The notes below the pieces were generated by a model, which was not told where the DNA came from, did not search any database, and saw nothing but the letters and a program-made list of their open reading frames with translations. Both the position numbers and the translations under genes were made by a program. A stretch of DNA of 64,000 nucleotides from Patescibacteria group bacterium UBA5738 (GTDB lineage Bacteria; Patescibacteriota; Minisyncoccia; Minisyncoccales; UBA5738). Every line of letters starts with the position of its first letter. The stretch's first letter is position 1. The stretch lies in NCBI GenBank assembly GCA_002419295.1, contig DIFW01000034.1:8098-72097 (forward strand), given 5' to 3'. Below, in pieces: positions 1 through 64,000 of this stretch.

Positions 1-216
1 GATTTGCGGCCGTGCGTTGTGCCGACATACATTCCGGAATTGCCGGTGGATCCGGCCGACGGTGTTGCCTGTGCCAATAGCGATTGCAGTAATGATTATG
101 ATACCAGATACACCGTGGTGCAGGATGGCAATGGACGGATCAAGGTCTGCGCGCCAAACGCGAAAAATGAAACCGCGCTGGGTGAGAATCAGGAAGAAGC
201 CTGTGTTACCCGCTAG
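1..216 (+). CDS. C-terminal fragment of a protein whose start lies upstream of the window (no domain recognised)
   Basis: Frame 1 is open from base 1 to TAG 214-216. A terminator hairpin follows at 231-254. Several Cys occur in the 71 visible residues. Confidence 0.45.
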   Translation, partial: DLRPCVVPTYIPELPVDPADGVACANSDCSNDYDTRYTVVQDGNGRIKVCAPNAKNETALGENQEEACVTR

Positions 217-230
217 TGTTTGCACTAAAC

Positions 231-254
231 AAAAAGGGCAAATTGCCCTTTTTG
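231..254 (+). terminator. Rho-independent terminator
   Basis: Perfect palindrome AAAAAGGGCAA/TTGCCCTTTTT: GC stem followed by a T-run. Confidence 0.75.
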
Positions 255-333
255 TTTTCTTTTATCTTGCCACCAAATTACATAGGTGGCACCTATGCAA
301 ATGTTTATGCAACCAAAAACAATTCGGTGAGGT

Positions 334-361
334 TTGACGGCGGGCAAGTTTTTGTTAGTAT
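334..361 (+). promoter_or_regulatory. Sigma70-like promoter candidate for the GHKL/STAS-like gene pair
   Basis: TTGACG (334-339), 16-nt spacer, TAGTAT (356-361), about 20 nt before ATG 384. Confidence 0.4.
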
Positions 362-383
362 GAAGCTATGATAATTTTTGTTT

Positions 384-971
384 ATGGATAAAGGAGCGAG
401 CGATATCAAAAATTTGGCGATGAAATGGTGCACAGATAAAAATCCGAATATTGCGCCGGGAAATTATTATTGTGTTACTCGTGATGATTTTGCGGGTAGA
501 GTCGATAATTTGTCGGCGGATTTAAAATCTAATGCGAAAATGAACGAAGGTAATGTTTACATGATTGCGGCAATGGCAGGTGAAATTGGCAATAATTCTT
601 TTGATCATAACATTGGCAGTTGGCCGGATGTGCCAGGTGTGTTTTTTGATTGGCAGATAACCAACGGCACCGCGCAGATTGTATTGGCGGATCGTGGGCA
701 AGGGCTGATGGCGACTCTTAAAAAAGTAAAACCGAAAATTTTAAATCATCAAGAAGCGTTAAAAACCGCCTTTTTTGAAAGAATCTCCGGGCGCGCGCCG
801 GAAAATCGTGGCAATGGATTGAAATTCGTGCGCGAAGGAGTTAAAGCGATGAAAATTCATTTAACTTTTATTTCCGGCGACTCGCAGGCGGAAATGAACC
901 AAAATTTTGAAATCAAATCAGCGGACAAAGTTATTCGCGGGTGTTTGGCGATTATTGAAGTAAAGAAGTGA
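384..971 (+). CDS. GHKL-superfamily (histidine-kinase-like / SpoIIAB-RsbW-like) ATP-binding protein
   Basis: N-box-like EIGNNSFDHN, G1 DRGQGL and G2 GNGLKFV occur in the expected order. The ORF track starts at TTG 378; ATG 384 is preferred. Confidence 0.6.
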   Translation: MDKGASDIKNLAMKWCTDKNPNIAPGNYYCVTRDDFAGRVDNLSADLKSNAKMNEGNVYMIAAMAGEIGNNSFDHNIGSWPDVPGVFFDWQITNGTAQIVLADRGQGLMATLKKVKPKILNHQEALKTAFFERISGRAPENRGNGLKFVREGVKAMKIHLTFISGDSQAEMNQNFEIKSADKVIRGCLAIIEVKK

Positions 972-977
972 AAAATT

Positions 978-1259
978 ATGAAAATTGAGATTAAAAAATT
1001 TGGGGAAATGTTAATGTCGCGCCCTGCCGGACGGGAGGCATATTTGGCGTTGTCGGCTTATTTGACCAAAGGCGTTGACCGCCAAGAACTGCTGGAGATT
1101 GATTTTGACGGCGTGAAAGTGATGACGCCTTCTTGGGCCGATGAAGTGATTACAAAATTGGCGCAGGAATTTTCAAACATTAAACTGCTTAACGCGCAAA
1201 ACTCCACGGTGCAGGCAACATTAAAAACTCTGCGCGAATACTCCGATCTAAAAATTTAA
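978..1259 (+). CDS. Small STAS-like protein (DUF4325-like)
   Basis: 93 aa. SRPAGREAY...LEIDFDGVKVMTPSWADEVI resembles the DUF4325/STAS-like signature as I remember it. A 6-nt gap separates it from the GHKL gene. Confidence 0.5.
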   Translation: MKIEIKKFGEMLMSRPAGREAYLALSAYLTKGVDRQELLEIDFDGVKVMTPSWADEVITKLAQEFSNIKLLNAQNSTVQATLKTLREYSDLKI

Positions 1260-1341
1260 CAAGACCCATCCTTGCCCGAATTTGTTCAAGTAAATCAAAA
1301 AACAACATTTTCAAGAATGTGATAATGTCGGTCAACAGATG

Positions 1342-1374
1342 TTCCGGTATTCTGCAGAGTGCCGGAATAATTTT
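1342..1374 (+). terminator. Rho-independent terminator after the GHKL/STAS-like pair
   Basis: TTCCGGTATTCTG/CAGAGTGCCGGAA hairpin (with G-U pairs) centred on CTGCAG, followed by TAATTTT. Confidence 0.55.
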
Positions 1375-1413
1375 AAAAGATACGATAAAATAGGGGGACG
1401 GGGGAAAAGAGAG

Positions 1414-1441
1414 TTGACAAAATTGAAATTTATTCTAATCT
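1414..1441 (+). promoter_or_regulatory. Sigma70-like promoter candidate
   Basis: TTGACA (1414-1419), 16-nt spacer, TAATCT (1436-1441). Confidence 0.35.
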
Positions 1442-1495
1442 TAACCCAGTTTCCCGGATGGCATTTGTACCTTGTCAATTAATTGAGGTGAGGCG

Positions 1496-1828
1496 ATGAA
1501 AAAAATTGGAAAAATGGATAGATTGGCAGATAATAGCGAACCGGCGAATGAGCAATATCGAGAATTTGTTCTGCATGGCAATATTAAAAAAATTAGGGAA
1601 TTCCAAAATATGGCGGTTTTTTTCCTTGGTTGTTTTTTGGCTAGCGCGTTGATTTGTTATTTTGCTGGCATTAAACAATTAGTCGGAGGATTGCCATTAT
1701 TCGTAATTTCGTTAATTAGCGGTGCAATCAGTCTTTTGTTTTTTATGATAAGCGTGAGAATGGAAGACAAAAGGAAGAGATTAATGATGGCGCAACACAA
1801 AGAAACATATTCGGGAACGCATAGATGA
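1496..1828 (+). CDS. Small membrane protein, unknown function
   Basis: 110 aa with two hydrophobic helices (FFLGCFLASALICYFAGI, LPLFVISLISGAISLLFFMI). Preceded by GAGGTGAGG (1485-1493), one of the few Shine-Dalgarno-like sequences in the window. Confidence 0.55.
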   Translation: MKKIGKMDRLADNSEPANEQYREFVLHGNIKKIREFQNMAVFFLGCFLASALICYFAGIKQLVGGLPLFVISLISGAISLLFFMISVRMEDKRKRLMMAQHKETYSGTHR

Positions 1829-1838
1829 GGTGTTCGGA

Positions 1839-2273
1839 ATGGCAAAAAACAAGAGTGGGATAGAGGACATAAAAACTTTTGCTGCAATGGCAAAGTTTTT
1901 AATGGCCCACGAAGACATTCAATGGGAATGGGGCAAGGAGAAAACCATCCAAGCGAATTATCGCGAGGGTGAAAAAAGGTATCGGATTAAGGTATTTCTT
2001 GTCAAAGAAAAGGGTGGCTCAAGGTCAATAGGAATAAATTTTCATGGGGGAAATTTTATAGGGCATACTGCCAGCCCATTGTGGTGGAATTACCGTTATG
2101 GGGTGATAGTATATTTAGGGAAAGATGAGGTGATAAATTTATCTGGCAAAAGCGATTCCGTGATGTCCGAATCGGCAACACGAGTGTTGGCAGAGCATAA
2201 GGGTGGCTCTTATCTTCCAAGGAGTGATTTTATTGAATTGTGGGAGACATTGTTAATGCGAATCAAGGTTTAG
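1839..2273 (+). CDS. Hypothetical protein
   Basis: ORF abuts the previous stop. GAGG at 1827-1830 lies 8 nt before ATG 1839 (the ORF track uses GTG 1830). No motif recognised. Confidence 0.5.
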   Translation: MAKNKSGIEDIKTFAAMAKFLMAHEDIQWEWGKEKTIQANYREGEKRYRIKVFLVKEKGGSRSIGINFHGGNFIGHTASPLWWNYRYGVIVYLGKDEVINLSGKSDSVMSESATRVLAEHKGGSYLPRSDFIELWETLLMRIKV

Positions 2274-2314
2274 GAAGTAGACAAAATTATCTACTTTTTC
2301 TTTTTTAATAACGA

Positions 2315-2341
2315 TTATCACTCGGGGGGCTTGACTGATAA
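2315..2341 (+). promoter_or_regulatory. CIRCE-like HrcA operator (variant)
   Basis: TTATCACTC-N9-GACTGATAA is an 8/9 inverted repeat with the canonical 9-nt spacer of CIRCE (TTAGCACTC-N9-GAGTGCTAA). It overlaps the -35 box of the hrcA promoter. Confidence 0.65.
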
Positions 2342-2358
2342 TTTGGGGGTGGTAGAAT
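2331..2358 (+). promoter_or_regulatory. hrcA operon promoter (extended -10)
   Basis: TTGACT (2331-2336), 16-nt spacer, TGgTAGAAT (2350-2358). Confidence 0.6.
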
Positions 2359-2503
2359 GGGAGTGCGAATGGTTTTCAATTTACAGTTTTCGATTTTCAA
2401 TGAATGGTTCAATGCTTCAATGATCAAACAAAATGTTGCGTATTTGTTTGAAGATTGGTCATTGGCAATTCAATGAAAATTGGAGCTTGAAAATTGAAAA
2501 TTT

Positions 2504-3220
2504 ATGCAGATATCCGAGCGGCAGAAAAATATATTGGATACCATTATCAGGGAATATGTGGAATCGGCGCGGCCGGTGTCTTCGATGTATCTGGGGGAAA
2601 AGTATGATTTCGGGATTTGTCCGGCGTCAATCCGCATTGAAATGCAAAAGTTGACCGATGACGGTTTTTTGGAACAGCCGCACACTTCCGCCGGGCGGGT
2701 GCCCACCGATAAAGGCTACCGGTTTTTCGTGAATGATTTATTGAAAAGCGAGAACCAAATGGAAGTCCGGGAATTGGGGTTTGAACCCGGAAAAAGCATT
2801 GAGGATGAATTTGAAGATGTTTTCAAGCTGGCCAATTCGCTCACGCGCAGTTTGGCGCAGGCATCGTCGTCGCTGGTGCTGGGTTATTTGCGGCAGGAAG
2901 ATGTGATTTGGAAAGAGGGCTGGGAAGATTTGCTGCAGAATCCGGAATTCGAGGACAAGACCGCCATTGAGAATTTCATCAATTATTTGGGTTATTTGGA
3001 GGATGATGTCAAATCCCGAGGCTCGGAAGCCAAGTTGGATATTCACATCGGCGGGGAAAACCGTTTTTCCAAAGCCGGAGATTTCAGCGCCATAACCTTT
3101 TCGCTCCAGCCGGTCGAACAGGAAGAAGTTATTCTGTCCATCGTGGGACCCAAGCGCATGGCGTATGAGCGTAATATTGCTTTAACTAACGAAGTATTGA
3201 AACTGTTCGAGAACCTATAA
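2504..3220 (+). CDS. hrcA: Heat-inducible transcription repressor HrcA (short form, 238 aa)
   Basis: N-terminal winged-helix SERQKNILDTIIREYVESARPVSS and HTSAGRVPTDKGYRFFV. A CIRCE-like site lies upstream and grpE follows. Confidence 0.9.
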   Translation: MQISERQKNILDTIIREYVESARPVSSMYLGEKYDFGICPASIRIEMQKLTDDGFLEQPHTSAGRVPTDKGYRFFVNDLLKSENQMEVRELGFEPGKSIEDEFEDVFKLANSLTRSLAQASSSLVLGYLRQEDVIWKEGWEDLLQNPEFEDKTAIENFINYLGYLEDDVKSRGSEAKLDIHIGGENRFSKAGDFSAITFSLQPVEQEEVILSIVGPKRMAYERNIALTNEVLKLFENL

Positions 3221-3228
3221 AATACAGT

Positions 3229-3279
3229 TTTCAGTTTTTCTGCCAGAGGTGGATCTGTCCTTTGGCGGGAAAACTGAAA
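3229..3279 (+). other. Long imperfect intercistronic hairpin between hrcA and grpE
   Basis: TTTCAGTTTT...GCCA.AGG pairs with CCTTTGGC...AAAACTGAAA. No T-run follows, so it is not a typical terminator. Confidence 0.4.
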
Positions 3280-3296
3280 GTTAATAATTGAAAATT

Positions 3297-3782
3297 ATGG
3301 ATGAGGAAAAAAACAACGGCAAAGCAAATAAACTATCGGAACTGGAGGAGTGTAGGCAAAAGTGCGAAGAGAACCTCAATGGTTGGAAGCGCGCCAAAGC
3401 GGATTTGATCAATTATAAGAAAGAGGAAGGCCAAAGAATGGAAGAATTTGCCAAATACGCGCGCCAAAGGTATGTTTTGGAAATTTTGCCGATTGTTGAC
3501 AGTTTCGATCTGGCGGCAAAACGGATTCCCAAAGAAGATTTGGAAAACGAAAGCGTGAAAGGAATGATGATGATAAAAGCCCAGCTGGAAGATTTTCTGA
3601 GGGCCAATGGTGTGGAGGCAATTAATGCCGTTGGCCAAAAATTCAATCCCGAACTCCACGAAGCGGCGCAAATGGCTGAATGCGAGGAGAAAGAATCGGG
3701 GACAATCATTGAAGAAATGCAAAAAGGATATATGATTGATGGGTGCTTGTTGCGCCCGGCGAAAGTGAAAGTTTCGAAATAA
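3297..3782 (+). CDS. grpE: Nucleotide exchange factor GrpE
   Basis: Coiled-coil N-terminus followed by LEILPIVDSFDLA and FNPELHEA...GYMIDGCLLRPAKVKV. ATG 3297 is preferred over TTG 3288. Confidence 0.9.
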   Translation: MDEEKNNGKANKLSELEECRQKCEENLNGWKRAKADLINYKKEEGQRMEEFAKYARQRYVLEILPIVDSFDLAAKRIPKEDLENESVKGMMMIKAQLEDFLRANGVEAINAVGQKFNPELHEAAQMAECEEKESGTIIEEMQKGYMIDGCLLRPAKVKVSK

Positions 3783-3872
3783 AATGGAGAAACTTTCATC
3801 CCGAGCAGATTGTGGTTAATATATCTATTATTCAGAATCTGCGAGGGGTTGAAGTGGTAAAATAATAAAAAT

Positions 3873-4166
3873 ATGGAACAAAATCAACAACAAAGTAAGC
3901 AGTTGCAGATTAAAGTGCGCGATGAGGAATTGAAGGGCGCCTATTCCAATTTGATGCAGATATTGCATACCAAAGAGGAATTTGTGTTGGATTTCTTTTT
4001 GAACGCTCCGCCGCAGGGGATATTGGCGGCGCGCGTGATGGTGAGTCCGGCGCATGCCAAGCGCATCGCGCAAGCGCTGGCGGAAAATGTGAAAAAGTAC
4101 GAGGAAAAATTCGGCGCGATCAGCGAGGGCGAAGCGCCGGAAGGCAAAATAGGATTCATAAAATAA
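3873..4166 (+). CDS. DUF3467-like small protein of the heat-shock operon
   Basis: 97 aa. YSNLMQILHTKEEFVLDFF matches my recollection of DUF3467. It lies between grpE and hsp20. Confidence 0.55.
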   Translation: MEQNQQQSKQLQIKVRDEELKGAYSNLMQILHTKEEFVLDFFLNAPPQGILAARVMVSPAHAKRIAQALAENVKKYEEKFGAISEGEAPEGKIGFIK

Positions 4167-4260
4167 TTTTTAAATTTGCTAATCATCGTTGGAGCAAGAA
4201 GAAATTTTCAAATCCAAAACAGGTCAAATTGAAAATCAATCGAATTTCCAACGAAAAAAT

Positions 4261-4701
4261 ATGGCATTGATACCTTATCGGGGCGGATGGGATATTGATC
4301 GCTGGTTTGATGACAACGATTGGATAAATTGGCCGTCGTTCCAGTTGATGAAGATGCCCGAAACGCCGAAAATGGACATTTATGAAAAAGACGGCAAGGT
4401 GGTAGTCAAGGCCGAATTGCCGGGTTTCAAGCGCGATCAAATCAACGCTCAAATCAAAGACGGTGTGCTCACCATTGAAGCCAAATCCGAAGAAAAACAA
4501 GAAGAGGATGACAAAAAGAAGGGTTATTGGCGCAAGGAAATCCACCGCGGCTATGTTAAGCGGGCGATCGCTTTGCCCGAAATCGAGGAAGACAAGGTTG
4601 AGGCGGAATTTGAAAACGGCGTGCTAAAAATCATTGCGCCCAAAACCGCGCCGCAAATTGAAGAAGCAAAAGCCAAGAAACTGGAAATCAAAGGAAAGTA
4701 G
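4261..4701 (+). CDS. Small heat-shock protein (Hsp20/alpha-crystallin family)
   Basis: MDIYEKDGKVVVKAELPGFKRDQI...GVLTIEA...F.RAIALPE...A.FENGVLKI. ATG 4261 is preferred over the TTG 4189 start in the ORF track. Confidence 0.85.
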   Translation: MALIPYRGGWDIDRWFDDNDWINWPSFQLMKMPETPKMDIYEKDGKVVVKAELPGFKRDQINAQIKDGVLTIEAKSEEKQEEDDKKKGYWRKEIHRGYVKRAIALPEIEEDKVEAEFENGVLKIIAPKTAPQIEEAKAKKLEIKGK

Positions 4702-4727
4702 AAAAAGGCAAACCTGTTTTGGAAAAC

Positions 4728-4747
4728 GGCGGGGCGAAAGCCCCGCC
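4728..4747 (+). other. Stable GNRA-capped hairpin between hsp20 and dnaK
   Basis: GGCGGGGC-GAAA-GCCCCGCC with no following T-run. Confidence 0.5.
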
Positions 4748-4892
4748 ACCGCTTGAAAAGCAGGAAAACCGAAAATCAAAATCAAATTATAAATGTTAAA
4801 CAAAATTATAAATCAAATTTTTAAAATTTAAATTTTATATTTAGAATTTTGTTTATCATTGAATTTTGAATTTTTAAATTAATAAAAAAATT

Positions 4893-6788
4893 ATGGCAAG
4901 AACAATTGGTATCGATTTGGGAACAACATTGTCGGAAATGGCCGCCATCGTCAACGGCGAACCGAAAATTTTGGAAAACAAAGAAGGATCGCGTTTGACG
5001 CCGTCGGTGGTGGCAATTACCAAAACCGGCGAGCGTCTGGTTGGGGTTTTGGCTAAGCGCCAGCAAATTACCAACGCGAAAAATACTTTATTTTCGGTGA
5101 AGCGCTTTATCGGCCGGAGATTTTCGGATCCGGAGGTTCAGCGCGATTTAAAGCTTTTGCCCTATGAGATCCGCGAGCGGGCAGAAGACGGCGGAGTGGA
5201 AGTGAAAATGGGCGATAAATGGTACGCCGCGCCGGAGATTTCGGCAATGGTGTTGCAAAAACTCAAACAGGACGCCGAGGCCAAGCTGGGAGAGCCGGTG
5301 AGCGGCGCGATTATCACGGTGCCGGCCTATTTTGACGATTCGCAAAGAAAAGCCACCAAGCTGGCCGGTGAGATCGCGGGGTTTGAGGTAAAACGGATTA
5401 TCAACGAACCGACTGCCGCGGCGCTGGCTTATGGTTTGACCAAAAAGAAGAATGAACAGGTACTGGTCTATGATTTTGGCGGCGGCACATTCGATATTTC
5501 CATTTTGGATATTTCCGAAGATACCGTGGAAGTAAAGGGTACCGGCGGCGATACGCATTTGGGCGGCGATGATGTGGATCAGAGGATTATGGATTGGCTG
5601 GTGAACGAATATAAAAAAGATAATGGCGTCGATCTGTCAAAAGACGATTTGGCGCTGCAAAGATTGAAAGAGGCCGCGGAAAAAGCTAAAATCGAGCTTT
5701 CCACCGCGATGGAAACCGAAGTAAACCTGCCGTTTATCACCAGCGATGCCAGCGGCCCCAAGCATTTGTATTACAAATTGTCCCGCGCCAAGCTGGAAGA
5801 TTTAACGCGCGATTTGATTGAAAAATCAATGGTGCTGGTGCGCCAGGCGCTGGATGACGCCAAATTGGCCGCAAAAGACATTGAGGAAATCGTTTTGGTG
5901 GGCGGCCAAACGAGAATGCCGCTGATCCAGGAAGAAGTGAAAAAATTTTTCGGCAAGGAACCGAACAAATCAATCAATCCCGACGAAGTGGTGGCGATCG
6001 GGGCGGCGGTTGAGGCGGGGATCTTGCAGGGTGAAGTGAAGGATGTTTTGTTGCTGGATGTGACGCCTTTATCGCTGGGGATTGAAACCATGGGCGGGGT
6101 CAACACGGTATTGATTGCCAAAAACACCACTGTTCCCACGGCCAAATCGCAAGTGTTTTCCACGGCGGCGGACAATCAAACATCGGTGGAAATTCATGTT
6201 TTGCAGGGCGAGCGGCCGATGAGCGCCAACAATAAATCATTGGGAAAATTTATTTTGGACGGGATTATGCCCGCGCCGCGCGGCATTCCTCAAATTGAAG
6301 TGTCATTTGACATTGATGCCAATGGCATTTTGAGTGTCACCGCCAAAGACAAAGCGACCGGCAAAAGCCAGACCATTCGCATTGAAGGATCTACCGGAAT
6401 TTCCAAAGAGGAAGTGGAAAGAATGAAGCGCGACGCTGAAACCAACGCGGAGAATGACCGCAAAAAGCAGGAATTGATCAATGGGCGCAATGCTGCCGAT
6501 AATTTGATTTATACCGCGGAAAAGGCAATGCGCGATGCGGGCGACAAAATTGCCGCCGATACCAAGAAGGAAATCAGTGAAAAAATAGAAACCTTGAAAA
6601 AAGTCAAAGATGGGGATAATATGGAGGAGTTGAAGCGCTTAACGGACGATTTGTCGCAGGCCGTGTCCAAAATCGGCGCGCAAATGTATCAGCAACCCGG
6701 CGCGCCGCAAGACTCGGCATCGGGCTCAAAGAAAGGAGAAGACAAACAAGAGCCGGGAGCGCAAGAAGGAGAATATAAGGAGAAATAA
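4893..6788 (+). CDS. dnaK: Molecular chaperone DnaK (Hsp70)
   Basis: [17 protein letters not shown] and [10 protein letters not shown] motifs; 631 aa. Confidence 0.97.
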
Positions 6789-6930
6789 ACCATCGTCGGG
6801 GGGCCCCGAGTTATTCCGGCGGGTAAATAAGATAAAATATTCAATATTCAACGGTTCAGTTTCCAAAAGAATAATATCCAATAAGCAAAGATTTCAATTT
6901 GTTTGAAAAATTGATTATTGAATATTTTTT

Positions 6931-6958
6931 GAAAATTGAAAATTGAAAATTGAAAATT
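6931..6958 (+). repeat. Tandem heptamer (GAAAATT)x4 abutting the dnaJ start
   Basis: Four exact consecutive copies read directly. Confidence 0.9.
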
Positions 6959-6964
6959 GAGTTT

Positions 6965-8068
6965 GTGTCTAAGGATTACTACAAAATTTTGGGAGTGCAA
7001 AAAACCGCCACCGCCGACGAGATAAAAAAGGCCTACCGCGGTTTGGCGCACAAATATCATCCCGATAAGGGCGGCGATGCCGAAAAATTCAAAGAGGTCA
7101 ACGAAGCCTATCAAGTGCTTTCGGATAAACAGAAAAGAACTCAATATGACCAATTCGGCAGTGCGTTTGACTCCGCCGGAGGCGGGACGGGATTCGGCGG
7201 TTTTGGCGGCAATACGGGCCGGGACGGCTGGTTTTGGGGTCGTCCGGGTGCGGATTTTGATGTACAATTTGATGACTTGGGGGCGATGATGGAGGAAATG
7301 TTCGGTTTTGGCCGGTCCCAAAAACGGCGCGACGGCAAACGCGGTAAAGACATTCGTTTGGACGTAGAAATCACCTTGGAGGAAGCGTTTGCCGGTGCGC
7401 AAAAAGAATTCAAGATCACCAAAAACGGAGTTTGCCCGCGCTGTTCGGGTAGCGGCGCCGAGCCGAATACCAAGATAAAGGAATGTTTTTCCTGCCGTGG
7501 CACGGGACAAGTGCAACAGATTAAGAAGACCTTTTTGGGATCATTTACCCAATACGCAGTTTGTCCGGAATGCGGCGGCGAGGGCTATCGTCCTGAAAAG
7601 CCCTGCAATGTTTGCAAGGGCGACGGCCGCGTGAAGATTGAAGAGAATATCAAGGTTACTATTCCTGCCGGAGTTGACAACAATCAGGTGATTAAAATAG
7701 AGCAAAAAGGCGAAGCGGGCCGCCGCGGCGGGAAAATCGGGGATTTGTATATGCGGGTATTTTTAAAATCTCATCCGGTATTTAATCGTAAAGGAGACGA
7801 TCTCTATGTCTTGCGCGAAATTTCTTTGTCGCGGGCCGTTCTGGGCGGCGAGATGGAAGTGCCCACGATTGAAGGCAAAGATATTTTGCTCAAAATTCCC
7901 GCCGGCACCGAATCGGGAAAGATTTTTCGGGTTTCGGGCAAGGGGATTACGCGTTTCAACGGTTTTGGCCGCGGCAATATGTATGTTCAAGTTGAAATCG
8001 CAGTGCCAAAAAAATTGAACAAAAAACAAAAAGAACTGCTGGAACAGCTCAAGCGCGAAGGTTTATAA
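6965..8068 (+). CDS. dnaJ: Co-chaperone DnaJ
   Basis: J domain ([15 protein letters not shown]), G/F-rich region and four CxxCxGxG zinc-finger repeats. GTG 6965 (or TTG 6950) is the start. Confidence 0.93.
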
Positions 8069-8080
8069 ATCATCATATTA

Positions 8081-8106
8081 AAAAACCGTCATATTCGACG
8101 GTTTTT
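8081..8106. terminator. Bidirectional intrinsic terminator between convergent genes
   Basis: AAAAACCGTC-atattc-GACGGTTTTT. Confidence 0.75.
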
Positions 8107-8136
8107 CAATATGCCAAATTTTTTAGCGGGCGATTG

Positions 8137-10650
8137 TTAAATCGTTGCGAGGAGTCTTTTTTGCAATTCAATAATCAACCGGCTGATCATTTCGATCAAT
8201 AATCTTTTGGTTTCTTCAATTTTAGCTATGATTTCGCCACGAGATGATTTCGCCGATTCAATGGATTTTTCCGTATTATTGAGCGGCGATTGATCCGCCG
8301 CCATAATGACATTTTTCCGATCAATGCACTTTCCGTCGGAACAAGCTCCCGCACAAGTACAAGTATCTTGCCATTGAGAAATTGAAAAACAAGCATCATC
8401 GGAGCATCCTTGTTTTAATATTTGGCGTTGGATTTGATTGCCCGAGCATTGATAATTTGATGTTAGCTCATCGTTGCCGCAATTTTGCGCCAGCTCTTCT
8501 TGGGCGCCGCAAGAATTATACCAATATAAATTACCGTCATCGCATTTTTGTATTGCCCGCGGCGCGCAACCCGCAACGCATTTTCCGTTGGAGCATGCTT
8601 TGCCGTCATCGCAAACGCCGCAATTTATTGTTTGCCCGCAACCATCGCTCCATAATCCGCATTTGTAATCCCCCAGATCCGCGCAAGTTTTAGGAGCGCA
8701 GACGGCGGTGCAATTATTGTTTGAGCAAATTTTTCCCGAAGAACAACTGCCGCAGGAAAGCGTGCCGCCGCAACCATCACTTGCCGTGCCGCAATTATAG
8801 CCCAAACTCGCGCAAGTTGTCGGAACGCACGCGGTAGAGCATTGGCCGTTGGAACAGGTCTGGCCCGAAGCGCAACTGCCGCAGGAAATCGTGCCGCCGC
8901 AATTATTGCTCCAAGAACCGCAATTTTTACCCAATGAGGCGCAAGTTGTCGGAACGCACGCGGTGGTGACGCAATCGCCATCGCGACATGTTTTACTTTC
9001 TCCGCAAGAGGTTGCCGCGCTCCATTTCAAACATCCTCCCGAAAGCGCGCAAGTCTGCGTTCCGTTGCCGGAGCATCGCCGGGTTCCCAACGGCGAACAT
9101 TCGTTCGCACATGAATTTTCACTCAAAGAACCATACACTTTTCCCGAAGAGACATCTGTTTTTTCCTGCGATACGGTTGATGAATTATTAAAATAAATTG
9201 ACGCGCCGCCGATTGAACTGTACATGTATTGCCCCGCGGTCGGTTCAAAAACGCATCCTTCGCAACAAACCGTGGAATTTTGGGCGATCAACGAATTAAA
9301 AGCGGATTTAAGGCGCGTTCCTTCAATGGTCAACGAACTGGCTCGATTGGCATAAACCGCGGCGCCGGCGTTGATCAAACCTCCTCTTAAAATAACCGGC
9401 ACCGGCTCTTGTTCGATCCAGATCGCATGATTTTTTGAGGCTATATCCGTTGTTATCGAATCTATTTCCAATATGATTTGGCCGCGGTCGGCCAGCGGAT
9501 AGGGTGCATTGTGGTTGTTTTTAATATAAACCGCGCCGATAAGTCCGAGATTTGGAATATTGGTATTAATCTTTAAATTTTTTATCGTGATGCCGCCCGC
9601 GCCGGGATACTCATCGTTCCCGATTTTTAATATTCCGTTGTTGATTTCGGTGCCATCGATCGCCAGATCAAGTTTGTGGTCGCCCACATTGATAATTTGA
9701 AGCGCCACCGTGCCGGAAGCGATGGTGCCGTCATTGACAAATTTCAATCGGCTCGCGCTTATTTTTTCGCCATTGTCAAAAACCAATCCTGCTTGCCGAT
9801 TGTCGTGGCTGTAGATATTGTCCAGATAAGCATACGCTTCCCAGCCGCTACCGTTGTTGCCCAGATACAAGCCGGTGTTTGGGGAATTTCTTAATTCAAG
9901 ATTGAAAAATTTGCCGCCGGTTCTTTCGCCGCCGGTGAGAATCAAGCCCGCGCCGTCGTACCAAAAAGGCGATTGCCTGTCTTTATTGCCGTCCAGCGTT
10001 ATGTTGGCCAAAGTGAACGCCGAATAACCAAGCCCCAAGCCGTTGCTGGCGAAAATAATCAGCGCCTGATGGCCGGAATAGTATTGGTTGTCGCCCAGTT
10101 TTAAAACAGTCTGGCCCATGCCGGCGCCGTAAATATGGATATTTTTCCCTCTCAATGGCAGGGCGGTGTAATAATGCGCTTCCGATCCGGAAAGAACATT
10201 GTTGATCGGAACATTTTGGTCGGCGCGCAAACCGTCATAAGTGCCGGCGCCGATATATAACGATCCGTTGTCCGGAGTCGCAGCAATTGCGCTGCGAATG
10301 ACGGCGGTATAGTCGGCGCCCGACGAGATCGTGCCTCCGGCGCTGTTCTTCGCGGTTGCCGTGTTCCCGGATTTGGAGATGGTAACATCATAAACCGATG
10401 GCAGGGGAGGCTGGCCGTTGACGCACGCGCCGTTTACGCATGCTTGCCCGGCGGCGCACCGCGCGCTGTCGTCGGCCCAATGATTGGCCAAATTCCCGCC
10501 GCTCCCCAGTGTTTGCCGGCAAACCCGGCATCCTTGAACCTGTCCGGCCGCGCCGCAATCATAGGAATTGGCGTTTGCCGGATTTGAAAAACCAAAAACC
10601 AGCCAGATTCCGGCAACAAGCGCGCCCCCCAAAATTTTTTTGTTTTTCAT
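8137..10650 (-). CDS. Large secreted protein: signal peptide, parallel beta-helix-like region, Cys-rich tandem repeats, C-terminal helix
   Basis: MKNKKILGGALVAGIWLVFGFSNPANA is a signal peptide. Gly/Asn-rich beta-helix-like repeats occur (NIYSHDNRQAGLVF etc), then three ~43-aa CxxxxC-type repeats. Start moved to ATG 10650. Confidence 0.8.
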   Translation of the reverse strand: MKNKKILGGALVAGIWLVFGFSNPANANSYDCGAAGQVQGCRVCRQTLGSGGNLANHWADDSARCAAGQACVNGACVNGQPPLPSVYDVTISKSGNTATAKNSAGGTISSGADYTAVIRSAIAATPDNGSLYIGAGTYDGLRADQNVPINNVLSGSEAHYYTALPLRGKNIHIYGAGMGQTVLKLGDNQYYSGHQALIIFASNGLGLGYSAFTLANITLDGNKDRQSPFWYDGAGLILTGGERTGGKFFNLELRNSPNTGLYLGNNGSGWEAYAYLDNIYSHDNRQAGLVFDNGEKISASRLKFVNDGTIASGTVALQIINVGDHKLDLAIDGTEINNGILKIGNDEYPGAGGITIKNLKINTNIPNLGLIGAVYIKNNHNAPYPLADRGQIILEIDSITTDIASKNHAIWIEQEPVPVILRGGLINAGAAVYANRASSLTIEGTRLKSAFNSLIAQNSTVCCEGCVFEPTAGQYMYSSIGGASIYFNNSSTVSQEKTDVSSGKVYGSLSENSCANECSPLGTRRCSGNGTQTCALSGGCLKWSAATSCGESKTCRDGDCVTTACVPTTCASLGKNCGSWSNNCGGTISCGSCASGQTCSNGQCSTACVPTTCASLGYNCGTASDGCGGTLSCGSCSSGKICSNNNCTAVCAPKTCADLGDYKCGLWSDGCGQTINCGVCDDGKACSNGKCVAGCAPRAIQKCDDGNLYWYNSCGAQEELAQNCGNDELTSNYQCSGNQIQRQILKQGCSDDACFSISQWQDTCTCAGACSDGKCIDRKNVIMAADQSPLNNTEKSIESAKSSRGEIIAKIEETKRLLIEMISRLIIELQKRLLATI
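8569..8958 (-). repeat. Three tandem 129-132-nt coding repeats (Cys-rich module CVPTTCASLG.NCG...CSNG.C)
   Basis: TGCGTTCCGACAACTTGC recurs at 8958 and 8829 (period 129). A third diverged unit starts at 8700. Confidence 0.85.
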
Positions 10651-10761
10651 AAATTTATAACAATTTAATAAAATAATTGATACAACTTTAATTATAGAAC
10701 AAATGCTTTCCGCCAACAATTATTTTAAAAAATCGCCGGTAAAGGCGATTTTTAAACTGGG

Positions 10762-10832
10762 TGCCCCTGGGGGGAATCGAACCCTCGTTAGCTGCTTAAA
10801 AGGCAGTTACTCTACCATTGAGTTACAGGGGC
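10762..10832 (-). tRNA. tRNA-Lys (anticodon UUU)
   Basis: Acceptor GCCCCTG/CAGGGGC, D arm ACTC-AATGGTA-GAGT, anticodon loop CTTTTAA, T loop TTCGATT. A-C mismatches sit in the T stem and at 27:43. CCA is not encoded. Confidence 0.8.
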
Positions 10833-11075
10833 GGAGAAATAGTTGACGAGTAACGAATAAAGCCGCAAACATTCAACAAGAAGGAGTATAGCACCTTTTA
10901 TTATTTTTGTCATCCTCGCGCATAAGTCCACTGCTTACTGGAGATGAAATTTTAAGGTCTAACCCTCGCATTAACGAAGGATAGATCTTGAAATCTTGTT
11001 TTTAGCGAGCGGTTACCGCGTGTCAGCCTTGGGTAAATGACATCCCGATTATTGCGCAATGTTTGGATAAAAAAT

Positions 11076-11104
11076 TTGAACAAAAACGGCAAAAAGGGTA
11101 GAAT
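11076..11104 (+). promoter_or_regulatory. Promoter candidate for tspO
   Basis: TTGAAC (11076-11081), 17-nt spacer, TAGAAT (11099-11104). Confidence 0.5.
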
Positions 11105-11173
11105 TCCAATTAAGAGGTGAAAAATATTTGAGCGACAGGCGCTTAATTTTGTAATTCAAAGTAAATAAAAAAT

Positions 11174-11719
11174 ATGCAAAAACGGAATATTTTCAAGCTG
11201 GTTGCCGGTATTTTGATTTGCCAAGCCGCCGGCGGGATCGGCTCCGTATTTACCGTGCCGGCGGTTAAAGGCTGGTATGACCAATTGGCCAAGCCGTCGT
11301 GGACGCCGCCGGGGGAAGTGATCGGCGCGGTGTGGATGGTGCTGTATTTGTTGATGGGGCTTTCGCTGTATCTGGTTTGGGCCAGAAACTGGCAGATTGA
11401 GCAATCGCTCGCCGGGCGCGCCGCGCGCGCGTGGAATCAAATATCCCAAAAACTGCTTGACGGCGCGTGGCAAAAGCAGAATATTATCGCGATTTTCTCC
11501 ATGCAACTGATTTTGAATGTGTTGTGGTCGTTCATTTTTTTTGAATTAAAATCGCCGGGACTGGCGTTTTTTGAATTATTGATGCTTTGGGTGGCAATCG
11601 CCTATACTATTGCCAATTTTTGGCGCGTGTCGAAACTTGCGGCATATCTGCTGATGCCTTATATCGCGTGGGTGACTTTTGCCGGTTATCTCAACTTCGC
11701 CATTTGGCAAATGAACTGA
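11174..11719 (+). CDS. tspO: TspO/MBR tryptophan-rich sensory protein family
   Basis: WYDQLAKPSWTPPGEVIGAVWMVLYLLMG and Trp-rich TM helices; 181 aa with an extra ~30-aa loop. Confidence 0.8.
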   Translation: MQKRNIFKLVAGILICQAAGGIGSVFTVPAVKGWYDQLAKPSWTPPGEVIGAVWMVLYLLMGLSLYLVWARNWQIEQSLAGRAARAWNQISQKLLDGAWQKQNIIAIFSMQLILNVLWSFIFFELKSPGLAFFELLMLWVAIAYTIANFWRVSKLAAYLLMPYIAWVTFAGYLNFAIWQMN

Positions 11720-11790
11720 ACAAGCCGAAATCTGGAAATTGCGGCAGAAAAATATTTGATTATTGAATATAATATCTAGGACCAATTATT

Positions 11791-12927
11791 ATGGCTTATA
11801 TTAAACACGAAGAATTTTGGGAGCGTAACGAATATGAGACATGCGCCCTTTTCGCCGACTTGTTGTTTATGAATGTGGAAAAATTTTCTCCCGAATTAGC
11901 CAATGATCCGGACAGAATTTATTTAACCGACGAAGATATTGCGCTTTTGGACAAAGCCGGTGTTTTGAATCGGATTTTTCGCAAATGGTTGCAAACCACA
12001 TGGCTCAACGAGGGCGATTCACGCCATTTTCACGGTGCCACGCCGCGCCAGGAGCTGGCGGCTCTTTATCCTGATTTGGATTTGGGACGAGATTTTATCA
12101 CGGCAAAATTACAAAAAGACAAAAATGGCCAATGGAGCGTGGCGCCGGCATATTTTTCCCGCAGAATGCTGAAAGAATCGGGCGGCGGCGGTGTGTTTGA
12201 ATTGGGATTAAAAAATAAAAAAAATGCCAAGAAAGGCGAGATGGTGGCGCCTCATTTTGATTGTGAATTTGCCGCATTCATTGATTTTTTGGATATTATG
12301 GAAAAAATTGGTAAATCAAAAATAAATGATAGTGACGAATTTACGAGATATTTAAGCTTGTTTTTCCAATGGGCGCCGGCAAATATAATTCTAGATTCGA
12401 GATTAAAAATCAATGAAGAAAAATTCTTGAAAATGACATCCGAGTTATATCATTATTTTGAATGGATGTTTAATCATCAAAAAAAGGGGAAAGACGATTT
12501 TTTCGGCATTGATCCGGTTTTTCGGACAATTTGGGGAATCTTTCAAAAATTCAACAAAAATCTTGCCGGCTATGAAGAAATAGTTATGGTGGATGAAAAA
12601 AAGATGGCGCGATTTAATCAAAAAAATAAAGAATTCCGCAAATCGTTTGAGGTATTCCATCGATTGGGCATTGCTTTTGACCGTTATTTCCTTTTTCCTC
12701 TTGACTGTTATTTTGGCGGGATGGAGTGCGTTTGGACGAGTCGGGAAGCGTTTTTTGATGAAATGGGGTTGGGAATCGCGTTTTTAAAAAACAAACTCAA
12801 TCCGCCGGAACTTAATCCGGAAGCGAAAAAATATCTGGATATTGGTGATACATTTTTCGATTTGAAGTATAATTGGTTTGTGCCGCCCACTGCGTTTCGC
12901 TTCTTGGAATCTTTGTATTCGGAATAA
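11791..12927 (+). CDS. Hypothetical protein (378 aa, Phe/Trp-rich, no motif recognised)
   Basis: Long uninterrupted ORF that fills the intergenic space. Confidence 0.6.
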   Translation: MAYIKHEEFWERNEYETCALFADLLFMNVEKFSPELANDPDRIYLTDEDIALLDKAGVLNRIFRKWLQTTWLNEGDSRHFHGATPRQELAALYPDLDLGRDFITAKLQKDKNGQWSVAPAYFSRRMLKESGGGGVFELGLKNKKNAKKGEMVAPHFDCEFAAFIDFLDIMEKIGKSKINDSDEFTRYLSLFFQWAPANIILDSRLKINEEKFLKMTSELYHYFEWMFNHQKKGKDDFFGIDPVFRTIWGIFQKFNKNLAGYEEIVMVDEKKMARFNQKNKEFRKSFEVFHRLGIAFDRYFLFPLDCYFGGMECVWTSREAFFDEMGLGIAFLKNKLNPPELNPEAKKYLDIGDTFFDLKYNWFVPPTAFRFLESLYSE

Positions 12928-12960
12928 TAAATTGTTTTTGCGGCGGCGCGTTGAAAATAT

Positions 12961-15633
12961 ATGATGGCGGAAAAAAAGATTAATTGGCATAACATTTCGC
13001 ATAAAAAAGCGGCGGAAATACTGCGATCCGATTCCGAAAAAGGATTATCGGAACAGGAAGCGGCAATCCGCCAAACTAAAACGGGGAAAAACAGGCTTTC
13101 CGAAGAAAAGCCTGTTTCGCGCGTTAAAATATTTTTGGAACAGTTTTCAAGCCCGTTGATCTATATTTTGATATTTGCCGGCATCGTCACTTTGTTTTTA
13201 AAGGAATACGCCGACGCGATTGTTATTTTCGCGGCGGTGTTTTTGAACGCGATTGTCGGTTATATCCAAGAAAGCAAATCGTCAAAAGCGTTGAGAGAAT
13301 TAAAAAAAGTTTTGAGTTTGAAAGCCATTGTCGTGAGAAACGGCAAAGAGAGGGAAATTCTGGCCGATGATCTTGTGCCCGGAGATATAATTTTGCTAAA
13401 ACCGGGCGATAAGGTGCCGGTTGACGGCCGTTTGCTGGAAAATCACGGATTGAAAATAAACGAATCGGCCCTAACCGGAGAATGGCTTCCGGCTTCAAAA
13501 AATGCCGCGACCATTCCCGAAAATACGCCTCTGGCCGACAGAGATAATTTGGTTTATATGGGGACGATCGTGGAAGACGGGCGGGGCAAATTCGTGGCGA
13601 CGGGGACGGGGAACGAAACCGAAATTGGAAAAATCAGCAACATGGTCAGGGAAACAAAAGAGGATAAAACTCCCTATCAAAAAAAACTAGCCCATTTTTC
13701 AAAAATTATCGGCATAGTGGTTGGGATAATTTGTTTTATCATATTTGTTGAAGGAATGTTGACCGGCGGGGAATTCGTCGAAATGTTTACCACGGCGGTG
13801 GCGATCGCGGTCGCTTCAATTCCCGAAGGCCTGCCGGTGGCGATGACGGTGATTTTGGCGCTCGGGATGCAAAGAATACTCAAAAAGAAAGGATTGGTGC
13901 GAAAATTGGCGGCGGCCGAGACTTTGGGGAGCACTTCGGTAATCGCCACCGATAAAACCGGAACTCTCACGAAGGGGAAAATGAATGTGGCGGGAATATT
14001 CACTTTTTCTCTGCCGGAAGAAAAAGTTTTGAAAGTTGCCATTTTGTGCAGTGAAGCGTTTGTCGAAAATCCTCAAGATCAGCCGGAGAAATGGGAGATC
14101 AGGGGAATGCCCACGGAAAGAGCGTTGGTTTTGGAAGGCGCCAAGTCGGGGCTTGTCAAAGAGGAAATGGAAGATGACGAACCGGAAATCGATGTAATTT
14201 CTTTCTGCTCCGAATGCAAATATTCGGCCAGTTTGAGAAGGATGCACAAGGCGCGTTCCCGCCGGCAATTTTTGCTTGCCGATGAAGAAAAAAACATTAT
14301 TTATGCCAAAGGCGCGCCCGAAGTTATTTTGGAAAAATCAAAATATTTGGAATTTAACGGCAAGCTCGAGGCGATAGACAAGGGGAAAAAAGATCTTTTG
14401 TATAAAAAATACGAAGAATTGACGGGTAAGGGATACCGAGTTTTAGCCGCGGCCTACAAAGGGGCGCGCGAGTCGGATGTTGCCGCGGGTGATTTCAAAA
14501 AATCAGTTAACGGGTTGGTTTTTGCCGGGTTGATTTTTTTGGAAGATCCTGTGCGCGAAGAAGCCAAAGAAGCGATACAAACTTGCTATCGGGCGGGAAT
14601 GAGGCCGATTATCATTACCGGCGACCACGGCTTGACGGCGAAGGCGATTGCCAATAAATTGGGCATTGATGTCGGGAGCGAAAACATTATGGAGGGCAAA
14701 GACCTGGAAAAAATGTCCGAGGCGGAATTTGCCGCGAAAATAAAAAATATCCGAATTTATGCCCGAGTGGAACCGAAGCACAAATTAAGGATTATCAAAG
14801 CCTGGCAAAAGAAAGGAGAAGTGGTGGCGATGACCGGCGACGGGATTAATGACGCTCCCGCGTTGAAACAAGCCAACATCGGAGTGGCCTTGGGATCGGG
14901 AACCGAAGTTGCCAAAGAAGTCGCCGACATTGTTTTATTAACCGATGATTTTTCCATTATCGTGGCGGCGGTGGAGGAGGGGCGCGCCATTCTTGACAAT
15001 ATCAGGAAAATAATCACCTATCTTTTGTCCGACAGCTTCACTGAGATAGTTTTGATAGGGTCCAGCATGCTGGCGGGGTTGCCTTTGCCGGTTACCGCGG
15101 TCCAAATTTTATGGATAAATCTGATAGAAGACGGATTGCCCAATGTTGCTTTGGCTTTTGAACCCAAAGAAAACGATTTAATGAGCCAAAAACCGCAAGG
15201 ACTTAACATTCCTTTGCTTACCCGGGAGATGAAAATAATCATTTTTGTCGTCGGATTGCTCACGGATTTACTGCTTTTGGGATTGTTCTTTTGGCTTGTC
15301 GGCAAAAATTACGATATAAAATACATCCAAACGATGATCTTTGCCGGTCTTGCCATAGATTCTATTTTTTATGTGTTTTGTTGCAAGAGCTTGAGAAAAA
15401 ATTTATGGCACACCAACATCTTCAACAATAAGCTTTTGATTGTCGCGTGGTTCGCGGGGTTGGCCGGTTTGCTTTCCGCGGTTTATTTTCCCGCTCTGAA
15501 CAAGTTGCTTGGCACCGTTCCTTTGCCGGGTTTTTCTTGGCTTATTATCATCGGATTGGCGATTCTCAATGTGGTTTTGATTGAAGCCGCCAAGTATTAT
15601 TTTATCGCCGGACACAAAACGGAAAAGATTTAA
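12961..15633 (+). CDS. P-type cation-transporting ATPase (type II, Ca2+/Mg2+-like)
   Basis: DKTGTLT phosphorylation site, LTGE actuator motif, TGDGINDAPAL hinge, about 10 TM segments; 890 aa. Confidence 0.92.
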   Translation: MMAEKKINWHNISHKKAAEILRSDSEKGLSEQEAAIRQTKTGKNRLSEEKPVSRVKIFLEQFSSPLIYILIFAGIVTLFLKEYADAIVIFAAVFLNAIVGYIQESKSSKALRELKKVLSLKAIVVRNGKEREILADDLVPGDIILLKPGDKVPVDGRLLENHGLKINESALTGEWLPASKNAATIPENTPLADRDNLVYMGTIVEDGRGKFVATGTGNETEIGKISNMVRETKEDKTPYQKKLAHFSKIIGIVVGIICFIIFVEGMLTGGEFVEMFTTAVAIAVASIPEGLPVAMTVILALGMQRILKKKGLVRKLAAAETLGSTSVIATDKTGTLTKGKMNVAGIFTFSLPEEKVLKVAILCSEAFVENPQDQPEKWEIRGMPTERALVLEGAKSGLVKEEMEDDEPEIDVISFCSECKYSASLRRMHKARSRRQFLLADEEKNIIYAKGAPEVILEKSKYLEFNGKLEAIDKGKKDLLYKKYEELTGKGYRVLAAAYKGARESDVAAGDFKKSVNGLVFAGLIFLEDPVREEAKEAIQTCYRAGMRPIIITGDHGLTAKAIANKLGIDVGSENIMEGKDLEKMSEAEFAAKIKNIRIYARVEPKHKLRIIKAWQKKGEVVAMTGDGINDAPALKQANIGVALGSGTEVAKEVADIVLLTDDFSIIVAAVEEGRAILDNIRKIITYLLSDSFTEIVLIGSSMLAGLPLPVTAVQILWINLIEDGLPNVALAFEPKENDLMSQKPQGLNIPLLTREMKIIIFVVGLLTDLLLLGLFFWLVGKNYDIKYIQTMIFAGLAIDSIFYVFCCKSLRKNLWHTNIFNNKLLIVAWFAGLAGLLSAVYFPALNKLLGTVPLPGFSWLIIIGLAILNVVLIEAAKYYFIAGHKTEKI

Positions 15634-15734
15634 AAAACGAAACTGATCCGAGGTCGGAGAAATTCGCTGCGGCGGCCGCGGGTTTACAAAGTGCCGTGAT
15701 TTTGACATAATGGGGAAGGAGCAAATTTAACTTT

Positions 15735-16937
15735 ATGATCGCGAAAAAATTGTTATTTTTGGTGTTTTCATTGGCCGCCTTCTTATCGCCGATAGCGGTT
15801 TTGGCGCAAAATCCGGTCAATGTTTATTTTTTTTGGGGTCAAGGATGCCCTCATTGTGAACGCGAGAAGGTGTTTCTCGCGGAACTTGAAGGCAATTATC
15901 CGCAAATTACGGTGCGGGATTTTGAAGTTTGGAAAAGCGCCGAAAACCGCCAAATTTTGATTGATTTGGGCAAAGCGCTCAATGTTGATGTTTCGGGGGT
16001 GCCGTTTACCGTGGTGGGCGATAAGTACTTTATCGGCTGGTATGACAAAGATTCCACCGGCAAGGCGATTGAAGCCGCCGTGGCAACGGCAACGGAGCAA
16101 GGGTGCGCCGATATTGCCGCCGGCATTATTGATCCCGGAAATGATCCGCAAGAGAACGGCAGTTGCGGCGAGCAAGATAAGGAAGAGATTCCTCAAAGCG
16201 TCAATGTGCCGTTTTTGGGGCAAATCAATGTGAAAGATTTTTCCCTGCCGGCGATTGCCGTAATATTGGGCGCGCTGGACGGATTCAATCCGTGCGCGAT
16301 GTGGACGCTCTTGTTCTTGATCAGTCTGCTTTTAGGCATGGAAAACCGCAAGCGAATGTGGATTTTGGGATGCGCTTTTATCGTCGCGTCGTCTTTGGTT
16401 TATTTCACATTTATGGCCGCGTGGCTCAATCTACTTTTGTTTATCGGTTTTATTTTCTGGGTGCGTTTTGCCGTGGGCGCGATAGCGATCGGCGGTGGAA
16501 TTTATAATTTAAAATCATATTTTTCCAAAAAACCGGCGGTTTGCGCCAATGCCGCGGATCCCAAGAGAAAAAAAGTTTTTGACAAAATAAAGAACATCAC
16601 TCGGCAAAATAATTTTTATTTCGCGCTGGGAGGCATCATCCTGCTGGCGTTTGCGGTGAATCTGGTGGAGCTGATCTGTTCGGCCGGCTTGCCGGTGATT
16701 TTCACCCAAATTCTGGCGATGAGCGATTTGGCGGCATGGCAATATTATTCCTATATCGCGCTTTATATTTTGGTTTTTATGGCCGACGATTTGTTTATTT
16801 TTTTCGCGGCGATGATAACTCTTAAAATGGCGGGCGCCACTTCCAAATATCAGAAGGCGTCGCATTTGATCGGCGGGGTTTTGATGCTGGCAATCGGTCT
16901 TTTGCTGATTTTCCGTCCCGAATGGCTGATGTTTTAG
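15735..16937 (+). CDS. Thioredoxin-fold (CPHC) domain fused to a DsbD/CcdA-like polytopic membrane domain
   Basis: Signal peptide, WGQGCPHCEREK, then TM domain with FNPCAMW and ELICSAGLP cysteines. Confidence 0.6.
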   Translation: MIAKKLLFLVFSLAAFLSPIAVLAQNPVNVYFFWGQGCPHCEREKVFLAELEGNYPQITVRDFEVWKSAENRQILIDLGKALNVDVSGVPFTVVGDKYFIGWYDKDSTGKAIEAAVATATEQGCADIAAGIIDPGNDPQENGSCGEQDKEEIPQSVNVPFLGQINVKDFSLPAIAVILGALDGFNPCAMWTLLFLISLLLGMENRKRMWILGCAFIVASSLVYFTFMAAWLNLLLFIGFIFWVRFAVGAIAIGGGIYNLKSYFSKKPAVCANAADPKRKKVFDKIKNITRQNNFYFALGGIILLAFAVNLVELICSAGLPVIFTQILAMSDLAAWQYYSYIALYILVFMADDLFIFFAAMITLKMAGATSKYQKASHLIGGVLMLAIGLLLIFRPEWLMF

Positions 16938-17047
16938 TTGATTTCGCTTGCCCCCTTGAAGGTTTTGGCAAATCAAGGTAGTATCATAGGGGCGATGAAT
17001 TTAATATTAGGCTATAAGCTAAATTTTTTTTGGTAAAATTTAAAAAT

Positions 17048-17794
17048 ATGACAAAAAAAACGGCAAAAAAACAGCAATTGATCGTGGCTTCTTTGGGAGG
17101 ATCGGTGGTTTATCCCTATGGCGAGAAATACAATAACGGACTGGATGTTCCGTTTTTGCGCGATTTGCGCCAATTTCTTTTGGAGCAAGCGAAGTCGGGC
17201 CGGCGATTTGTGATTGTGGTGGGCGGAGGGAAGTCATGCCGGATCTACCAAAAAGCGGCGCGCGAGGTGCTGGGAGAAAAAAAGAATGATAAAGATTTGG
17301 ATTGGATTGGCATTCAGGCGACAAAAATGAACGCGCTCTTTGTCGCCAAGATTCTGCGGGAAATTTCTTTTCCCCAGATACTGGACCATGAACCGAACAA
17401 AAAAGAGGTCAGCGCGTTTTTAAAAAGCAATAAAAAAATTCTGATGGTTTCCGGATGGCTTCCGGGCGGCTCGACGGATTATGATGCCATGAAATGCGCG
17501 ATAATTTTTGGCGCCCAAGAAATAATTTCGGCCAGCGACGCGCATTTCGTTTGCGATAAGGACCCGCGCAAATTTAACGACGCCAGACCGATCAAAGAAT
17601 TGACTTGGGCCGAATACCAAAAGCTGATTCCTTCAAAATGGGTGCCCGGGCTTTCAACGCCCGTGGATCCGGTGGCGGCCAAGCTGGCGAAGAAGCACAA
17701 AATAACGGTGAAAAAAATTAAAGGCAACGATATTGAGGGTTTTCGCAAAGCGATGGACGGGGAAGGGTTTGAAGGATCAATTATTCGCGGTTAA
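17048..17794 (+). CDS. pyrH: UMP kinase, archaeal-type (amino-acid-kinase fold)
   Basis: VASLGGSVV, VIVVGGGKSCR, GIQATKMNA and PGGSTDYDA resemble the archaeal PyrH layout. ATG 17048 is preferred over TTG 17030. Confidence 0.7.
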   Translation: MTKKTAKKQQLIVASLGGSVVYPYGEKYNNGLDVPFLRDLRQFLLEQAKSGRRFVIVVGGGKSCRIYQKAAREVLGEKKNDKDLDWIGIQATKMNALFVAKILREISFPQILDHEPNKKEVSAFLKSNKKILMVSGWLPGGSTDYDAMKCAIIFGAQEIISASDAHFVCDKDPRKFNDARPIKELTWAEYQKLIPSKWVPGLSTPVDPVAAKLAKKHKITVKKIKGNDIEGFRKAMDGEGFEGSIIRG

Positions 17795-17829
17795 GAAATC
17801 GCTTCCGCCGCTTCGCGGCGGATTTTTTT

Positions 17830-18513
17830 ATGGAAACGCAAAACAAAACCGATATTCCCGAAGAATATAAAAAAGGATTTGTTGATTTTTTGGGGTGTAA
17901 AATTGATCTATCGCGCCGCCCGCTGATCCCGCGCCCGGAAACTGAATTTTGGACCAAGTACGCGATTGTCGATCTGGCCGCGCTCGGCGCTTCAAAGATT
18001 CGTGTTTTGGACATCTTTTCCGGTTCGGGATGTGTTGGCGTCGCGGTTGCCAAAAATTTGCCGTTGTCATCGGTTGATTTTTCCGACATTGAAGCATCGG
18101 CCATTGAGCAAATAAAAATCAATTGTGAAATTAACGCCATTGCGCCCGATCACTTTCGGATTTTTAAATCCGACATTTTTGCCGGTATTCCGAAGGGCGA
18201 CTATGACGCGATTTTGGCAAACCCTCCCTATATTGATCCATCAAGAATTGGCCAGGTGCAAAAATCGGTGCTTGATTGGGAACCGGGCACGGCGCTTTTT
18301 GCCGCTGACAAAGGATTGGCGCGGATCAACGAGTTTCTGAAACAAGCCAAAGATTTTTTAACCCCGGAAGGGTTCATTTATTTGGAGTTTGATTTTTCCC
18401 AAAAAAACGATATAATAAAAATTGCCAGAGAAGAGAAATATCTTGCGGCGAAATTTTTTAGAGATCAGTTTGGCAAATGGCGATTCGCCAAAATTTTTCG
18501 CCAAAAACCGTAA
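17830..18513 (+). CDS. prmC: Release-factor glutamine N5-methyltransferase (PrmC/HemK family, short form)
   Basis: SAM-binding LDIFSGSGCVG and catalytic NPPY (LANPPYI). Confidence 0.8.
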   Translation: METQNKTDIPEEYKKGFVDFLGCKIDLSRRPLIPRPETEFWTKYAIVDLAALGASKIRVLDIFSGSGCVGVAVAKNLPLSSVDFSDIEASAIEQIKINCEINAIAPDHFRIFKSDIFAGIPKGDYDAILANPPYIDPSRIGQVQKSVLDWEPGTALFAADKGLARINEFLKQAKDFLTPEGFIYLEFDFSQKNDIIKIAREEKYLAAKFFRDQFGKWRFAKIFRQKP

Positions 18514-18530
18514 AAATCGGAAATTGGAAA

Positions 18531-18962
18531 ATGAAAAAAGTAATCGTGGTTGAAAGCGATCCGGAGCAAATCAGGCTTTACCGCCAGCTATTCCAAAAGG
18601 CGGCTTTTGATGTTGAGCTGGCGCGCACCAAGGAAGAAATGCTTGAAGAACTGCGCCAGATTCGAACCGGAGATTCTCCAAAACCCGATTTGGTGGTGAT
18701 GGATTTTATGCTTGCCGACGGCCATGGCGCCGAAGTCTTGAAAGCAATTAAAAAAAGCCACTTTACTCGCGATATTCCCGTTTTTGCCCTTACCAATTAT
18801 CAAAACCATGAATTCGAAGCGGAAGCCCGCCGTTTGCGGATCGCTCCCGACAAATATATGATCAAGGCGCATCATACTCCCGCCGAAGTGTTGGGCGAGA
18901 TGGAGCGTTGTTTGGGGCAACGGCCGCCGGGTCCGAATCGTCCGCGAATAAGATTGTCCTAA
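18531..18962 (+). CDS. Stand-alone response-regulator receiver domain protein
   Basis: KVIVVESD, phospho-acceptor region LVVMDFMLADGHG, PVFALT and KYMIKAH. ATG 18531 is preferred. Confidence 0.8.
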   Translation: MKKVIVVESDPEQIRLYRQLFQKAAFDVELARTKEEMLEELRQIRTGDSPKPDLVVMDFMLADGHGAEVLKAIKKSHFTRDIPVFALTNYQNHEFEAEARRLRIAPDKYMIKAHHTPAEVLGEMERCLGQRPPGPNRPRIRLS

Positions 18963-18977
18963 TTTGAAATATTTCGC

Positions 18978-18999
18978 GCCGCCCGCGGGGGCGGCTTTT
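18978..18999 (+). terminator. Rho-independent terminator
   Basis: GCCGCCC-gcgg-GGGCGGC followed by TTTT. Confidence 0.75.
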
Positions 19000-19078
19000 G
19001 CGTTGTAATTTATGTTTGCCGGTTTATTTTCCCGGGGGGTGTGGATAACTGCCTGATTTTAGCTTTATTCGGCTTGAT

Positions 19079-19107
19079 TTGACATTGGAAATCTATGGGT
19101 TTAAAGT
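19079..19107 (+). promoter_or_regulatory. dcw (mraZ) promoter
   Basis: TTGACA (19079-19084), 17-nt spacer, TAAAGT (19102-19107). Confidence 0.55.
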
Positions 19108-19115
19108 ATATGTAT

Positions 19116-19149
19116 GTGGAAAATGGTGGTTGATTGTGGGGATTAGTGG
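19116..19149 (+). promoter_or_regulatory. MraZ operator: four direct GTGG repeats with exact 10-bp phasing
   Basis: GTGG occurs at 19116, 19126, 19136 and 19146, immediately downstream of the -10 box. Confidence 0.7.
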
Positions 19150-19239
19150 ATAGGACATATTTTTCCATTTTAAAGATTTTTCCGCTGGAGACGGGGATAG
19201 GTCTTATGCGCGGGTTCTTGAGTTTTTGAAACAATTTCC

Positions 19240-19671
19240 ATGTTTATCGGCGAATATACATACTCCATTGACGAGAAAAAGCGATTGAGCGTGCCGCCGA
19301 AATTCCGCCGGCAGTTCAAAAAAGGAGCGGTGATTACTCGCGGACTGGATAATTGCTTGTTCTTGTATTCTCGCGATGAATGGGAAAAATTGGCCAAGAA
19401 ATTAAGTGAAATGCCGTTGTCGCGCGCCGACGCGCGCGGATTTTCCCGCATCATGCTGTCCGGCGCGATGGAAGTTGATTTTGATAACTTGGGGCGTATT
19501 TTGGTGCCGGATTATTTGAGAGAATATGCCAAGTTGAAGAAGAAAGCGGTGGTGGCCGGATTATATAATCGCGTGGAAATTTGGGGCGAAGACGAGTGGA
19601 AGGCCTATAAGGAAAAAACCGAAAAAGAAGCGGGCGACATTGCCGAAAGATTGAATGAATTGGGAGTCTAA
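19240..19671 (+). CDS. mraZ: Transcriptional regulator MraZ
   Basis: Duplicated SpoVT/AbrB-like halves (DEKKRLSVPPKFR and DNLGRILVPDYLR). Confidence 0.93.
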   Translation: MFIGEYTYSIDEKKRLSVPPKFRRQFKKGAVITRGLDNCLFLYSRDEWEKLAKKLSEMPLSRADARGFSRIMLSGAMEVDFDNLGRILVPDYLREYAKLKKKAVVAGLYNRVEIWGEDEWKAYKEKTEKEAGDIAERLNELGV

Positions 19672-19690
19672 TTTAAACTTTTGACTTTTT

Positions 19691-20563
19691 ATGACGCATA
19701 TACCGGTTTTATTGGATGAAACGATTGGAGCGCTGAATCCCAATCCCGGCGAAAATTTTATCGATGGTACTTTCGGATGGGGCGGCCACAGCTTGGCGAT
19801 TCTTGGGAAAACGGCGCCGCGGGGCATAGTTTTGGGAATTGAGCAAGACGGGGAAAGTTTGGCGGCATTGCCCGCGGCGATTAAAGAAAACCCCCGCTTG
19901 ATTTTGGAAAACGGAAACTATGCCGATATCGCCGCGATTGTCCGAAAGCATAATTTTTCAAATATCGCGGGAGTATTGTTTGATTTGGGAATGTCGTCGT
20001 GGCATGTGGATGAAAGCGGCAAGGGTTTTTCTTTTTCCAAAAACGAGCCGATTAGAATGAAATATGATTCAAGCAATCCGATTGACGCGGCCGGTATTGT
20101 GAATAATTATCCGGCCGGGGAATTGGAGAAAATTTTCAAAACCTACGGTCAGGAAAAATTTTCCAAGAAAATTGCGATTGCGATCGAAAAAGAGAGATGC
20201 CGCCGCCGGATTGAATCAACGCGGCAATTGGTTGAATTAATACGGGGCGCGGTGCCGCCGGCGCAAAAAATGTCGGCGCCGGCGCGGATATTCCAAGCAT
20301 TGAGGATTGCGGTGAACCGCGAGTTTGAAAATATCAAACATGGAATCGTTGCCGGTTTCGAAGTTTTGCGGCCCAAGGGCAGAATGGCAGTGATCACATT
20401 CCATTCCGGAGAAGATAAAATCGTTAAAGATGGATTTCGGGTGCTGGTTGATTCCGGGCGGGCCGAATTGATTTTCAAAAAACCGATAGTTTGCAGTTTG
20501 GAAGAAGCGCGCCGCAATTCTCGGGCAAGATCGGCAAAGTTGAGAGCCATAGAGAAAAAATAA
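19691..20563 (+). CDS. rsmH: 16S rRNA (cytosine1402-N4)-methyltransferase RsmH
   Basis: HIPVLL, DGTFGWGGHS, FDLGMSS, FHSGEDKIVK. Confidence 0.93.
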   Translation: MTHIPVLLDETIGALNPNPGENFIDGTFGWGGHSLAILGKTAPRGIVLGIEQDGESLAALPAAIKENPRLILENGNYADIAAIVRKHNFSNIAGVLFDLGMSSWHVDESGKGFSFSKNEPIRMKYDSSNPIDAAGIVNNYPAGELEKIFKTYGQEKFSKKIAIAIEKERCRRRIESTRQLVELIRGAVPPAQKMSAPARIFQALRIAVNREFENIKHGIVAGFEVLRPKGRMAVITFHSGEDKIVKDGFRVLVDSGRAELIFKKPIVCSLEEARRNSRARSAKLRAIEKK

Positions 20564-20652
20564 GGAAAAATGCAAATCTATTTCGCGAAAGCATATTTTC
20601 CAAAGCCGCAAGAGCAATAACTATTTGTCAAAAGTTTAATAATCAGAAAACA

Positions 20653-20976
20653 ATGAGCAAGAAAAAGCGTTCACATTTCAAAAAAGAGATTAAAAGTTTT
20701 CGAGTTTTATCGGCGCTGGCGATATGCGCGTTGCTTTCGGGAGCGGTCGCGCAACTGAATTTGCATATCCATCAAAACTCGCTCATCGGCGATCTGAAAA
20801 AAAACATCGTCGCGGTTTCGGAGGAAAACGATATTCTTGAATCAAGGCTTTCAAAATCAAATTCTTTGGATGATTTCAATCAATACCGCGTCGCTCAGGA
20901 GGAAAATTATGAAAAAGTTGACATTGACGGCGTGCGCTATGTTTATGTTTCCGAAAGCGAATTAGCTAAAAAATAG
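20653..20976 (+). CDS. FtsL-like bitopic cell-division protein
   Basis: 107 aa with a basic N-terminus, a single TM (VLSALAICALLSGAVA) and a coiled-coil-like tail. Positioned between rsmH and ftsI. ATG 20653 is preferred over the overlapping 20491 start. Confidence 0.5.
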   Translation: MSKKKRSHFKKEIKSFRVLSALAICALLSGAVAQLNLHIHQNSLIGDLKKNIVAVSEENDILESRLSKSNSLDDFNQYRVAQEENYEKVDIDGVRYVYVSESELAKK

Positions 20977-21002
20977 CGCGGCGCTCTCATATTAAGAAAG
21001 AA

Positions 21003-22649
21003 ATGATTGCCAAAAAAGCAAAAAACAGAAGTGCCGATTGGAGGGCGTATCTGGTATTTTTTTTTCTGATCGCGATCTGCGCCGGAGTGCTTTCGCGGCT
21101 GTTTTATTTGCAGATTTTTTTAGGGGAGCATTACCGGGCTTGGGCGCAGGGATTTTCGGATTACGCTCGAGACAGCCAAACCGCCGATCGCGGAGAAATA
21201 TTTTTCGCCGGAGGCCAGCCGCTGGCGATTAACCAAGATTTTTTTTATTGTTTTGCCGCGCCGATTAAAATTAAAGACAAAGAGGCCGCCGCTCGCGATA
21301 TTGCTCGGATTTTGAATCTTGACGAACAAGATCTTTTTCAAAAATTCAATCATGACTCAATGTATGCTTTCATCAAGAACAAATTGAGCGATGATGAAGT
21401 CGCGGCGATTGATGGCGCGCAAATTGACGGAATCTATGTGGAAAAGAAAAAAATGCGCCATTACCCGCAGGGGACCGTGGGGGCCCAGCTGGCCGGTTTT
21501 GTCGATGAAGACGGTAACGGCCAATATGGCCTTGAAGATTATTATAATGATGAATTGTCCGCCGGCAAAAGTATTTTTCTCAATATTGATTACAATATCC
21601 AGTATCGCGCCGAGGAAATGCTGTCTGAAGCCAAAGAGCGTTTGAACGCGGTTTCGGGTGAAGCGATTGTGGCTGATCCGGCAACCGGCGCGATTCTGGC
21701 AATGGCAAAAACTCCCAATTTCAATCCCAACGAGTATAAAACATTCGCCAAAGATGGCGTTGATATTTTCAAAAACGATTCTTGCCAGACGCTTTTTGAA
21801 CCCGGTTCGGTGTTTAAAGCCGTCACGATGGCATCTGCTCTCAACGAAAAGAAAATAACTCCCGAAACCGAGTATGTGGATACCGGTATGGTGAAAATCG
21901 GAGGTTGGCCGATTTACAATTACGGGAATCGTTCTTACGGGCGGCGGACAATGACCAATGTTTTGGAATATTCGATTAACACCGGGGTGGTTTTCGCGCA
22001 AAGCCGGCTGGGAAACCGTCTATTCGCCGATTATATTGAAAAATTCGGTATTTTTGAGCCCACCGGAATTGATTTGCCCGAAACTTTTTCATCCAACGCC
22101 GAATTTAAAAAAGGATATGAAATCAATTACGCCACCGCGGCATACGGGCAGGGGATTTGGATGACTTCGATTCAGCTTATTCGCGCCTATTCGGCGATTG
22201 CCAATGGCGGTTTGTTGTTGCGGCCTTCAATCGCCAAAACGGAACGGAAAAACACCGATGAAGCGCCGCGCCGCGTGATTGACCAAGAAACTTCAAAAAC
22301 CGTTTCAATGATGCTTGCCAGCGTGGTTGATAATGGATTCGGCAAATCCGCGAAGATCGACGGATATTCCATCGCCGGCAAAACCGGGACGGCGCAGATG
22401 TCGTGGTCCACTCTGAATGTGGATCGCCGCGGCTATTCGGACAAAACCACGCAAAGCTTCATCGGATTTTTCCCTTCCGAAAATCCGAAATTTTTAATTT
22501 TGGTCAAACTGGTGTCGCCCGAAGCCAACACTGCCGAGTATTCATCGCTTCCAGTGTTCAAAGAGCTGGCGCAATATGTCATTTATGTCTCCCAGCTTCC
22601 CCCCGAAGAAAAAGCAAGCGAAGCTACTACCGCGCCAAGCAAAAACTAA
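21003..22649 (+). CDS. ftsI: Penicillin-binding protein, class B transpeptidase (FtsI/PBP2-like)
   Basis: N-terminal TM anchor; SVFK (SxxK), SIN (SxN) and KTGTA motifs. Confidence 0.9.
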   Translation: MIAKKAKNRSADWRAYLVFFFLIAICAGVLSRLFYLQIFLGEHYRAWAQGFSDYARDSQTADRGEIFFAGGQPLAINQDFFYCFAAPIKIKDKEAAARDIARILNLDEQDLFQKFNHDSMYAFIKNKLSDDEVAAIDGAQIDGIYVEKKKMRHYPQGTVGAQLAGFVDEDGNGQYGLEDYYNDELSAGKSIFLNIDYNIQYRAEEMLSEAKERLNAVSGEAIVADPATGAILAMAKTPNFNPNEYKTFAKDGVDIFKNDSCQTLFEPGSVFKAVTMASALNEKKITPETEYVDTGMVKIGGWPIYNYGNRSYGRRTMTNVLEYSINTGVVFAQSRLGNRLFADYIEKFGIFEPTGIDLPETFSSNAEFKKGYEINYATAAYGQGIWMTSIQLIRAYSAIANGGLLLRPSIAKTERKNTDEAPRRVIDQETSKTVSMMLASVVDNGFGKSAKIDGYSIAGKTGTAQMSWSTLNVDRRGYSDKTTQSFIGFFPSENPKFLILVKLVSPEANTAEYSSLPVFKELAQYVIYVSQLPPEEKASEATTAPSKN

Positions 22650-22681
22650 AGATAATTTTGGCAAATAAAAACCTCGCAACG

Positions 22682-22710
22682 CGCCCCGCCTTCGGCGGGG
22701 CTTTGGTTTT
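22682..22710 (+). terminator. Rho-independent terminator after ftsI
   Basis: CCCCGCC-ttc-GGCGGGG followed by CTTTGGTTTT. Confidence 0.8.
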
Positions 22711-22901
22711 GCCTAATTACCTCCCGATTTGCGATTGAATTTCACGGCAGATTGAAATTAAATCTTTAATTTTCTTGTAATGTATTTGCATTCTGTCATC
22801 CTTATGAAGCTTTAATTTTAATCTTGAATTTCCGAAAAGACAGCCGAAAGAATCGTGGCGAAGCCGCGGCCAATGGTGGCAATGAGTTGTTTTCAATTAT
22901 G

Positions 22902-22973
22902 CGGCCCCAACCGGAGTCGGACCGGTGTTCCTTGGTTGAGAACCAAGTGTCCTAACCGCTAGACGATGGGGCC
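22902..22973 (-). tRNA. tRNA-Glu (anticodon CUC)
   Basis: Acceptor GGCCCCA/TGGGGCC, D arm GTCT-AGCGGTTA-GGAC, anticodon stem CTTGG/CCAAG with loop TTCTCAA, T arm ACCGG-TCCGACT-CCGGT. CCA is not encoded. Confidence 0.85.
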
Positions 22974-23091
22974 GTCTTTCACCGAATATCATAGCAGTTT
23001 TTCAATTTTTTTCCAGAGGGAAGCGCGCGCCTTGTTTGTTTTGCGATATTCTGTGATAATATAACCAAACGCGCATAATTTAAGAAAAAAT

Positions 23092-23274
23092 ATGTTTACT
23101 GACAAACAACAGGAGTTTGACAAATGCAAAACCTGCAAAATGCCGCTGGAAAATCCGCAGGACGGTTGCCCGTGCAATCCGATTTATTGTTTTCGTTGTT
23201 GTCAATGCCCGGAAGATTGCGTTTGCGGTTGCAAAAAGCGAATGAAGCGCGGCGACCAAAACGCCGATTTTTAA
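23092..23274 (+). CDS. Small cysteine-rich protein (12 Cys in 60 aa)
   Basis: CKTCK...CPCNPIYCFRCCQCPEDCVCGCKK. Preceded by the extended -10 TGaTAATAT (23054-23062). Confidence 0.5.
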   Translation: MFTDKQQEFDKCKTCKMPLENPQDGCPCNPIYCFRCCQCPEDCVCGCKKRMKRGDQNADF

Positions 23275-23289
23275 AGATACTCCTGAAAG

Positions 23290-23829
23290 ATGGAGCGAAA
23301 TAATATGAAAAAAGCCATTTTTGCGATTTTAGGCGCTTGTGTTTTGGTTGCGGGATGGGCGGTCTGGCAGAATCGTTTGGCGCCGGAAAATGGATTGCCG
23401 CCGGAAGACCGCCAGATCAATGGCGAGCGGACGCGCGCGATTTTTCTTTATTATTACAATCCCAACAACGACAAGGACGAAGCGGGAAATTTGATGTGTT
23501 CGCCGGCGGGATTGGTTGTTGCCAATCGCGAAATTGCGACAACTCAAACTCCGATACAAGACGCAATCAATTTGCTGATAAAAGGGGAGTTATCCGAAGA
23601 TGAGGCGGCGGCGGGAATTACCACCGAATTTCCGCTGGATGGGTTGGCGTTAAAGGGCGCGAATTTGGCGGATGGCGTTTTGACTTTGGAATTTAACGAT
23701 CCGCAAAACAAGACTGGCGGAGGATCGTGCCGGGTTGGGATTTTGCGGGCGCAAATTCAAGCAACGGCAAAACAATTTGCCGGCGTGGATGAAGTGCGCT
23801 TCATTCCCGAAGAATTGTTTCAGCCATAA
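23290..23829 (+). CDS. GerMN-domain protein, probable lipoprotein/secreted
   Basis: The signal sequence contains the lipobox-like LGAC. The C-terminal half (LLIKGELSEDEAAAGITTEFP...VLTLEFN...GVDEVRF) resembles GerMN. An alternative start is ATG 23305. Confidence 0.6.
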   Translation: MERNNMKKAIFAILGACVLVAGWAVWQNRLAPENGLPPEDRQINGERTRAIFLYYYNPNNDKDEAGNLMCSPAGLVVANREIATTQTPIQDAINLLIKGELSEDEAAAGITTEFPLDGLALKGANLADGVLTLEFNDPQNKTGGGSCRVGILRAQIQATAKQFAGVDEVRFIPEELFQP

Positions 23830-23914
23830 TTTTCCGCAATTTAATTTTTCTTGACTTGCGAGATTTATTAGGCGAAAATAACAGTGTAATATTTACTTTT
23901 ACCAAAGCCAAATT

Positions 23915-24244
23915 ATGATGGAAACAATTTTTTATTTTCTGGGATCGTTGTTTTTCTTTTTATGGATTGCGATTTTATTTGTAGTATTGGTTTTCGCGGT
24001 CAAAATTATGCGCCGGATTATTTCCATACAGGCAGAGATCAAAAACACGATTGACGAGGCGAAAAACACCGTCGTTGAGGTGAAAAACAAAGTGGCGGCG
24101 TTTTCCATCAGCGTTGCCGGAATCGTGGCGCTTTTAGAAAAATTAATCGATTTGAAGAACAGAGCCAGGCAAGAGAAAGAAGGTGACGCATCCAAGCAAA
24201 AAAAAGAAAAAAAATCAAAAAAATTGGCCGAAGAAGATTTCTAG
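23915..24244 (+). CDS. Small membrane protein with Lys-rich tail, unknown function
   Basis: 109 aa with an N-terminal TM (FYFLGSLFFFLWIAILFVVLVFAV) and a KEKKSKK tail. Confidence 0.5.
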   Translation: MMETIFYFLGSLFFFLWIAILFVVLVFAVKIMRRIISIQAEIKNTIDEAKNTVVEVKNKVAAFSISVAGIVALLEKLIDLKNRARQEKEGDASKQKKEKKSKKLAEEDF

Positions 24245-24245
24245 A

Positions 24246-24277
24246 ATCAAAAAATCGCGAATTGCGCTTTTTTGATT
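24246..24277. terminator. Bidirectional terminator between convergent genes
   Basis: AATCAAAAAA..GCG-aattg-CGC.TTTTTTGATT palindrome. Confidence 0.55.
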
Positions 24278-24299
24278 TTTTATTAGTGATTAGTGATTT

Positions 24300-24860
24300 C
24301 TACACTCTTTTGGAATATTCGCCGGTTTCGGTGTTGATTTCCAGAATATCGCCGGACTGGATGAAGAGCGGCGCTTGAATGGTGGCGCCGGTTTCCAAAA
24401 CCACGGCTTTTGTGCCTGATTGCGCCCGATTTCCTTTAACTCCCGGAGCGGCTTCTTTGGCTTTTAATTGCACCTTGATGGGCAATGTCACGCCGATAAT
24501 TTGTTTTTCATAAATATTGGCTTCAACCTCCATATTGGGCGCCAAAAATTTCGCGCCCGCGCCGATTTGGTTTTCGGCAAGTTCAAATCTTTTTGACGGG
24601 TCGTCAATGCGGGAAAAAACAAATTTTTCCCGATTGGCATAGATAAACTTTGCCGAAATTTTTTCAATTTCGGTTTCTTCAAAAGTATCGCCCTGGTGGA
24701 ATGTCCGCTCAAGGATTTTTCCGGTAATAAGATTTTTTATTTTCGCTTGCAAAAGCCCTGCCGCGCGCGCTTTTTTTATCTGTTGGAATTCTAATACCTC
24801 ATGGGGTTGTCCATCCATTATAAATTGCACGCCCCGCCGCAAATCGTAATAGTTCAGCAT
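24300..24860 (-). CDS. efp: Elongation factor P
   Basis: 186 aa; YDLRRGVQFIMDGQPHEVLEFQ N-terminus and the three-domain EF-P length. Confidence 0.9.
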   Translation of the reverse strand: MLNYYDLRRGVQFIMDGQPHEVLEFQQIKKARAAGLLQAKIKNLITGKILERTFHQGDTFEETEIEKISAKFIYANREKFVFSRIDDPSKRFELAENQIGAGAKFLAPNMEVEANIYEKQIIGVTLPIKVQLKAKEAAPGVKGNRAQSGTKAVVLETGATIQAPLFIQSGDILEINTETGEYSKRV

Positions 24861-24936
24861 ATTGTAATTTTAAATTATTGACTCTGCTATTTTAACAAAA
24901 TTTTTCAAAAAAAGTCAATTATGGCGATAGCAGAAA

Positions 24937-25602
24937 TTAATCGATGATGCGCCATTCAATCAACTCCTCCTTGTCCGCGTATTCCAGCCATTCTCCGCCG
25001 GAAGTGATAACATACCATTTTTTCCGATTTTCCGACCAAACCATCGGATCGCCGCGATAAAACGGTTTTTTAACAATTTCTTTCGGTTTTAATTTGTCCA
25101 ATTCCAGCCATTTTTTAAACACGGTTTCGATGGCATAATCCAGCTTGCGCGAGTTGGCCCAGTCGGCGACTTTTTTTATGGCCGTTTTTGCAATTTGGGG
25201 CGAACCGGCGAGTTCAATCAATTGTTTGGCCGGTTTGGTAAAGCGGGAATAAACAATGTCGCGCTTGCGGGCATTTTTTTTCAGTTCGGCAAGATCAACG
25301 CCCTTGGTTTCAAAAAAATAGGTGACAATCTGGCGCACGGCGGTCTCTTCGCGTAAATCTTCCAAATATTTTATTTTTCCGGTTTTGACAAGTTCTTCGA
25401 TTTTGGCGCCGATACTCTCGCCAATGCCCTTTATCCGAGGCAATTTTTTTTCTCTTCCGTAAAATTCAACCAAATCCTGAATTGAAAATTCCAAAATTTC
25501 GCCCGCTTTGCGGTAGGCGCGGATGCGAAACGGTTTTTCGCCTTTTATATCCAGCAAATCGGCGATTTCGTTTAAATTTTTAGCAATCTCCTTGTTATTC
25601 AT
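24937..25602 (-). CDS. Helix-hairpin-helix protein resembling only the N-terminal (8-kDa/HhH) part of family-X DNA polymerases, fused to an unknown C-terminal region
   Basis: NKEIAKNLNEIADLLDIKGEKPFRIRAYRKAGEIL...LPRIKGIGESIGAKIEELVKTGK. No polymerase or PHP motifs; 221 aa. Confidence 0.55.
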   Translation of the reverse strand: MNNKEIAKNLNEIADLLDIKGEKPFRIRAYRKAGEILEFSIQDLVEFYGREKKLPRIKGIGESIGAKIEELVKTGKIKYLEDLREETAVRQIVTYFFETKGVDLAELKKNARKRDIVYSRFTKPAKQLIELAGSPQIAKTAIKKVADWANSRKLDYAIETVFKKWLELDKLKPKEIVKKPFYRGDPMVWSENRKKWYVITSGGEWLEYADKEELIEWRIID

Positions 25603-25900
25603 CTAATTTTGATAGAATATTTTGATAGAATAATTTGGCCGCGAGCAGTTCTTTTTTCCCTTTTTCGGTGATTTCATAAGTTCGCCGCCGCTCTTTGGCT
25701 TTGCTCTTTACGAATCCGTCGGCTTGAAGCCGGTAAAAAACCCGATAGGGCGTAATCTTGCCCGGACGAAAACCGAATTTTCCTTCAATTAAATCGGGAA
25801 TTTCCCAGCCGTAGCGCGGTTTTTCCGCCAAAAGAGCCATGATATAAACCCAGAGATTTTCTTTGGTGTTTGATTTTTTTAATCGTTGAAGAGGAAGCAT
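25595..25900 (-). CDS. PadR-family transcriptional regulator
   Basis: LWVYIMALLAEKPRYGWEI...ITPYRVFYRLQADGFV...RRRTYEITEKGKKEL. It overlaps the downstream HhH gene by 8 nt. Confidence 0.8.
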   Translation of the reverse strand: MLPLQRLKKSNTKENLWVYIMALLAEKPRYGWEIPDLIEGKFGFRPGKITPYRVFYRLQADGFVKSKAKERRRTYEITEKGKKELLAAKLFYQNILSKLDE

Positions 25901-26015
25901 GGAATAGTTTAAAAATTAAAGCGAAAAAGTAAAAATTTAAATCTCGAAATCAACATCATTTGACATACTATTTTACAATGGTAAAATAGCTGTATACCGT
26001 AAAATAACGGATAAT

Positions 26016-27161
26016 ATGATCTATTTTAACAAAAATATGGAAAATAATACAAACGCAGGGGGCAAGAAAATTCGGTTGGCGATTGCCGGCATCGGTAATT
26101 GCTGTTCCAGTTTGGTGCAGGGAATAAACTATTACAAATATATCGGCAAGGACGATGAAACGGTGCCGGGGTTGATGCATAATGTGGTCGGCGACTACGC
26201 GCCGCGCGATATTGAAGTTGTCGCGGCGTTTGATATTGATCGGCGCAAAGTCGGCAAGGATATTTCGCGGGCAATTTTTGAAAAGCCCAATTGCACCAAA
26301 ATTTTTTGCAAAGATATTCCCGAGACCGGAGTTAGGGTCCAAATGGCGCCAGTGATGGACGGCGTGGCGGATCATATGAAAGATTATCCCGAAGACCAGT
26401 CGTTCGCGGTTGCCGACCAAAATCCAGTTGATGTTGCCGGAGAATTGAAAAAAGCCAAAGCTGATGTTTTGGTGAGTTATATGCCGGTGGGTTCGCAAAA
26501 AGCCGCCGAATATTACGCGCAGGCCGCGTTGGACGCCAACTGCGGATTTGTGAATTGCATGCCGATATTTATCGTTTCCGATGAAGCTTGGGGCGACAAA
26601 TTCAAGCGGAAAAATATTCCTTGCATCGGCGACGATATCAAATCGCAAATCGGCGCCACGATTGTGCATCGCACTCTGAGCAAATTATTCGCTAATCGCG
26701 GCGTGATTGTTGATCGCTCTTACCAGTTGAATTTCGGCGGCAACACCGACTTTTTGAATATGCTTTCCCGCGATCGGTTAAAATCCAAAAAAATTTCAAA
26801 AACCGAAAGCGTGGAATCACAACTGGGCAAAAGATTAAGTTATGATAATTTGCATATTGGACCGTCGGATTGGGTGCCGTTCTTGCAGGACAATAAAATT
26901 TGTTATATCAGAATGGAGGGCAGGAAATTCGGCGATGTCGCGATCAATCTTGAACTGCGCTTGAGTGTTGAAGATTCGCCCAATTCCGCGGGAGTGGTGA
27001 TTGACGCTCTGCGCATGGTAAAATTGGCGAAAGACCGGGGTATCGGCGGTCCGCTCACAAGCCCCTCGTCATATTTTATGAAACATCCTCCGGTTCAATA
27101 CACCGATTCCCAAGCCTATGAAATGGTGGAGGAATTTATCGCGGGAAAGCGCGATTGCTAA
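26016..27161 (+). CDS. ino1: myo-Inositol-1-phosphate synthase (inositol-3-phosphate synthase)
   Basis: IRLAIAGIGNCCSSLVQGINYYK (Rossmann/GNCxSSLVQG), SYMPVGS, GDDIKSQIGAT. An alternative start is ATG 26037. Confidence 0.8.
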   Translation: MIYFNKNMENNTNAGGKKIRLAIAGIGNCCSSLVQGINYYKYIGKDDETVPGLMHNVVGDYAPRDIEVVAAFDIDRRKVGKDISRAIFEKPNCTKIFCKDIPETGVRVQMAPVMDGVADHMKDYPEDQSFAVADQNPVDVAGELKKAKADVLVSYMPVGSQKAAEYYAQAALDANCGFVNCMPIFIVSDEAWGDKFKRKNIPCIGDDIKSQIGATIVHRTLSKLFANRGVIVDRSYQLNFGGNTDFLNMLSRDRLKSKKISKTESVESQLGKRLSYDNLHIGPSDWVPFLQDNKICYIRMEGRKFGDVAINLELRLSVEDSPNSAGVVIDALRMVKLAKDRGIGGPLTSPSSYFMKHPPVQYTDSQAYEMVEEFIAGKRDC

Positions 27162-27202
27162 CAACTCACGATTTATGATTTATGAAATAAGATTTATGAA
27201 TT

Positions 27203-27244
27203 TAAATCTTAAATCTTAAATCTTAAATCTTTAATCTTAAATCA
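27203..27244 (+). repeat. Tandem heptamer (TAAATCT)x4 exact plus two degenerate units
   Basis: Read directly; lies between ino1 and the CDP-alcohol transferase gene. Confidence 0.9.
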
Positions 27245-27247
27245 CCG

Positions 27248-27838
27248 ATGCTTGATTCGCACAGATATTTATTTAAGGGTTTGGAAAACAGAGTTGCCGG
27301 TATTTTTGCTCGCTTGCCCTTCACTCCTAACCAATACACGGCCTGCTCCGTTGCCGCCGCTTTTGCGGCGCTTTGTTTTTTGATCATCGGCGGTTATTGG
27401 GTCGCGCTGGCGCTCTTTGCCGTTGCCGCCGCGCTTGATTTTATTGATGGCACTGTGGCGCGCGCGAAAAATTTGGCCAACAAAAAGGGGGCCTACTGGG
27501 ATACGATTGCCGATCGCTATGTGGAAGCGATAATGCTTTTCGGATTTTTGTTTGTTGAATTGCCCGTTTTTTTAATGCCGGCGCCGGCGTGGATATTTTT
27601 AGTTCTTTTCGGGTCGACGATGACCACCTATGCCAAAGCCGCCGCGAAAGAAAAAGAATTGTCGGAAACGGAATTAAAAGGGGGGTTGATGTCGCGCGGC
27701 GAGCGTTTGCTGTTTTTTTTCGGGATTATCGTTTTGTTTTCAATCAATTTACAGTGGGCTACCGCCGCTATCGCGGTTTTTGCCATGCTTGCCAACATTA
27801 CTGCTTGCCAAAGAATATCAATGGCTTTGCGAAGATAA
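27248..27838 (+). CDS. CDP-alcohol phosphatidyltransferase family protein (small, archaeal AIP-synthase-like / PIP-synthase-like)
   Basis: Exact family motif D-x2-D-G-x2-A-R-x8-G-x3-D-x3-D in DFIDGTVARAKNLANKKGAYWDTIADR; 196 aa, multi-TM. Confidence 0.8.
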   Translation: MLDSHRYLFKGLENRVAGIFARLPFTPNQYTACSVAAAFAALCFLIIGGYWVALALFAVAAALDFIDGTVARAKNLANKKGAYWDTIADRYVEAIMLFGFLFVELPVFLMPAPAWIFLVLFGSTMTTYAKAAAKEKELSETELKGGLMSRGERLLFFFGIIVLFSINLQWATAAIAVFAMLANITACQRISMALRR

Positions 27839-27854
27839 TCTGCCGTAATTTTTT

Positions 27855-27884
27855 AAAAAAAGGCTCTTTTCAGAGCCTTTTTTA
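27855..27884. terminator. Bidirectional intrinsic terminator
   Basis: AAAAAAAGGCTCT-tttc-AGAGCCTTTTTT. Confidence 0.8.
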
Positions 27885-27920
27885 AAATCAAATTGTTGCA
27901 AATAATTTATGCGGTTGCCG

Positions 27921-28436
27921 CTAATTTTCCGCCGCCGGCAAAAAATTTATTTTCCTTGCCGTGAATTCATTGCCGGTGCCAATTTGTCCGGCGCTTTCAA
28001 TGATGGCAATATCGCCGATATTAACATCGGCGGTATTTGCCAGAATTGTGCTTTCATCGTCGATCGTTTTTTGTTTGTTTAAGGATGTGCTTTCGTCGAT
28101 GCGCACAATGTAATCGTAATCTTCTCCATCCGTCTTCATATCCATATTTATAAATATGGCCTTTTCCTCGATTTTAACTATTGTTCCGGTAATTGCCACC
28201 GAATCATCGGGTTTAATAATTTCCTCGACGGGTTTCGTGGAATTGTCCGCGGCAATTTGTTTACCATTCTCGATAATTTTTTCGGCCAGTGTTGCGTCTA
28301 AATATATTATTTTTTCTAATTGGCCGACTCTTTTATCGATGTTGGCGAGATAACCGACAATGGCTACGGCCACAACAACAATTATCATTGCCAGAATAAT
28401 TATTGAAACCAGCCCTCTCGAATTTTGGTAGTTCAT
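27921..28436 (-). CDS. Membrane-anchored extracytoplasmic protein, unknown function
   Basis: 171 aa; N-terminal TM (LVSIIILAMIIVVVAVAIVGYL), acidic soluble domain. Confidence 0.55.
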   Translation of the reverse strand: MNYQNSRGLVSIIILAMIIVVVAVAIVGYLANIDKRVGQLEKIIYLDATLAEKIIENGKQIAADNSTKPVEEIIKPDDSVAITGTIVKIEEKAIFINMDMKTDGEDYDYIVRIDESTSLNKQKTIDDESTILANTADVNIGDIAIIESAGQIGTGNEFTARKINFLPAAEN

Positions 28437-28525
28437 TTTTTATGTTTGTTATTTCCGCTTTTTGCGGTATTACTTTTTCATTTTACAAACTTTTAAAAAT
28501 TTAAGCAAATTGGATGTGCGACTAA

Positions 28526-29926
28526 TTATATGCCGTAATAAAGTTCAAATTCCGCGGGCGTTGGCCGCAAGCGGCAAAAATCGCATTCGGCGGTTTTCTT
28601 ATAAGCGATCCAATCATTGATCAGCGATTCGCCAAAAACGCCGCCGCCAAGCAGATATTGGTAGTCGGTTTTCAACGCCGCCAATGATTCTTCCAGCGAT
28701 GCCGGTACTTGAGTGATGCCGTTGCCGTTTTTATAAATATTGCCATTGGCCGGATCTCCCGGTTCAATTTTATTCTTGATACCGTCAATGCCGGCCATCA
28801 GCATTGTCGAAAATGCCAAATATGGATTGCAGGAAGCGTCCGGCGGACGGAATTCAATTCTTTTTGCCGCTGGCGAATTATTGTACATCGGTACCCGGAT
28901 TGCCGCCGAGCGATTGCGCGCCGAGTAGGCAAGATTTGTCGGCGCTTCAAAACCGGGCACCAATCGCTTGTAAGAATTTGTTGTCGGCGCGCAAAACGCC
29001 ATCAGCGATCTTCCGTGTGCCAACAATCCGCCGACAAACCAAAGCGCAGTTTGACTCAAACCGGCATAGCCGTTGGCGTCAAAAAATAAAGCTTTAGAAT
29101 CTTTCCATAAAGAAATATGGGTGTGCATTCCCGAACCATTGTCGCCAAACAAGGGTTTGGGCATAAATGTGGCGGTTTTTCCGGCACGCCGGGCGACATT
29201 TTTTACTGCGTATTTGAACAACATTATTTTATCGGCTTGCGACAGCAAGGAATCGTATTTTATATCGATTTCAGCCTGTCCCGCGGTAGCGACTTCATGG
29301 TGTTCCTTTTCAACTTGAACGCCCAAGCGTTTCAGCTCCGCGACCATATCGCGGCGAATATCCGCGGTTTGATCGGTTGGCGACATCGGGAAATAACCTT
29401 CTTTGTTGCGAATTTTATACCCCGAGCCGTCGCTTTCGCCATTATCGCTCCAGTTGGCTTCACCGGATTCGACCCGCTGAAAGGCGCGATTTTGGCCGTT
29501 GGCAAATTCAACCCGGTCGAAAATAAAAAATTCCGGCTCCGGTCCAAAATAAGCGGCATCGGCAATGCCGGTTTTTTCCAAATACGCTTCAGCTTTTTGC
29601 GCGACGAATCGCGCGTCGTTGGCGAATCGCTCTTTTGTTTCGGGTTCGTGAATATTGCAAATCAAACTGCCTGCCGGTTCTTTGCCAAAACGGTCAATGA
29701 CAAATGTTTTGCCGTCGGGAATCAAAATCATGTCGCTTTCTTCAATATTCTTAAAACCGCGGATCGAGGATCCGTCAAAGCCGATGCCATCGATAAAAAT
29801 TTTTTCATCAAATTGTTTGATAGGCACGGTAAAGTGTTGCCACGCGCCGGGGAGATCGCAAAACTTTAAATCAATTATCTTAACGCCGTTTTTTTCGCAT
29901 TTTTCAATGATTTCTTTATAGTCCAT
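28526..29926 (-). CDS. glnA: Glutamine synthetase type I
   Basis: FGPEPEFFIF, NGSGMHTHISL, NSYKRLVPGFEAP, RIEFRPPDASCNPYLA. Start moved to ATG 29926 (MDYKEII). Confidence 0.93.
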   Translation of the reverse strand: MDYKEIIEKCEKNGVKIIDLKFCDLPGAWQHFTVPIKQFDEKIFIDGIGFDGSSIRGFKNIEESDMILIPDGKTFVIDRFGKEPAGSLICNIHEPETKERFANDARFVAQKAEAYLEKTGIADAAYFGPEPEFFIFDRVEFANGQNRAFQRVESGEANWSDNGESDGSGYKIRNKEGYFPMSPTDQTADIRRDMVAELKRLGVQVEKEHHEVATAGQAEIDIKYDSLLSQADKIMLFKYAVKNVARRAGKTATFMPKPLFGDNGSGMHTHISLWKDSKALFFDANGYAGLSQTALWFVGGLLAHGRSLMAFCAPTTNSYKRLVPGFEAPTNLAYSARNRSAAIRVPMYNNSPAAKRIEFRPPDASCNPYLAFSTMLMAGIDGIKNKIEPGDPANGNIYKNGNGITQVPASLEESLAALKTDYQYLLGGGVFGESLINDWIAYKKTAECDFCRLRPTPAEFELYYGI

Positions 29927-29939
29927 AATTTGTATCGTT

Positions 29940-29971
29940 AAAAACAAAAAGTCACCCAATTTCTTGGTGAC
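29940..29971 (-). terminator. Intrinsic terminator inside the glnA leader (attenuator)
   Basis: Minus strand GUCACC-aagaaauug-GGUGAC followed by UUUUUGUUUUU, ending 13 nt before the glnA AUG. Confidence 0.7.
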
Positions 29972-30003
29972 ACCGCTGTCGTTTGCGGCACGCCATTGTG
30001 CCG
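29969..30003 (-). promoter_or_regulatory. ANTAR-type dual hexaloop RNA target
   Basis: P1 is CGGCAC-AAUGGC-GUGCCG (30003-29986). P2 is GAC-AGCGGU-GUC (29980-29969). Both loops are 6 nt with A at position 1 and G at position 4. The P2 3' arm is the 5' arm of the terminator. Confidence 0.6.
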
Positions 30004-30012
30004 TATGCCGAT

Positions 30013-30041
30013 ATCATATTAAAAAATTGCGGTAAGGTCAA
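30013..30041 (-). promoter_or_regulatory. glnA promoter
   Basis: Minus strand TTGACC (30041-30036), 17-nt spacer, TATGAT (30018-30013). The predicted start lies just upstream of P1. Confidence 0.6.
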
Positions 30042-30116
30042 GCGGTTTGAAACAATTACCGAAATCCCATTAGAACTCGCGAAAAACGAAAACGCACATT
30101 TTTTTTGGGGGGGCGG

Positions 30117-30836
30117 CTACCTCTTAAATTCCGAAGAAATTATTATCGCGTTGGCAATTTCTTTCATACCCATGCGTTTGTCCATTGATTTTTTATGCAG
30201 TAATTTATAGGCGTCGTTTTCGCTAATTGAAAATTCTTTCATTAGGATTCCTTTGGCCTTTTCAATCATTTTGCGGGTTTCCAGCGCGGCTTTGAGTGCT
30301 TCTTTTTCGGAAAAAAGGAGGGCGTTTTCAATCGCGCCGCCAACGGCTTTGGCGACCAGCTCAAACAATGCCACTTCGGTTTTGGAGTAGACGCGCGGTT
30401 TGGAGTGTTGCACATTAATCACTCCCGAAATTTTGTCGCGGTAAACGATGGGCACTGATAAAAAACCTTCAAACTTATCTTCGGGAAGACTATTAACAAA
30501 CTTAAACCGGCCATCATTATAAGCCTCTTTGGCAATAGCGACAGTTTCTTTGTTTTTTGCCACCCAGCCGGTGATACCTTCACTTAATTTCAATTTAATA
30601 TTGCCGATTTCCAACGGTTTTGGGTTTAGCGAGGCGCGCAGAATCAGATTGTTGCCGTCTATCAAATAAAGAAAGCAGGAATCTGCCTTGGTGACGCCGC
30701 TGACAATTTTCACAATACGGTCCAAAACTTCCCTCAAATCCAGGTTATAACTAATGGTCTCGATAATTTCACGCAAAAGCTCCAATTCCTGTTTCTTGTT
30801 TATGCCAGATTTTTGGTTTTGATTTTTTCTTTTCAT
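30117..30836 (-). CDS. GAF-ANTAR RNA-binding antitermination regulator
   Basis: The N-terminal GAF-like domain has LREVLDRIVKIVSGVTKADSCFLYLID...ISGVINVQH. The C-terminal ANTAR domain has ETRKMIEKAKGILMKEFSISENDAYKLLHKKSMDKRMGMKEIANAII. Confidence 0.8.
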   Translation of the reverse strand: MKRKNQNQKSGINKKQELELLREIIETISYNLDLREVLDRIVKIVSGVTKADSCFLYLIDGNNLILRASLNPKPLEIGNIKLKLSEGITGWVAKNKETVAIAKEAYNDGRFKFVNSLPEDKFEGFLSVPIVYRDKISGVINVQHSKPRVYSKTEVALFELVAKAVGGAIENALLFSEKEALKAALETRKMIEKAKGILMKEFSISENDAYKLLHKKSMDKRMGMKEIANAIIISSEFKR

Positions 30837-30844
30837 GGAATTGA

Positions 30845-31432
30845 TTATCGGATTATTTTTGGCGGGGTTTGCGTCAAATCAATAATTACTGATGGTTTTG
30901 ATTGCGGCAGATCGCCGGTATTGACGGCAAGATCGGGGATAATTATTTTGCCATGGAATTGCCGCAAAACTTCGTCAATTTTTCCCGATGCCGCTTGTCC
31001 CGAAATATTGGCGGATGTCGCGCACAAAGGCAAATTCAAGGTTTCCAAAAGCGAGTTGACGAAAGGGCAAAAAGGAATGCGCAGAGCGGCGGTTTCTTCA
31101 TCAACGCCAAACAATTTTTGCGCCTTTTTTCTTTCCATGATAAAAGTAAATTTTCCCGGCCATTTCTCTTCCAAAAATTTTTCCTGATTTGGCGAAATTT
31201 TTACCAGTTTTCTTGCCATAGCCATATTTTTCACGAATATCGGCAGGGGTTTTTCTTTTGAACGATTTTTTATCGCAAAAATTTTTTCAATCGCTTTTTT
31301 GTTGGTGGCATCGGCCAACATTCCATAGACCGTATCGGTTGGGGCGATTATTGCGCCGCCAAGCTGGATTTCGCGAGCGGCGATTTCCACGGCATTTTGA
31401 AAATTTTTTGGCGTTAAGGAAATGATATTCAT
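30845..31432 (-). CDS. tsaC: L-threonylcarbamoyladenylate synthase (TsaC/YrdC/Sua5 family)
   Basis: GGAIIAPTDTVYGMLADATN...IFAIKNRSKEKPLPIFV. Start moved to ATG 31432. Confidence 0.8.
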   Translation of the reverse strand: MNIISLTPKNFQNAVEIAAREIQLGGAIIAPTDTVYGMLADATNKKAIEKIFAIKNRSKEKPLPIFVKNMAMARKLVKISPNQEKFLEEKWPGKFTFIMERKKAQKLFGVDEETAALRIPFCPFVNSLLETLNLPLCATSANISGQAASGKIDEVLRQFHGKIIIPDLAVNTGDLPQSKPSVIIDLTQTPPKIIR

Positions 31433-31436
31433 TTTT

Positions 31437-31745
31437 TCATTTTTGGGTTTGATCTTCAAGGTACTGTTTGATGCGCGCCATTTCATTTTCCACCACCGGA
31501 CCGTCATAATCTCCGGAATGAGCGGTAGCGCCGTCATAAACCGGTTTTTTTTGGTCCAAATGTAAGCTCAAGAACAAATCACCGTTTTCAATTTTTACAA
31601 ACAAATGAAGATGGGGATAGCCTGATTTTGGCCGGGTAAATCCCAACTCTTTCGTTTTTTCATCTTGTCCTTGAAAATGATATCCTAAATCGCGCAATAA
31701 GTTATAGATTGTGTTCTTCAATTTTCCGTTAGTTCTGCTTTTCAT
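31437..31745 (-). CDS. Hypothetical protein (102 aa)
   Basis: The ORF ends 4 nt upstream of the tsaC start on the same strand. No motif recognised. Confidence 0.45.
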   Translation of the reverse strand: MKSRTNGKLKNTIYNLLRDLGYHFQGQDEKTKELGFTRPKSGYPHLHLFVKIENGDLFLSLHLDQKKPVYDGATAHSGDYDGPVVENEMARIKQYLEDQTQK

Positions 31746-31893
31746 ATATATGCGGTCGCCGGTTTATTGGAAACAAATACTATTCGCAGATATATCCATC
31801 AATACAGATGATTCATAAAAATTATCTGTTCCTAATCAGGATTCTACCGCATCTTTCTTTTTTTGCCAAATGGTTTAAAATCATAATCAAACT

Positions 31894-32469
31894 ATGAAAG
31901 ATTTGCATCGCATATTTATTGCCATCAATATTCCCGAGAATTTGCGCCGATATTTATCGGATTTTTCCGGGCGTTGGCCGGATTTGCCCGCCAAATGGAC
32001 AAAATCGGAAAATTTGCATATCACATTAAATTTTTTGGGTAATGCCAATGATGAAGAAATTTGCGAAATCTGCCAAACCGTGATTGAAGTTGCGCGCCGG
32101 CACGATTCTTTTGAAATTACCCTTGACCGGGTTATTTATGGACCCTTGGGGAAGTTGCCGCCTAAAATGATTTGGGCGACGGGGGAAAAATCGCGGGAAA
32201 TCGGCGGTTTGCAAAAAGATTTGGAAAGTTCCCTTTTTGAGTTTTGCGGCGCAAAATACCGTTCCCAAGAGGACTATGGTTTTACTCCTCATATAACTTT
32301 AGCTCGTCTCATCCAAGCGGACTTGCGTCAAATGGAAATTGAAGAAATTCCGAGGGTCAATGAAAAAATCAATAAGATTTTTATGGTGGAATCGATTGAA
32401 ATAATGGAAAGCGAATTAAAGCGCGGCGGCCCGGTTTATACGGTTTTGGAAAGCGCCAATCTCGGTTAA
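31894..32469 (+). CDS. thpR: RNA 2',3'-cyclic phosphodiesterase (2H phosphoesterase, ThpR/LigT family)
   Basis: Two H-x-T-x motifs (LHITLNFLG and PHITLARL) with the expected spacing. Confidence 0.8.
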   Translation: MKDLHRIFIAINIPENLRRYLSDFSGRWPDLPAKWTKSENLHITLNFLGNANDEEICEICQTVIEVARRHDSFEITLDRVIYGPLGKLPPKMIWATGEKSREIGGLQKDLESSLFEFCGAKYRSQEDYGFTPHITLARLIQADLRQMEIEEIPRVNEKINKIFMVESIEIMESELKRGGPVYTVLESANLG

Positions 32470-32513
32470 GAGTAATAATTGATTCTCAAATTTAGTGCTT
32501 ATATTTGGAATTT

Positions 32514-33842
32514 ATGAAAAAAATTTTTTTCATTGGTATCGGGGGTATCGGCATATCGGCGCTGGCGCGGCGTTATTTGGCGCGAGGATGGGAGGTGAGC
32601 GGTTCGGATGCGGCGGCTTCGGAAATCACCCGGTCGTTGCAAAAAGCGGGAATGCGGCTCTTTATCAAAAAAACCGCGGACCTGAAAATTATTGCGCCGG
32701 ATTTGGTGGTTTACAGTTTGGCAGTGATGCGCGATCATCCGGAATTAAAACAAGCGTTGCGTTTGGGCGTGAAAACGATGAGCTATCCCCAAGCGCTGGG
32801 CGAATTGACCAAAAAACACAACACTATTGCCGTTGCCGGCGCGCATGGCAAAAGTACGACTGCGGCGATGATCGGATTGATGCTGGCCGCGGCAAAAATG
32901 GATCCCGTGGTAATTTTGGGCACCAAAGTTAAAGAATTCAAAAATAGCAATTTTCGCGACGGCAAATCCGATTTACTGGTGATTGAAGCTTGCGAATACG
33001 CGCAAGCGTTTTTAAATTACTATCCGCAAATTTCGGTGGTGACCAATATCGAAATGGACCATATTGAATGTTATGAAAATGAAAAAAAGCTGATGGCGGC
33101 GTTTGAAAAGTTTGCCGGCAACATGAAAACCGGCGGCAAATTATTGATTTGCGCCGATGATGCGAATGCCAAAAAGCTGGGCGAAGCCATGCAAAAAAAA
33201 GGGACAAAAGTTTTGTATTATTCGCTTGCGATGCCCGAGGCGAAAATCTTGCGCAAAAATTTGCGCATTCCCGGAGAACATAATGTTGCCAACGCGCTGG
33301 CGGCGCTTACGGTGGGGCGCGCGATAGGGGTCCCCGATGAAATTATCTTTGAATCATTGGCAAGGTATCGCGGATCATGGCGGCGATTTGATTGCCGGCC
33401 GGCAAAAATAGGAGATAAAAAATTTACCGCGGTTTTTGATTATGGCCATCATCCCACGCAGATCAAATTGACCATGGAGGCGGTGCGCGCCAAATGGCCC
33501 AAAAAAAGGATTATTTGTCTATTCCAGCCGCATCAGGCGTGGCGCACTTATCTGCTTTTTGACGATTTTGTGAAAGTTTTCCGAAGCGCGCCGTTGGATG
33601 AAGTTTTTATCACCGATATTTATCAAGTTGCCGGCCGCGAAAACGCAAAGATCGCGAAAAGCGTCAACAGCGAAAAGTTGGTCTTTGAAATTGGCCGTGG
33701 CGAGGTTGAGTATGTTCCCAAAAAACGAATTATCGCAAGATTAAAGCGCGAAATTAAAGGCGGGGAAATCGTTTTGATAATGGGTGCGGGCGATATCTAC
33801 GATCTGTCAAAATATTTGACCAAGCGCGCAAAAAAGATATGA
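32514..33842 (+). CDS. murC: UDP-N-acetylmuramate--L-alanine ligase
   Basis: FFIGIGGIGISALA and GAHGKSTTAAM P-loop with Mur ligase domain order. ATG 32514 is preferred over TTG 32505. Confidence 0.9.
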   Translation: MKKIFFIGIGGIGISALARRYLARGWEVSGSDAAASEITRSLQKAGMRLFIKKTADLKIIAPDLVVYSLAVMRDHPELKQALRLGVKTMSYPQALGELTKKHNTIAVAGAHGKSTTAAMIGLMLAAAKMDPVVILGTKVKEFKNSNFRDGKSDLLVIEACEYAQAFLNYYPQISVVTNIEMDHIECYENEKKLMAAFEKFAGNMKTGGKLLICADDANAKKLGEAMQKKGTKVLYYSLAMPEAKILRKNLRIPGEHNVANALAALTVGRAIGVPDEIIFESLARYRGSWRRFDCRPAKIGDKKFTAVFDYGHHPTQIKLTMEAVRAKWPKKRIICLFQPHQAWRTYLLFDDFVKVFRSAPLDEVFITDIYQVAGRENAKIAKSVNSEKLVFEIGRGEVEYVPKKRIIARLKREIKGGEIVLIMGAGDIYDLSKYLTKRAKKI

Positions 33843-36652
33843 AACGATATTTGCCGTTGTTTTTGTTTTTGCCCGTTGCGGTATTCTTGTTTGCCAACAC
33901 TTTGGCGCAAGAATTGCCCGAAATCGTTATCAATGACGCCGACGCGACCACCACGATTGACTTGTTTGCTCCGCCTGCGGATTTTTTTGATGCCGGCGAC
34001 GCGGGCTTTCGCTTGCTCAACGAGGTAGCGATTTGCCGCGCGGACGAGATGTCAACGATTGATTTAGCCGCGCCCGCGGATGATTTTTTTGATACATCCG
34101 AGGCGGATTTTCGCTTGCCCGATGAGGCGTCAATCTGCCGCGCCGACCAAAGAGCGACGATTGATCTTGTCGTGCCGCCCGAGGAATTTTTTAATCCCGC
34201 GCCGGAATTTACCGACAAATTTGTCTATGTGGCGCTGGGGGATTCCTATCAATCCGGCGAAGGCGCGGGCAATTCCATTGAAGATTCAACCCGATATCTA
34301 AACGAAGCGTACGAACAAGGCACCTATACCGACACATTGATTGCCGGCAATGACTCTTGCCATCGCGCCTTGCAAAATTATGCCAAGATCAATAAAAACA
34401 AATTCCATCCCGAATTGAACGACGAAGATATTGTTTTGATCGATCTTACTTGCAGCGGCGCAAAGATTGAAAACGGACAACGCCCGCCGGTAGCGGGCGA
34501 TATGGCGAGCGGTCAAATCGCGCCCGATTCGCAACTCCAACAAGCATTGAACAAACTGAATGATGCCGGCCTGACTCCCGCCGATGTGGATTTGGTCACC
34601 GTCGGCATGGGCGGCAACGACGCCAAATTCGCGGATTTGGTTTATGCTTGCGTCTTGCCGGGTATTTTGCGCCGGGCGTTGCAGGAATATCCTGGCGCGC
34701 CGGCGGAGATTGAGTTTTTGGCCGATCAATTTGCAACTTGTGAAAATTTTGATCGATTTTTTGTTAACAGTAAAGATGCTATCAATGGACTTTATTCCAA
34801 GGAAATCTGGGCGCAAAATAAAATTTTGCAAACTTTTGCCAATGCCCGTATTTTGCAATTAAACTATCCCAATATCTTGCCGGAAAAATCAAAATCGCCG
34901 GCATGGTGTAGCGGTATTTGCAAGGAGGATATCAATTACGCGCGCAAAAAAATAAAAGACATTAATAAAAAAATTGCCGATGCGTTTAATGATCGCGCCG
35001 GTGCCGATCCGCGTTTTGAATTTGTTGATGTGGAAAGTTCTTTGGGCGACAACGCTCTTTGTCCGGCAAACGAGGACAACGCGCTTGCCAATAACATTAA
35101 AGAAGCCAACCTCAACGCCGAGATTCGCCGCCTGCTCAATCTTGACGGCAACGGCGACGCGCAATCGCGCGCGCTGATTGATGATTTGGTCTCTGCCTAT
35201 GGTAATTGGAAAAAATGTTCCGCTAAACATTTGGCATATATTGCCGCGCCGATTTCAACGCATTTGTTTCTTCAAGATTGCGATACGAGAGAAGCGTGGG
35301 GAGATGTTGAAGGCAAGTTTGATTTAATTGTTGATTATTTGTTGAGACAAAAATTAAATTCTGATATTTTACCAAATCTTATCGCTCCAGTAGAAAGTGG
35401 CGAAAGTAATGAAATTAACTTCGATAAATCACAAGGATTATTCCATCCCAATGTCAAAGGCCACGCGATTGCCGCTTGCAATGTTTTGTCTGCCTACAAC
35501 AAAACTTCGCCCGCGCAGTGTTTGCCCGCGCCCGCGCCGCCTTTTGTTTGTTCGGCCAACGGCAATTCCGCGGGCAACATCCCTTTTGCCGTGATACCGG
35601 ACGATCAAATCCGCATTGAGGCCGGCGGGTTTGGCTTTAACGAGCCGGTGGTGATTTTGCTCCATTCAACGCAAATCAAGATAGCCGAGGCGATTGCCGA
35701 TGAAAACGGCCGTATTGATATAAATGTTAATTTGCCATTGATTGATCCGGGAGTGCATACGATTGAATTAAAGGGCAACGCCGCGTCGGGAGCGGCGATC
35801 AGCCAAGAAATTCGTATTGATTATCCCGGAAATCCAGCCGGCAATGGCGGCTATTCGGTCTATTTGCCCGGGTTTAATCCAAGCACCGGCGATAACGAAG
35901 AATCAGAAAAAATATTTATCAATTACGCGGACCAAACTTTCGGCCCCTATGTTCCCGATGAAAACGGCGGCGTATTGGTTCAAGTACCTCTGCTGGACCA
36001 AGCCGGCGCGGTGAAAATTGAAGCGCGAAGCGAAATTACCGGCGTAATTGTTGAAGAAATTGTTGATGTCGCCGATAAAACACCGCCGGAAATTTTTGTC
36101 ATTTCTCCCAAAAAAGATCAAGATTACATCAATAATCAAATTCTGCCGCTTGATTATCGCGTTGTCGACAATCAATCCGCGGATATCGCTTTTAAAACAC
36201 AAATTCAATTAGACGGAAAAATTATGTCGCAAAACTCCATTGATTTGTCGTTGCAAAAAACCGGTAATCATCAGCTTGAAATAGTTGCCGAAGACGAAGC
36301 CGGCAATATCGGGCGCGTTGATTTGGATTTTGCCAGCTCGGCGAATATTAATTCAATCATTGCCAACATTGGCCATTATTATAGTCTTAAAATGATCAAG
36401 CTTTTATCAACGCGCGATATTTTATTGGCATCGGCCAAATCATTGAAGCTCCAATTTGAAGCTTTGGACAAATTAAAGCGGAGATCTTTACCGCCGGCGG
36501 TAAAAAATTATCTAATAAGGCTGGCGCAAAAATCCATTAACCGCCAGATTGACGCGATGGCTATTTTAATTGAAAAATTGCCGGCAAAATCAATTGATTC
36601 GCGCGCCAAAGAACTTTTGGCCGACAGCTTGCGGTATATTAAAATCAAATAA
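33839..36652 (+). CDS. Large secreted SGNH/GDSL-hydrolase-domain protein with N-terminal repeats and Ig-like C-terminal region
   Basis: Signal peptide, YVALGDSYQSGEGAG (block I) and VGMGGNDA (block II); 937 aa. The start overlaps the murC stop (ATGA). Confidence 0.75.
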   Translation: MKRYLPLFLFLPVAVFLFANTLAQELPEIVINDADATTTIDLFAPPADFFDAGDAGFRLLNEVAICRADEMSTIDLAAPADDFFDTSEADFRLPDEASICRADQRATIDLVVPPEEFFNPAPEFTDKFVYVALGDSYQSGEGAGNSIEDSTRYLNEAYEQGTYTDTLIAGNDSCHRALQNYAKINKNKFHPELNDEDIVLIDLTCSGAKIENGQRPPVAGDMASGQIAPDSQLQQALNKLNDAGLTPADVDLVTVGMGGNDAKFADLVYACVLPGILRRALQEYPGAPAEIEFLADQFATCENFDRFFVNSKDAINGLYSKEIWAQNKILQTFANARILQLNYPNILPEKSKSPAWCSGICKEDINYARKKIKDINKKIADAFNDRAGADPRFEFVDVESSLGDNALCPANEDNALANNIKEANLNAEIRRLLNLDGNGDAQSRALIDDLVSAYGNWKKCSAKHLAYIAAPISTHLFLQDCDTREAWGDVEGKFDLIVDYLLRQKLNSDILPNLIAPVESGESNEINFDKSQGLFHPNVKGHAIAACNVLSAYNKTSPAQCLPAPAPPFVCSANGNSAGNIPFAVIPDDQIRIEAGGFGFNEPVVILLHSTQIKIAEAIADENGRIDINVNLPLIDPGVHTIELKGNAASGAAISQEIRIDYPGNPAGNGGYSVYLPGFNPSTGDNEESEKIFINYADQTFGPYVPDENGGVLVQVPLLDQAGAVKIEARSEITGVIVEEIVDVADKTPPEIFVISPKKDQDYINNQILPLDYRVVDNQSADIAFKTQIQLDGKIMSQNSIDLSLQKTGNHQLEIVAEDEAGNIGRVDLDFASSANINSIIANIGHYYSLKMIKLLSTRDILLASAKSLKLQFEALDKLKRRSLPPAVKNYLIRLAQKSINRQIDAMAILIEKLPAKSIDSRAKELLADSLRYIKIK
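33953..34198 (+). repeat. 2.4 tandem copies of a 102-nt (34-aa) coding repeat
   Basis: ACGATTGA recurs at 33953, 34055 and 34157. The peptide unit is TIDL.AP.D.FFD...A.FRL..E..ICRAD. Confidence 0.85.
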
Positions 36653-36664
36653 ATTAAAAACAGA

Positions 36665-37180
36665 ATGGCCAAAAAAAATAAAATTATTATCATTATTGTT
36701 TCGATCCTGTCGGCGGTTGGTTTTTTGTGGTATTTTTTTGCCGATGATTTGTTTCTCTTTATTCTGTCGCGAACCGTTCCGCCTGCTGAGCCGATGCCAA
36801 AAGAGCAGTTGATGCCTTGCGGCGGCAATCCGGCCAGCTTTGTGGAGCTGGGTTCGCCGTATTTGACTAATCCTGTCGCCGAATTTACCACTGCCGGCGG
36901 CGAGATCTATATTGTTGCGCGAAGGTATGAGCACGGCATTTTATTGCCAGAGAGAGGTGGCTCTGGTGTTTATATTGGTTTTTTAAATCAATTACCGGTC
37001 TGGAATAAGCAGACAAGTAAAATAGCTAATGCTTATAAAGAAATTATAATCAAAGAAAAAGATTACGGCACGCTAATTTTGCCGGCGGGGAGGTATTGGC
37101 TTTGGTCAAGTTCCGGCGGGGATGTTGTGATTTATAGTTGTGAGGAGGGCGGGGTGAGCGACCCCAAACCGGTGCGGTAG
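36665..37180 (+). CDS. Membrane-anchored protein, paralog A (unknown family)
   Basis: N-terminal TM; the shared core is GSPY....VAEFTT.G...YI.ARR and the identical C-terminus is LPAGRYWLWSSSGGDVVIYSCEEGGVSDPKPV. Confidence 0.6.
   Translation: MAKKNKIIIIIVSILSAVGFLWYFFADDLFLFILSRTVPPAEPMPKEQLMPCGGNPASFVELGSPYLTNPVAEFTTAGGEIYIVARRYEHGILLPERGGSGVYIGFLNQLPVWNKQTSKIANAYKEIIIKEKDYGTLILPAGRYWLWSSSGGDVVIYSCEEGGVSDPKPVR
37079..37173 (+). repeat. 95-nt near-identical direct repeat, copy A (3' end of paralog A)
   Basis: 94/95 identical to 37645-37739, counted by eye. Confidence 0.85.
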
Positions 37181-37230
37181 TTTCACAGAGGATTTACGGA
37201 GGGTTAGACCCTCTGAATTGTTTGGAAAAT

Positions 37231-37749
37231 ATGAACAAAAAAATTAAAAGAATTCTGATTGTCGTCGGGATTGCGGTTGCGGTGATAACGATCGGCGCGG
37301 CAATCGTGGGGCTGATGGCGCTTAACCAGTTAAAGCAAATAATAACTACGCCATCAACACCGTTAGGATTAGAGGCCTTGCCTTGCGAGCCAAAGAGCCA
37401 AGTTGAGTTAGGATCGCCGTATCAAATGAATGGTCAAGTTGCTGAATTTACTACTAGCGGAGATAAATTATATATTACCGCAAGGAGATTCCCGCACAGC
37501 GGGTTTTCGGGATCATCGCCTGGCTCTACAGCTATTTTTATGGGTGATAGTTCCGCTTTGCCTGAATATGATTCGCAAAGAGATACTACTACCAATACGG
37601 TAAAAACCATCAGCCTTTCCGAAACAAAATATGCTGAATTTGAGTTGCCGGCGGGGAGGTATTGGCTTTGGTCAAGTTCCGGCGGGGATGTTGTGATTTA
37701 TAGTTGTGAGGAGGGCGGGGTGAGCGACCCCAAGCCGGTTTGGCGGTAG
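37231..37749 (+). CDS. Membrane-anchored protein, paralog B (unknown family)
   Basis: Same architecture as 36665-37180. ATG 37231 is preferred over TTG 37222. Confidence 0.6.
   Translation: MNKKIKRILIVVGIAVAVITIGAAIVGLMALNQLKQIITTPSTPLGLEALPCEPKSQVELGSPYQMNGQVAEFTTSGDKLYITARRFPHSGFSGSSPGSTAIFMGDSSALPEYDSQRDTTTNTVKTISLSETKYAEFELPAGRYWLWSSSGGDVVIYSCEEGGVSDPKPVWR
37645..37739 (+). repeat. 95-nt near-identical direct repeat, copy B
   Basis: See 37079-37173. Confidence 0.85.
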
Positions 37750-37765
37750 GGAGGCGGGGCGGGTT

Positions 37766-37801
37766 GTAGCGATATCAAGTATCGATACTTGATACCGCTA
37801 C
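37766..37801. repeat. 36-bp near-perfect palindrome centred on ATCGAT
   Basis: GTAGCGATATCAAGTATC/GATACTTGATACCGCTAC, 17 of 18 positions complementary, followed by AAAAA. Confidence 0.8.
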
Positions 37802-37914
37802 AAAAATCTGGCGGGGAAAGATATTTTTTTGTGGGATGCTCCGCCCGAAAGGTGGCAGAGATTTTGGAGAAAAATTAAGAAGGACAAATGGGGAGAATGT
37901 TTTTGTTGGTTGGT

Positions 37915-37943
37915 TTGCGGCGGTGAAAATTTGGGGGTATAAT
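37915..37943 (+). promoter_or_regulatory. Strong promoter candidate
   Basis: TTGCGG (37915-37920), 17-nt spacer, TATAAT (37938-37943). Confidence 0.5.
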
Positions 37944-37966
37944 GAGATTATGAGATTATATCTTTT

Positions 37967-38080
37967 ATGAACAATATCATTGATTTTATTCTAATCGTCG
38001 GCTTTTTCGCGATTTTGATATGGGCGCTTCTTGAGTATTTGCCCATAATCCGCGAAATCGTCGGTGTATTAGTCCCTTAA
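37967..38080 (+). CDS. 37-aa hydrophobic micro-protein (below the ORF-track cutoff)
   Basis: MNNIIDFILIVGFFAILIWALLEYLPIIREIVGVLVP has one TM helix. It starts 24 nt after a consensus -10 box. Confidence 0.35.
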   Translation: MNNIIDFILIVGFFAILIWALLEYLPIIREIVGVLVP

Positions 38081-38095
38081 TAAGTAAAAAAAATA

Positions 38096-38566
38096 ATGGA
38101 AAATAATTATTTATCAAAAAAAATAAATACCAAAATCGGGCGTGATGATAAAGGGCTTTATTTTGACTACCCAACATTAATAACATTTGGAGAACTGACA
38201 GTTGAAGGATCCGTTGGACATGATCATTATGCAAAATTGTTTGGTAAGGCGAGGGAATTGTTTGGAATAGAATGTATCCCTGGTTTTATTAATGATATCG
38301 GTAAAAAATATTTTCTTTTCACTTGCCACGCAGATTATTCTTTTTCTGAAAATATTTTTTTTGCAGATACCGTGATTGTTAGAGTGCGATTATCCAAAAT
38401 TGGCAATTCTTCTTTCACATTGAGCGGAGAGTTTATAAATCAGAAGAATAAGGTTTGCGCAACCGCGAATCATGTTATTGTTTATGTCGATGTTGCGACT
38501 CGCCAAAAAGGGATGCCGGATTGGTTTGTGAAAAATATGGAGGCGGCGATTGGCAAGGTTAATTGA
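38096..38566 (+). CDS. Hotdog-fold acyl-CoA thioesterase-like protein (4HBT/YbgC-like)
   Basis: 156 aa with a pattern typical of 4HBT thioesterases (early HDHYAKLF, later GDxV-like TVIVRVRLSKIGNSSF). The call is tentative. Confidence 0.45.
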   Translation: MENNYLSKKINTKIGRDDKGLYFDYPTLITFGELTVEGSVGHDHYAKLFGKARELFGIECIPGFINDIGKKYFLFTCHADYSFSENIFFADTVIVRVRLSKIGNSSFTLSGEFINQKNKVCATANHVIVYVDVATRQKGMPDWFVKNMEAAIGKVN

Positions 38567-38579
38567 TTCCAATCTGTTT

Positions 38580-40220
38580 ATGGTGGAAATAAATTTTAAT
38601 TTTTATTCGTTGCCGCCGTTGATAAGCTCGGTGTTGTTTTTAATTTTGGGGGCATATGTTCTTTTTAATAATCCGAAATTAAAACTCAACATATTTTTTG
38701 GTTTGATTTGCTTGGCAACTTTTTGGTGGCAGTTTGCGTGGTTTCTTTTGTTTAATACCCAAGAAATGAGTTGGGCGCTTACCTTAATTAAATCGGGGTA
38801 TATCGGGATTTTATTGATTCCGGTTTTTTTCTTTCATTTTTTTATAATATTTTTAAAATCAGAAAATTTCATTGATAAATTTTTACTTTTCATTTCATAT
38901 GCTGCGACTGTTTTTTTTGAAGTTATTCTTTTGAACACGAATTTTTTAATAAACGGTTTTTATGAATTTTTTTGGGGATTTTATCCCAGGGCTGGAATTA
39001 TCCATCCGCTGTATTTATTATTGCTTGCGATATTAACATTACGGGCAATTTTTCTTTTCTTAATTAATTTTAAAAAAGATTTTAGCGGATCAATTAATTA
39101 TTTTCAAAAAAAATATCTATTGATAGGATTTATTTTCTATTTTTTTTCTGCCTCTGATTTTTTAGTTAATTACGGTATTGAATTTTATCCGTTTGGATTT
39201 ATTTTTATTATATTTTTTCTTGCGGTTACGGCTTATGCCATTACAAGATACCATTTATTCAGAGCAGAGGTTGTGTTGACTGAATTTTTGACCGGCATTA
39301 TGGGTGTTATTCTTTTGGCATTGCCTTTCTTTATGCCTTCAATGGTATTAAAGATATTAACTTTATTTGTCTTTTTTCTATTTTCTTTTTTTGGATATTA
39401 TCTTGTCAAATCGGCCAAATCGGAGAGTCGGCGGAGGGAGGATGCCGAGACGATTGCGTCGCGAGAGAGGATTTTGCGGCGGGAGGCGGAGATTTTGGCG
39501 GCGGATTTGAAGCGGCTGGATACCGCCAAGACGCAGTTTTTGCTTTCCACTCAGCATCATTTGCGCAGTCCTCTTTCGGTGATTCAGGGATATTTAAGCA
39601 TGATCGGCGAAGGAAGCTATGGCAAAATACCGAAAAAGGCCAAAGAAAAGATTGATGCTTCTTTGGAGGCCGACCGAAAATTGATTCATCTGGTTGACGA
39701 ACTTCTCGATGTGGCGCATTTTCAAATGAATAAGGGTGCGGCGGCAAAGGAGCCGGTGAATGTGGTGGATTTGATCGCCGGCGCAATTGATGATTTAAAA
39801 ACGGCGGCGGCGGCCAAAGAATTATATCTCAATTTCAAAAAACCGTCGGTGCCGATTCCCTTGGTTTTGCTTAACGCGCGCGGTATTCGGGAAGCGATTT
39901 ACAACATCGTTGACAATGCGATTAAATACACACAAACCGGCGGCATTGCTGTGTCAATGTCGGTTGTTGGCGATCAATTGCGCATTTCCGTCAAAGATAC
40001 AGGCATCGGAATTGACGAAAAAGATTTGCAGGGTTTGTTCGGGCGTATTTTTGAAAGGGGGGAAAAAGCTAAAAGCGTGAATATTGACGGCAAGGGGATC
40101 GGGCTTTACCTTTCGGCGCAGATCATTATCAATAATGGCGGGAATATCCGCGTTGAATCAAAAGGATTGGGCGAGGGAAGCGAATTTATCATTGATTTGC
40201 CGATGCAAACCGAAGGATGA
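38580..40220 (+). CDS. Sensor histidine kinase with polytopic N-terminal membrane domain
   Basis: About 8 TM helices, H-box HHLRSPLSVIQGY, N NIVDNAIKYT, G1 DTGIGI, G2 GKGIGL. ATG 38580 is preferred. Confidence 0.85.
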   Translation: MVEINFNFYSLPPLISSVLFLILGAYVLFNNPKLKLNIFFGLICLATFWWQFAWFLLFNTQEMSWALTLIKSGYIGILLIPVFFFHFFIIFLKSENFIDKFLLFISYAATVFFEVILLNTNFLINGFYEFFWGFYPRAGIIHPLYLLLLAILTLRAIFLFLINFKKDFSGSINYFQKKYLLIGFIFYFFSASDFLVNYGIEFYPFGFIFIIFFLAVTAYAITRYHLFRAEVVLTEFLTGIMGVILLALPFFMPSMVLKILTLFVFFLFSFFGYYLVKSAKSESRRREDAETIASRERILRREAEILAADLKRLDTAKTQFLLSTQHHLRSPLSVIQGYLSMIGEGSYGKIPKKAKEKIDASLEADRKLIHLVDELLDVAHFQMNKGAAAKEPVNVVDLIAGAIDDLKTAAAAKELYLNFKKPSVPIPLVLLNARGIREAIYNIVDNAIKYTQTGGIAVSMSVVGDQLRISVKDTGIGIDEKDLQGLFGRIFERGEKAKSVNIDGKGIGLYLSAQIIINNGGNIRVESKGLGEGSEFIIDLPMQTEG

Positions 40221-40281
40221 GGCCTTGTTTTTTGCCGTTTGCGTGCTAATTTAGGGACATCATTTATTTTTTATCAATACC

Positions 40282-42450
40282 ATGAAAACTTTATCCAGCC
40301 GCTACGATCCCAATGGAAGTGAAAGCAAAATCTATCAAAATTGGGAAAAGAAAGGTTATTTTAATCCGGACAAAATTAAAGCAAGGTCAAAAAAGATTTT
40401 TTCAATGGTTTTGCCTCCGCCCAATGTTACCGGCACTTTGCATATGGGGCATGCGTTAAATATCACTATTCAGGACGCGCTGGTGCGCTATCATCGGATG
40501 AAGGGAGACGCCGCGATTTGGATTCCGGGCAGTGATCATGCGGGGATCGGTCTACAAAGCACTCTGGAAAAAAAACTCAAAAAAGACGGTATCAGCCGCT
40601 TTGATTTGGGGCGCGACAAATTTCTTCAAAAAGCTTGGGAGTGGAAAAAACTCTATGGTGATATCATTCTCAACCAGATCCGTGCCATGGGTGCGTCTTG
40701 CGATTGGTCGCGGAAAAAATTCACCATGGACGAAGATTATGTCAATGCGGTTGAGACAGCTTTCATTCACTATCATAAGCAGGGATGGGTTTACCGGGGC
40801 CAGCGGGTGGTGAATTGGTGTCCGCGTTGCGGCACTTCGATTTCAGATCTGGAGACCGACTATGTTGCCGAAGATTCAAAACTTTGGCATTTGAAATATC
40901 CCATTCAAGATGAACCCGGCAGATATGTTGTCGTGGCGACAACTCGCCCGGAAACAATGCTGGGCGATACCGCGGTGGCGGTAAATCCAAAAGATGGTCG
41001 CTATAAAAACTTAATTGGCAGGAACGCGATCTTGCCGATTTTGGAGCGCGCGGTTCCGATTATCGCCGATGACAGCATTGATATTGGTTTTGGCACCGGG
41101 GCGGTGAAAATTACTCCGGCGCACGATTTGAACGATTGGCAGATCGGGCAAAAGCATAAATTGCCGCTGATCTCCGTGATTGATGAACGAGGCAAGATAA
41201 ACGATAATGCGCCGGAGGTCTATCGCGGGATGAAAGCTATTGAAGCGCGGCAAAAGATAGTTGATGACTTGGAAAAAATCGGTTTAGTGGCCAAAATTGA
41301 AGATTACGAGCACCAAGCGCCCAAATGTTCCCGTTGTTCGGCGGCGATACAATTGATCCCGTCAATGCAATGGTTTGTAAAAATGGATGAATTGGCTAAA
41401 AAAGCCTTGCAGGCCGGAAAAGCGGGAAAGGTCAAATTTCATCCCAAGCGCTGGGAGCAGGTATATTATGCATGGCTCAAAGAGCCGCGCGATTGGTGCG
41501 TGTCGCGCCAATTGTGGTGGGGACAACGCCTGCCGGTGTGGTTCTGTCAAAATGATCCGGAAAGGTATTTTATTGCGGTAGAGGAACCTAAAAAATGTGA
41601 AATTTGCGGAAAATGCCAGCCCCAACGCTCCGCGGATGTTTTTGATACTTGGTTTTCTTCGGTATTGTGGCCGCTGGCGGTTTTTGGGTGGCCCAAAATT
41701 ACCAAAGATCTCAAAAAATTCTATCCTACCGCGGTTTTAACCACCGGCCGCGATATTATCAATCTTTGGGTGGCGCGGATGGTGTTTTCGGGAATGGAGT
41801 TTATGGGAAAAGCGCCGTTTGCGCAGGTGGTTATTAACGCGATGGTTTTAACCAAAGACGGCAAAAGAATGTCAAAATCACTGGGCACCGGTATTGACCC
41901 CATGATGTTGATTGAAAAATACGGCACCGATGCTACGCGGTTTGGATTGGCATGGCAGGTGAGCGAATCGCAGGACCTGCATTTCAACGAAGACAACATG
42001 ATCGCCGGGCAAAAGTTTTGCAACAAGATATGGAATGCCGCAAGATTTGTTTTAAATCAATCGGAAGGGGAAAAGAATATATATTCGCTGGTCGCAAAAC
42101 CCAAACCAATCACTGTATCAGACAAAAAAATCCTCGCGGCGTTGGCGAAAATTGCCAAATCAACCGAAAAAAATATCAATAAATATGCTATCGGCGCGGC
42201 GATTCGCGATCTTTACGACTTTTTCTGGCATGAATTTTGCGATGCTTACATTGAAGCCGCCAAAAATCAAATCCGCGCGGCAAAAAACAAAACCCAAGTC
42301 CAAAACACTCAAAAAATTTTGATTTATGTTTTGGCAAATTCCCTCAAGCTCCTGCATCCTTTTATGCCGTTTATCACCGAAGAGCTTTGGCAATCAATGC
42401 CGCTGAAAAACAAAAAAGACCTCATCGTTGAATCTTGGCCCAAACTCTAA
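40282..42450 (+). CDS. valS: Valine--tRNA ligase (short form, 722 aa)
   Basis: PPPNVTGTLHMGHA (HIGH), RMSKSLG (KMSKS), CP1 editing insert. Confidence 0.93.
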   Translation: MKTLSSRYDPNGSESKIYQNWEKKGYFNPDKIKARSKKIFSMVLPPPNVTGTLHMGHALNITIQDALVRYHRMKGDAAIWIPGSDHAGIGLQSTLEKKLKKDGISRFDLGRDKFLQKAWEWKKLYGDIILNQIRAMGASCDWSRKKFTMDEDYVNAVETAFIHYHKQGWVYRGQRVVNWCPRCGTSISDLETDYVAEDSKLWHLKYPIQDEPGRYVVVATTRPETMLGDTAVAVNPKDGRYKNLIGRNAILPILERAVPIIADDSIDIGFGTGAVKITPAHDLNDWQIGQKHKLPLISVIDERGKINDNAPEVYRGMKAIEARQKIVDDLEKIGLVAKIEDYEHQAPKCSRCSAAIQLIPSMQWFVKMDELAKKALQAGKAGKVKFHPKRWEQVYYAWLKEPRDWCVSRQLWWGQRLPVWFCQNDPERYFIAVEEPKKCEICGKCQPQRSADVFDTWFSSVLWPLAVFGWPKITKDLKKFYPTAVLTTGRDIINLWVARMVFSGMEFMGKAPFAQVVINAMVLTKDGKRMSKSLGTGIDPMMLIEKYGTDATRFGLAWQVSESQDLHFNEDNMIAGQKFCNKIWNAARFVLNQSEGEKNIYSLVAKPKPITVSDKKILAALAKIAKSTEKNINKYAIGAAIRDLYDFFWHEFCDAYIEAAKNQIRAAKNKTQVQNTQKILIYVLANSLKLLHPFMPFITEELWQSMPLKNKKDLIVESWPKL

Positions 42451-42463
42451 AAAAGCGAAAAAT

Positions 42464-43168
42464 ATGTCTTTTGAGAACTTTAAAGAAACCCAAGAAAATG
42501 ATCCGGAATACCAAAAGCGGCTTAAAACATGGGAAGAAAAGGAAAAATATTTTAGCGGGTCGGGAAACGAAGATGACGATGATTTTGATGGCCCTTTTTA
42601 TGAAGAAGAGTCGTGGATAGATAAAAAAATAAAAGAATTGGTGATTGGATTGAACCTTATTGGCGTAGAAACAAATTTTTCTTGCGAGGGGCATCTCAAG
42701 GGCGTTGTTAGATTTCTTTCAAAAGGGCATATTGATGATCATGGGGATGAATATCTTGAAGAAATAGAAAATCCGCCTCTTGAAGGGGCTTGGAGCAATC
42801 CATATGTTGGTTTTATCCTTCAACCCAAGAGAAAAATATTCGCGCGTACCGAAAAGGAGCAACGAAAGTTAAATAGAAAGGAATACATGGCAGTTACCAA
42901 ATTGCAATCACTGATTGATGAATTTTATCAAGAGCAAGACGGTGAATTGCCGGAAATCAAAGTGCGACTTAAAGAGCACGAAAGCAGATATTCCGATTAT
43001 TTAATTACTTGTAGTGACGCAGAAGAGACAGAGAGCATTTCGGGCCCCGATGATCATGATGAATTGGAGCGATTGGCAATTGAAAGATTAAAAAAAGAAC
43101 AGCAAGAAATTTTAAGATTTAGCGAATTTTTAAAGAAAAAATACTTAGAAACCGGATTTCACATATAA
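42464..43168 (+). CDS. Acidic hypothetical protein
   Basis: 234 aa and Asp/Glu-rich; no motif recognised. ATG 42464 is preferred over the start overlapping valS. Confidence 0.5.
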   Translation: MSFENFKETQENDPEYQKRLKTWEEKEKYFSGSGNEDDDDFDGPFYEEESWIDKKIKELVIGLNLIGVETNFSCEGHLKGVVRFLSKGHIDDHGDEYLEEIENPPLEGAWSNPYVGFILQPKRKIFARTEKEQRKLNRKEYMAVTKLQSLIDEFYQEQDGELPEIKVRLKEHESRYSDYLITCSDAEETESISGPDDHDELERLAIERLKKEQQEILRFSEFLKKKYLETGFHI

Positions 43169-43184
43169 AAATCAAATTGGAATT

Positions 43185-43604
43185 ATGAATCAGAAATACC
43201 GCGAATCAATATCAAAAGAAATTGAAGCGGAAAAAATAGACGATTTGCAAGCATCAATCGGATGGCAGAAAAGAGGCAATAAAAAATGGAAAGAAAGCTT
43301 GGCCAAATCGTTCTTTGTTTACAGCGTTTGGGACAACGATAAGCTGATCGGAATGGGTAGAATTCTTGAGGACGGAACAATGTGCATGTTCTATGATATT
43401 ATGGTGCATAAAGATTATCAGGGAAAAGGCATAGGAAAGATGATTGTTAAAAATTTGGTGAATCAAATAAAAAATAAAGACTATCACTCAATAAACCTGT
43501 TTATGGATAATGAATTGCTTGAGCTATTTTATGGAAAATTCGGTTTTGAACCGTTGGGAACAGGCATGCGGTGCAAAAAATATATGAAAAAATATCCAAA
43601 ATAA
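43185..43604 (+). CDS. GNAT-family N-acetyltransferase
   Basis: Acetyl-CoA motif VHKDYQGKGIGKMIVKNL; 139 aa. Confidence 0.8.
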   Translation: MNQKYRESISKEIEAEKIDDLQASIGWQKRGNKKWKESLAKSFFVYSVWDNDKLIGMGRILEDGTMCMFYDIMVHKDYQGKGIGKMIVKNLVNQIKNKDYHSINLFMDNELLELFYGKFGFEPLGTGMRCKKYMKKYPK

Positions 43605-43637
43605 TTGCTTAAATTTATCTATTCTTTACCAAAAGAA

Positions 43638-43668
43638 AATTGCGGGGGTCTAATCCCCGCAATTTTTG
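43638..43668 (+). terminator. Rho-independent terminator
   Basis: AATTGCGGGG-gtctaat-CCCCGCAATT followed by TTTT. Confidence 0.8.
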
Positions 43669-43749
43669 TTATGTTATTCCATTTTTAAACTTTTTGTCGG
43701 AATAATGGATTGCAAAGCGAAATTAGTGCGCTAAAATAAAATTGTGAAG

Positions 43750-44403
43750 ATGAAAGATATTGCGAAAATTGACCGGCCGCGGGAAAAATTGGAAAAATAT
43801 GGCGCGGCAAAATTGGCGAACGCCGAATTGCTGGCGGTGCTTTTGGGATCGGGGATAAGGGGATTGAATGTGGTGGAATTGTCAAGAAAAATCGTGAAAT
43901 TGATTGCCAAAAACGGCGCGGAAAAAATTAAATTGGAAGATTTGCTCAAAGAAAAAGGTTTGGGCAAAGCAAAAGCGTTGCAGATAATCGCGGCATTGGA
44001 ATTGGGAAAGCGGATGAATCCGGGCAAAAAACCGGAAATTTTGGCACCCGAGGATATTTGGAAGTTATGCGGCGATTTTCGCGGTTCCAAAAAGGAGCAT
44101 TTCGCGGTTTTTTATTTGGACACTATGAATACACTGATTGAAAGGCAAATAATTTCGATTGGCACGCTTAATGCCAGCTTGGTGCATCCGCGCGAAGTCT
44201 TTGAGCCGGCAGTCTCTCTTCATGCCGCCGGCATAATCGCCGTCCATAATCATCCCAGCGGGAATATCGAACCGTCTCAAGATGACTTGGCGATCACCAA
44301 AAGATTGACCGATGCCGGAAAAATTTTGGGCATTATATTAACCGACCATATCATTTTGACTGCCAATGATTTCACCAGTTTCAAAAACAAAGGGATGATT
44401 TGA
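43750..44403 (+). CDS. radC: RadC-like JAB-domain protein
   Basis: DRPREKL, ELLAVLLGSG HhH region and JAB motif AVHNHPSG...PSQDD. Confidence 0.88.
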   Translation: MKDIAKIDRPREKLEKYGAAKLANAELLAVLLGSGIRGLNVVELSRKIVKLIAKNGAEKIKLEDLLKEKGLGKAKALQIIAALELGKRMNPGKKPEILAPEDIWKLCGDFRGSKKEHFAVFYLDTMNTLIERQIISIGTLNASLVHPREVFEPAVSLHAAGIIAVHNHPSGNIEPSQDDLAITKRLTDAGKILGIILTDHIILTANDFTSFKNKGMI

Positions 44404-44438
44404 CAATAATAACGGATGTGCGTTATTATGTACATATG
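44400..44438 (+). promoter_or_regulatory. Promoter plus palindromic operator of TA-like cassette 1
   Basis: TTGACA (44400-44405), 18-nt spacer, TATTAT. The block GGATGTGCGTTATTATGTACATAT contains the palindrome TATGTACATA and is conserved upstream of cassette 2. Confidence 0.6.
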
Positions 44439-44461
44439 CTAAAATCTAAATTGACGCATCT

Positions 44462-44824
44462 ATGAATCCCAAAACCACAATTTCAATCTCCGAAGCAAGA
44501 AAAAGAATATTTCAACTTGCCGAGGAAATCCAAAAGCCCGGAGTTTATTACACTTTCACCGAAAAGGGGCGGCCAAAAGCTGTTTTGCTGTCGGCTGAAG
44601 AATTTGATTCAATATTGGAAACAATGGAAGTAATGCGCGAATTTCCAAATCTTGACAAAGACATTGCCGAAGCGGATCGGGCGGTTAAGACCGGAGAATA
44701 TAAGAAATGGATAACTTTAGAGACGCTTCTTGAAAAAGAAGGTTTTGTTGTGGCGGAAAAAGCGAAAAACAAATATGGAATTTCAAGCAAGATTAAAGCT
44801 AAAGGCGCAAAGAGAATTAAATAA
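44462..44824 (+). CDS. Phd/YefM-family antitoxin with ~60-aa C-terminal extension (copy 1)
   Basis: TISISEARKRIFQLAEE...YTFTEKGRPKAVLLSAEEFDSILETMEVM. Confidence 0.8.
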   Translation: MNPKTTISISEARKRIFQLAEEIQKPGVYYTFTEKGRPKAVLLSAEEFDSILETMEVMREFPNLDKDIAEADRAVKTGEYKKWITLETLLEKEGFVVAEKAKNKYGISSKIKAKGAKRIK

Positions 44825-45023
44825 TCTTTCCCCGAAAGATTATTGTCGCGCCATGGAGGCAATAAGTTTAATTGCCATTAATCCATTTGCCAATAAAAAA
44901 TTGCGAGGGGAATATCGCAGTTGTTATTCTTATCGGTTTTGGCCGTATCGAATTATTTATAAAATTTATAAAAAAGAATTGATCGTTATTATTGATATCG
45001 GTCATCGGCAAGATATTTATTAA
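44775..45023 (+). CDS. RelE/ParE-family toxin (copy 1)
   Basis: 82 aa; MEFQARLKLKAQRELNNL...WPYRIIYKIYKKELIVIIDIGHRQDIY. ATG 44775 lies 50 nt inside the antitoxin gene. Confidence 0.8.
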   Translation: MEFQARLKLKAQRELNNLSPKDYCRAMEAISLIAINPFANKKLRGEYRSCYSYRFWPYRIIYKIYKKELIVIIDIGHRQDIY

Positions 45024-45034
45024 GTCAAATTATT

Positions 45035-45322
45035 ATGTCTGGTGCGTTTTATTCGCAACAAACTGATTACGGGATGTTGGCGGTTGACGGCAAGCCGCCG
45101 GTTTTTTGGCTTGTCCGCGATTTGGACAATCGCGCCGACCGCGTCAAACATCTGGAATTTCATATTGAGCGCGGCGATTATTTTTCGGTGTTGGCGACAA
45201 TTGTCAATATTGCTCTCAAAGAGCCGGATTTTGAAAAAGAAAAAATATTTTCCAAACTCTACGAAGACCTCCAATATCTTCAAGAAAACTACGACATCGT
45301 CAAAAAAATTGCCGCCAAATAA
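45035..45322 (+). CDS. Conserved third gene of the cassette, unknown family (copy 1, 95 aa)
   Basis: Starts 11 nt after the toxin stop. It shares DRADR[VI]KHLEFHIE[RH]GDYF[SA]VLATI[VI]NIALKE...YLQ.NYDIVK with 62084-62353. Confidence 0.65.
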   Translation: MSGAFYSQQTDYGMLAVDGKPPVFWLVRDLDNRADRVKHLEFHIERGDYFSVLATIVNIALKEPDFEKEKIFSKLYEDLQYLQENYDIVKKIAAK

Positions 45323-45474
45323 AATTCGCAATCAAAATCATTTATTTTTGCGGGTTTTTGCCGTTTTACGCTACGGGGCATGCCCGGAGGGAAAAGGGTT
45401 TTGAGGCGAAAATGATGGCATTGTTTAGCGGGGAAGGTTGGCGTCAAGCCGGCGTAAAAATAATTGGTTAGCGC

Positions 45475-47322
45475 ATGAAAACATTGCTTAAAAAGTATTT
45501 TGGTTATGATTATTTCCGACCATTGCAGGAAGAGATTATTAATCGCGTTTTGAGCGGAAACGATTGTTTTGTGCTGATGCCCACGGGCGGGGGAAAATCG
45601 CTTTGTTATCAATTGCCAGCATTGAAAATGGAGGGGTTGGCATTGGTGATTTCGCCGCTGATTGCGCTGATGAAAGATCAAGTGGATGCTCTGCGAACTT
45701 GCGGGGTAAGCGCGGAGTTTATCAATTCAGCTCTGTCGCCAAAACAGATTGAAGAAATCTGCCAACGAATAAAAAATAACGAGGTCAAGATTTTATATGT
45801 GGCGCCGGAAAGATTTGCGTTGCCGGGATTTCAGGAATTTTTGAAAAAGTTGCGCGTCAGTTTGATTGCCGTGGACGAAGCGCACTGTATTTCCGAATGG
45901 GGGCATGATTTCAGGCCGGATTACCGATGCTTGAATTCACTGAAAGAAATTTTTCCCGATGTGCCGTTGCTGGCGTTAACCGCGACTGCGACCAAGAGGG
46001 TGCGAGAGGATATCATCAATCAATTGCGATTGAGAGATGCGGAGGTTTTTGTTTCAAGTTTCAATCGTGCCAATTTGCATGTTCGCGTAATTGAAAAAAA
46101 ACAGGCTTTTCCCAAGTTAATAAAATTGCTGGAAAACTACCGCAACGAGCCGGTGATTATTTATTGTTTTTCGCGTAAAGAAACCGAAGAGATTGCGGAA
46201 AAATTACGAAGTTGCCGATTTATGGCACAAGCTTATCATGCCGGGTTGAGCGCGAAAGAGAGGAACAAAGTGCAGGAATCATTCACCCGCGATGAAACGC
46301 GTATTATTGTCGCCACCATTGCTTTTGGGATGGGAATTGACAAGCCGGATGTGCGGCTGGTGGTACATTACACTTATCCCAAGACGCTGGAAGGATATTA
46401 TCAGGAGATCGGGCGGGCGGGCCGCGATAATTTGCCCAGCGAATGCGTTTTGTTTTATACTTATGCCGATACGCGCAAGCACGAGTTTTTTATTAATAAA
46501 ATTGAGGATGATCTTTTGCGGAAGAAGGCGTTGGAAAAATTGGGATGCGTGATGAATTACGCGGAATTGAGTACTTGCCGAAAAAAATATCTGCTTGCCT
46601 ATTTTAATGAGGAATTGTCAGGCGATAATTGCGGAAGTTGCGACATATGCTTGCCAAAACAAAGAGTTCAAAAATCCACTGACTTTTTTGACGCGACGAT
46701 AATTACCAAGAAGATACTTTCGGCGGTGGCGAGACTTAAAAGTCGTTTTGGAAAAAATTATGTGGCGGACATTCTTTTGGGGAGCAACAACGAAAAAATT
46801 TCAATCAATGGACATGGCAACCTTTCGGTTTACGGGATCGTAAACGATTTTTCAAAAGTGGAATTATTGCAAATTATCGAGAATTTGGTTCAAATCGGTT
46901 ATTTGGCAAAATCTGAAGATTTGTGTTTGGCATTGATAATGACTAAAACGGGTGCCGAGTTTATGCGGGGAAGTGAAAAATTGATAATGCCGGCATTGGA
47001 GCCAAGTAAAAAATATGAGCCAAGAAAAGAACTGCCGACCAAAAATTTTGGCACCGGATATGATAATGATTTATTTGAAAAATTAAGGGCCGTGCGTAAG
47101 AGATTGGCGGATGAAATGGGAGCGCCTCCTTTTGTGGTGTTTGGCAATGCGCCATTGCAGGATATGGCGCGCCGCTATCCCAAAAACGAAGAAGAGTTTT
47201 TGCGAATAAACGGAGTTGGCGCGGTTAAGCTGAAACAATTCGGCAAATATTTTTTAAAAGCAATCAATGATTTTATGAAGGAAAACGGCGCAAAAGATTT
47301 TAATCAAAACAATGAATTATAG
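45475..47322 (+). CDS. recQ: ATP-dependent DNA helicase RecQ
   Basis: MPTGGGKS, DEAHCISEWGHDFRP, Zn-binding Cys cluster (CGSCDIC), RQC and C-terminal HRDC (LRAVRKRLADEMGAPPFVVF). Confidence 0.93.
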   Translation: MKTLLKKYFGYDYFRPLQEEIINRVLSGNDCFVLMPTGGGKSLCYQLPALKMEGLALVISPLIALMKDQVDALRTCGVSAEFINSALSPKQIEEICQRIKNNEVKILYVAPERFALPGFQEFLKKLRVSLIAVDEAHCISEWGHDFRPDYRCLNSLKEIFPDVPLLALTATATKRVREDIINQLRLRDAEVFVSSFNRANLHVRVIEKKQAFPKLIKLLENYRNEPVIIYCFSRKETEEIAEKLRSCRFMAQAYHAGLSAKERNKVQESFTRDETRIIVATIAFGMGIDKPDVRLVVHYTYPKTLEGYYQEIGRAGRDNLPSECVLFYTYADTRKHEFFINKIEDDLLRKKALEKLGCVMNYAELSTCRKKYLLAYFNEELSGDNCGSCDICLPKQRVQKSTDFFDATIITKKILSAVARLKSRFGKNYVADILLGSNNEKISINGHGNLSVYGIVNDFSKVELLQIIENLVQIGYLAKSEDLCLALIMTKTGAEFMRGSEKLIMPALEPSKKYEPRKELPTKNFGTGYDNDLFEKLRAVRKRLADEMGAPPFVVFGNAPLQDMARRYPKNEEEFLRINGVGAVKLKQFGKYFLKAINDFMKENGAKDFNQNNEL

Positions 47323-47458
47323 TAAAATAACTCACGAGATGTTCCGCTTGAAAGATGGAAGGGGTTGGGGGCTTGATGGTAAACAATAATCAAGGGGCGG
47401 CGGGGATTGGCGGGGCGGGCGTTGAAAAATGAGGGGAAATAGGGTAGGATTTAGCATT

Positions 47459-48898
47459 ATGGATAAAATTATGGAAAATCAATCTCAAAAGGAACTGGCA
47501 AGGACAATGATCGCTCAAACGCCGGGAATGGCCGGTCAAACGGTGCGGTTATGCGGCTGGGTGCAAATTGTGCGCGCCCATGGCAAGCTGATTTTTTTTG
47601 ATTTGCGCGATCGAAGCGGTGTTATTCAAGCGGTGGTAATTCCCAAGGCGCCGTTTTTTGATTTGGCAAAGGAAGTGAGAAGCGAATGGGTGGTGGAGCT
47701 TGTCGGACAGGTGAATGTGCGGCCGGAAAATATGAAAAATGACAAAATTGCCACCGGCGGCGTGGAGATTGTCATTGAAGATTTGAAAATTTTATCAAAA
47801 GCTAAAACGCTTCCCATTTCCATTGACGGCGACGGCTATGAGATTGGCGAAGATAACCGTTTGAAATATCGTTATTTGGATTTGCGGCGCGCGCGTTTGC
47901 ATCGCAATCTGGTAATGCGCCACAAGGTGATTAACTTTATGCGGCAGTTTCTGACCGGTCAGGGGTTTGTGGAGGTGGAAACGCCGTTATTAACCAAATC
48001 AACGCCCGAAGGCGCGCGCGATTTTTTGGTGCCGTCGCGATTGCAAAAGGGCAATTTTTACGCGTTGCCGCAAAGTCCCCAGCAATACAAGCAACTTTTA
48101 ATGGTGGCCGGGCTAGAGCGTTATTTTCAAATTGCGCGTTGTTTGCGCGATGAAGATCCGCGCGCGGACCGGCAAGCCGAGCATACCCAGCTTGATGTGG
48201 AAATGTCGTTTGCCGATGAAGATGAGGTTTTGGATTTATCCGAAAAGATGTTTGTCGCGCTCGTGAAGGATTTGTTCCCGGATAAAAAAATCAGCCGGAT
48301 TCCGTTTCCGAGGCTGACATGGAAAGAGTCAATGGAAAAATACGGTAGCGACAAACCGGACTTGCGTGAAGATAAAAACGATCCGAACGAACTCGCGTTT
48401 TGTTTTATAACCGATTTTCCGATGTTCGAATGGCTTGCCGGAGAAAAGAAATGGAACGCAATGCATCATCCTTTTACCAAACCGCGTACCGAAGATCCGG
48501 AGGAAATCAAAGCATGCCCGGAAAAAATTATGGCTTACCAGTATGATATGGCGTTAAATGGCTTTGAAATATTTTCCGGCAGTCTTCGGAATACGAATTT
48601 GGAAACTTTTACCGCGGTATTCGAGGTGGTCGGCCACACGCCCGAAGAGACCAAAAAACAATTTTCGCATTACTTTGAGGCCTTTTCTTATGGCGTGCCG
48701 CCGCATGGAGGCATGGCGCCGGGGATTGACCGCTTGTTGGCGGTGTTATTGGGCGAACCCAATATCCGTGAAGTGATGGCATTTCCCAAAACGGGGGATA
48801 ACCGCGATTTAATGTTGGATGCGCCATCACCGGTGGAAGGGGCGCAGTTGGATGAGCTTGGCTTGGCGATTGTTAAAAAGGAAAAACCGGTAAAATGA
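47459..48898 (+). CDS. aspS: Aspartate--tRNA ligase, bacterial-type core lacking the GAD insertion
   Basis: OB-fold N-terminus, FYALPQSPQQYKQLLM, RCLRDEDPRADRQAEHTQLDVEMSF, GVPPHGGMAPGIDRL. YGSDKPDLR runs almost directly into ITDFPMFE. Confidence 0.9.
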   Translation: MDKIMENQSQKELARTMIAQTPGMAGQTVRLCGWVQIVRAHGKLIFFDLRDRSGVIQAVVIPKAPFFDLAKEVRSEWVVELVGQVNVRPENMKNDKIATGGVEIVIEDLKILSKAKTLPISIDGDGYEIGEDNRLKYRYLDLRRARLHRNLVMRHKVINFMRQFLTGQGFVEVETPLLTKSTPEGARDFLVPSRLQKGNFYALPQSPQQYKQLLMVAGLERYFQIARCLRDEDPRADRQAEHTQLDVEMSFADEDEVLDLSEKMFVALVKDLFPDKKISRIPFPRLTWKESMEKYGSDKPDLREDKNDPNELAFCFITDFPMFEWLAGEKKWNAMHHPFTKPRTEDPEEIKACPEKIMAYQYDMALNGFEIFSGSLRNTNLETFTAVFEVVGHTPEETKKQFSHYFEAFSYGVPPHGGMAPGIDRLLAVLLGEPNIREVMAFPKTGDNRDLMLDAPSPVEGAQLDELGLAIVKKEKPVK

Positions 48899-49866
48899 TA
48901 AAATCCTATATTCCGATGCCCCTGCCGCCCAAAAAGCGGACCAAAAATAAAAATTCCGTTTTAAAAAGGTTGTTTTATTTTTGCGTTGCCTTGGTTGTTT
49001 CCGGTTCGGCGGCGGCGGCAATCAACTGCGGGCAAATTGAATTTGAAAATTATTTATACGCGCAAATATCCCGCCCGATACACGATATTGTTTTGGCAAC
49101 TCCAAAGCCGGAACCAAAAAAACCGGAATTGGATGCCAAGGCCGCCTTTTTGTTGCGGCTTGGCGATGGCAACCGCCAAAAAATGCTTTTCAAGAAAAAT
49201 ATTGATCGGAAATTGCCGATTGCGTCAATCACGAAGCTGATGACCGCCAAGGTTATTTTGGAAAATCCGGATATTTATGAATTGTCCCGGTTGATAACCG
49301 TTAGCTTTGAAGCCGCCGCTCGGCCCGATGTTCCCGTCTTTGGTAATTTGCAGGCGGGCGAAATTTATAGCGTGGAGCAACTGCTTTTTTTGGCTTTGCA
49401 TTATTCAAGCAATGATGCCGTGCAGGCTTTGGTTGAAATTATGGGAGAAGAACGGTTTATTCTGTCAATGAACGAAAATGCCGCGCGAACCGGACTCGAT
49501 CAAACCATGTTTTTTAATGCTACCGGTTTGGATGAGCAAGACGGCCGCGCCAATTATTCAACCGCGCTTGATTTAACGGCGCTCACGGAAAATATTCTTA
49601 AATTTCATCCTGAAATTTTTGCGATAACAAAAACTCCGGGGCCTTATCGAACGCAAAACGGAATCTTTGATTTTAATTTATGGGACGGCCAAAAACTGGT
49701 TGGCGGGAAGACCGGTTATACCGAAAAAGCCGGTGGGTGCATGATCGCGGTTTTTGACGATAAAAACGGATGGCGCTACATCAGTGTTTTACTGGGGGCC
49801 GTCAATTCCGAAACGCGCGTGGCGGAGATGCAAAAAATGATCAATTTTTCCGGTAATTATAATTAA
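48895..49866 (+). CDS. D-alanyl-D-alanine carboxypeptidase (S11/PBP5 family)
   Basis: SITK (SxxK), SSN (SxN) and KTGYT motifs with an N-terminal membrane anchor. The start overlaps the aspS stop. Confidence 0.85.
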   Translation: MIKSYIPMPLPPKKRTKNKNSVLKRLFYFCVALVVSGSAAAAINCGQIEFENYLYAQISRPIHDIVLATPKPEPKKPELDAKAAFLLRLGDGNRQKMLFKKNIDRKLPIASITKLMTAKVILENPDIYELSRLITVSFEAAARPDVPVFGNLQAGEIYSVEQLLFLALHYSSNDAVQALVEIMGEERFILSMNENAARTGLDQTMFFNATGLDEQDGRANYSTALDLTALTENILKFHPEIFAITKTPGPYRTQNGIFDFNLWDGQKLVGGKTGYTEKAGGCMIAVFDDKNGWRYISVLLGAVNSETRVAEMQKMINFSGNYN

Positions 49867-49869
49867 CAG

Positions 49870-50979
49870 ATGACGCTGTTCACTTTTCACATTATTAGGA
49901 TGCTGATTTTCACCGCGATTGCCGCGGTAATCGCTTTTTTGGCCGCTCCGCGGTTGATTGCGCTTTTGCATCGTATTAAATTTTGGAAAAAAAATGCGCG
50001 CTGTAAAACCATCACCGGCGAAGAAGCCAGTGTTTTCCATTCTCTGCATAAAGAGCGGGAAACTTCGGTGCCGCGAGGCGGGGGCTTGCTGATTTGGATT
50101 TCAGCGCTGATTGTGGCGATATTATTTTGGGGGGTTGCCAATGTGCCGGATCAGTTTTGGGCGAATCTGGGTATTAACGCGCCGTGGTGGTTTGTCTTAC
50201 TTGATTTTTTATCGCGCCGCGAAGTTTGGTTGCCGCTATTTGCGCTGGTGGCAGGGTCGCTGATTGGATTGCTTGATGACGCGCTTACCATTTATGGCGG
50301 CGGAAAATATGTCGGCGGCGGCATCACTTTCAAGCGCCGGCTGGCGGCGGTAGCCGCGATTGGCTTGGTGGGCGGCTGGTGGTTTTACGAAAAACTGGGG
50401 TATGAAACGATGCACATCCCTCTTTTGGGAAATTTTCCGGAAGGAATCGATGTTTTTATCGGCTGGTATTATATTCCGCTTTTCATTTTTGTGATGCTGG
50501 CATCATGGGCCGGCGGCGTGATCGACGGATTGGACGGTTTGGCGGGAGGGGCGTTTGTTTCCATTTTTGCGGCGTTCGCGCTGATTGCCTTTTCGCAAGG
50601 CAAAGCGGACTTGGCGACCTTTTGCGCGATCATATGCGGGGCGCTGTTTGCCTTCTTGTGGTTTAATATTCCGCCGGCAAAATTTTATATGGGGGAGACT
50701 GGTGTTTTGGGGCTCACTTCGGCGATGACGGTGGTGGCGTTTTTAACTGATTCGGTGATGGTTTTGCCGATTATCGCGGGATTGCTGGTAATAGAGGCCG
50801 GATCGGTGATTGTCCAACTGGTTTACAAAAAGATTTTTAAAAGAAAACTTTGGCTTTCCACGCCTATTCATCATCATTTTGAAGCGATTGGTTGGCCGGC
50901 GCACCGCGTGACGATGCGTTTCTGGATTTTAGGTATAATTTTTGCCGCGGTGGGCGTGGCAATCCGCCTAATGGGGTGA
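49870..50979 (+). CDS. mraY: Phospho-N-acetylmuramoyl-pentapeptide transferase
   Basis: 10-TM protein with LLDDALTIYGG, GVIDGLDGLAGG, PIHHHFE. Confidence 0.92.
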   Translation: MTLFTFHIIRMLIFTAIAAVIAFLAAPRLIALLHRIKFWKKNARCKTITGEEASVFHSLHKERETSVPRGGGLLIWISALIVAILFWGVANVPDQFWANLGINAPWWFVLLDFLSRREVWLPLFALVAGSLIGLLDDALTIYGGGKYVGGGITFKRRLAAVAAIGLVGGWWFYEKLGYETMHIPLLGNFPEGIDVFIGWYYIPLFIFVMLASWAGGVIDGLDGLAGGAFVSIFAAFALIAFSQGKADLATFCAIICGALFAFLWFNIPPAKFYMGETGVLGLTSAMTVVAFLTDSVMVLPIIAGLLVIEAGSVIVQLVYKKIFKRKLWLSTPIHHHFEAIGWPAHRVTMRFWILGIIFAAVGVAIRLMG

Positions 50980-50980
50980 A

Positions 50981-52366
50981 ATGAAATTAAAAAATTTACA
51001 AAAAAAATATCCGGAGTTTGTTTATGAAAATTTTGGCTGGGAAATCAAAGGCGGCGTTTTGGCCGCTCATTTTTGTTTCGCGATGGGGGATATCAAATTC
51101 AATCCGGGAATAAAAATTCGCGAAATCAACAAAACACAAATTAAAAAAATAGATGATGAGGCGATTTCCAATTTTGTTTTTCATATGGGTTTGGTCGAAA
51201 TTCCAAGTTATTGGAAAGCCGCTTGCTGTCCCAAAATAATCGTTAAAGCCGGTTATTTGGACAAAGAGCAGATAAAATTTTGGCAAAGCTTGATTGAAAA
51301 GGGGATGGGGCAGTTTTTCTGCGAAAACAAACTTCCGTTTACCGTTCCGTATTTTGAAATCCATTGCAAAATTCCAAAGAGGCATCCGCAGTCTTTGCCG
51401 AAAAAATTTTCCAAACGCGTCTTGGTTCCGATGGGCGGAGGAAAAGATTCTTTGGTGACGCTTGAGTTATTGCGCCAAACGGGCGAAGACGCGGTATTGT
51501 TCGCGCTTAATCCGAATGAAAAGTTGCAAAAAATTTGCCGCGCGGTTAAAAAGCCGACGATTGTGATTGAACGGCAAATTGATTCGCGGCTACTGTCGTC
51601 AAAAAAGTTTTTTAACGGCCACACGCCCTTTTCCGCCCTTTTGGCGGTGTATTCAGTGGCGGTAGCGGCAATTTCCGATTGCGGCCGGATTGCCATTTCG
51701 CAAGAGAGAAGTTCAAGCGAGGGGAACGCGCGCTACTTGGGTAGGGAAGTTAATCATCAATATTCCAAATCTCTTGATTTTGAAAACAAATTCCGTTTTT
51801 ATTCAAAAAAATATCTGGCAAAGAATATTGATTTTTTCAGTTTTTTGCGTCCGATTTATGAATTACAAATCGCGAGGCTGTTTTCGCGCCATTCAGAATG
51901 GTTTTCGCGCTTTATCAGTTGCAATAAACCGTTCACAATCGCAAACCGGCAAAACAAAAATATCGGCTGGTGCGGCAAATGTCCCAAATGTCTGTCGGTG
52001 TTTACCATGATCTATCCTTTTGTCGGTAAAGAACGGGCGATTAAAATTTTTGGCAAAAATCTTTTTGAAAATATAAATTTATTGCCCTTAATGAAAGAAT
52101 TATTGGGCGAAACCGGTTGTAAACCGTTTGAATGCGTGGGCACATTTGCCGAAACCCGGGTTGCCTTTTATTTGTCGCTTGAGGACGCGAAAAGAGAAGG
52201 GAACGAACTTCCCGTACTGCTGAATGTTTTTGAACAAGAATTTTTGCCAAAATACGGCGATATGAAATCGAAAAGCCAAAAGATTTTATCATCGTGGAGC
52301 GATAATCACAATTTGCCCAAAAACTTCGAGAACGGGCTCAAGTCTGCTGTTCGGGCGACGGGATGA
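50981..52366 (+). CDS. PP-loop (adenine-nucleotide alpha-hydrolase-like) ATPase-family protein inserted in the dcw cluster; possible MurL-like role
   Basis: VPMGGGKDSLVT is a PP-loop-like motif and WCGKCPKCLSVF is a Cys cluster. 461 aa; starts 1 nt after the mraY stop. Confidence 0.55.
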   Translation: MKLKNLQKKYPEFVYENFGWEIKGGVLAAHFCFAMGDIKFNPGIKIREINKTQIKKIDDEAISNFVFHMGLVEIPSYWKAACCPKIIVKAGYLDKEQIKFWQSLIEKGMGQFFCENKLPFTVPYFEIHCKIPKRHPQSLPKKFSKRVLVPMGGGKDSLVTLELLRQTGEDAVLFALNPNEKLQKICRAVKKPTIVIERQIDSRLLSSKKFFNGHTPFSALLAVYSVAVAAISDCGRIAISQERSSSEGNARYLGREVNHQYSKSLDFENKFRFYSKKYLAKNIDFFSFLRPIYELQIARLFSRHSEWFSRFISCNKPFTIANRQNKNIGWCGKCPKCLSVFTMIYPFVGKERAIKIFGKNLFENINLLPLMKELLGETGCKPFECVGTFAETRVAFYLSLEDAKREGNELPVLLNVFEQEFLPKYGDMKSKSQKILSSWSDNHNLPKNFENGLKSAVRATG

Positions 52367-52461
52367 TTGCAATCCAAAGAGAAATTTTGCCCGCGTTTTC
52401 ATGCGTAGTTCCGCAAGCATGCGGGATATAGATCCCTTCCTTACGGTGTGGATAACTTTAT

Positions 52462-52489
52462 TTGACAGATTGTTTGCAGGTTGTACAAT
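52462..52489 (+). promoter_or_regulatory. Near-consensus promoter in the PP-loop gene/murD spacer
   Basis: TTGACA (52462-52467), 16-nt spacer, TACAAT (52484-52489). Confidence 0.6.
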
Positions 52490-52495
52490 TATTAG

Positions 52496-52740
52496 TGTGA
52501 GAGATGGATGAAGGGGGGGGTAGAGGACGGTACATTTAAAACTCAAGGTTTTGGAAGTAGTTTTTGAAACAAAGGAATTTGTTTTTAAAGATAAAAATTA
52601 TTTTTAAAACTGTCTCTTTGATAAGGACGCTTTGAGCGTCCCGCAAAAAATAGGAGAGCTCTGCGGAATGTTTTCGTTAATCGTTTCTGATTCACCGATC
52701 GGAACCGATTAAGGGAAACATTCCCATCTCCCCTTTTTAT
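52496..52740 (+). ncRNA. Candidate structured RNA of unknown class (about 245 nt)
   Basis: No ORF over 11 codons. Hairpin GGACGCT-ttg-AGCGTCC lies at 52625-52641. A 60-nt compound hairpin (GGAATGTTT..TTAATCG...CGATTAA..AAACATTCC) lies at 52665-52724. The 5' GAGATGG (52501-52507) is complementary to CCATCTC (52724-52730), and a T-rich tail follows. Confidence 0.4.
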
Positions 52741-52769
52741 TTTTGCGCGTTTTTTAAAATTGTTTTTTA

Positions 52770-52778
52770 TGTTAGAAT
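52770..52778 (+). promoter_or_regulatory. Extended -10 element 8 nt upstream of the murD ATG (leaderless or near-leaderless transcript)
   Basis: TGtTAGAAT has the same form as the hrcA promoter's TGgTAGAAT. Confidence 0.4.
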
Positions 52779-52785
52779 TGGTGAT

Positions 52786-54117
52786 ATGGATTATCGCGGC
52801 AAAAAAATATTGATTTTGGGAATGGCTCGAGAGGGGGTTGACAGTTTATGTTATTTTTTAAAGCATCATCCGTCTTTGGAGGTTGCCGCCGCCGATCGCT
52901 TGGAGCCGCAAAAATTGGGCGAATCCGCGCGCGAATTGTTGAAAAATAATCCCCAGATCCGCTATTTTTGCGGCGACGGCTATTTGTCGGCGATCGATGA
53001 TTATGATTTGGTGGTCAAATCGCCGGGGGTGCCGATACATTTGCCCGAAGTTGAAGCGGCATTCAAAAAAAACAAAATCACTTCACAGTCGGAAATATTT
53101 TTCAACAAATGTCCGGGAAAAATTATTGGCATCACCGGCACCAAGGGAAAAAGTACCACTGCCTCAATCATTTACGCAATCTTGCGCCGCGCCGGCAAGA
53201 AAACTTTTCTTTTGGGCAATATCGGCGAGCCGATGCTTTCATATTTGGATGCCGGCAAAAAAGAAACAATCTTTGTTTGTGAGCTTTCCGCTCATCAACT
53301 TTATAATTTAAAGCAAAGCCCCACAGTGGCGGTGTTGCTGAATATATATCCGGAGCATCTCGATTATTATAATAACTATAACGAATATATTCTTGCAAAG
53401 GCGAATATTGCCCTACATCAATCAAAAAATGATTATTTTATCTATAACTCCGATATTCTTGAAGTTAACGCAATCGCGCTAAAATCTCCGGCGCGAAAAA
53501 TCGCCTTTAATGAGTATAATTGGAATTTTTCCGGCAAAACCGAATTGATCGGAGAGTTTAATATGCAAAACGCCAAGATCGGCGCTGTTATCGGCAGGTT
53601 ATTTGGAGTTTCCGATGAGATTATTAACGGGGCGATTGAGGATTTTAAACCATTGGATAATCGTTTGGAATTTATCGGCAATTTTGCCGGCATTGATTGT
53701 TATAATGATTCGTTATCAACTATTCAGGAAAGCGCGGTGGCCGCGATTGCGGCGTTGGGCGAACGAGTGAAAATTTTGATTGCCGGCGGTTTTGATCGGG
53801 GACAGCCTTTCGATAAATTGGCGGTTGCCATTTTATCCGGCAGTATCAAAACTTTGATTTTGTTTTTACCTACCGGATCCAGAATTTGGCGGGAAATTGA
53901 AAATCAAGCGGCGATTTTAGGGAAAAAGGAGCGCTTGGCGGAGTTAAGGTATTATTTTGTGAAAACGATGGAAGAGGCGGTTGATTTGGTTTTTAAAAAT
54001 GGAGAAAACGGCAGTATTTGCCTCCTTTCGGCGGCTTCGGCAAGTTTTGGAGGATTTGCCGATTATGCCGACCGCGGGCGGCGCTTTAAGGAGTGTTTAA
54101 TAATTCGCGCAAATTGA
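52786..54117 (+). CDS. murD: UDP-N-acetylmuramoylalanine--glutamate ligase (MurD family)
   Basis: KILILGMAREG, GITGTKGKSTT, Mur ligase domain order. Confidence 0.9.
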   Translation: MDYRGKKILILGMAREGVDSLCYFLKHHPSLEVAAADRLEPQKLGESARELLKNNPQIRYFCGDGYLSAIDDYDLVVKSPGVPIHLPEVEAAFKKNKITSQSEIFFNKCPGKIIGITGTKGKSTTASIIYAILRRAGKKTFLLGNIGEPMLSYLDAGKKETIFVCELSAHQLYNLKQSPTVAVLLNIYPEHLDYYNNYNEYILAKANIALHQSKNDYFIYNSDILEVNAIALKSPARKIAFNEYNWNFSGKTELIGEFNMQNAKIGAVIGRLFGVSDEIINGAIEDFKPLDNRLEFIGNFAGIDCYNDSLSTIQESAVAAIAALGERVKILIAGGFDRGQPFDKLAVAILSGSIKTLILFLPTGSRIWREIENQAAILGKKERLAELRYYFVKTMEEAVDLVFKNGENGSICLLSAASASFGGFADYADRGRRFKECLIIRAN

Positions 54118-54143
54118 TTGATTTTTGCCGCGACCAAGAATAA

Positions 54144-55295
54144 ATGTCTCCGCAAGAAATAACCAAGGGACCGGATTTTATTTTACTTGCCGCTGTTGGT
54201 ACGGCGTTGGTTTTGGGCGTGATGATTTTATCTAGCGCTTCGGCGATGTTGTCGCAAGTGAAATATCATGACAGTTATTATTTATTGTGCCATCAATTGT
54301 TATTCGGAATTTTGCCTGGGTTGGTCGGCGGGCTTTTGGTTTATATGATACCGATTTCTTTGGTGCGAAAATTCGCTCCATTTTTGCTTTTGCTAGCAAT
54401 CGGGCTTTTAATTTTGGTTTTTGTCCCGGGGTTCGGGTTTGCCGCCGGCGGGGCGCAAAGATGGATTCATTTGGGATTTGCCACGATCCAGCCCGCGGAA
54501 ATTTTGAAATTGTCTTTTATTGTTTATCTTGCCAGTTGGCTGGCTTCCCGAATTGATGGTGCCGCGAAAGTCGCGAAAAATGCCAAAAACGAATTTCAAA
54601 ATACTCTAGCGGCGTTTGTTCTCGTGGTTGCCATGATTGGCGGCCTGCTTTTAAAGCAACCGGATATGAGCACATTTGGCATCGTCGCGCTCACCGCTTG
54701 CGCGATGTATTTTTTGGCCGGTACGCCGTTAAAACATATCTTTTTGATTGTTTTCGCGGGTTTGGCGGGGTTGGCGATTTTAGTTTTTTCGGCATCCTAT
54801 CGATTGGATCGTTTGACTTCTTGGATGTCGCCGGAATCGGACCCAATGGGGAAAGGATTTCAATCCGGACAAGCGATGATCAGTGTGGGATCGGGCGGAA
54901 TTTTTGGACAGGGATTTGGCGCGTCTTCTCAAAAATACGCTTTTTTACCCGAATTGATTGGCGATTCCATCTTTGCTCCCTATGCCCATGAATTGGGTTT
55001 TGCGGGCGGAGTGATATTGGTGGGAATCTTTATGATTTTTGCCTGGCGCGGATTTCTGATTGCCCGTGCCAGCCGGTCAAAATTTGAATATTTGACGGCC
55101 TGCGGCATTGTTTTCTGGATTGTGGTGCAGGCAATGGTTAATATCTCTTCAACGGTGAGAATCGTACCTCTTACCGGAATTCCTTTGCCGTTTATCAGTT
55201 ATGGCGGTACCGCGATTATTATGGAGTTGGTTGCGGTTGGATTGTTGCTTAATATCTCGCGCCATGGACGCGATGCCGCGGGGACTTCAAAATAA
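54144..55295 (+). CDS. ftsW: SEDS-family peptidoglycan glycosyltransferase FtsW/RodA
   Basis: 10 TM; QPAEILKL, SDFIFA-like GDSIFAPYAHELGF, PLPFISYGGTA. Confidence 0.9.
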   Translation: MSPQEITKGPDFILLAAVGTALVLGVMILSSASAMLSQVKYHDSYYLLCHQLLFGILPGLVGGLLVYMIPISLVRKFAPFLLLLAIGLLILVFVPGFGFAAGGAQRWIHLGFATIQPAEILKLSFIVYLASWLASRIDGAAKVAKNAKNEFQNTLAAFVLVVAMIGGLLLKQPDMSTFGIVALTACAMYFLAGTPLKHIFLIVFAGLAGLAILVFSASYRLDRLTSWMSPESDPMGKGFQSGQAMISVGSGGIFGQGFGASSQKYAFLPELIGDSIFAPYAHELGFAGGVILVGIFMIFAWRGFLIARASRSKFEYLTACGIVFWIVVQAMVNISSTVRIVPLTGIPLPFISYGGTAIIMELVAVGLLLNISRHGRDAAGTSK

Positions 55296-55366
55296 CCGAA
55301 AATTGTTGTATCATTCTCTACATAGAGCTTACAGGGTCAAAATTATTATTTTCGCAAAATAAACCA

Positions 55367-56488
55367 ATGAAAATACTTTTTACCGGCGGCGGCACCGGCG
55401 GGCATATTTATCCGATCGTGGCGGTGGTGCGAGAGTTGAAAAAAAGATATGGCGGGAATATTAAACTTTCTTATTTGGGTCCGAAAGATAATTTTTGCAA
55501 AGTGGTGCTGGCCAAAGAACAAGTGAAAGTACGCACTATTGTGGCGGGCAAACTGCGGCGGTATGGCAATCCGTTGTCAATTGCGCAAAACATTATCGAT
55601 ATGTTTATCAAAATTCCGTTTGGAGTTTTGCAATCCTTTTTCTTGCTTTTTTTCATCAATCCCGACGCGGTTTTTTCAAAGGGCGGTTATGGCTCTTTCC
55701 CGGTGGCGGTTGCGGCATGGGCATTGCGGATACCGTTATTTTTACAGGAATCCGATATTATTGCCGGGCTTGCCGCGAAAAAAACTGCGCGATATGCAAC
55801 TAAAATTTTCGTTTCTTTTCCGAACACCCAGGGATTTCTCGCGCAAAAAATAATATTGTCGGGCAATCCTGTGCGCGCCGAGATATCGGGCGGATCAAAA
55901 GATGGAGCGGTGAAGGCGCTGGGAATCAAGGGCGGCCGGCCGATTATTTTGGTGGTCGGAGGCTCGCAGGGGGCGCAAAGAATCAATGATAAAATATTGG
56001 ATGCGATGCCTGATTTGTTGAAAACATATGAAATTATCCATATTGTCGGGCCGCGCAACCTTGATCAATTAAACAAAGAATCAAGAATTATGGCGCGGGA
56101 AAGCGATTTGGAATATTATCATTCGCTCGGTTTTGCGAATGAAAAAACAATGGCTGATGTTTATGCCGCCGCGGACTTGATTGTGAGCCGCGCCGGGTCG
56201 GGAAGCGTTTTTGAAATTGCCGCGGTAAAAAAGCCCAGTATTTTGATACCCTTGCCCGAAGCCGCCCAAAATCACCAAGTGAAAAACGCCTATGCCTATG
56301 CTCAAACCGGCGCGGCGATGGTGATGGAGGAGGGAAACTTTACGAGGCATCTTTTTTTGGAAAAAATTAATGGTTTGTTTTCCACGCCGGAAATGACAGC
56401 GGCAATGGTAGAAGCGGCGTCTCAATTTGCGCGTCCGGCTGCCGGGCAAACGATTGCCGATTACATTGTTAAATATATTTCCAAATGA
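55367..56488 (+). CDS. murG: UDP-N-acetylglucosamine--N-acetylmuramyl-(pentapeptide) pyrophosphoryl-undecaprenol GlcNAc transferase
   Basis: FTGGGTGGHIYP, VVGGSQGA, SRAGSGSVFE. Confidence 0.92.
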   Translation: MKILFTGGGTGGHIYPIVAVVRELKKRYGGNIKLSYLGPKDNFCKVVLAKEQVKVRTIVAGKLRRYGNPLSIAQNIIDMFIKIPFGVLQSFFLLFFINPDAVFSKGGYGSFPVAVAAWALRIPLFLQESDIIAGLAAKKTARYATKIFVSFPNTQGFLAQKIILSGNPVRAEISGGSKDGAVKALGIKGGRPIILVVGGSQGAQRINDKILDAMPDLLKTYEIIHIVGPRNLDQLNKESRIMARESDLEYYHSLGFANEKTMADVYAAADLIVSRAGSGSVFEIAAVKKPSILIPLPEAAQNHQVKNAYAYAQTGAAMVMEEGNFTRHLFLEKINGLFSTPEMTAAMVEAASQFARPAAGQTIADYIVKYISK

Positions 56489-56495
56489 CGCTTTT

Positions 56496-58058
56496 ATGGA
56501 AAAAGAAATTCTAAAAAGTGGCAACAAAACGGTAAAAGTGAGAATGCCGCCGTCTCCGACCGGGTTTATGCATATCGGCACCTTGCGGATGGCGCTTTTT
56601 AATTACATTTTTGCCAAACAGAACAACGGGAAAATTGTTTTGCGCATGGAGGATACCGATAAGGAGCGATCCAAAAAAGAATATGCCGATGATATCTTGG
56701 ACGGGTTGAAATGGTTGGGGCTTGATTGGGATGAAGGTCCTTTTTATCAAACTCAAAGAACGGAAATCTACAAGCGTTATCTGCAAAAATTGATTGAGGA
56801 AAACAGGGCATATCATTGTTTTTGTTCGTCCGAAGAGCTCGAGGCGCGACGGCAATATCAAATGTCGCGCGGCGAGGCGCCGGTTTATTCGGGCAAATGC
56901 GCCAATCTTTCCGTCCGGGAGGCGCGGGATTTGTTGGATCAAGGCAAAAAATCCGTTATCAGATTCCGCGCGGAAAATAAAAAAATAAAGTTTAACGATT
57001 TGGTCCGCGGAGAGATCGAATTCGATACCGGGCTGACCGGCGATTTCGTGATTGCCAAGGATATGGATAACGCGCTTTATAATTTTACGGTCGTGGTGGA
57101 TGATTTTGATATGGGAATTACCCATGTGATTCGCGGCGAGGATCACATTTCCAACACTCCCAAGCAGATATTGGTTCAAGAGGCGCTGGGGATTGCCCGG
57201 CCCGAGTACGCGCATTTACCAATTATTATGGGCGCGGATCGTAGCAAGCTTTCCAAGCGCCACGGCGCGGTTGGAATAACCGAATACCGCCGCCAGGGTT
57301 ATTTAAAGGAAGCCCTTATAAATTTTACCGCTTTTTTGGGATGGAATCCGGGAACGGAAAAAGAGATTTATTCGATGGAAGAATTATTGCGGGATTTTTC
57401 CATGGGCAAGGTGCAGAAAGGGGGAGCGGTGTTCAATCCGGTTCGGCTTGACTATTTGAATTCTTTCTATATCAAACAAAGCGACCCCAAGACTTTGGCA
57501 GAAATGTGTTTGCCGTATTTTATTTCCGCCGGATATGTCGCAAAAGAAAAATCAGAAACCGGATTTTTTTACAAAAACGCCAAAACGGGGGAGCGCCTCG
57601 ATTTTGAATTTATCAAAAAAATCGTTTTATATCAGCAACCCCGCTTAAAAAAACTTTCGGAGATTGCCGAGGTTTCGAATTATTTTTTTGAGAGAGTTTT
57701 GTCATACGAAAAAGAATTGTTGAAATGGAAAGATTCGTCTTTCGCGGAAACAAAACTTGCTCTTGACAAAATAGAAAATATATTTTCAAAAATAGAAGCG
57801 GGGGATTGGACCCGGCAAAATCTGGAAAAGACGGTTTTACCGCAATCGTTAGAGTTTAATTTATCAATCGGAAAACCGGAAAAAGACCGCGGCTATTTGT
57901 TATGGCCTCTGCGCGTGGCGCTTTGCGGACAAAAAATGTCGATTGGTCCGTTTGAAATGGCCGATGTTTTGGGAAAGGAAAAAACTTTGCGGCGGATTGC
58001 CGATGCCGCGGAGATTATAAGTGGTTCAACATGCGCGCCGACTCTATTCAATCAATAG
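56496..58058 (+). CDS. gltX: Glutamate--tRNA ligase
   Basis: RMPPSPTGFMHIGT (HIGH), KLSKRHG (KMSKS). ATG 56496 is preferred over the start overlapping murG. Confidence 0.92.
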   Translation: MEKEILKSGNKTVKVRMPPSPTGFMHIGTLRMALFNYIFAKQNNGKIVLRMEDTDKERSKKEYADDILDGLKWLGLDWDEGPFYQTQRTEIYKRYLQKLIEENRAYHCFCSSEELEARRQYQMSRGEAPVYSGKCANLSVREARDLLDQGKKSVIRFRAENKKIKFNDLVRGEIEFDTGLTGDFVIAKDMDNALYNFTVVVDDFDMGITHVIRGEDHISNTPKQILVQEALGIARPEYAHLPIIMGADRSKLSKRHGAVGITEYRRQGYLKEALINFTAFLGWNPGTEKEIYSMEELLRDFSMGKVQKGGAVFNPVRLDYLNSFYIKQSDPKTLAEMCLPYFISAGYVAKEKSETGFFYKNAKTGERLDFEFIKKIVLYQQPRLKKLSEIAEVSNYFFERVLSYEKELLKWKDSSFAETKLALDKIENIFSKIEAGDWTRQNLEKTVLPQSLEFNLSIGKPEKDRGYLLWPLRVALCGQKMSIGPFEMADVLGKEKTLRRIADAAEIISGSTCAPTLFNQ

Positions 58059-58333
58059 GTTTTGCCGTCTTCAAACTGGCTTTACTGGCGGTTTTGGTGG
58101 TATTGGGGATTGTTTTTGTGCCGGAAACGGCGGTGGATTATCTCCGTGGCGGCGTTGATGCCGCAAGAGTTTATTTATGGCGGCAGGTGGAAGAACGGGG
58201 GCCGGCGATCAAAGAAGACATCGCGCGCCAAACCGAAGAAACAAAAGATGACGCAAAAATACTATCCGATAAATTTCTTGAAGAACAATGGCCTCGCTTT
58301 AAAAATTGGTTTACGAAACAATTTATCTATTAG
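58031..58333 (+). CDS. Small membrane-anchored protein, unknown function
   Basis: 100 aa with one TM (FAVFKLALLAVLVVLGIVFV). It overlaps the gltX 3' end by 28 nt. Confidence 0.4.
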   Translation: MRADSIQSIGFAVFKLALLAVLVVLGIVFVPETAVDYLRGGVDAARVYLWRQVEERGPAIKEDIARQTEETKDDAKILSDKFLEEQWPRFKNWFTKQFIY

Positions 58334-58384
58334 ATCGGGGGTAATGCGTTTTAATTTACGGGGGAGGTCTTTTGCCAATTATAG

Positions 58385-58400
58385 TAAATGTCGCACAATA
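58385..58400 (+). repeat. 16-nt direct repeat TAAATGTCGCACAATA, left copy (upstream of xer gene)
   Basis: Exact match to 59670-59685. Confidence 0.85.
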
Positions 58401-58652
58401 GAGGTTAATGGTCGTTGTTGCGGTAATTTTGCCAAAAAACGGTATTTTGGGCAGATTGGCGGTTCGTCCGGTATTTTTGCTGTTTGACGAACACTGCCTA
58501 AAAGCTGATGGCTACCCTATCGCAAGGGAAGCGAATTTTTCCAAAAACATTCTTTATATTTTTTGTTTTTATTTTTTATTTTAATTTTATTTTGTTTTTG
58601 CATCTTATTCTATTTTGCCATAATTAACATTCCCCGCTTAATTCTAAAACAA

Positions 58653-59630
58653 ATGAACAAGTCGGATAAATCAATTATCAGCCATATCCCCGATTTTCTT
58701 GATTATTGCGAGATTGAGAAAGGCCTTTCGGAAAATACTCAGATAAATTATCGCCGCTATTTGCAAAAATTCATCAATTGGCTCAAAAAAGAAAAAAAAG
58801 ACGGTATTTTGCCTCACGAGCTGTCGGCGGATGATATTTGGACCTATCGGGTGTATTTGAGCCGTTTTATTGACCCGCGGGGCGATAATTTATCCAAAGC
58901 CACCCAGAACTACTACTTAATCGCTTTGCGGGCGTTATTGGGCTATTTTACGGCTAAAGACATTGTTTGTTTGCCGGCGGACAAGATAAATTTGTCGCGC
59001 GACGCCAAGAAGGAAAAAGCCGTCAAGTTTTTGAACTTGGATCAGATGGAGAGACTTTTGTTATCTCCGGATACTGCTGTTGATTCGGGAGTGCGCGACC
59101 GCGCAATTTTGGAAACACTTTTTTCCACCGGTCTGCGTATTGCCGAATTGGTTGGTTTGAATCGCGAGCAATTTGCCAATCTGGCGGAAAACAAGGAGTT
59201 GGAATTGAGTATTGTCGGCAAAGGAAAGTATCCGCGCGCGGTTTATTTTTCCGGACGAGCGCTGGAATGGATCAAAAAATATCTAAAAATACGCGATGAT
59301 CTTTGCGATAAAGAAGAAAAAGCGTTATTTATTAATTTTCGATCGCGCAAAGACGCGCAAAAACGGCTTACCTCCCGTTCTATTGAAAGATTGGTGAAAA
59401 AATATGCCGTAATCGCCAATGTGCCGCTATTTACCACGCCGCATACCTTGCGCCACTCCATGGCCACGGATTTGCTGGCGCAAGGCGCGGATTTGCGCGC
59501 CATTCAAGAATTTTTGGGCCATCGCAGTATTATGACCACGCAAATTTATACTCATGTTACCAACAAGCGGTTGCGCGACATTCACCGCCAATTCCACAGC
59601 GGCCGGAATTTGAAAAATAGCAAAGATTAG
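58653..59630 (+). CDS. xerC: Tyrosine recombinase, XerC/XerD family
   Basis: N-terminal SAM-like domain (LDYCEIEKGLSENTQINYRRYL), catalytic GLRIAEL, HTLRHSMAT, LGHRSIMTTQIYTHV. ATG 58653 is preferred. Confidence 0.88.
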   Translation: MNKSDKSIISHIPDFLDYCEIEKGLSENTQINYRRYLQKFINWLKKEKKDGILPHELSADDIWTYRVYLSRFIDPRGDNLSKATQNYYLIALRALLGYFTAKDIVCLPADKINLSRDAKKEKAVKFLNLDQMERLLLSPDTAVDSGVRDRAILETLFSTGLRIAELVGLNREQFANLAENKELELSIVGKGKYPRAVYFSGRALEWIKKYLKIRDDLCDKEEKALFINFRSRKDAQKRLTSRSIERLVKKYAVIANVPLFTTPHTLRHSMATDLLAQGADLRAIQEFLGHRSIMTTQIYTHVTNKRLRDIHRQFHSGRNLKNSKD

Positions 59631-59635
59631 AGATT

Positions 59636-59661
59636 AAAAAACCGCTAAAAGCGGTTCTTTT
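59636..59661. terminator. Bidirectional intrinsic terminator
   Basis: AAAAAACCGC-taaaa-GCGGTTCTTTT. Confidence 0.75.
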
Positions 59662-59669
59662 GCGGGTTA

Positions 59670-59685
59670 TAAATGTCGCACAATA
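59670..59685 (+). repeat. 16-nt direct repeat TAAATGTCGCACAATA, right copy
   Basis: Exact match to 58385-58400. Confidence 0.85.
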
Positions 59686-59689
59686 TTAA

Positions 59690-60340
59690 TTAGAACTTTA
59701 CGGGAACGATGAGTTGGTTGTTATGTTCGGGCAGGCCCGAGGGATTGTTTTTCTCCAGAATCAGGGTCCCTGTTGCCGTTGTTGGCGCGTCAAATTCAAT
59801 AACGGCTAAAAATTCCACAAAATCTTCGGTCATCCAATCGCTTTGCGCTTGCGCGCTTCCCCGCCCGATTTCATTGTTATTTTCGTCAAATAATTTGACG
59901 GGAAAATCAGCTTCAAAAAACCATTTGCCGCGGGCTTGTCCGCTAATCGTCGAAGGGCTGGCAATTCGCGCGTTGGGGCGGGGTGAATAGATTTTTATCA
60001 GATCCAGCAATTCCATTTCATTGCCGATATTTTCCGTGAAAGATTTTCCATCGGCAAAACATTGCGCTGGATAAATTTCTTCGACAGGGTAGCCGGCGGC
60101 GGCGCATTCTTCAAAATTTTTTATTTTATCATTAGCGCTATTATCTAAATTCGCGGAATTATCGTCGTTGGCGAGTCGGTCATTGTTTGTTGTTGCCGCC
60201 GGCTTTGGTTTGTCGGCGCGATCAGTTGACATTACCGCGACTTTGGATGTTTGGTGTTGAATAAAAACAATACAGCCGGTGATAAGGGTGATACCGATTA
60301 AAGATAGCAACAACAAAATAAAAAATTCTTTTTGTTCCAT
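59690..60340 (-). CDS. Membrane-anchored protein with Gmad2-like Ig domain
   Basis: N-terminal TM, low-complexity linker, then SPRPNARIASPSTISGQARGKWFFEADFPVKLFDENN...LILEKNNPSGLPE. Confidence 0.6.
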   Translation of the reverse strand: MEQKEFFILLLLSLIGITLITGCIVFIQHQTSKVAVMSTDRADKPKPAATTNNDRLANDDNSANLDNSANDKIKNFEECAAAGYPVEEIYPAQCFADGKSFTENIGNEMELLDLIKIYSPRPNARIASPSTISGQARGKWFFEADFPVKLFDENNNEIGRGSAQAQSDWMTEDFVEFLAVIEFDAPTTATGTLILEKNNPSGLPEHNNQLIVPVKF

Positions 60341-60363
60341 AATTTTAAACTTTGGATATTTTC

Positions 60364-61431
60364 TTAGGCGTTGGCGCGGATTTCAATCACATCGCCATCT
60401 TGGACGATATATTCTTTGCCTTCGGTGCGCAAAAGTCCTTTTTCCCGCGCTTGCGCAAAACCGCCGGAGTTCAACAGTTCTTGCCAATTGATCACTTCGG
60501 CGCGAATGAATTTTTTCTCAAAATCCGTGTGGATGACGCCGCCGGCTTTGGGGGCCGCGCTCCCCCTTTTTAGCGTCCATGCGCGGGTTTCGTCCGGACC
60601 CGTGGTGAAAAAAGTGATTAAATCCAAAAGTTCGTATGATTTTTTTATCAACAGATCAAGATTTTCTCCCGAAGGCAAATTGAAATCTTTTTTTTCTTGA
60701 TCGGTGAGCCCTTCGCCCTCGCTTTCTCCCAAGATATCAATGGCGATATGCGGCCAGTCGTTTTTTTCAAATTTTGCCAAAATCTCCGAATTGATCGCGT
60801 TTTGGTTTCCATTGAGAACATAAAGGCGCGGTTTCATTGTTAAGAGCTGGTAGCGGTTGATAATAGATTTTTCTTCATTGGTAAAAACAATTTCCGATAA
60901 TATTTTTCCTTCTTCCAACAGAGGTTTGATTTTTTGTAAAACCGCCAATTCTTCTTTGGCTCCGGGCTTATTGCCGCGGGTTTCGCTTTCGGCGGCTTCC
61001 GTTCGCTTGCAAACGGTTTCCAAATCTTTTAACGCCAATTCGGTATCAAGAATTTCTTTTTCTCCGGCCGGATCAACTTTGTTTTGCGTATTAACAATCT
61101 TTTCGTCGCCAAACGCGCGCAAAATATACAAAATCGCGTCGGTTTCGCGGATGTTTTGCAAAAACTTATTCCCCAGACCTTCTCCTTGCGCCGCGCCTCT
61201 CACCAATCCGGCAATATCCACAAATTCCACCGTGGCAAAAATTTTTTTTGCCGAATTGGTCAGTTTGGCCAGATTATCGACGCGCTCGTCGGCAACCGGC
61301 ACCATGCCGATATTCGGCTCAATGGTGCAAAACGGATAATTGGCGCATTCCGCCTGTTTTTTGGTGATGGCTTTAAACAGCGTTGACTTGCCCACATTGG
61401 GCAACCCCACGATTCCGACATGTAAACTCAT
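60364..61431 (-). CDS. ychF: Redox-regulated ATPase YchF (Obg-like)
   Basis: GIVGLPNVGKSTLF and DIAGLVRGA motifs, and a C-terminal TGS-like domain (LRTEGKEYIVQDGDVI). Confidence 0.92.
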   Translation of the reverse strand: MSLHVGIVGLPNVGKSTLFKAITKKQAECANYPFCTIEPNIGMVPVADERVDNLAKLTNSAKKIFATVEFVDIAGLVRGAAQGEGLGNKFLQNIRETDAILYILRAFGDEKIVNTQNKVDPAGEKEILDTELALKDLETVCKRTEAAESETRGNKPGAKEELAVLQKIKPLLEEGKILSEIVFTNEEKSIINRYQLLTMKPRLYVLNGNQNAINSEILAKFEKNDWPHIAIDILGESEGEGLTDQEKKDFNLPSGENLDLLIKKSYELLDLITFFTTGPDETRAWTLKRGSAAPKAGGVIHTDFEKKFIRAEVINWQELLNSGGFAQAREKGLLRTEGKEYIVQDGDVIEIRANA

Positions 61432-61629
61432 AAGTAAAAATAATCATTAATTATTGATCGTCGATAATTTGAATCCGACTAAAAATTAAAGATTAGCCGA
61501 TTAACGATTTATACTTGATTATTGCCTGTTTTCGCTCAAAATTCAAGGAGTGCAATACATATGCGGACTTAGACAGTTTGTGAAACGCAGTCGCTTCCTT
61601 TTTTACAAATTTGCGTAAAACTCGTACCG

Positions 61630-61659
61630 AAAAAACAGGGGTTGGCCCCCTGTTTTTTA
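61630..61659. terminator. Bidirectional intrinsic terminator
   Basis: AAAAAACAGGGGG-ttgg-CCCCCTGTTTTTT. Confidence 0.8.
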
Positions 61660-61672
61660 ATTGACGAGTTTG

Positions 61673-62005
61673 TTATTTTGCTTTGTTTATTAAATACAAT
61701 ACAATCGAAAGCACAACGCTGAAAAGCATGGAATACCAGAAGCCATTAACTTTAAAACCCGGGACAATGGCCGAAGCCATCATAATGATCAGCGCGTTGA
61801 TGACCAGCGTGAACAATCCCAAAGTTAAGATATTGATCGGCAGGGTGAGGATTAGAAGCAGAGGTTTTATGGAAACATTCAGCAATCCAAGAACGAGCGC
61901 CACTAAAAGCGCGGCCCAAAATCCCGACAGCGTAACCCCGGGCAAAATATAAGCCGAAACGATAACCGCGGCTGTCATCACCAGCCAATTGATTAAGATG
62001 TTCAT
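61673..62005 (-). CDS. Four-TM membrane protein, phage-holin-family-4/DUF360-like
   Basis: 110 aa; INWLVMTAAVIVSAYILPGV...LNVSIKPLLLILTLPINILTLGLF. Confidence 0.65.
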   Translation of the reverse strand: MNILINWLVMTAAVIVSAYILPGVTLSGFWAALLVALVLGLLNVSIKPLLLILTLPINILTLGLFTLVINALIIMMASAIVPGFKVNGFWYSMLFSVVLSIVLYLINKAK

Positions 62006-62083
62006 ATTTTTTTATGTTTATTATTCTCTGGATTTATTATAACAAAAAACAATCCGTTTGGCTCGCAACCGCTCCAGACCGTT

Positions 62084-62353
62084 TTATAATCTTTTCACGA
62101 TGTCGTAATTTTTCTGCAGATATTCCAGATCGTCAAAGAGATTTTTGAAGATTTTTTCACGGTCGAAATCTTTTTCTTTCAGGGCGATATTGATGATGGT
62201 TGCCAGAACCGCGAAGTAATCGCCATGCTCAATGTGAAATTCAAGATGTTTGATCCGGTCGGCGCGGTCGTTGAGGTCTTTCACGAACCAATTATTTCCG
62301 GACAAAAATCCGTCGCCGACTATTAAACCGCAATCCGTTTGTAATTTATACAT
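62084..62353 (-). CDS. Conserved third gene of the cassette, unknown family (copy 2, 89 aa)
   Basis: Paralog of 45035-45322; starts 14 nt after the toxin stop. Confidence 0.65.
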   Translation of the reverse strand: MYKLQTDCGLIVGDGFLSGNNWFVKDLNDRADRIKHLEFHIEHGDYFAVLATIINIALKEKDFDREKIFKNLFDDLEYLQKNYDIVKRL

Positions 62354-62367
62354 ATTTTGTAAAAAAA

Positions 62368-62619
62368 TTAGTAAATTCCCTGGCGGTGGCCGATTACAAT
62401 GACGAAAACTATCAATTCTTTCTTATGAATGGAATAAATTATGCGATAAGGCCAAATTCGCATTGACCATTGGCCTTCGCGCCCGCCTTTTAATCTTTTC
62501 CCGGAGAATGGGTCGTTGGCGATTATGTTAATTGCCGTCAAGGCCCGATAATGGTCTTTTTGCGGTAATTTATTTAGCGCTTTTTCTGCGCCGGGTTTGA
62601 TTCTTAGCTGATATGCCAT
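62368..62619 (-). CDS. RelE/ParE-family toxin (copy 2)
   Basis: MAYQLRIKPGAEKALNKLP...WPYRIIYSIHKKELIVFVIVIGHRQGIY. ATG 62619 lies 50 nt inside the antitoxin gene. Confidence 0.8.
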   Translation of the reverse strand: MAYQLRIKPGAEKALNKLPQKDHYRALTAINIIANDPFSGKRLKGGREGQWSMRIWPYRIIYSIHKKELIVFVIVIGHRQGIY

Positions 62620-62932
62620 ATTTTTTAGATGTTTTTTCGGCGACCACAAAGCCTTCCTTGGCAAGAAGTTCTTCAAGGGTAGTCCAACTTTTATATTCCC
62701 CGCTTTTAATCGCCTCGTTGGTTTTCTTAATGTCGTTGTCGAGATTCGGGAAATCGCGCATTACCTCCAAAGTTTCTTGCCATGAGTCAAAATCTTTAGC
62801 CGACATTAAAACCGCCTTGGGTTTGCCTTTTTCGGTCAAGGTGTAATATTTATCGGGCTTTTGAACTTCTTCGGCAATTTCAAAGATTCTTTTTCTCGCT
62901 TCGGAGATTGACATTGTGTTTTTGGCATCCAT
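62570..62932 (-). CDS. Phd/YefM-family antitoxin with C-terminal extension (copy 2)
   Basis: MSISEARKRIFEIAEE...YTLTEKGKPKAVLMSAKDFDSWQETLEVM. Confidence 0.8.
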   Translation of the reverse strand: MDAKNTMSISEARKRIFEIAEEVQKPDKYYTLTEKGKPKAVLMSAKDFDSWQETLEVMRDFPNLDNDIKKTNEAIKSGEYKSWTTLEELLAKEGFVVAEKTSKKYGISAKNQTRRRKSAK

Positions 62933-62945
62933 GCGTTTTGTATTA

Positions 62946-62981
62946 TATGTACATAATAGCGTACATCCAAAACGCTGTCAA
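62946..62981 (-). promoter_or_regulatory. Promoter plus palindromic operator of TA-like cassette 2
   Basis: Minus strand TTGACA (62981-62976), 17-nt spacer, TATTAT (62958-62953), with GGATGTACGCTATTATGTACATAT and the palindrome TATGTACATA (62946-62955). Confidence 0.6.
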
Positions 62982-62982
62982 A

Positions 62983-63192
62983 TCAAATTTTTGTCTTTGA
63001 AGCTTGAAAATCCAGCGTTGGCGAGCGATACGGTCCAATCAGTTTGCTTTGCATGTCCGAGGATGTGCCGGAATGTTCTTTTTTAGAGTTGCCAGCTTTC
63101 CCGCCCCCATACTTCTTTCGCTTCTGTGCTGTTTTTTCCAAATCCTTTAGGTTTATAGTTTTATTATAAAAAAACGGCGCTTGGTTCGCCAT
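62983..63192 (-). CDS. Doubtful 69-aa Lys/Ser-rich ORF
   Basis: It fills the gap between the cupin gene and the TA promoter. The sequence is low-complexity with no motif. Confidence 0.2.
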   Translation of the reverse strand: MANQAPFFYNKTINLKDLEKTAQKRKKYGGGKAGNSKKEHSGTSSDMQSKLIGPYRSPTLDFQASKTKI

Positions 63193-63211
63193 TTTCGTAT
63201 CTTTCTATGGC

Positions 63212-63556
63212 CTATTCTGCAATGATTTTGTGTTGTTGCGGAGTCCATGCGGGGACGCAGGGCATAAAGATTTCCATATTGCCTTGCCAATAAAATTTTT
63301 CACCGGGATTTATCAATACCAAATCACCCGTGCTTAATTCATATTCTTTATCTTCAACAACCAGCTTTCCCGAACCCGAAATTATATAGGCCATTTCTTT
63401 GCAAATTTCATTAACCGTCCACCCTTTATCGGGATAGCGTCCCGAAAGGCTGATTACCGCGCCGTTGATATCGCGGTCTTCCATTGAATATTCGTAGGCG
63501 ATGAAGGAATTGCTGTTATCGAACCTTTTTCTTTGTTCTTTCTTGATTATTTTCAT
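63212..63556 (-). CDS. Cupin-domain protein
   Basis: 114 aa; the beta-barrel pattern EMAYIISGSGKLVVEDKEYELSTGDLVLINPGEKFYWQG is typical of cupin_2. Confidence 0.7.
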   Translation of the reverse strand: MKIIKKEQRKRFDNSNSFIAYEYSMEDRDINGAVISLSGRYPDKGWTVNEICKEMAYIISGSGKLVVEDKEYELSTGDLVLINPGEKFYWQGNMEIFMPCVPAWTPQQHKIIAE

Positions 63557-63559
63557 AAA

Positions 63560-64000
63560 TTATTGTCGCAGATCGATGATGGTGCCGCAGGGTTTGTTTT
63601 CCAGCGCGTCTTTGAAGTGTTTTAGGTCCACGATTTGACACACAATGCCGGTTTTGGCCGCTTCCAAAAGTTCGATATATTTTTGTCTCATTCCGCCGGT
63701 GACATCCGCGGCGGTGCTTCCCGACAAACATCTCTCTATCTCTTTATAGTTTTTGGCGTTGATTTCGGGAATAAGGCGCGCGTTTTTATCAATTTTGGGA
63801 TTGGCGGTGAATACCCCTTCTACATCGCTCACTTCAATGATTTTCTCGGCATTCATCTTTTTTGCCACATAGGGAGTGATTTGATCGCCGGATAGAATCG
63901 CTGAGCCCCATGCGCTGTCAAAGGCGGGTACGCCATAAACAACCGGCACCATTTTGAGCCGCAAAAGTCCGATCATCGCTTGAGTTTCCATGGACACCAA
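63560..64000 (-). CDS. Isopentenyl phosphate kinase-like amino-acid-kinase family protein (N-terminus beyond the window)
   Basis: The ORF is open to the window edge. SGDQITPYVA, DVEGVFTANP and AADVTGGMRQK resemble IPK signatures. Confidence 0.6.
   Translation of the reverse strand: MVSMETQAMIGLLRLKMVPVVYGVPAFDSAWGSAILSGDQITPYVAKKMNAEKIIEVSDVEGVFTANPKIDKNARLIPEINAKNYKEIERCLSGSTAADVTGGMRQKYIELLEAAKTGIVCQIVDLKHFKDALENKPCGTIIDLRQ

Follow-up and report, generated by a model that had tools for sequence, protein, structure and literature searches.

The window, a stretch of 64 kb of DNA from a Paceibacterota (CPR) bacterium, contains a locus at which we predict, with a probability of about 0.8, that a one-component ANTAR protein switches glnA by antitermination. 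In this locus, the gene for a protein combining a GAF and an ANTAR domain is directly followed by the glutamine synthetase gene glnA, and the regulator gene, promoter, hairpins P1 and P2, terminator and glnA are all located on the minus strand (Table 1). The adjacency and common orientation of the two genes, with the regulator at 30117-30836, had been proposed in an earlier note on this sequence and are confirmed by the Pfam assignments; likewise, the promoter, P1, P2, terminator, U-tract and the ATG located 13 nt further on, all of which the note had listed, were each confirmed in position.

Table 1. Features of the predicted glnA switch in the window (coordinates on the window; arms and loops given as RNA, 5' to 3').
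Feature	Coordinates	Strand	Description or basis
GAF+ANTAR regulator gene	30117..30836	-	239 aa; Pfam domains
GAF sensor domain, PtsP/EI-Ntr type, residues 32-170	30327..30743	-	PDB, NCBIfam and Foldseek matches
ANTAR RNA-binding domain (predicted), residues 179-232	30141..30302	-	PF03861
sigma-70-type glnA promoter (predicted)	30013..30041	-	TTGACC 30041-30036, 17 nt spacer, TATGAT 30018-30013
P1 hairpin, CGGCAC-AAUGGC-GUGCCG	29986..30003	-	hexaloop (A1, G4) on a 6-bp stem; formed by RNAfold
P2 hairpin, GAC-AGCGGU-GUC, putative antiterminator element	29969..29980	-	hexaloop (A1, G4) on a 3-bp stem
Terminator hairpin, GUCACC-AAGAAAUUG-GGUGAC	29951..29971	-	9-nt loop; RNAfold -8.4 kcal/mol
Intrinsic terminator U-tract, UUUUUGUUUUU	29940..29950	-	read from sequence
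glnA, type I glutamine synthetase, predicted regulated gene	28526..29926	-	466 aa; ATG 29926-29924, stop at 28526; Pfam, NCBIfam

The regulator is a one-component protein that consists of an N-terminal GAF domain of the PtsP type, a long linker helix and a C-terminal ANTAR domain. In Pfam, the N-terminal part matches GAF_2 (E=1.8e-17; the GAF and GAF_3 profiles also match the protein) and the C-terminal part matches ANTAR (E=1.3e-19), and in the AlphaFold2 model (mean pLDDT 77) the two are linked by an unbroken helix spanning residues 152-202. More than 1,400 homologues were detected, the closest of which is named 'GAF and ANTAR domain-containing protein [Candidatus Paceibacterota]'. The match to PF03861 covers profile positions 1-54 of 54 and scores 70.1 bits against a cut-off of 27.3 bits, and the domain aligns without gaps with the ANTAR domains of EutV (6wsh, E=7e-13, about 54% identity to the EutV segment), Rv1626 and NasR (E=3e-8). 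In the EutV-RNA structure (PMC8934654), G4 is contacted by R142, K149 and E160, and Tyr164 stacks against the loop base that is flipped out; these four residues are kept in the window protein. Overall, 9 of the 12 RNA-contact residues are identical when the alignment and contacts of PMC8934654 are used, namely R188, K189, K193, K195, E206, Y210, M218, R221 and the dimer contact E192; the remaining three are backbone contacts (EutV R168, N173 and R177, corresponding to H214, D219 and G223).

The leader of glnA has the parts by which an ANTAR target is defined: two stem-loops paired over 3 bp or more, six-base loops with A at position 1 and G at position 4, a short linker between the hairpins and a P2 that overlaps an intrinsic terminator. 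No other site in 29800-30950 resembles a promoter as closely as the predicted one (10 of 12 matches), and the leader RNA would measure about 65 nt between its likely start and the U-tract. P1 and P2 are separated by the 5-nt linker CAAAC; in the eut leaders, the hairpins are joined by 5-12 nt. The earlier reading of both loops as A1/G4 hexaloops and of the P2 3' arm as the start of the terminator 5' arm holds in the sequence: the GUC at 29971-29969 forms the P2 3' arm and at the same time opens the terminator arm GUCACC. The closing AC/GU pairs and the P2 consensus loop of the family, AANGRN, resemble the eut 13-mer AGCAANGRRGCUY. The shortness of the P2 stem, which had been considered a weakness, is no real weakness because the published motif requires only at least 3 bp per stem (PMC3369931), EutV touches just the three closing pairs (PMC8934654), and the stem is 3 bp long in 7 of the 17 leaders compared below. 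Folding energies are less informative: the z-score of the whole leader against shuffled sequence is only -1.7, so that thermodynamics alone is weak evidence, and in one RNAfold solution the P1 3' arm (GCCGC) pairs with the P2 loop (GCGGU). The terminator scan, which was limited to loops of up to 8 nt, overlooked the hairpin in the window because its loop is 9 nt long. Downstream, the glnA product contains the Gln-synt_N and Gln-synt_C domains (Pfam) and matches TIGR00653 with 636 bits against a cut-off of 429 bits (NCBIfam), and the ATG at 29926 agrees with the N-termini of homologues. Searches of the 64-kb window with tblastn for further nitrogen genes, using E. coli GlnB, the ammonium transporter of locus L082 and the small Cys-rich proteins as queries, gave no match.

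Homologues of the GAF-ANTAR protein with at least about 50% identity are encoded at 16 other loci, in Paceibacterota, Gottesmanbacteria, Anaerolineales and unbinned metagenome contigs, and in all 16 we observe two hexaloop hairpins with an overlapping terminator. Together with the window, these loci provide 17 distinct leaders, 16 of which were aligned for the covariation analysis; the alignment was made with a covariance model, as MAFFT versions had misplaced some of the P1 3' arms. P1 has 16 different 5'-arm sequences among the 17 leaders, with 5-7 bp and at most one mismatch, and shows compensatory changes in 4 of 5 pairs, with about 95-96% of the cells paired and a score that was reached in none of 500 shuffles. 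Loop position G4 is present in all 34 loops of the 17 leaders and A1 in 31 of the 34. The P2 stem is GAC/GUC in 16 of the 17 leaders (G4 in 17 and A1 in 15 of the P2 loops) and shows no covariation because its sequence is invariant; it might be a sequence motif instead of a helix. Thus, covariation in related leaders, which had been suggested as a check, is found for P1, whereas the invariant P2 stem is neutral in this respect. The arms of the terminator differ by locus yet always pair, and covary by inspection. The P2 3' arm lies within the terminator 5' arm in all 17 leaders, in 15 as judged by folding and in L002 and L175 by inspection. A promoter of the form TTGAC(A/C/T)-~17-TAnnAT about 8-12 nt before P1 and a U(4-6)GU(2-6) tract are each present in most of the homologous leaders; the linker between P1 and P2 ranges from 2 to 16 nt.

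The linkage of this leader to GAF-ANTAR genes is consistent. It is located within 3 kb of such a gene at 17 distinct loci in several phyla, preceding glnA, amtB or small ORFs, and in about 1 Mb of homologous loci significant matches to the models are found only beside GAF-ANTAR genes with at least about 50% identity; among the matches listed, Acidobacteriota homologues with about 45% identity had no such leader nearby. At two loci (L001 and L163), the leader stays with glnA even though a gene of opposite orientation lies between glnA and the regulator, and at a third (L082) it precedes amtB, which fits a nitrogen regulon. The prediction that the glnA leader is the ANTAR target of the adjacent GAF-ANTAR protein, with which the analysis started, is accordingly strengthened by the 16 other loci, the compensatory changes in P1, the invariant G4, the overlap of P2 with the terminator and the retention of the EutV residues.

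A loose pattern (two A..G.. hexaloops, stems of at least 3 bp and a T-run) gives 15 matches in the window and is not specific; therefore covariance models and a stricter core pattern were used instead. For the core pattern, ACA..G..GU-N(2-20)-ACA..G..GU, a single occurrence was counted on the two strands of the window, with 0.01 expected from 200 dinucleotide shuffles; it was picked post hoc, after the data had been seen, but nonetheless agrees with the published eut motif. With a covariance model built from the other loci only, the window leader is the top match (25.3 bits, E about 0.002), followed by a second match at E about 0.44; this leave-one-out score falls to 25 bits because the P2 loop in the window, AGCGGU, deviates from the family consensus AAUGAN. 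In the proposed scan with a covariance model for ANTAR targets, our own models (R1 and R2, built here from homologous leaders) stood in for curated ANTAR-RNA models; Rfam 15, which may contain no such family, gave no ANTAR-type, glutamine-riboswitch or other cis-regulator match in 29800-30250 with E up to 10. The single Rfam match in the leader, to the viral HCV_SLVII (E=9.4), was taken as chance. Two candidates for a second target in the window were also rejected as chance matches, one at 25972-26022(+) (E=0.44-1.3), which has a 4-nt loop, lacks G4 in one loop and extends over a start codon, and one at 47864-47921(-) (E=0.8-2), which has a 25-nt insertion in loop 1.

The proposed switch would operate as follows. 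Transcription would start a few bases past the TATGAT box, and P1 would be the first element to fold. By default, the stronger terminator (GUCACC/GGUGAC with the U-tract) is expected to form and to halt RNA polymerase when it is still about 15-25 nt short of the start codon of glnA. The active GAF-ANTAR protein, probably as a dimer, which is plausible because of the GAF domains and the long linker helix, would bind the A1/G4 hexaloops of P1 and P2 and keep the weak 3-bp P2 closed. Closed P2 would sequester the GUC at the base of the terminator 5' arm, such that the polymerase reads on into glnA. With a GAF domain of the PtsP/EI-Ntr type, cellular nitrogen status is the most likely input; we expect RNA binding to be switched on when glutamine is low and/or 2-oxoglutarate is high and to be switched off by high glutamine, which would place the synthesis of glutamine synthetase under feedback control.

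The assignment of the GAF domain is supported by sequence, profile and fold, by all of which PtsP (enzyme I-Ntr) GAF is the nearest relative. Among solved structures, the PtsP GAF domains 3ci6 (E=9e-23) and 3trc (E=8e-13) are matched, with an unannotated Geobacter GAF domain, 3e0y (E=1.5e-20), between them, and the best PDB match beyond these three has E=7e-6. The top Foldseek match is again 3ci6 (TM 0.83-0.85, rmsd 2.2 A), and the best NCBIfam match is PRK11061 (PtsP, E=1e-22), followed by NifA (E=3e-8). Family-invariant residues that are shared with PtsP GAF include D52, C54, Y57, E86-G87, F111, P129, Y132 and Q143, at only about 30% identity to PtsP GAF domains. The output differs: PtsP is a PEP-dependent phosphotransferase, whereas the protein in the window carries a predicted RNA-binding ANTAR domain. 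The EI-Ntr GAF domain binds glutamine (PMC4848567), and that of E. coli EI-Ntr is described as binding 2-oxoglutarate (Lee 2013, as cited in PMC4848567). Because the GAF domain in the window is closest to the glutamine-binding PtsP/EI-Ntr type, our best guess for its ligand is glutamine and/or 2-oxoglutarate. A bolder version of this proposal is possible, although we consider it somewhat doubtful: the PtsP-type GAF domain would bind glutamine directly, perhaps antagonized by 2-oxoglutarate, and gate RNA binding by the ANTAR domain, such that the 239-aa protein would exert product-feedback control over glutamine synthetase and, in relatives, also over the ammonium transporter and unannotated small Cys-rich proteins. 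Such a protein could be the main nitrogen regulator of CPR/Patescibacteria and some Chloroflexota, replacing PII/NtrBC or GlnR/TnrA, and no GAF-ANTAR protein before it would have had both its ligand and its target defined.

Several other explanations of the locus have to be weighed. The leader might be a true ANTAR target that responds to a second ANTAR protein with its gene at another place in the genome, such as a response regulator similar to NitR, EutV or GnfR, with the adjacent GAF-ANTAR protein having other or additional targets. The window covers 64 kb of the genome, a single RNA motif is common to all ANTAR proteins so that cross-recognition is possible (PMC3369931), and in some relatives glnA does not adjoin the GAF-ANTAR gene. 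We nevertheless consider this unlikely given that the leader is found no more than 3 kb from a GAF-ANTAR gene at the 17 loci in several phyla, whichever gene follows; no second ANTAR gene was found within the 64-kb window, and CPR genomes are small. Somewhat less probable still is that the GAF-ANTAR protein, once bound to the dual hairpin, works chiefly through translation or mRNA stability, as has been proposed for ANTAR targets of actinobacteria. Two reports on mycobacterial ANTAR RNAs describe translational repression (bioRxiv 10.1101/660928, PMC8164766), and the 13 nt separating the U-tract from the glnA ATG in the window contain no obvious Shine-Dalgarno sequence; against this, a hairpin with a U-tract overlaps P2 in 17 of 17 leaders, and the start codon, located 10 to about 170 nt past the U-tract, is never overlapped by the dual hairpin.

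The hairpins might also function without any protein, with P1 as a 5' stabilizing hairpin, the terminator as an attenuator or insulator that acts constitutively at the boundary of the regulator gene and glnA, and A1 and G4 as coincidence. The frequency of the loose dual-hexaloop pattern in the window, the lack of covariation in P2 and the weak folding z-score are compatible with this explanation, which we regard as very improbable: the loop bases G4 and A1 persist across divergent leaders while the stems vary freely, the strict core pattern is expected only 0.01 times per window, the leader moves with the target gene despite intervening genes, and a constitutive terminator located downstream of the promoter would silence glnA. 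Glutamine riboswitches are known upstream of cyanobacterial nitrogen genes and their family is represented in Rfam, so the leader could in principle be a metabolite riboswitch, like the glnA RNA motif, which binds glutamine. This is the least probable of the alternatives: apart from the chance viral match, Rfam gave nothing in 29800-30250 at E up to 10, about 35 nt with two tiny hairpins are too little for the E-loop/pseudoknot fold of the glnA motif, and an ANTAR protein is encoded alongside. Antitermination by the adjacent GAF-ANTAR protein is therefore the reading that we retain.

The predicted switch points to a way for ultra-small CPR bacteria to control nitrogen assimilation, a subject on which we know of no published data. 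GAF-ANTAR is among the common ANTAR architectures, and the locus offers a clean regulator-target pair for this class, with an obvious physiological output (glnA in the window and amtB in one relative) and, owing to the PtsP-type GAF domain, a testable ligand hypothesis, glutamine or 2-oxoglutarate. As of Ramesh 2012, none of the GAF-ANTAR proteins had been characterized (PMC3369931), NasR and PAL are the only one-component ANTAR proteins named in Goodson 2020, and in a full-text literature search for "GAF-ANTAR" no paper about a protein of this class came up. Antitermination of nitrogen genes by ANTAR proteins, glutamine synthetase included, is already established, so the locus extends this knowledge and overturns nothing; what is new is the uncharacterized GAF-ANTAR sensor class and the CPR host.

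In Enterococcus faecalis, EutV (RNA-bound structures 6WSH/6WW6) and the eutP/G/S/A leaders share with the window family the A1/G4 dual hexaloops, the closing AC/GU pairs, a similar loop consensus (AANGRR in eut and AAUGAN in the window family) and the overlap of P2 with an intrinsic terminator. However, EutV is a response regulator that is phosphorylated via EutW and targets ethanolamine genes, in contrast to the one-component GAF sensor in the window, with glnA as the predicted target and a CPR host. NasR, which acts on the nasF leader of Klebsiella oxytoca, is likewise a one-component, ligand-gated ANTAR antiterminator with a two-hexaloop leader in a nitrogen-assimilation operon (PMC12591593, PMC7496416). 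Its NIT domain binds nitrate or nitrite, a substrate signal, whereas the GAF domain in the window presumably senses the product or nitrogen status. NitR and the ANTAR regulators of glutamine synthetase in Firmicutes are of the receiver-domain type and not GAF proteins; in Clostridium, the regulator gene reportedly lies downstream of glnA, and an antisense RNA is said to take part as well. NitR of Clostridium saccharobutylicum provides antitermination of GS/GOGAT genes, including glnA, under nitrogen limitation and its gene adjoins glnA (PMC6316151), and ANTAR-RNA matches are present upstream of Firmicutes glutamine synthetase genes, e.g., Alkaliphilus Amet_3386/3385 (PMC3369931 Table S2), in a phylum different from that of the window host. 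Finally, GnfK/GnfR of Geobacter sulfurreducens is a phosphorylation-dependent two-component system with nitrogen fixation as its regulon, but its ANTAR protein relieves premature termination in the leaders of nitrogen genes, glnK and amtB among them (PMC2995071), and it is amtB that a leader of the window family precedes in one of the relatives.

The best-supported reading of the glnA leader in the window, judged from sequence comparison, is a target of a ligand-gated ANTAR antiterminator encoded by the preceding gene. The glnA gene follows the GAF-ANTAR gene in the same orientation after a 190-nt spacer, and every feature of the predicted switch, including two hexaloop hairpins (P1 and P2), maps to the minus strand (see the table). 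The description of the leader and the gene in the earlier note is exact for every element and its position. The glnA promoter (10 of 12 matches) is the top promoter-like site of the region. No Shine-Dalgarno sequence is recognizable in the 13 nt AACGAUACAAAUU (29927-29939) that separate the U-tract from the glnA start codon, unlike in several relatives where GGAG-type sites precede the regulated gene.

Features of the GAF-ANTAR/glnA locus in the window and domains of the encoded regulator
Feature	Position	Strand	Remarks
tsaC-like gene (Sua5/YciO/YrdC; TIGR00057)	30845-31537	-	8-nt gap before GAF-ANTAR gene
GAF-ANTAR gene	30117-30836	-	ORF, 239 aa
GAF domain (Pfam GAF_2)	residues 32-170		E=1.8e-17
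ANTAR domain, full-length	residues 179-232		E=1.3e-19
-35 box TTGACC	30041-30036	-	
Spacer between -35 and -10 boxes		-	17 nt
-10 box TATGAT	30018-30013	-	
P1 CGGCAC-AAUGGC-GUGCCG	30003-29986	-	
Linker CAAAC	29985-29981	-	
P2 GAC-AGCGGU-GUC	29980-29969	-	
Terminator hairpin GUCACC-N9-GGUGAC	29971-29951	-	
U-tract UUUUUGUUUUU	29950-29940	-	glnA ATG 13 nt farther on
glnA, type I glutamine synthetase	ATG 29926-29924, stop at 28526	-	636 bits vs TIGR00653
ORF directly downstream of glnA	27921-28436	-	171 aa

Between the stop codon of the GAF-ANTAR gene and the glnA promoter there is no evident hairpin-type terminator, which makes co-transcription of the regulator with tsaC probable; the pairing of these two genes is also kept in L161, L163 and L176 (L-numbers denote DNA loci around GAF-ANTAR homologues in other genomes and metagenomes). 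The 171-aa ORF has no Pfam or NCBIfam match; in relatives, the position after glnA is occupied by AMMECR1 and PHP-domain genes or by a divergent CDP-alcohol phosphatidyltransferase gene.

A covariance model of the P1/P2 structure (R1), built from 12 GAF-ANTAR-linked leaders, has the glnA leader as its sole significant match in the window, with all other matches at E of about 0.8 or worse. Applied to about 1 Mb of related loci, R1 found each training leader again and identified new ones in L082, L168, L175 and, weakly, L171, with L169 added by a core-pattern scan; all five directly adjoin GAF-ANTAR genes. When the model was rebuilt from 15 leaders with the window left out (R2), the window leader was the top match over 128 kb (25.3 bits, E about 0.002; next match, E about 0.44), the E-values of both models being rough because calibration was brief. 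The second-best match, at 25972-26022 on the plus strand (E=0.44-1.3), was rejected as a chance hit that has a 4-nt first loop, lacks the G at position 4 (G4) of the second loop and has no terminator; it lies just upstream of, and overlaps, the start of the ORF 26016-27161, by synteny the inositol-1-phosphate synthase gene.

In a 16-leader alignment, which was fitted to the model so that covariation counts are biased, 95% of the cells are paired, and both partners have changed in four of the five P1 pairs (22 cells). The score for covariation is 0.465, compared to 0.133 ± 0.027 in shuffled alignments (0/500 reach 0.465) and at most 0.16 in a slid-partner control. The P2 stem, GAC/GUC, is invariant, and covariation argues neither for nor against it. 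Hand tabulation of 17 leaders yielded 16 different P1 5'-arm sequences, each P1 pairing with no more than one mismatch, along with G4 in 34/34 loops and A at position 1 (A1) in 31/34. The earlier note had proposed a covariance-model scan and an alignment of glnA leaders as checks; the outcome here, a top-ranking window leader, covariation of P1 and retention of G4 in all loops and A1 in most, together with the recurrence of the leader beside GAF-ANTAR genes, supports the ANTAR-target reading.

This comparative test is stronger than the chance tests within the window. A loose scan for two hexaloops and a T-run gave 15 matches in the window and is unspecific, and folding of the whole leader shows a modest gain over shuffled sequence (z = -1.7). 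The core pattern ACA..G..GU-N(2-20)-ACA..G..GU, which unites A1 and G4 with the closing AC/GU pairs and was defined post hoc on data already seen, occurs once in the window compared to 0.01 expected (200 dinucleotide shuffles). The closing AC/GU pairs are also conserved in sequence in eut leaders (Ramesh et al., PMC3369931). Peculiar to the window is a possible alternative pairing within 29969-29990, between the P1 3' arm (GCCGC) and the P2 loop (GCGGU); in one RNAfold solution this 5-bp helix replaces P1 and P2. The window P2 loop is AGCGGU, as against a family consensus of AAUGAN, and the fourth, A-U pair of P2 that is present in most relatives is missing.

Homologues of the GAF-ANTAR protein number more than 1,400, and the nearest (61-100% identity), where named, are labelled as Candidatus Paceibacterota or Patescibacteria. 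In the surrounding DNA, drawn from representative genomes, metagenomes and exact-protein look-ups, glnA is found downstream of the GAF-ANTAR gene in loci of the Paceibacterota type (L001, L002, L081, L161, L163, L165, L167, L173), in Gottesmanbacteria (L003), Anaerolineales (L004) and two metagenomic loci (L083, L094; 50-54% identity). In L001 and L163, a beta-propeller gene in the opposite orientation separates the regulator from glnA, and the leader remains with glnA. Most homologous glnA leaders have a TTGAC(A/C/T)-about 17-TAnnAT promoter, and all contain a 5-7 bp P1 with a hexaloop, a 2-16 nt linker and (A)GAC-hexaloop-GUC(U), followed by a hairpin, whose 5' arm starts inside GUCU, and a U-tract. 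The terminator arms vary freely among loci (CCGAA/UUCGG, CCUAGCC/GGCUAGG, CCCG/CGGG and others) and pair at every locus, always including the P2 3' arm (L002 and L175 by eye). P2 alone is weak and the terminator is far more stable in most leaders, which makes termination the expected default.

Leaders of this type also occur next to other genes. In L082 (2736-4077), where the homologue is 54% identical, the leader that comes after it (UGCAC-AGUGGC-GUGCA ... AGAC-AAAGAU-GUCU plus terminator) precedes an Amt-type ammonium transporter gene, not glnA. In three Paceibacterota loci where glnA is not adjacent (L168:3858-4318, L169:3508-3993, L171:3916-4152), the promoter/dual-hexaloop/terminator leader is directly 3' of the GAF-ANTAR gene and is itself followed by one or two small, Cys-rich ORFs that encode about 64-86 aa. 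These ORFs share the motif CP[FY]..(n)C...FL...C..C...CH[IVY][FY], are homologous to one another (tblastn E down to 1e-11), lack both Pfam matches and homologues within the window, and may be unannotated regulon members. In L175 (1430-2653), a leader at 1470-1504 that has a promoter and a terminator is followed by two very short basic ORFs, of 38 aa (preceded by a strong Shine-Dalgarno sequence) and 43 aa, as well as by the GAF-ANTAR gene itself, an arrangement that suggests autoregulation in that genome. Acidobacteriota homologues (about 40-47% identity) are often encoded 1-3 kb from amtB and glnB (PII) (L026, L034, L036, L046, L051, L057, L058, L147, L160; L057 also has glnA nearby) or near amtB only (L099, L120, L126). 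No dual-hexaloop/terminator leader was detected at these loci by covariance model or hexaloop scan, and R1 had no match below E=0.2 in roughly 150 Acidobacteriota-type loci; the RNA targets of these homologues may differ or lie elsewhere.

The ANTAR domain aligns without gaps to EutV (6wsh, E=7e-13), Rv1626 and NasR. Among the RNA-contact residues of EutV, taken from the EutV-RNA structure (PMC8934654) with a 2-residue offset allowed between chain index and published numbering, 9/12 are identical, including R142, K149 and E160, which read G4 (R188, K195 and E206 in the window protein), and Y164, the stacking tyrosine (Y210); the three that differ are R168 (H here), N173 (D) and R177 (G). In the AlphaFold2 model (mean pLDDT 77), a single unbroken helix (residues 152-202) runs from GAF to ANTAR; in EutV, a signalling helix of the same kind forms the dimer coiled coil. 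The GAF domain is closest to the PtsP/EI-Ntr type, as indicated by its PDB relatives (3ci6, E=9e-23; 3trc, E=8e-13; the unannotated Geobacter GAF 3e0y in between, E=1.5e-20; best other match, E=7e-6), by NCBIfam (PRK11061 (PtsP), E=1e-22; NifA next, E=3e-8) and by Foldseek with the AlphaFold2 model (PtsP GAF domains on top, TM 0.83-0.85). JGI/IMG annotates many family members as 'uroporphyrinogen-III synthase', which the domain content contradicts, or as 'signal transduction protein with GAF and PtsI domain', which reflects the PtsP-type GAF.

In the predicted mechanism, the active GAF-ANTAR dimer would bind the P1 and P2 hexaloops and stabilize P2, which would block formation of the terminator and allow transcription of glnA. 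In E. coli, S. meliloti and C. crescentus, autophosphorylation of EI-Ntr is inhibited when its GAF domain binds glutamine, and 2-oxoglutarate has the reciprocal effect in E. coli (PMC4848567, and Lee 2013 cited therein). Given the PtsP-type GAF, the ammonium transporter in L082 and the acidobacterial amtB-glnB neighbours, we infer that the ON signal would be nitrogen limitation, that is, low glutamine and/or high 2-oxoglutarate.

The window RNA shows all testable defining features of the ANTAR target motif (as defined in PMC3369931), with helix covariation seen for P1 and, by inspection, for the terminator arms. ANTAR control of nitrogen genes is known for NasR with nasF and AmiR with ami (PMC12591593), for GnfR, which controls nifH, glnK and amtB (PMC2995071), and for NitR with GS/GOGAT genes in Clostridium saccharobutylicum (PMC6316151). 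Glutamine synthetase appears repeatedly among predicted ANTAR targets, including one with an adjacent ANTAR gene in Alkaliphilus (Amet_3386/Amet_3385) (Ramesh et al., PMC3369931). GAF-ANTAR proteins were uncharacterized as of 2012 (PMC3369931), NasR and PAL were the sole characterized one-component ANTAR proteins cited in 2020 (Goodson 2020), and our full-text literature search for "GAF-ANTAR" yielded no work on such a protein. For defining GAF-ANTAR ligands and for studies of nitrogen regulation in CPR bacteria, this locus offers a good starting point. Compared to the known nitrogen ANTAR systems, the sensor here is a PtsP-type GAF domain within a one-component protein and the host phylum differs; what is new is the uncharacterized sensor class and the CPR host, and not the ANTAR-glnA principle itself.
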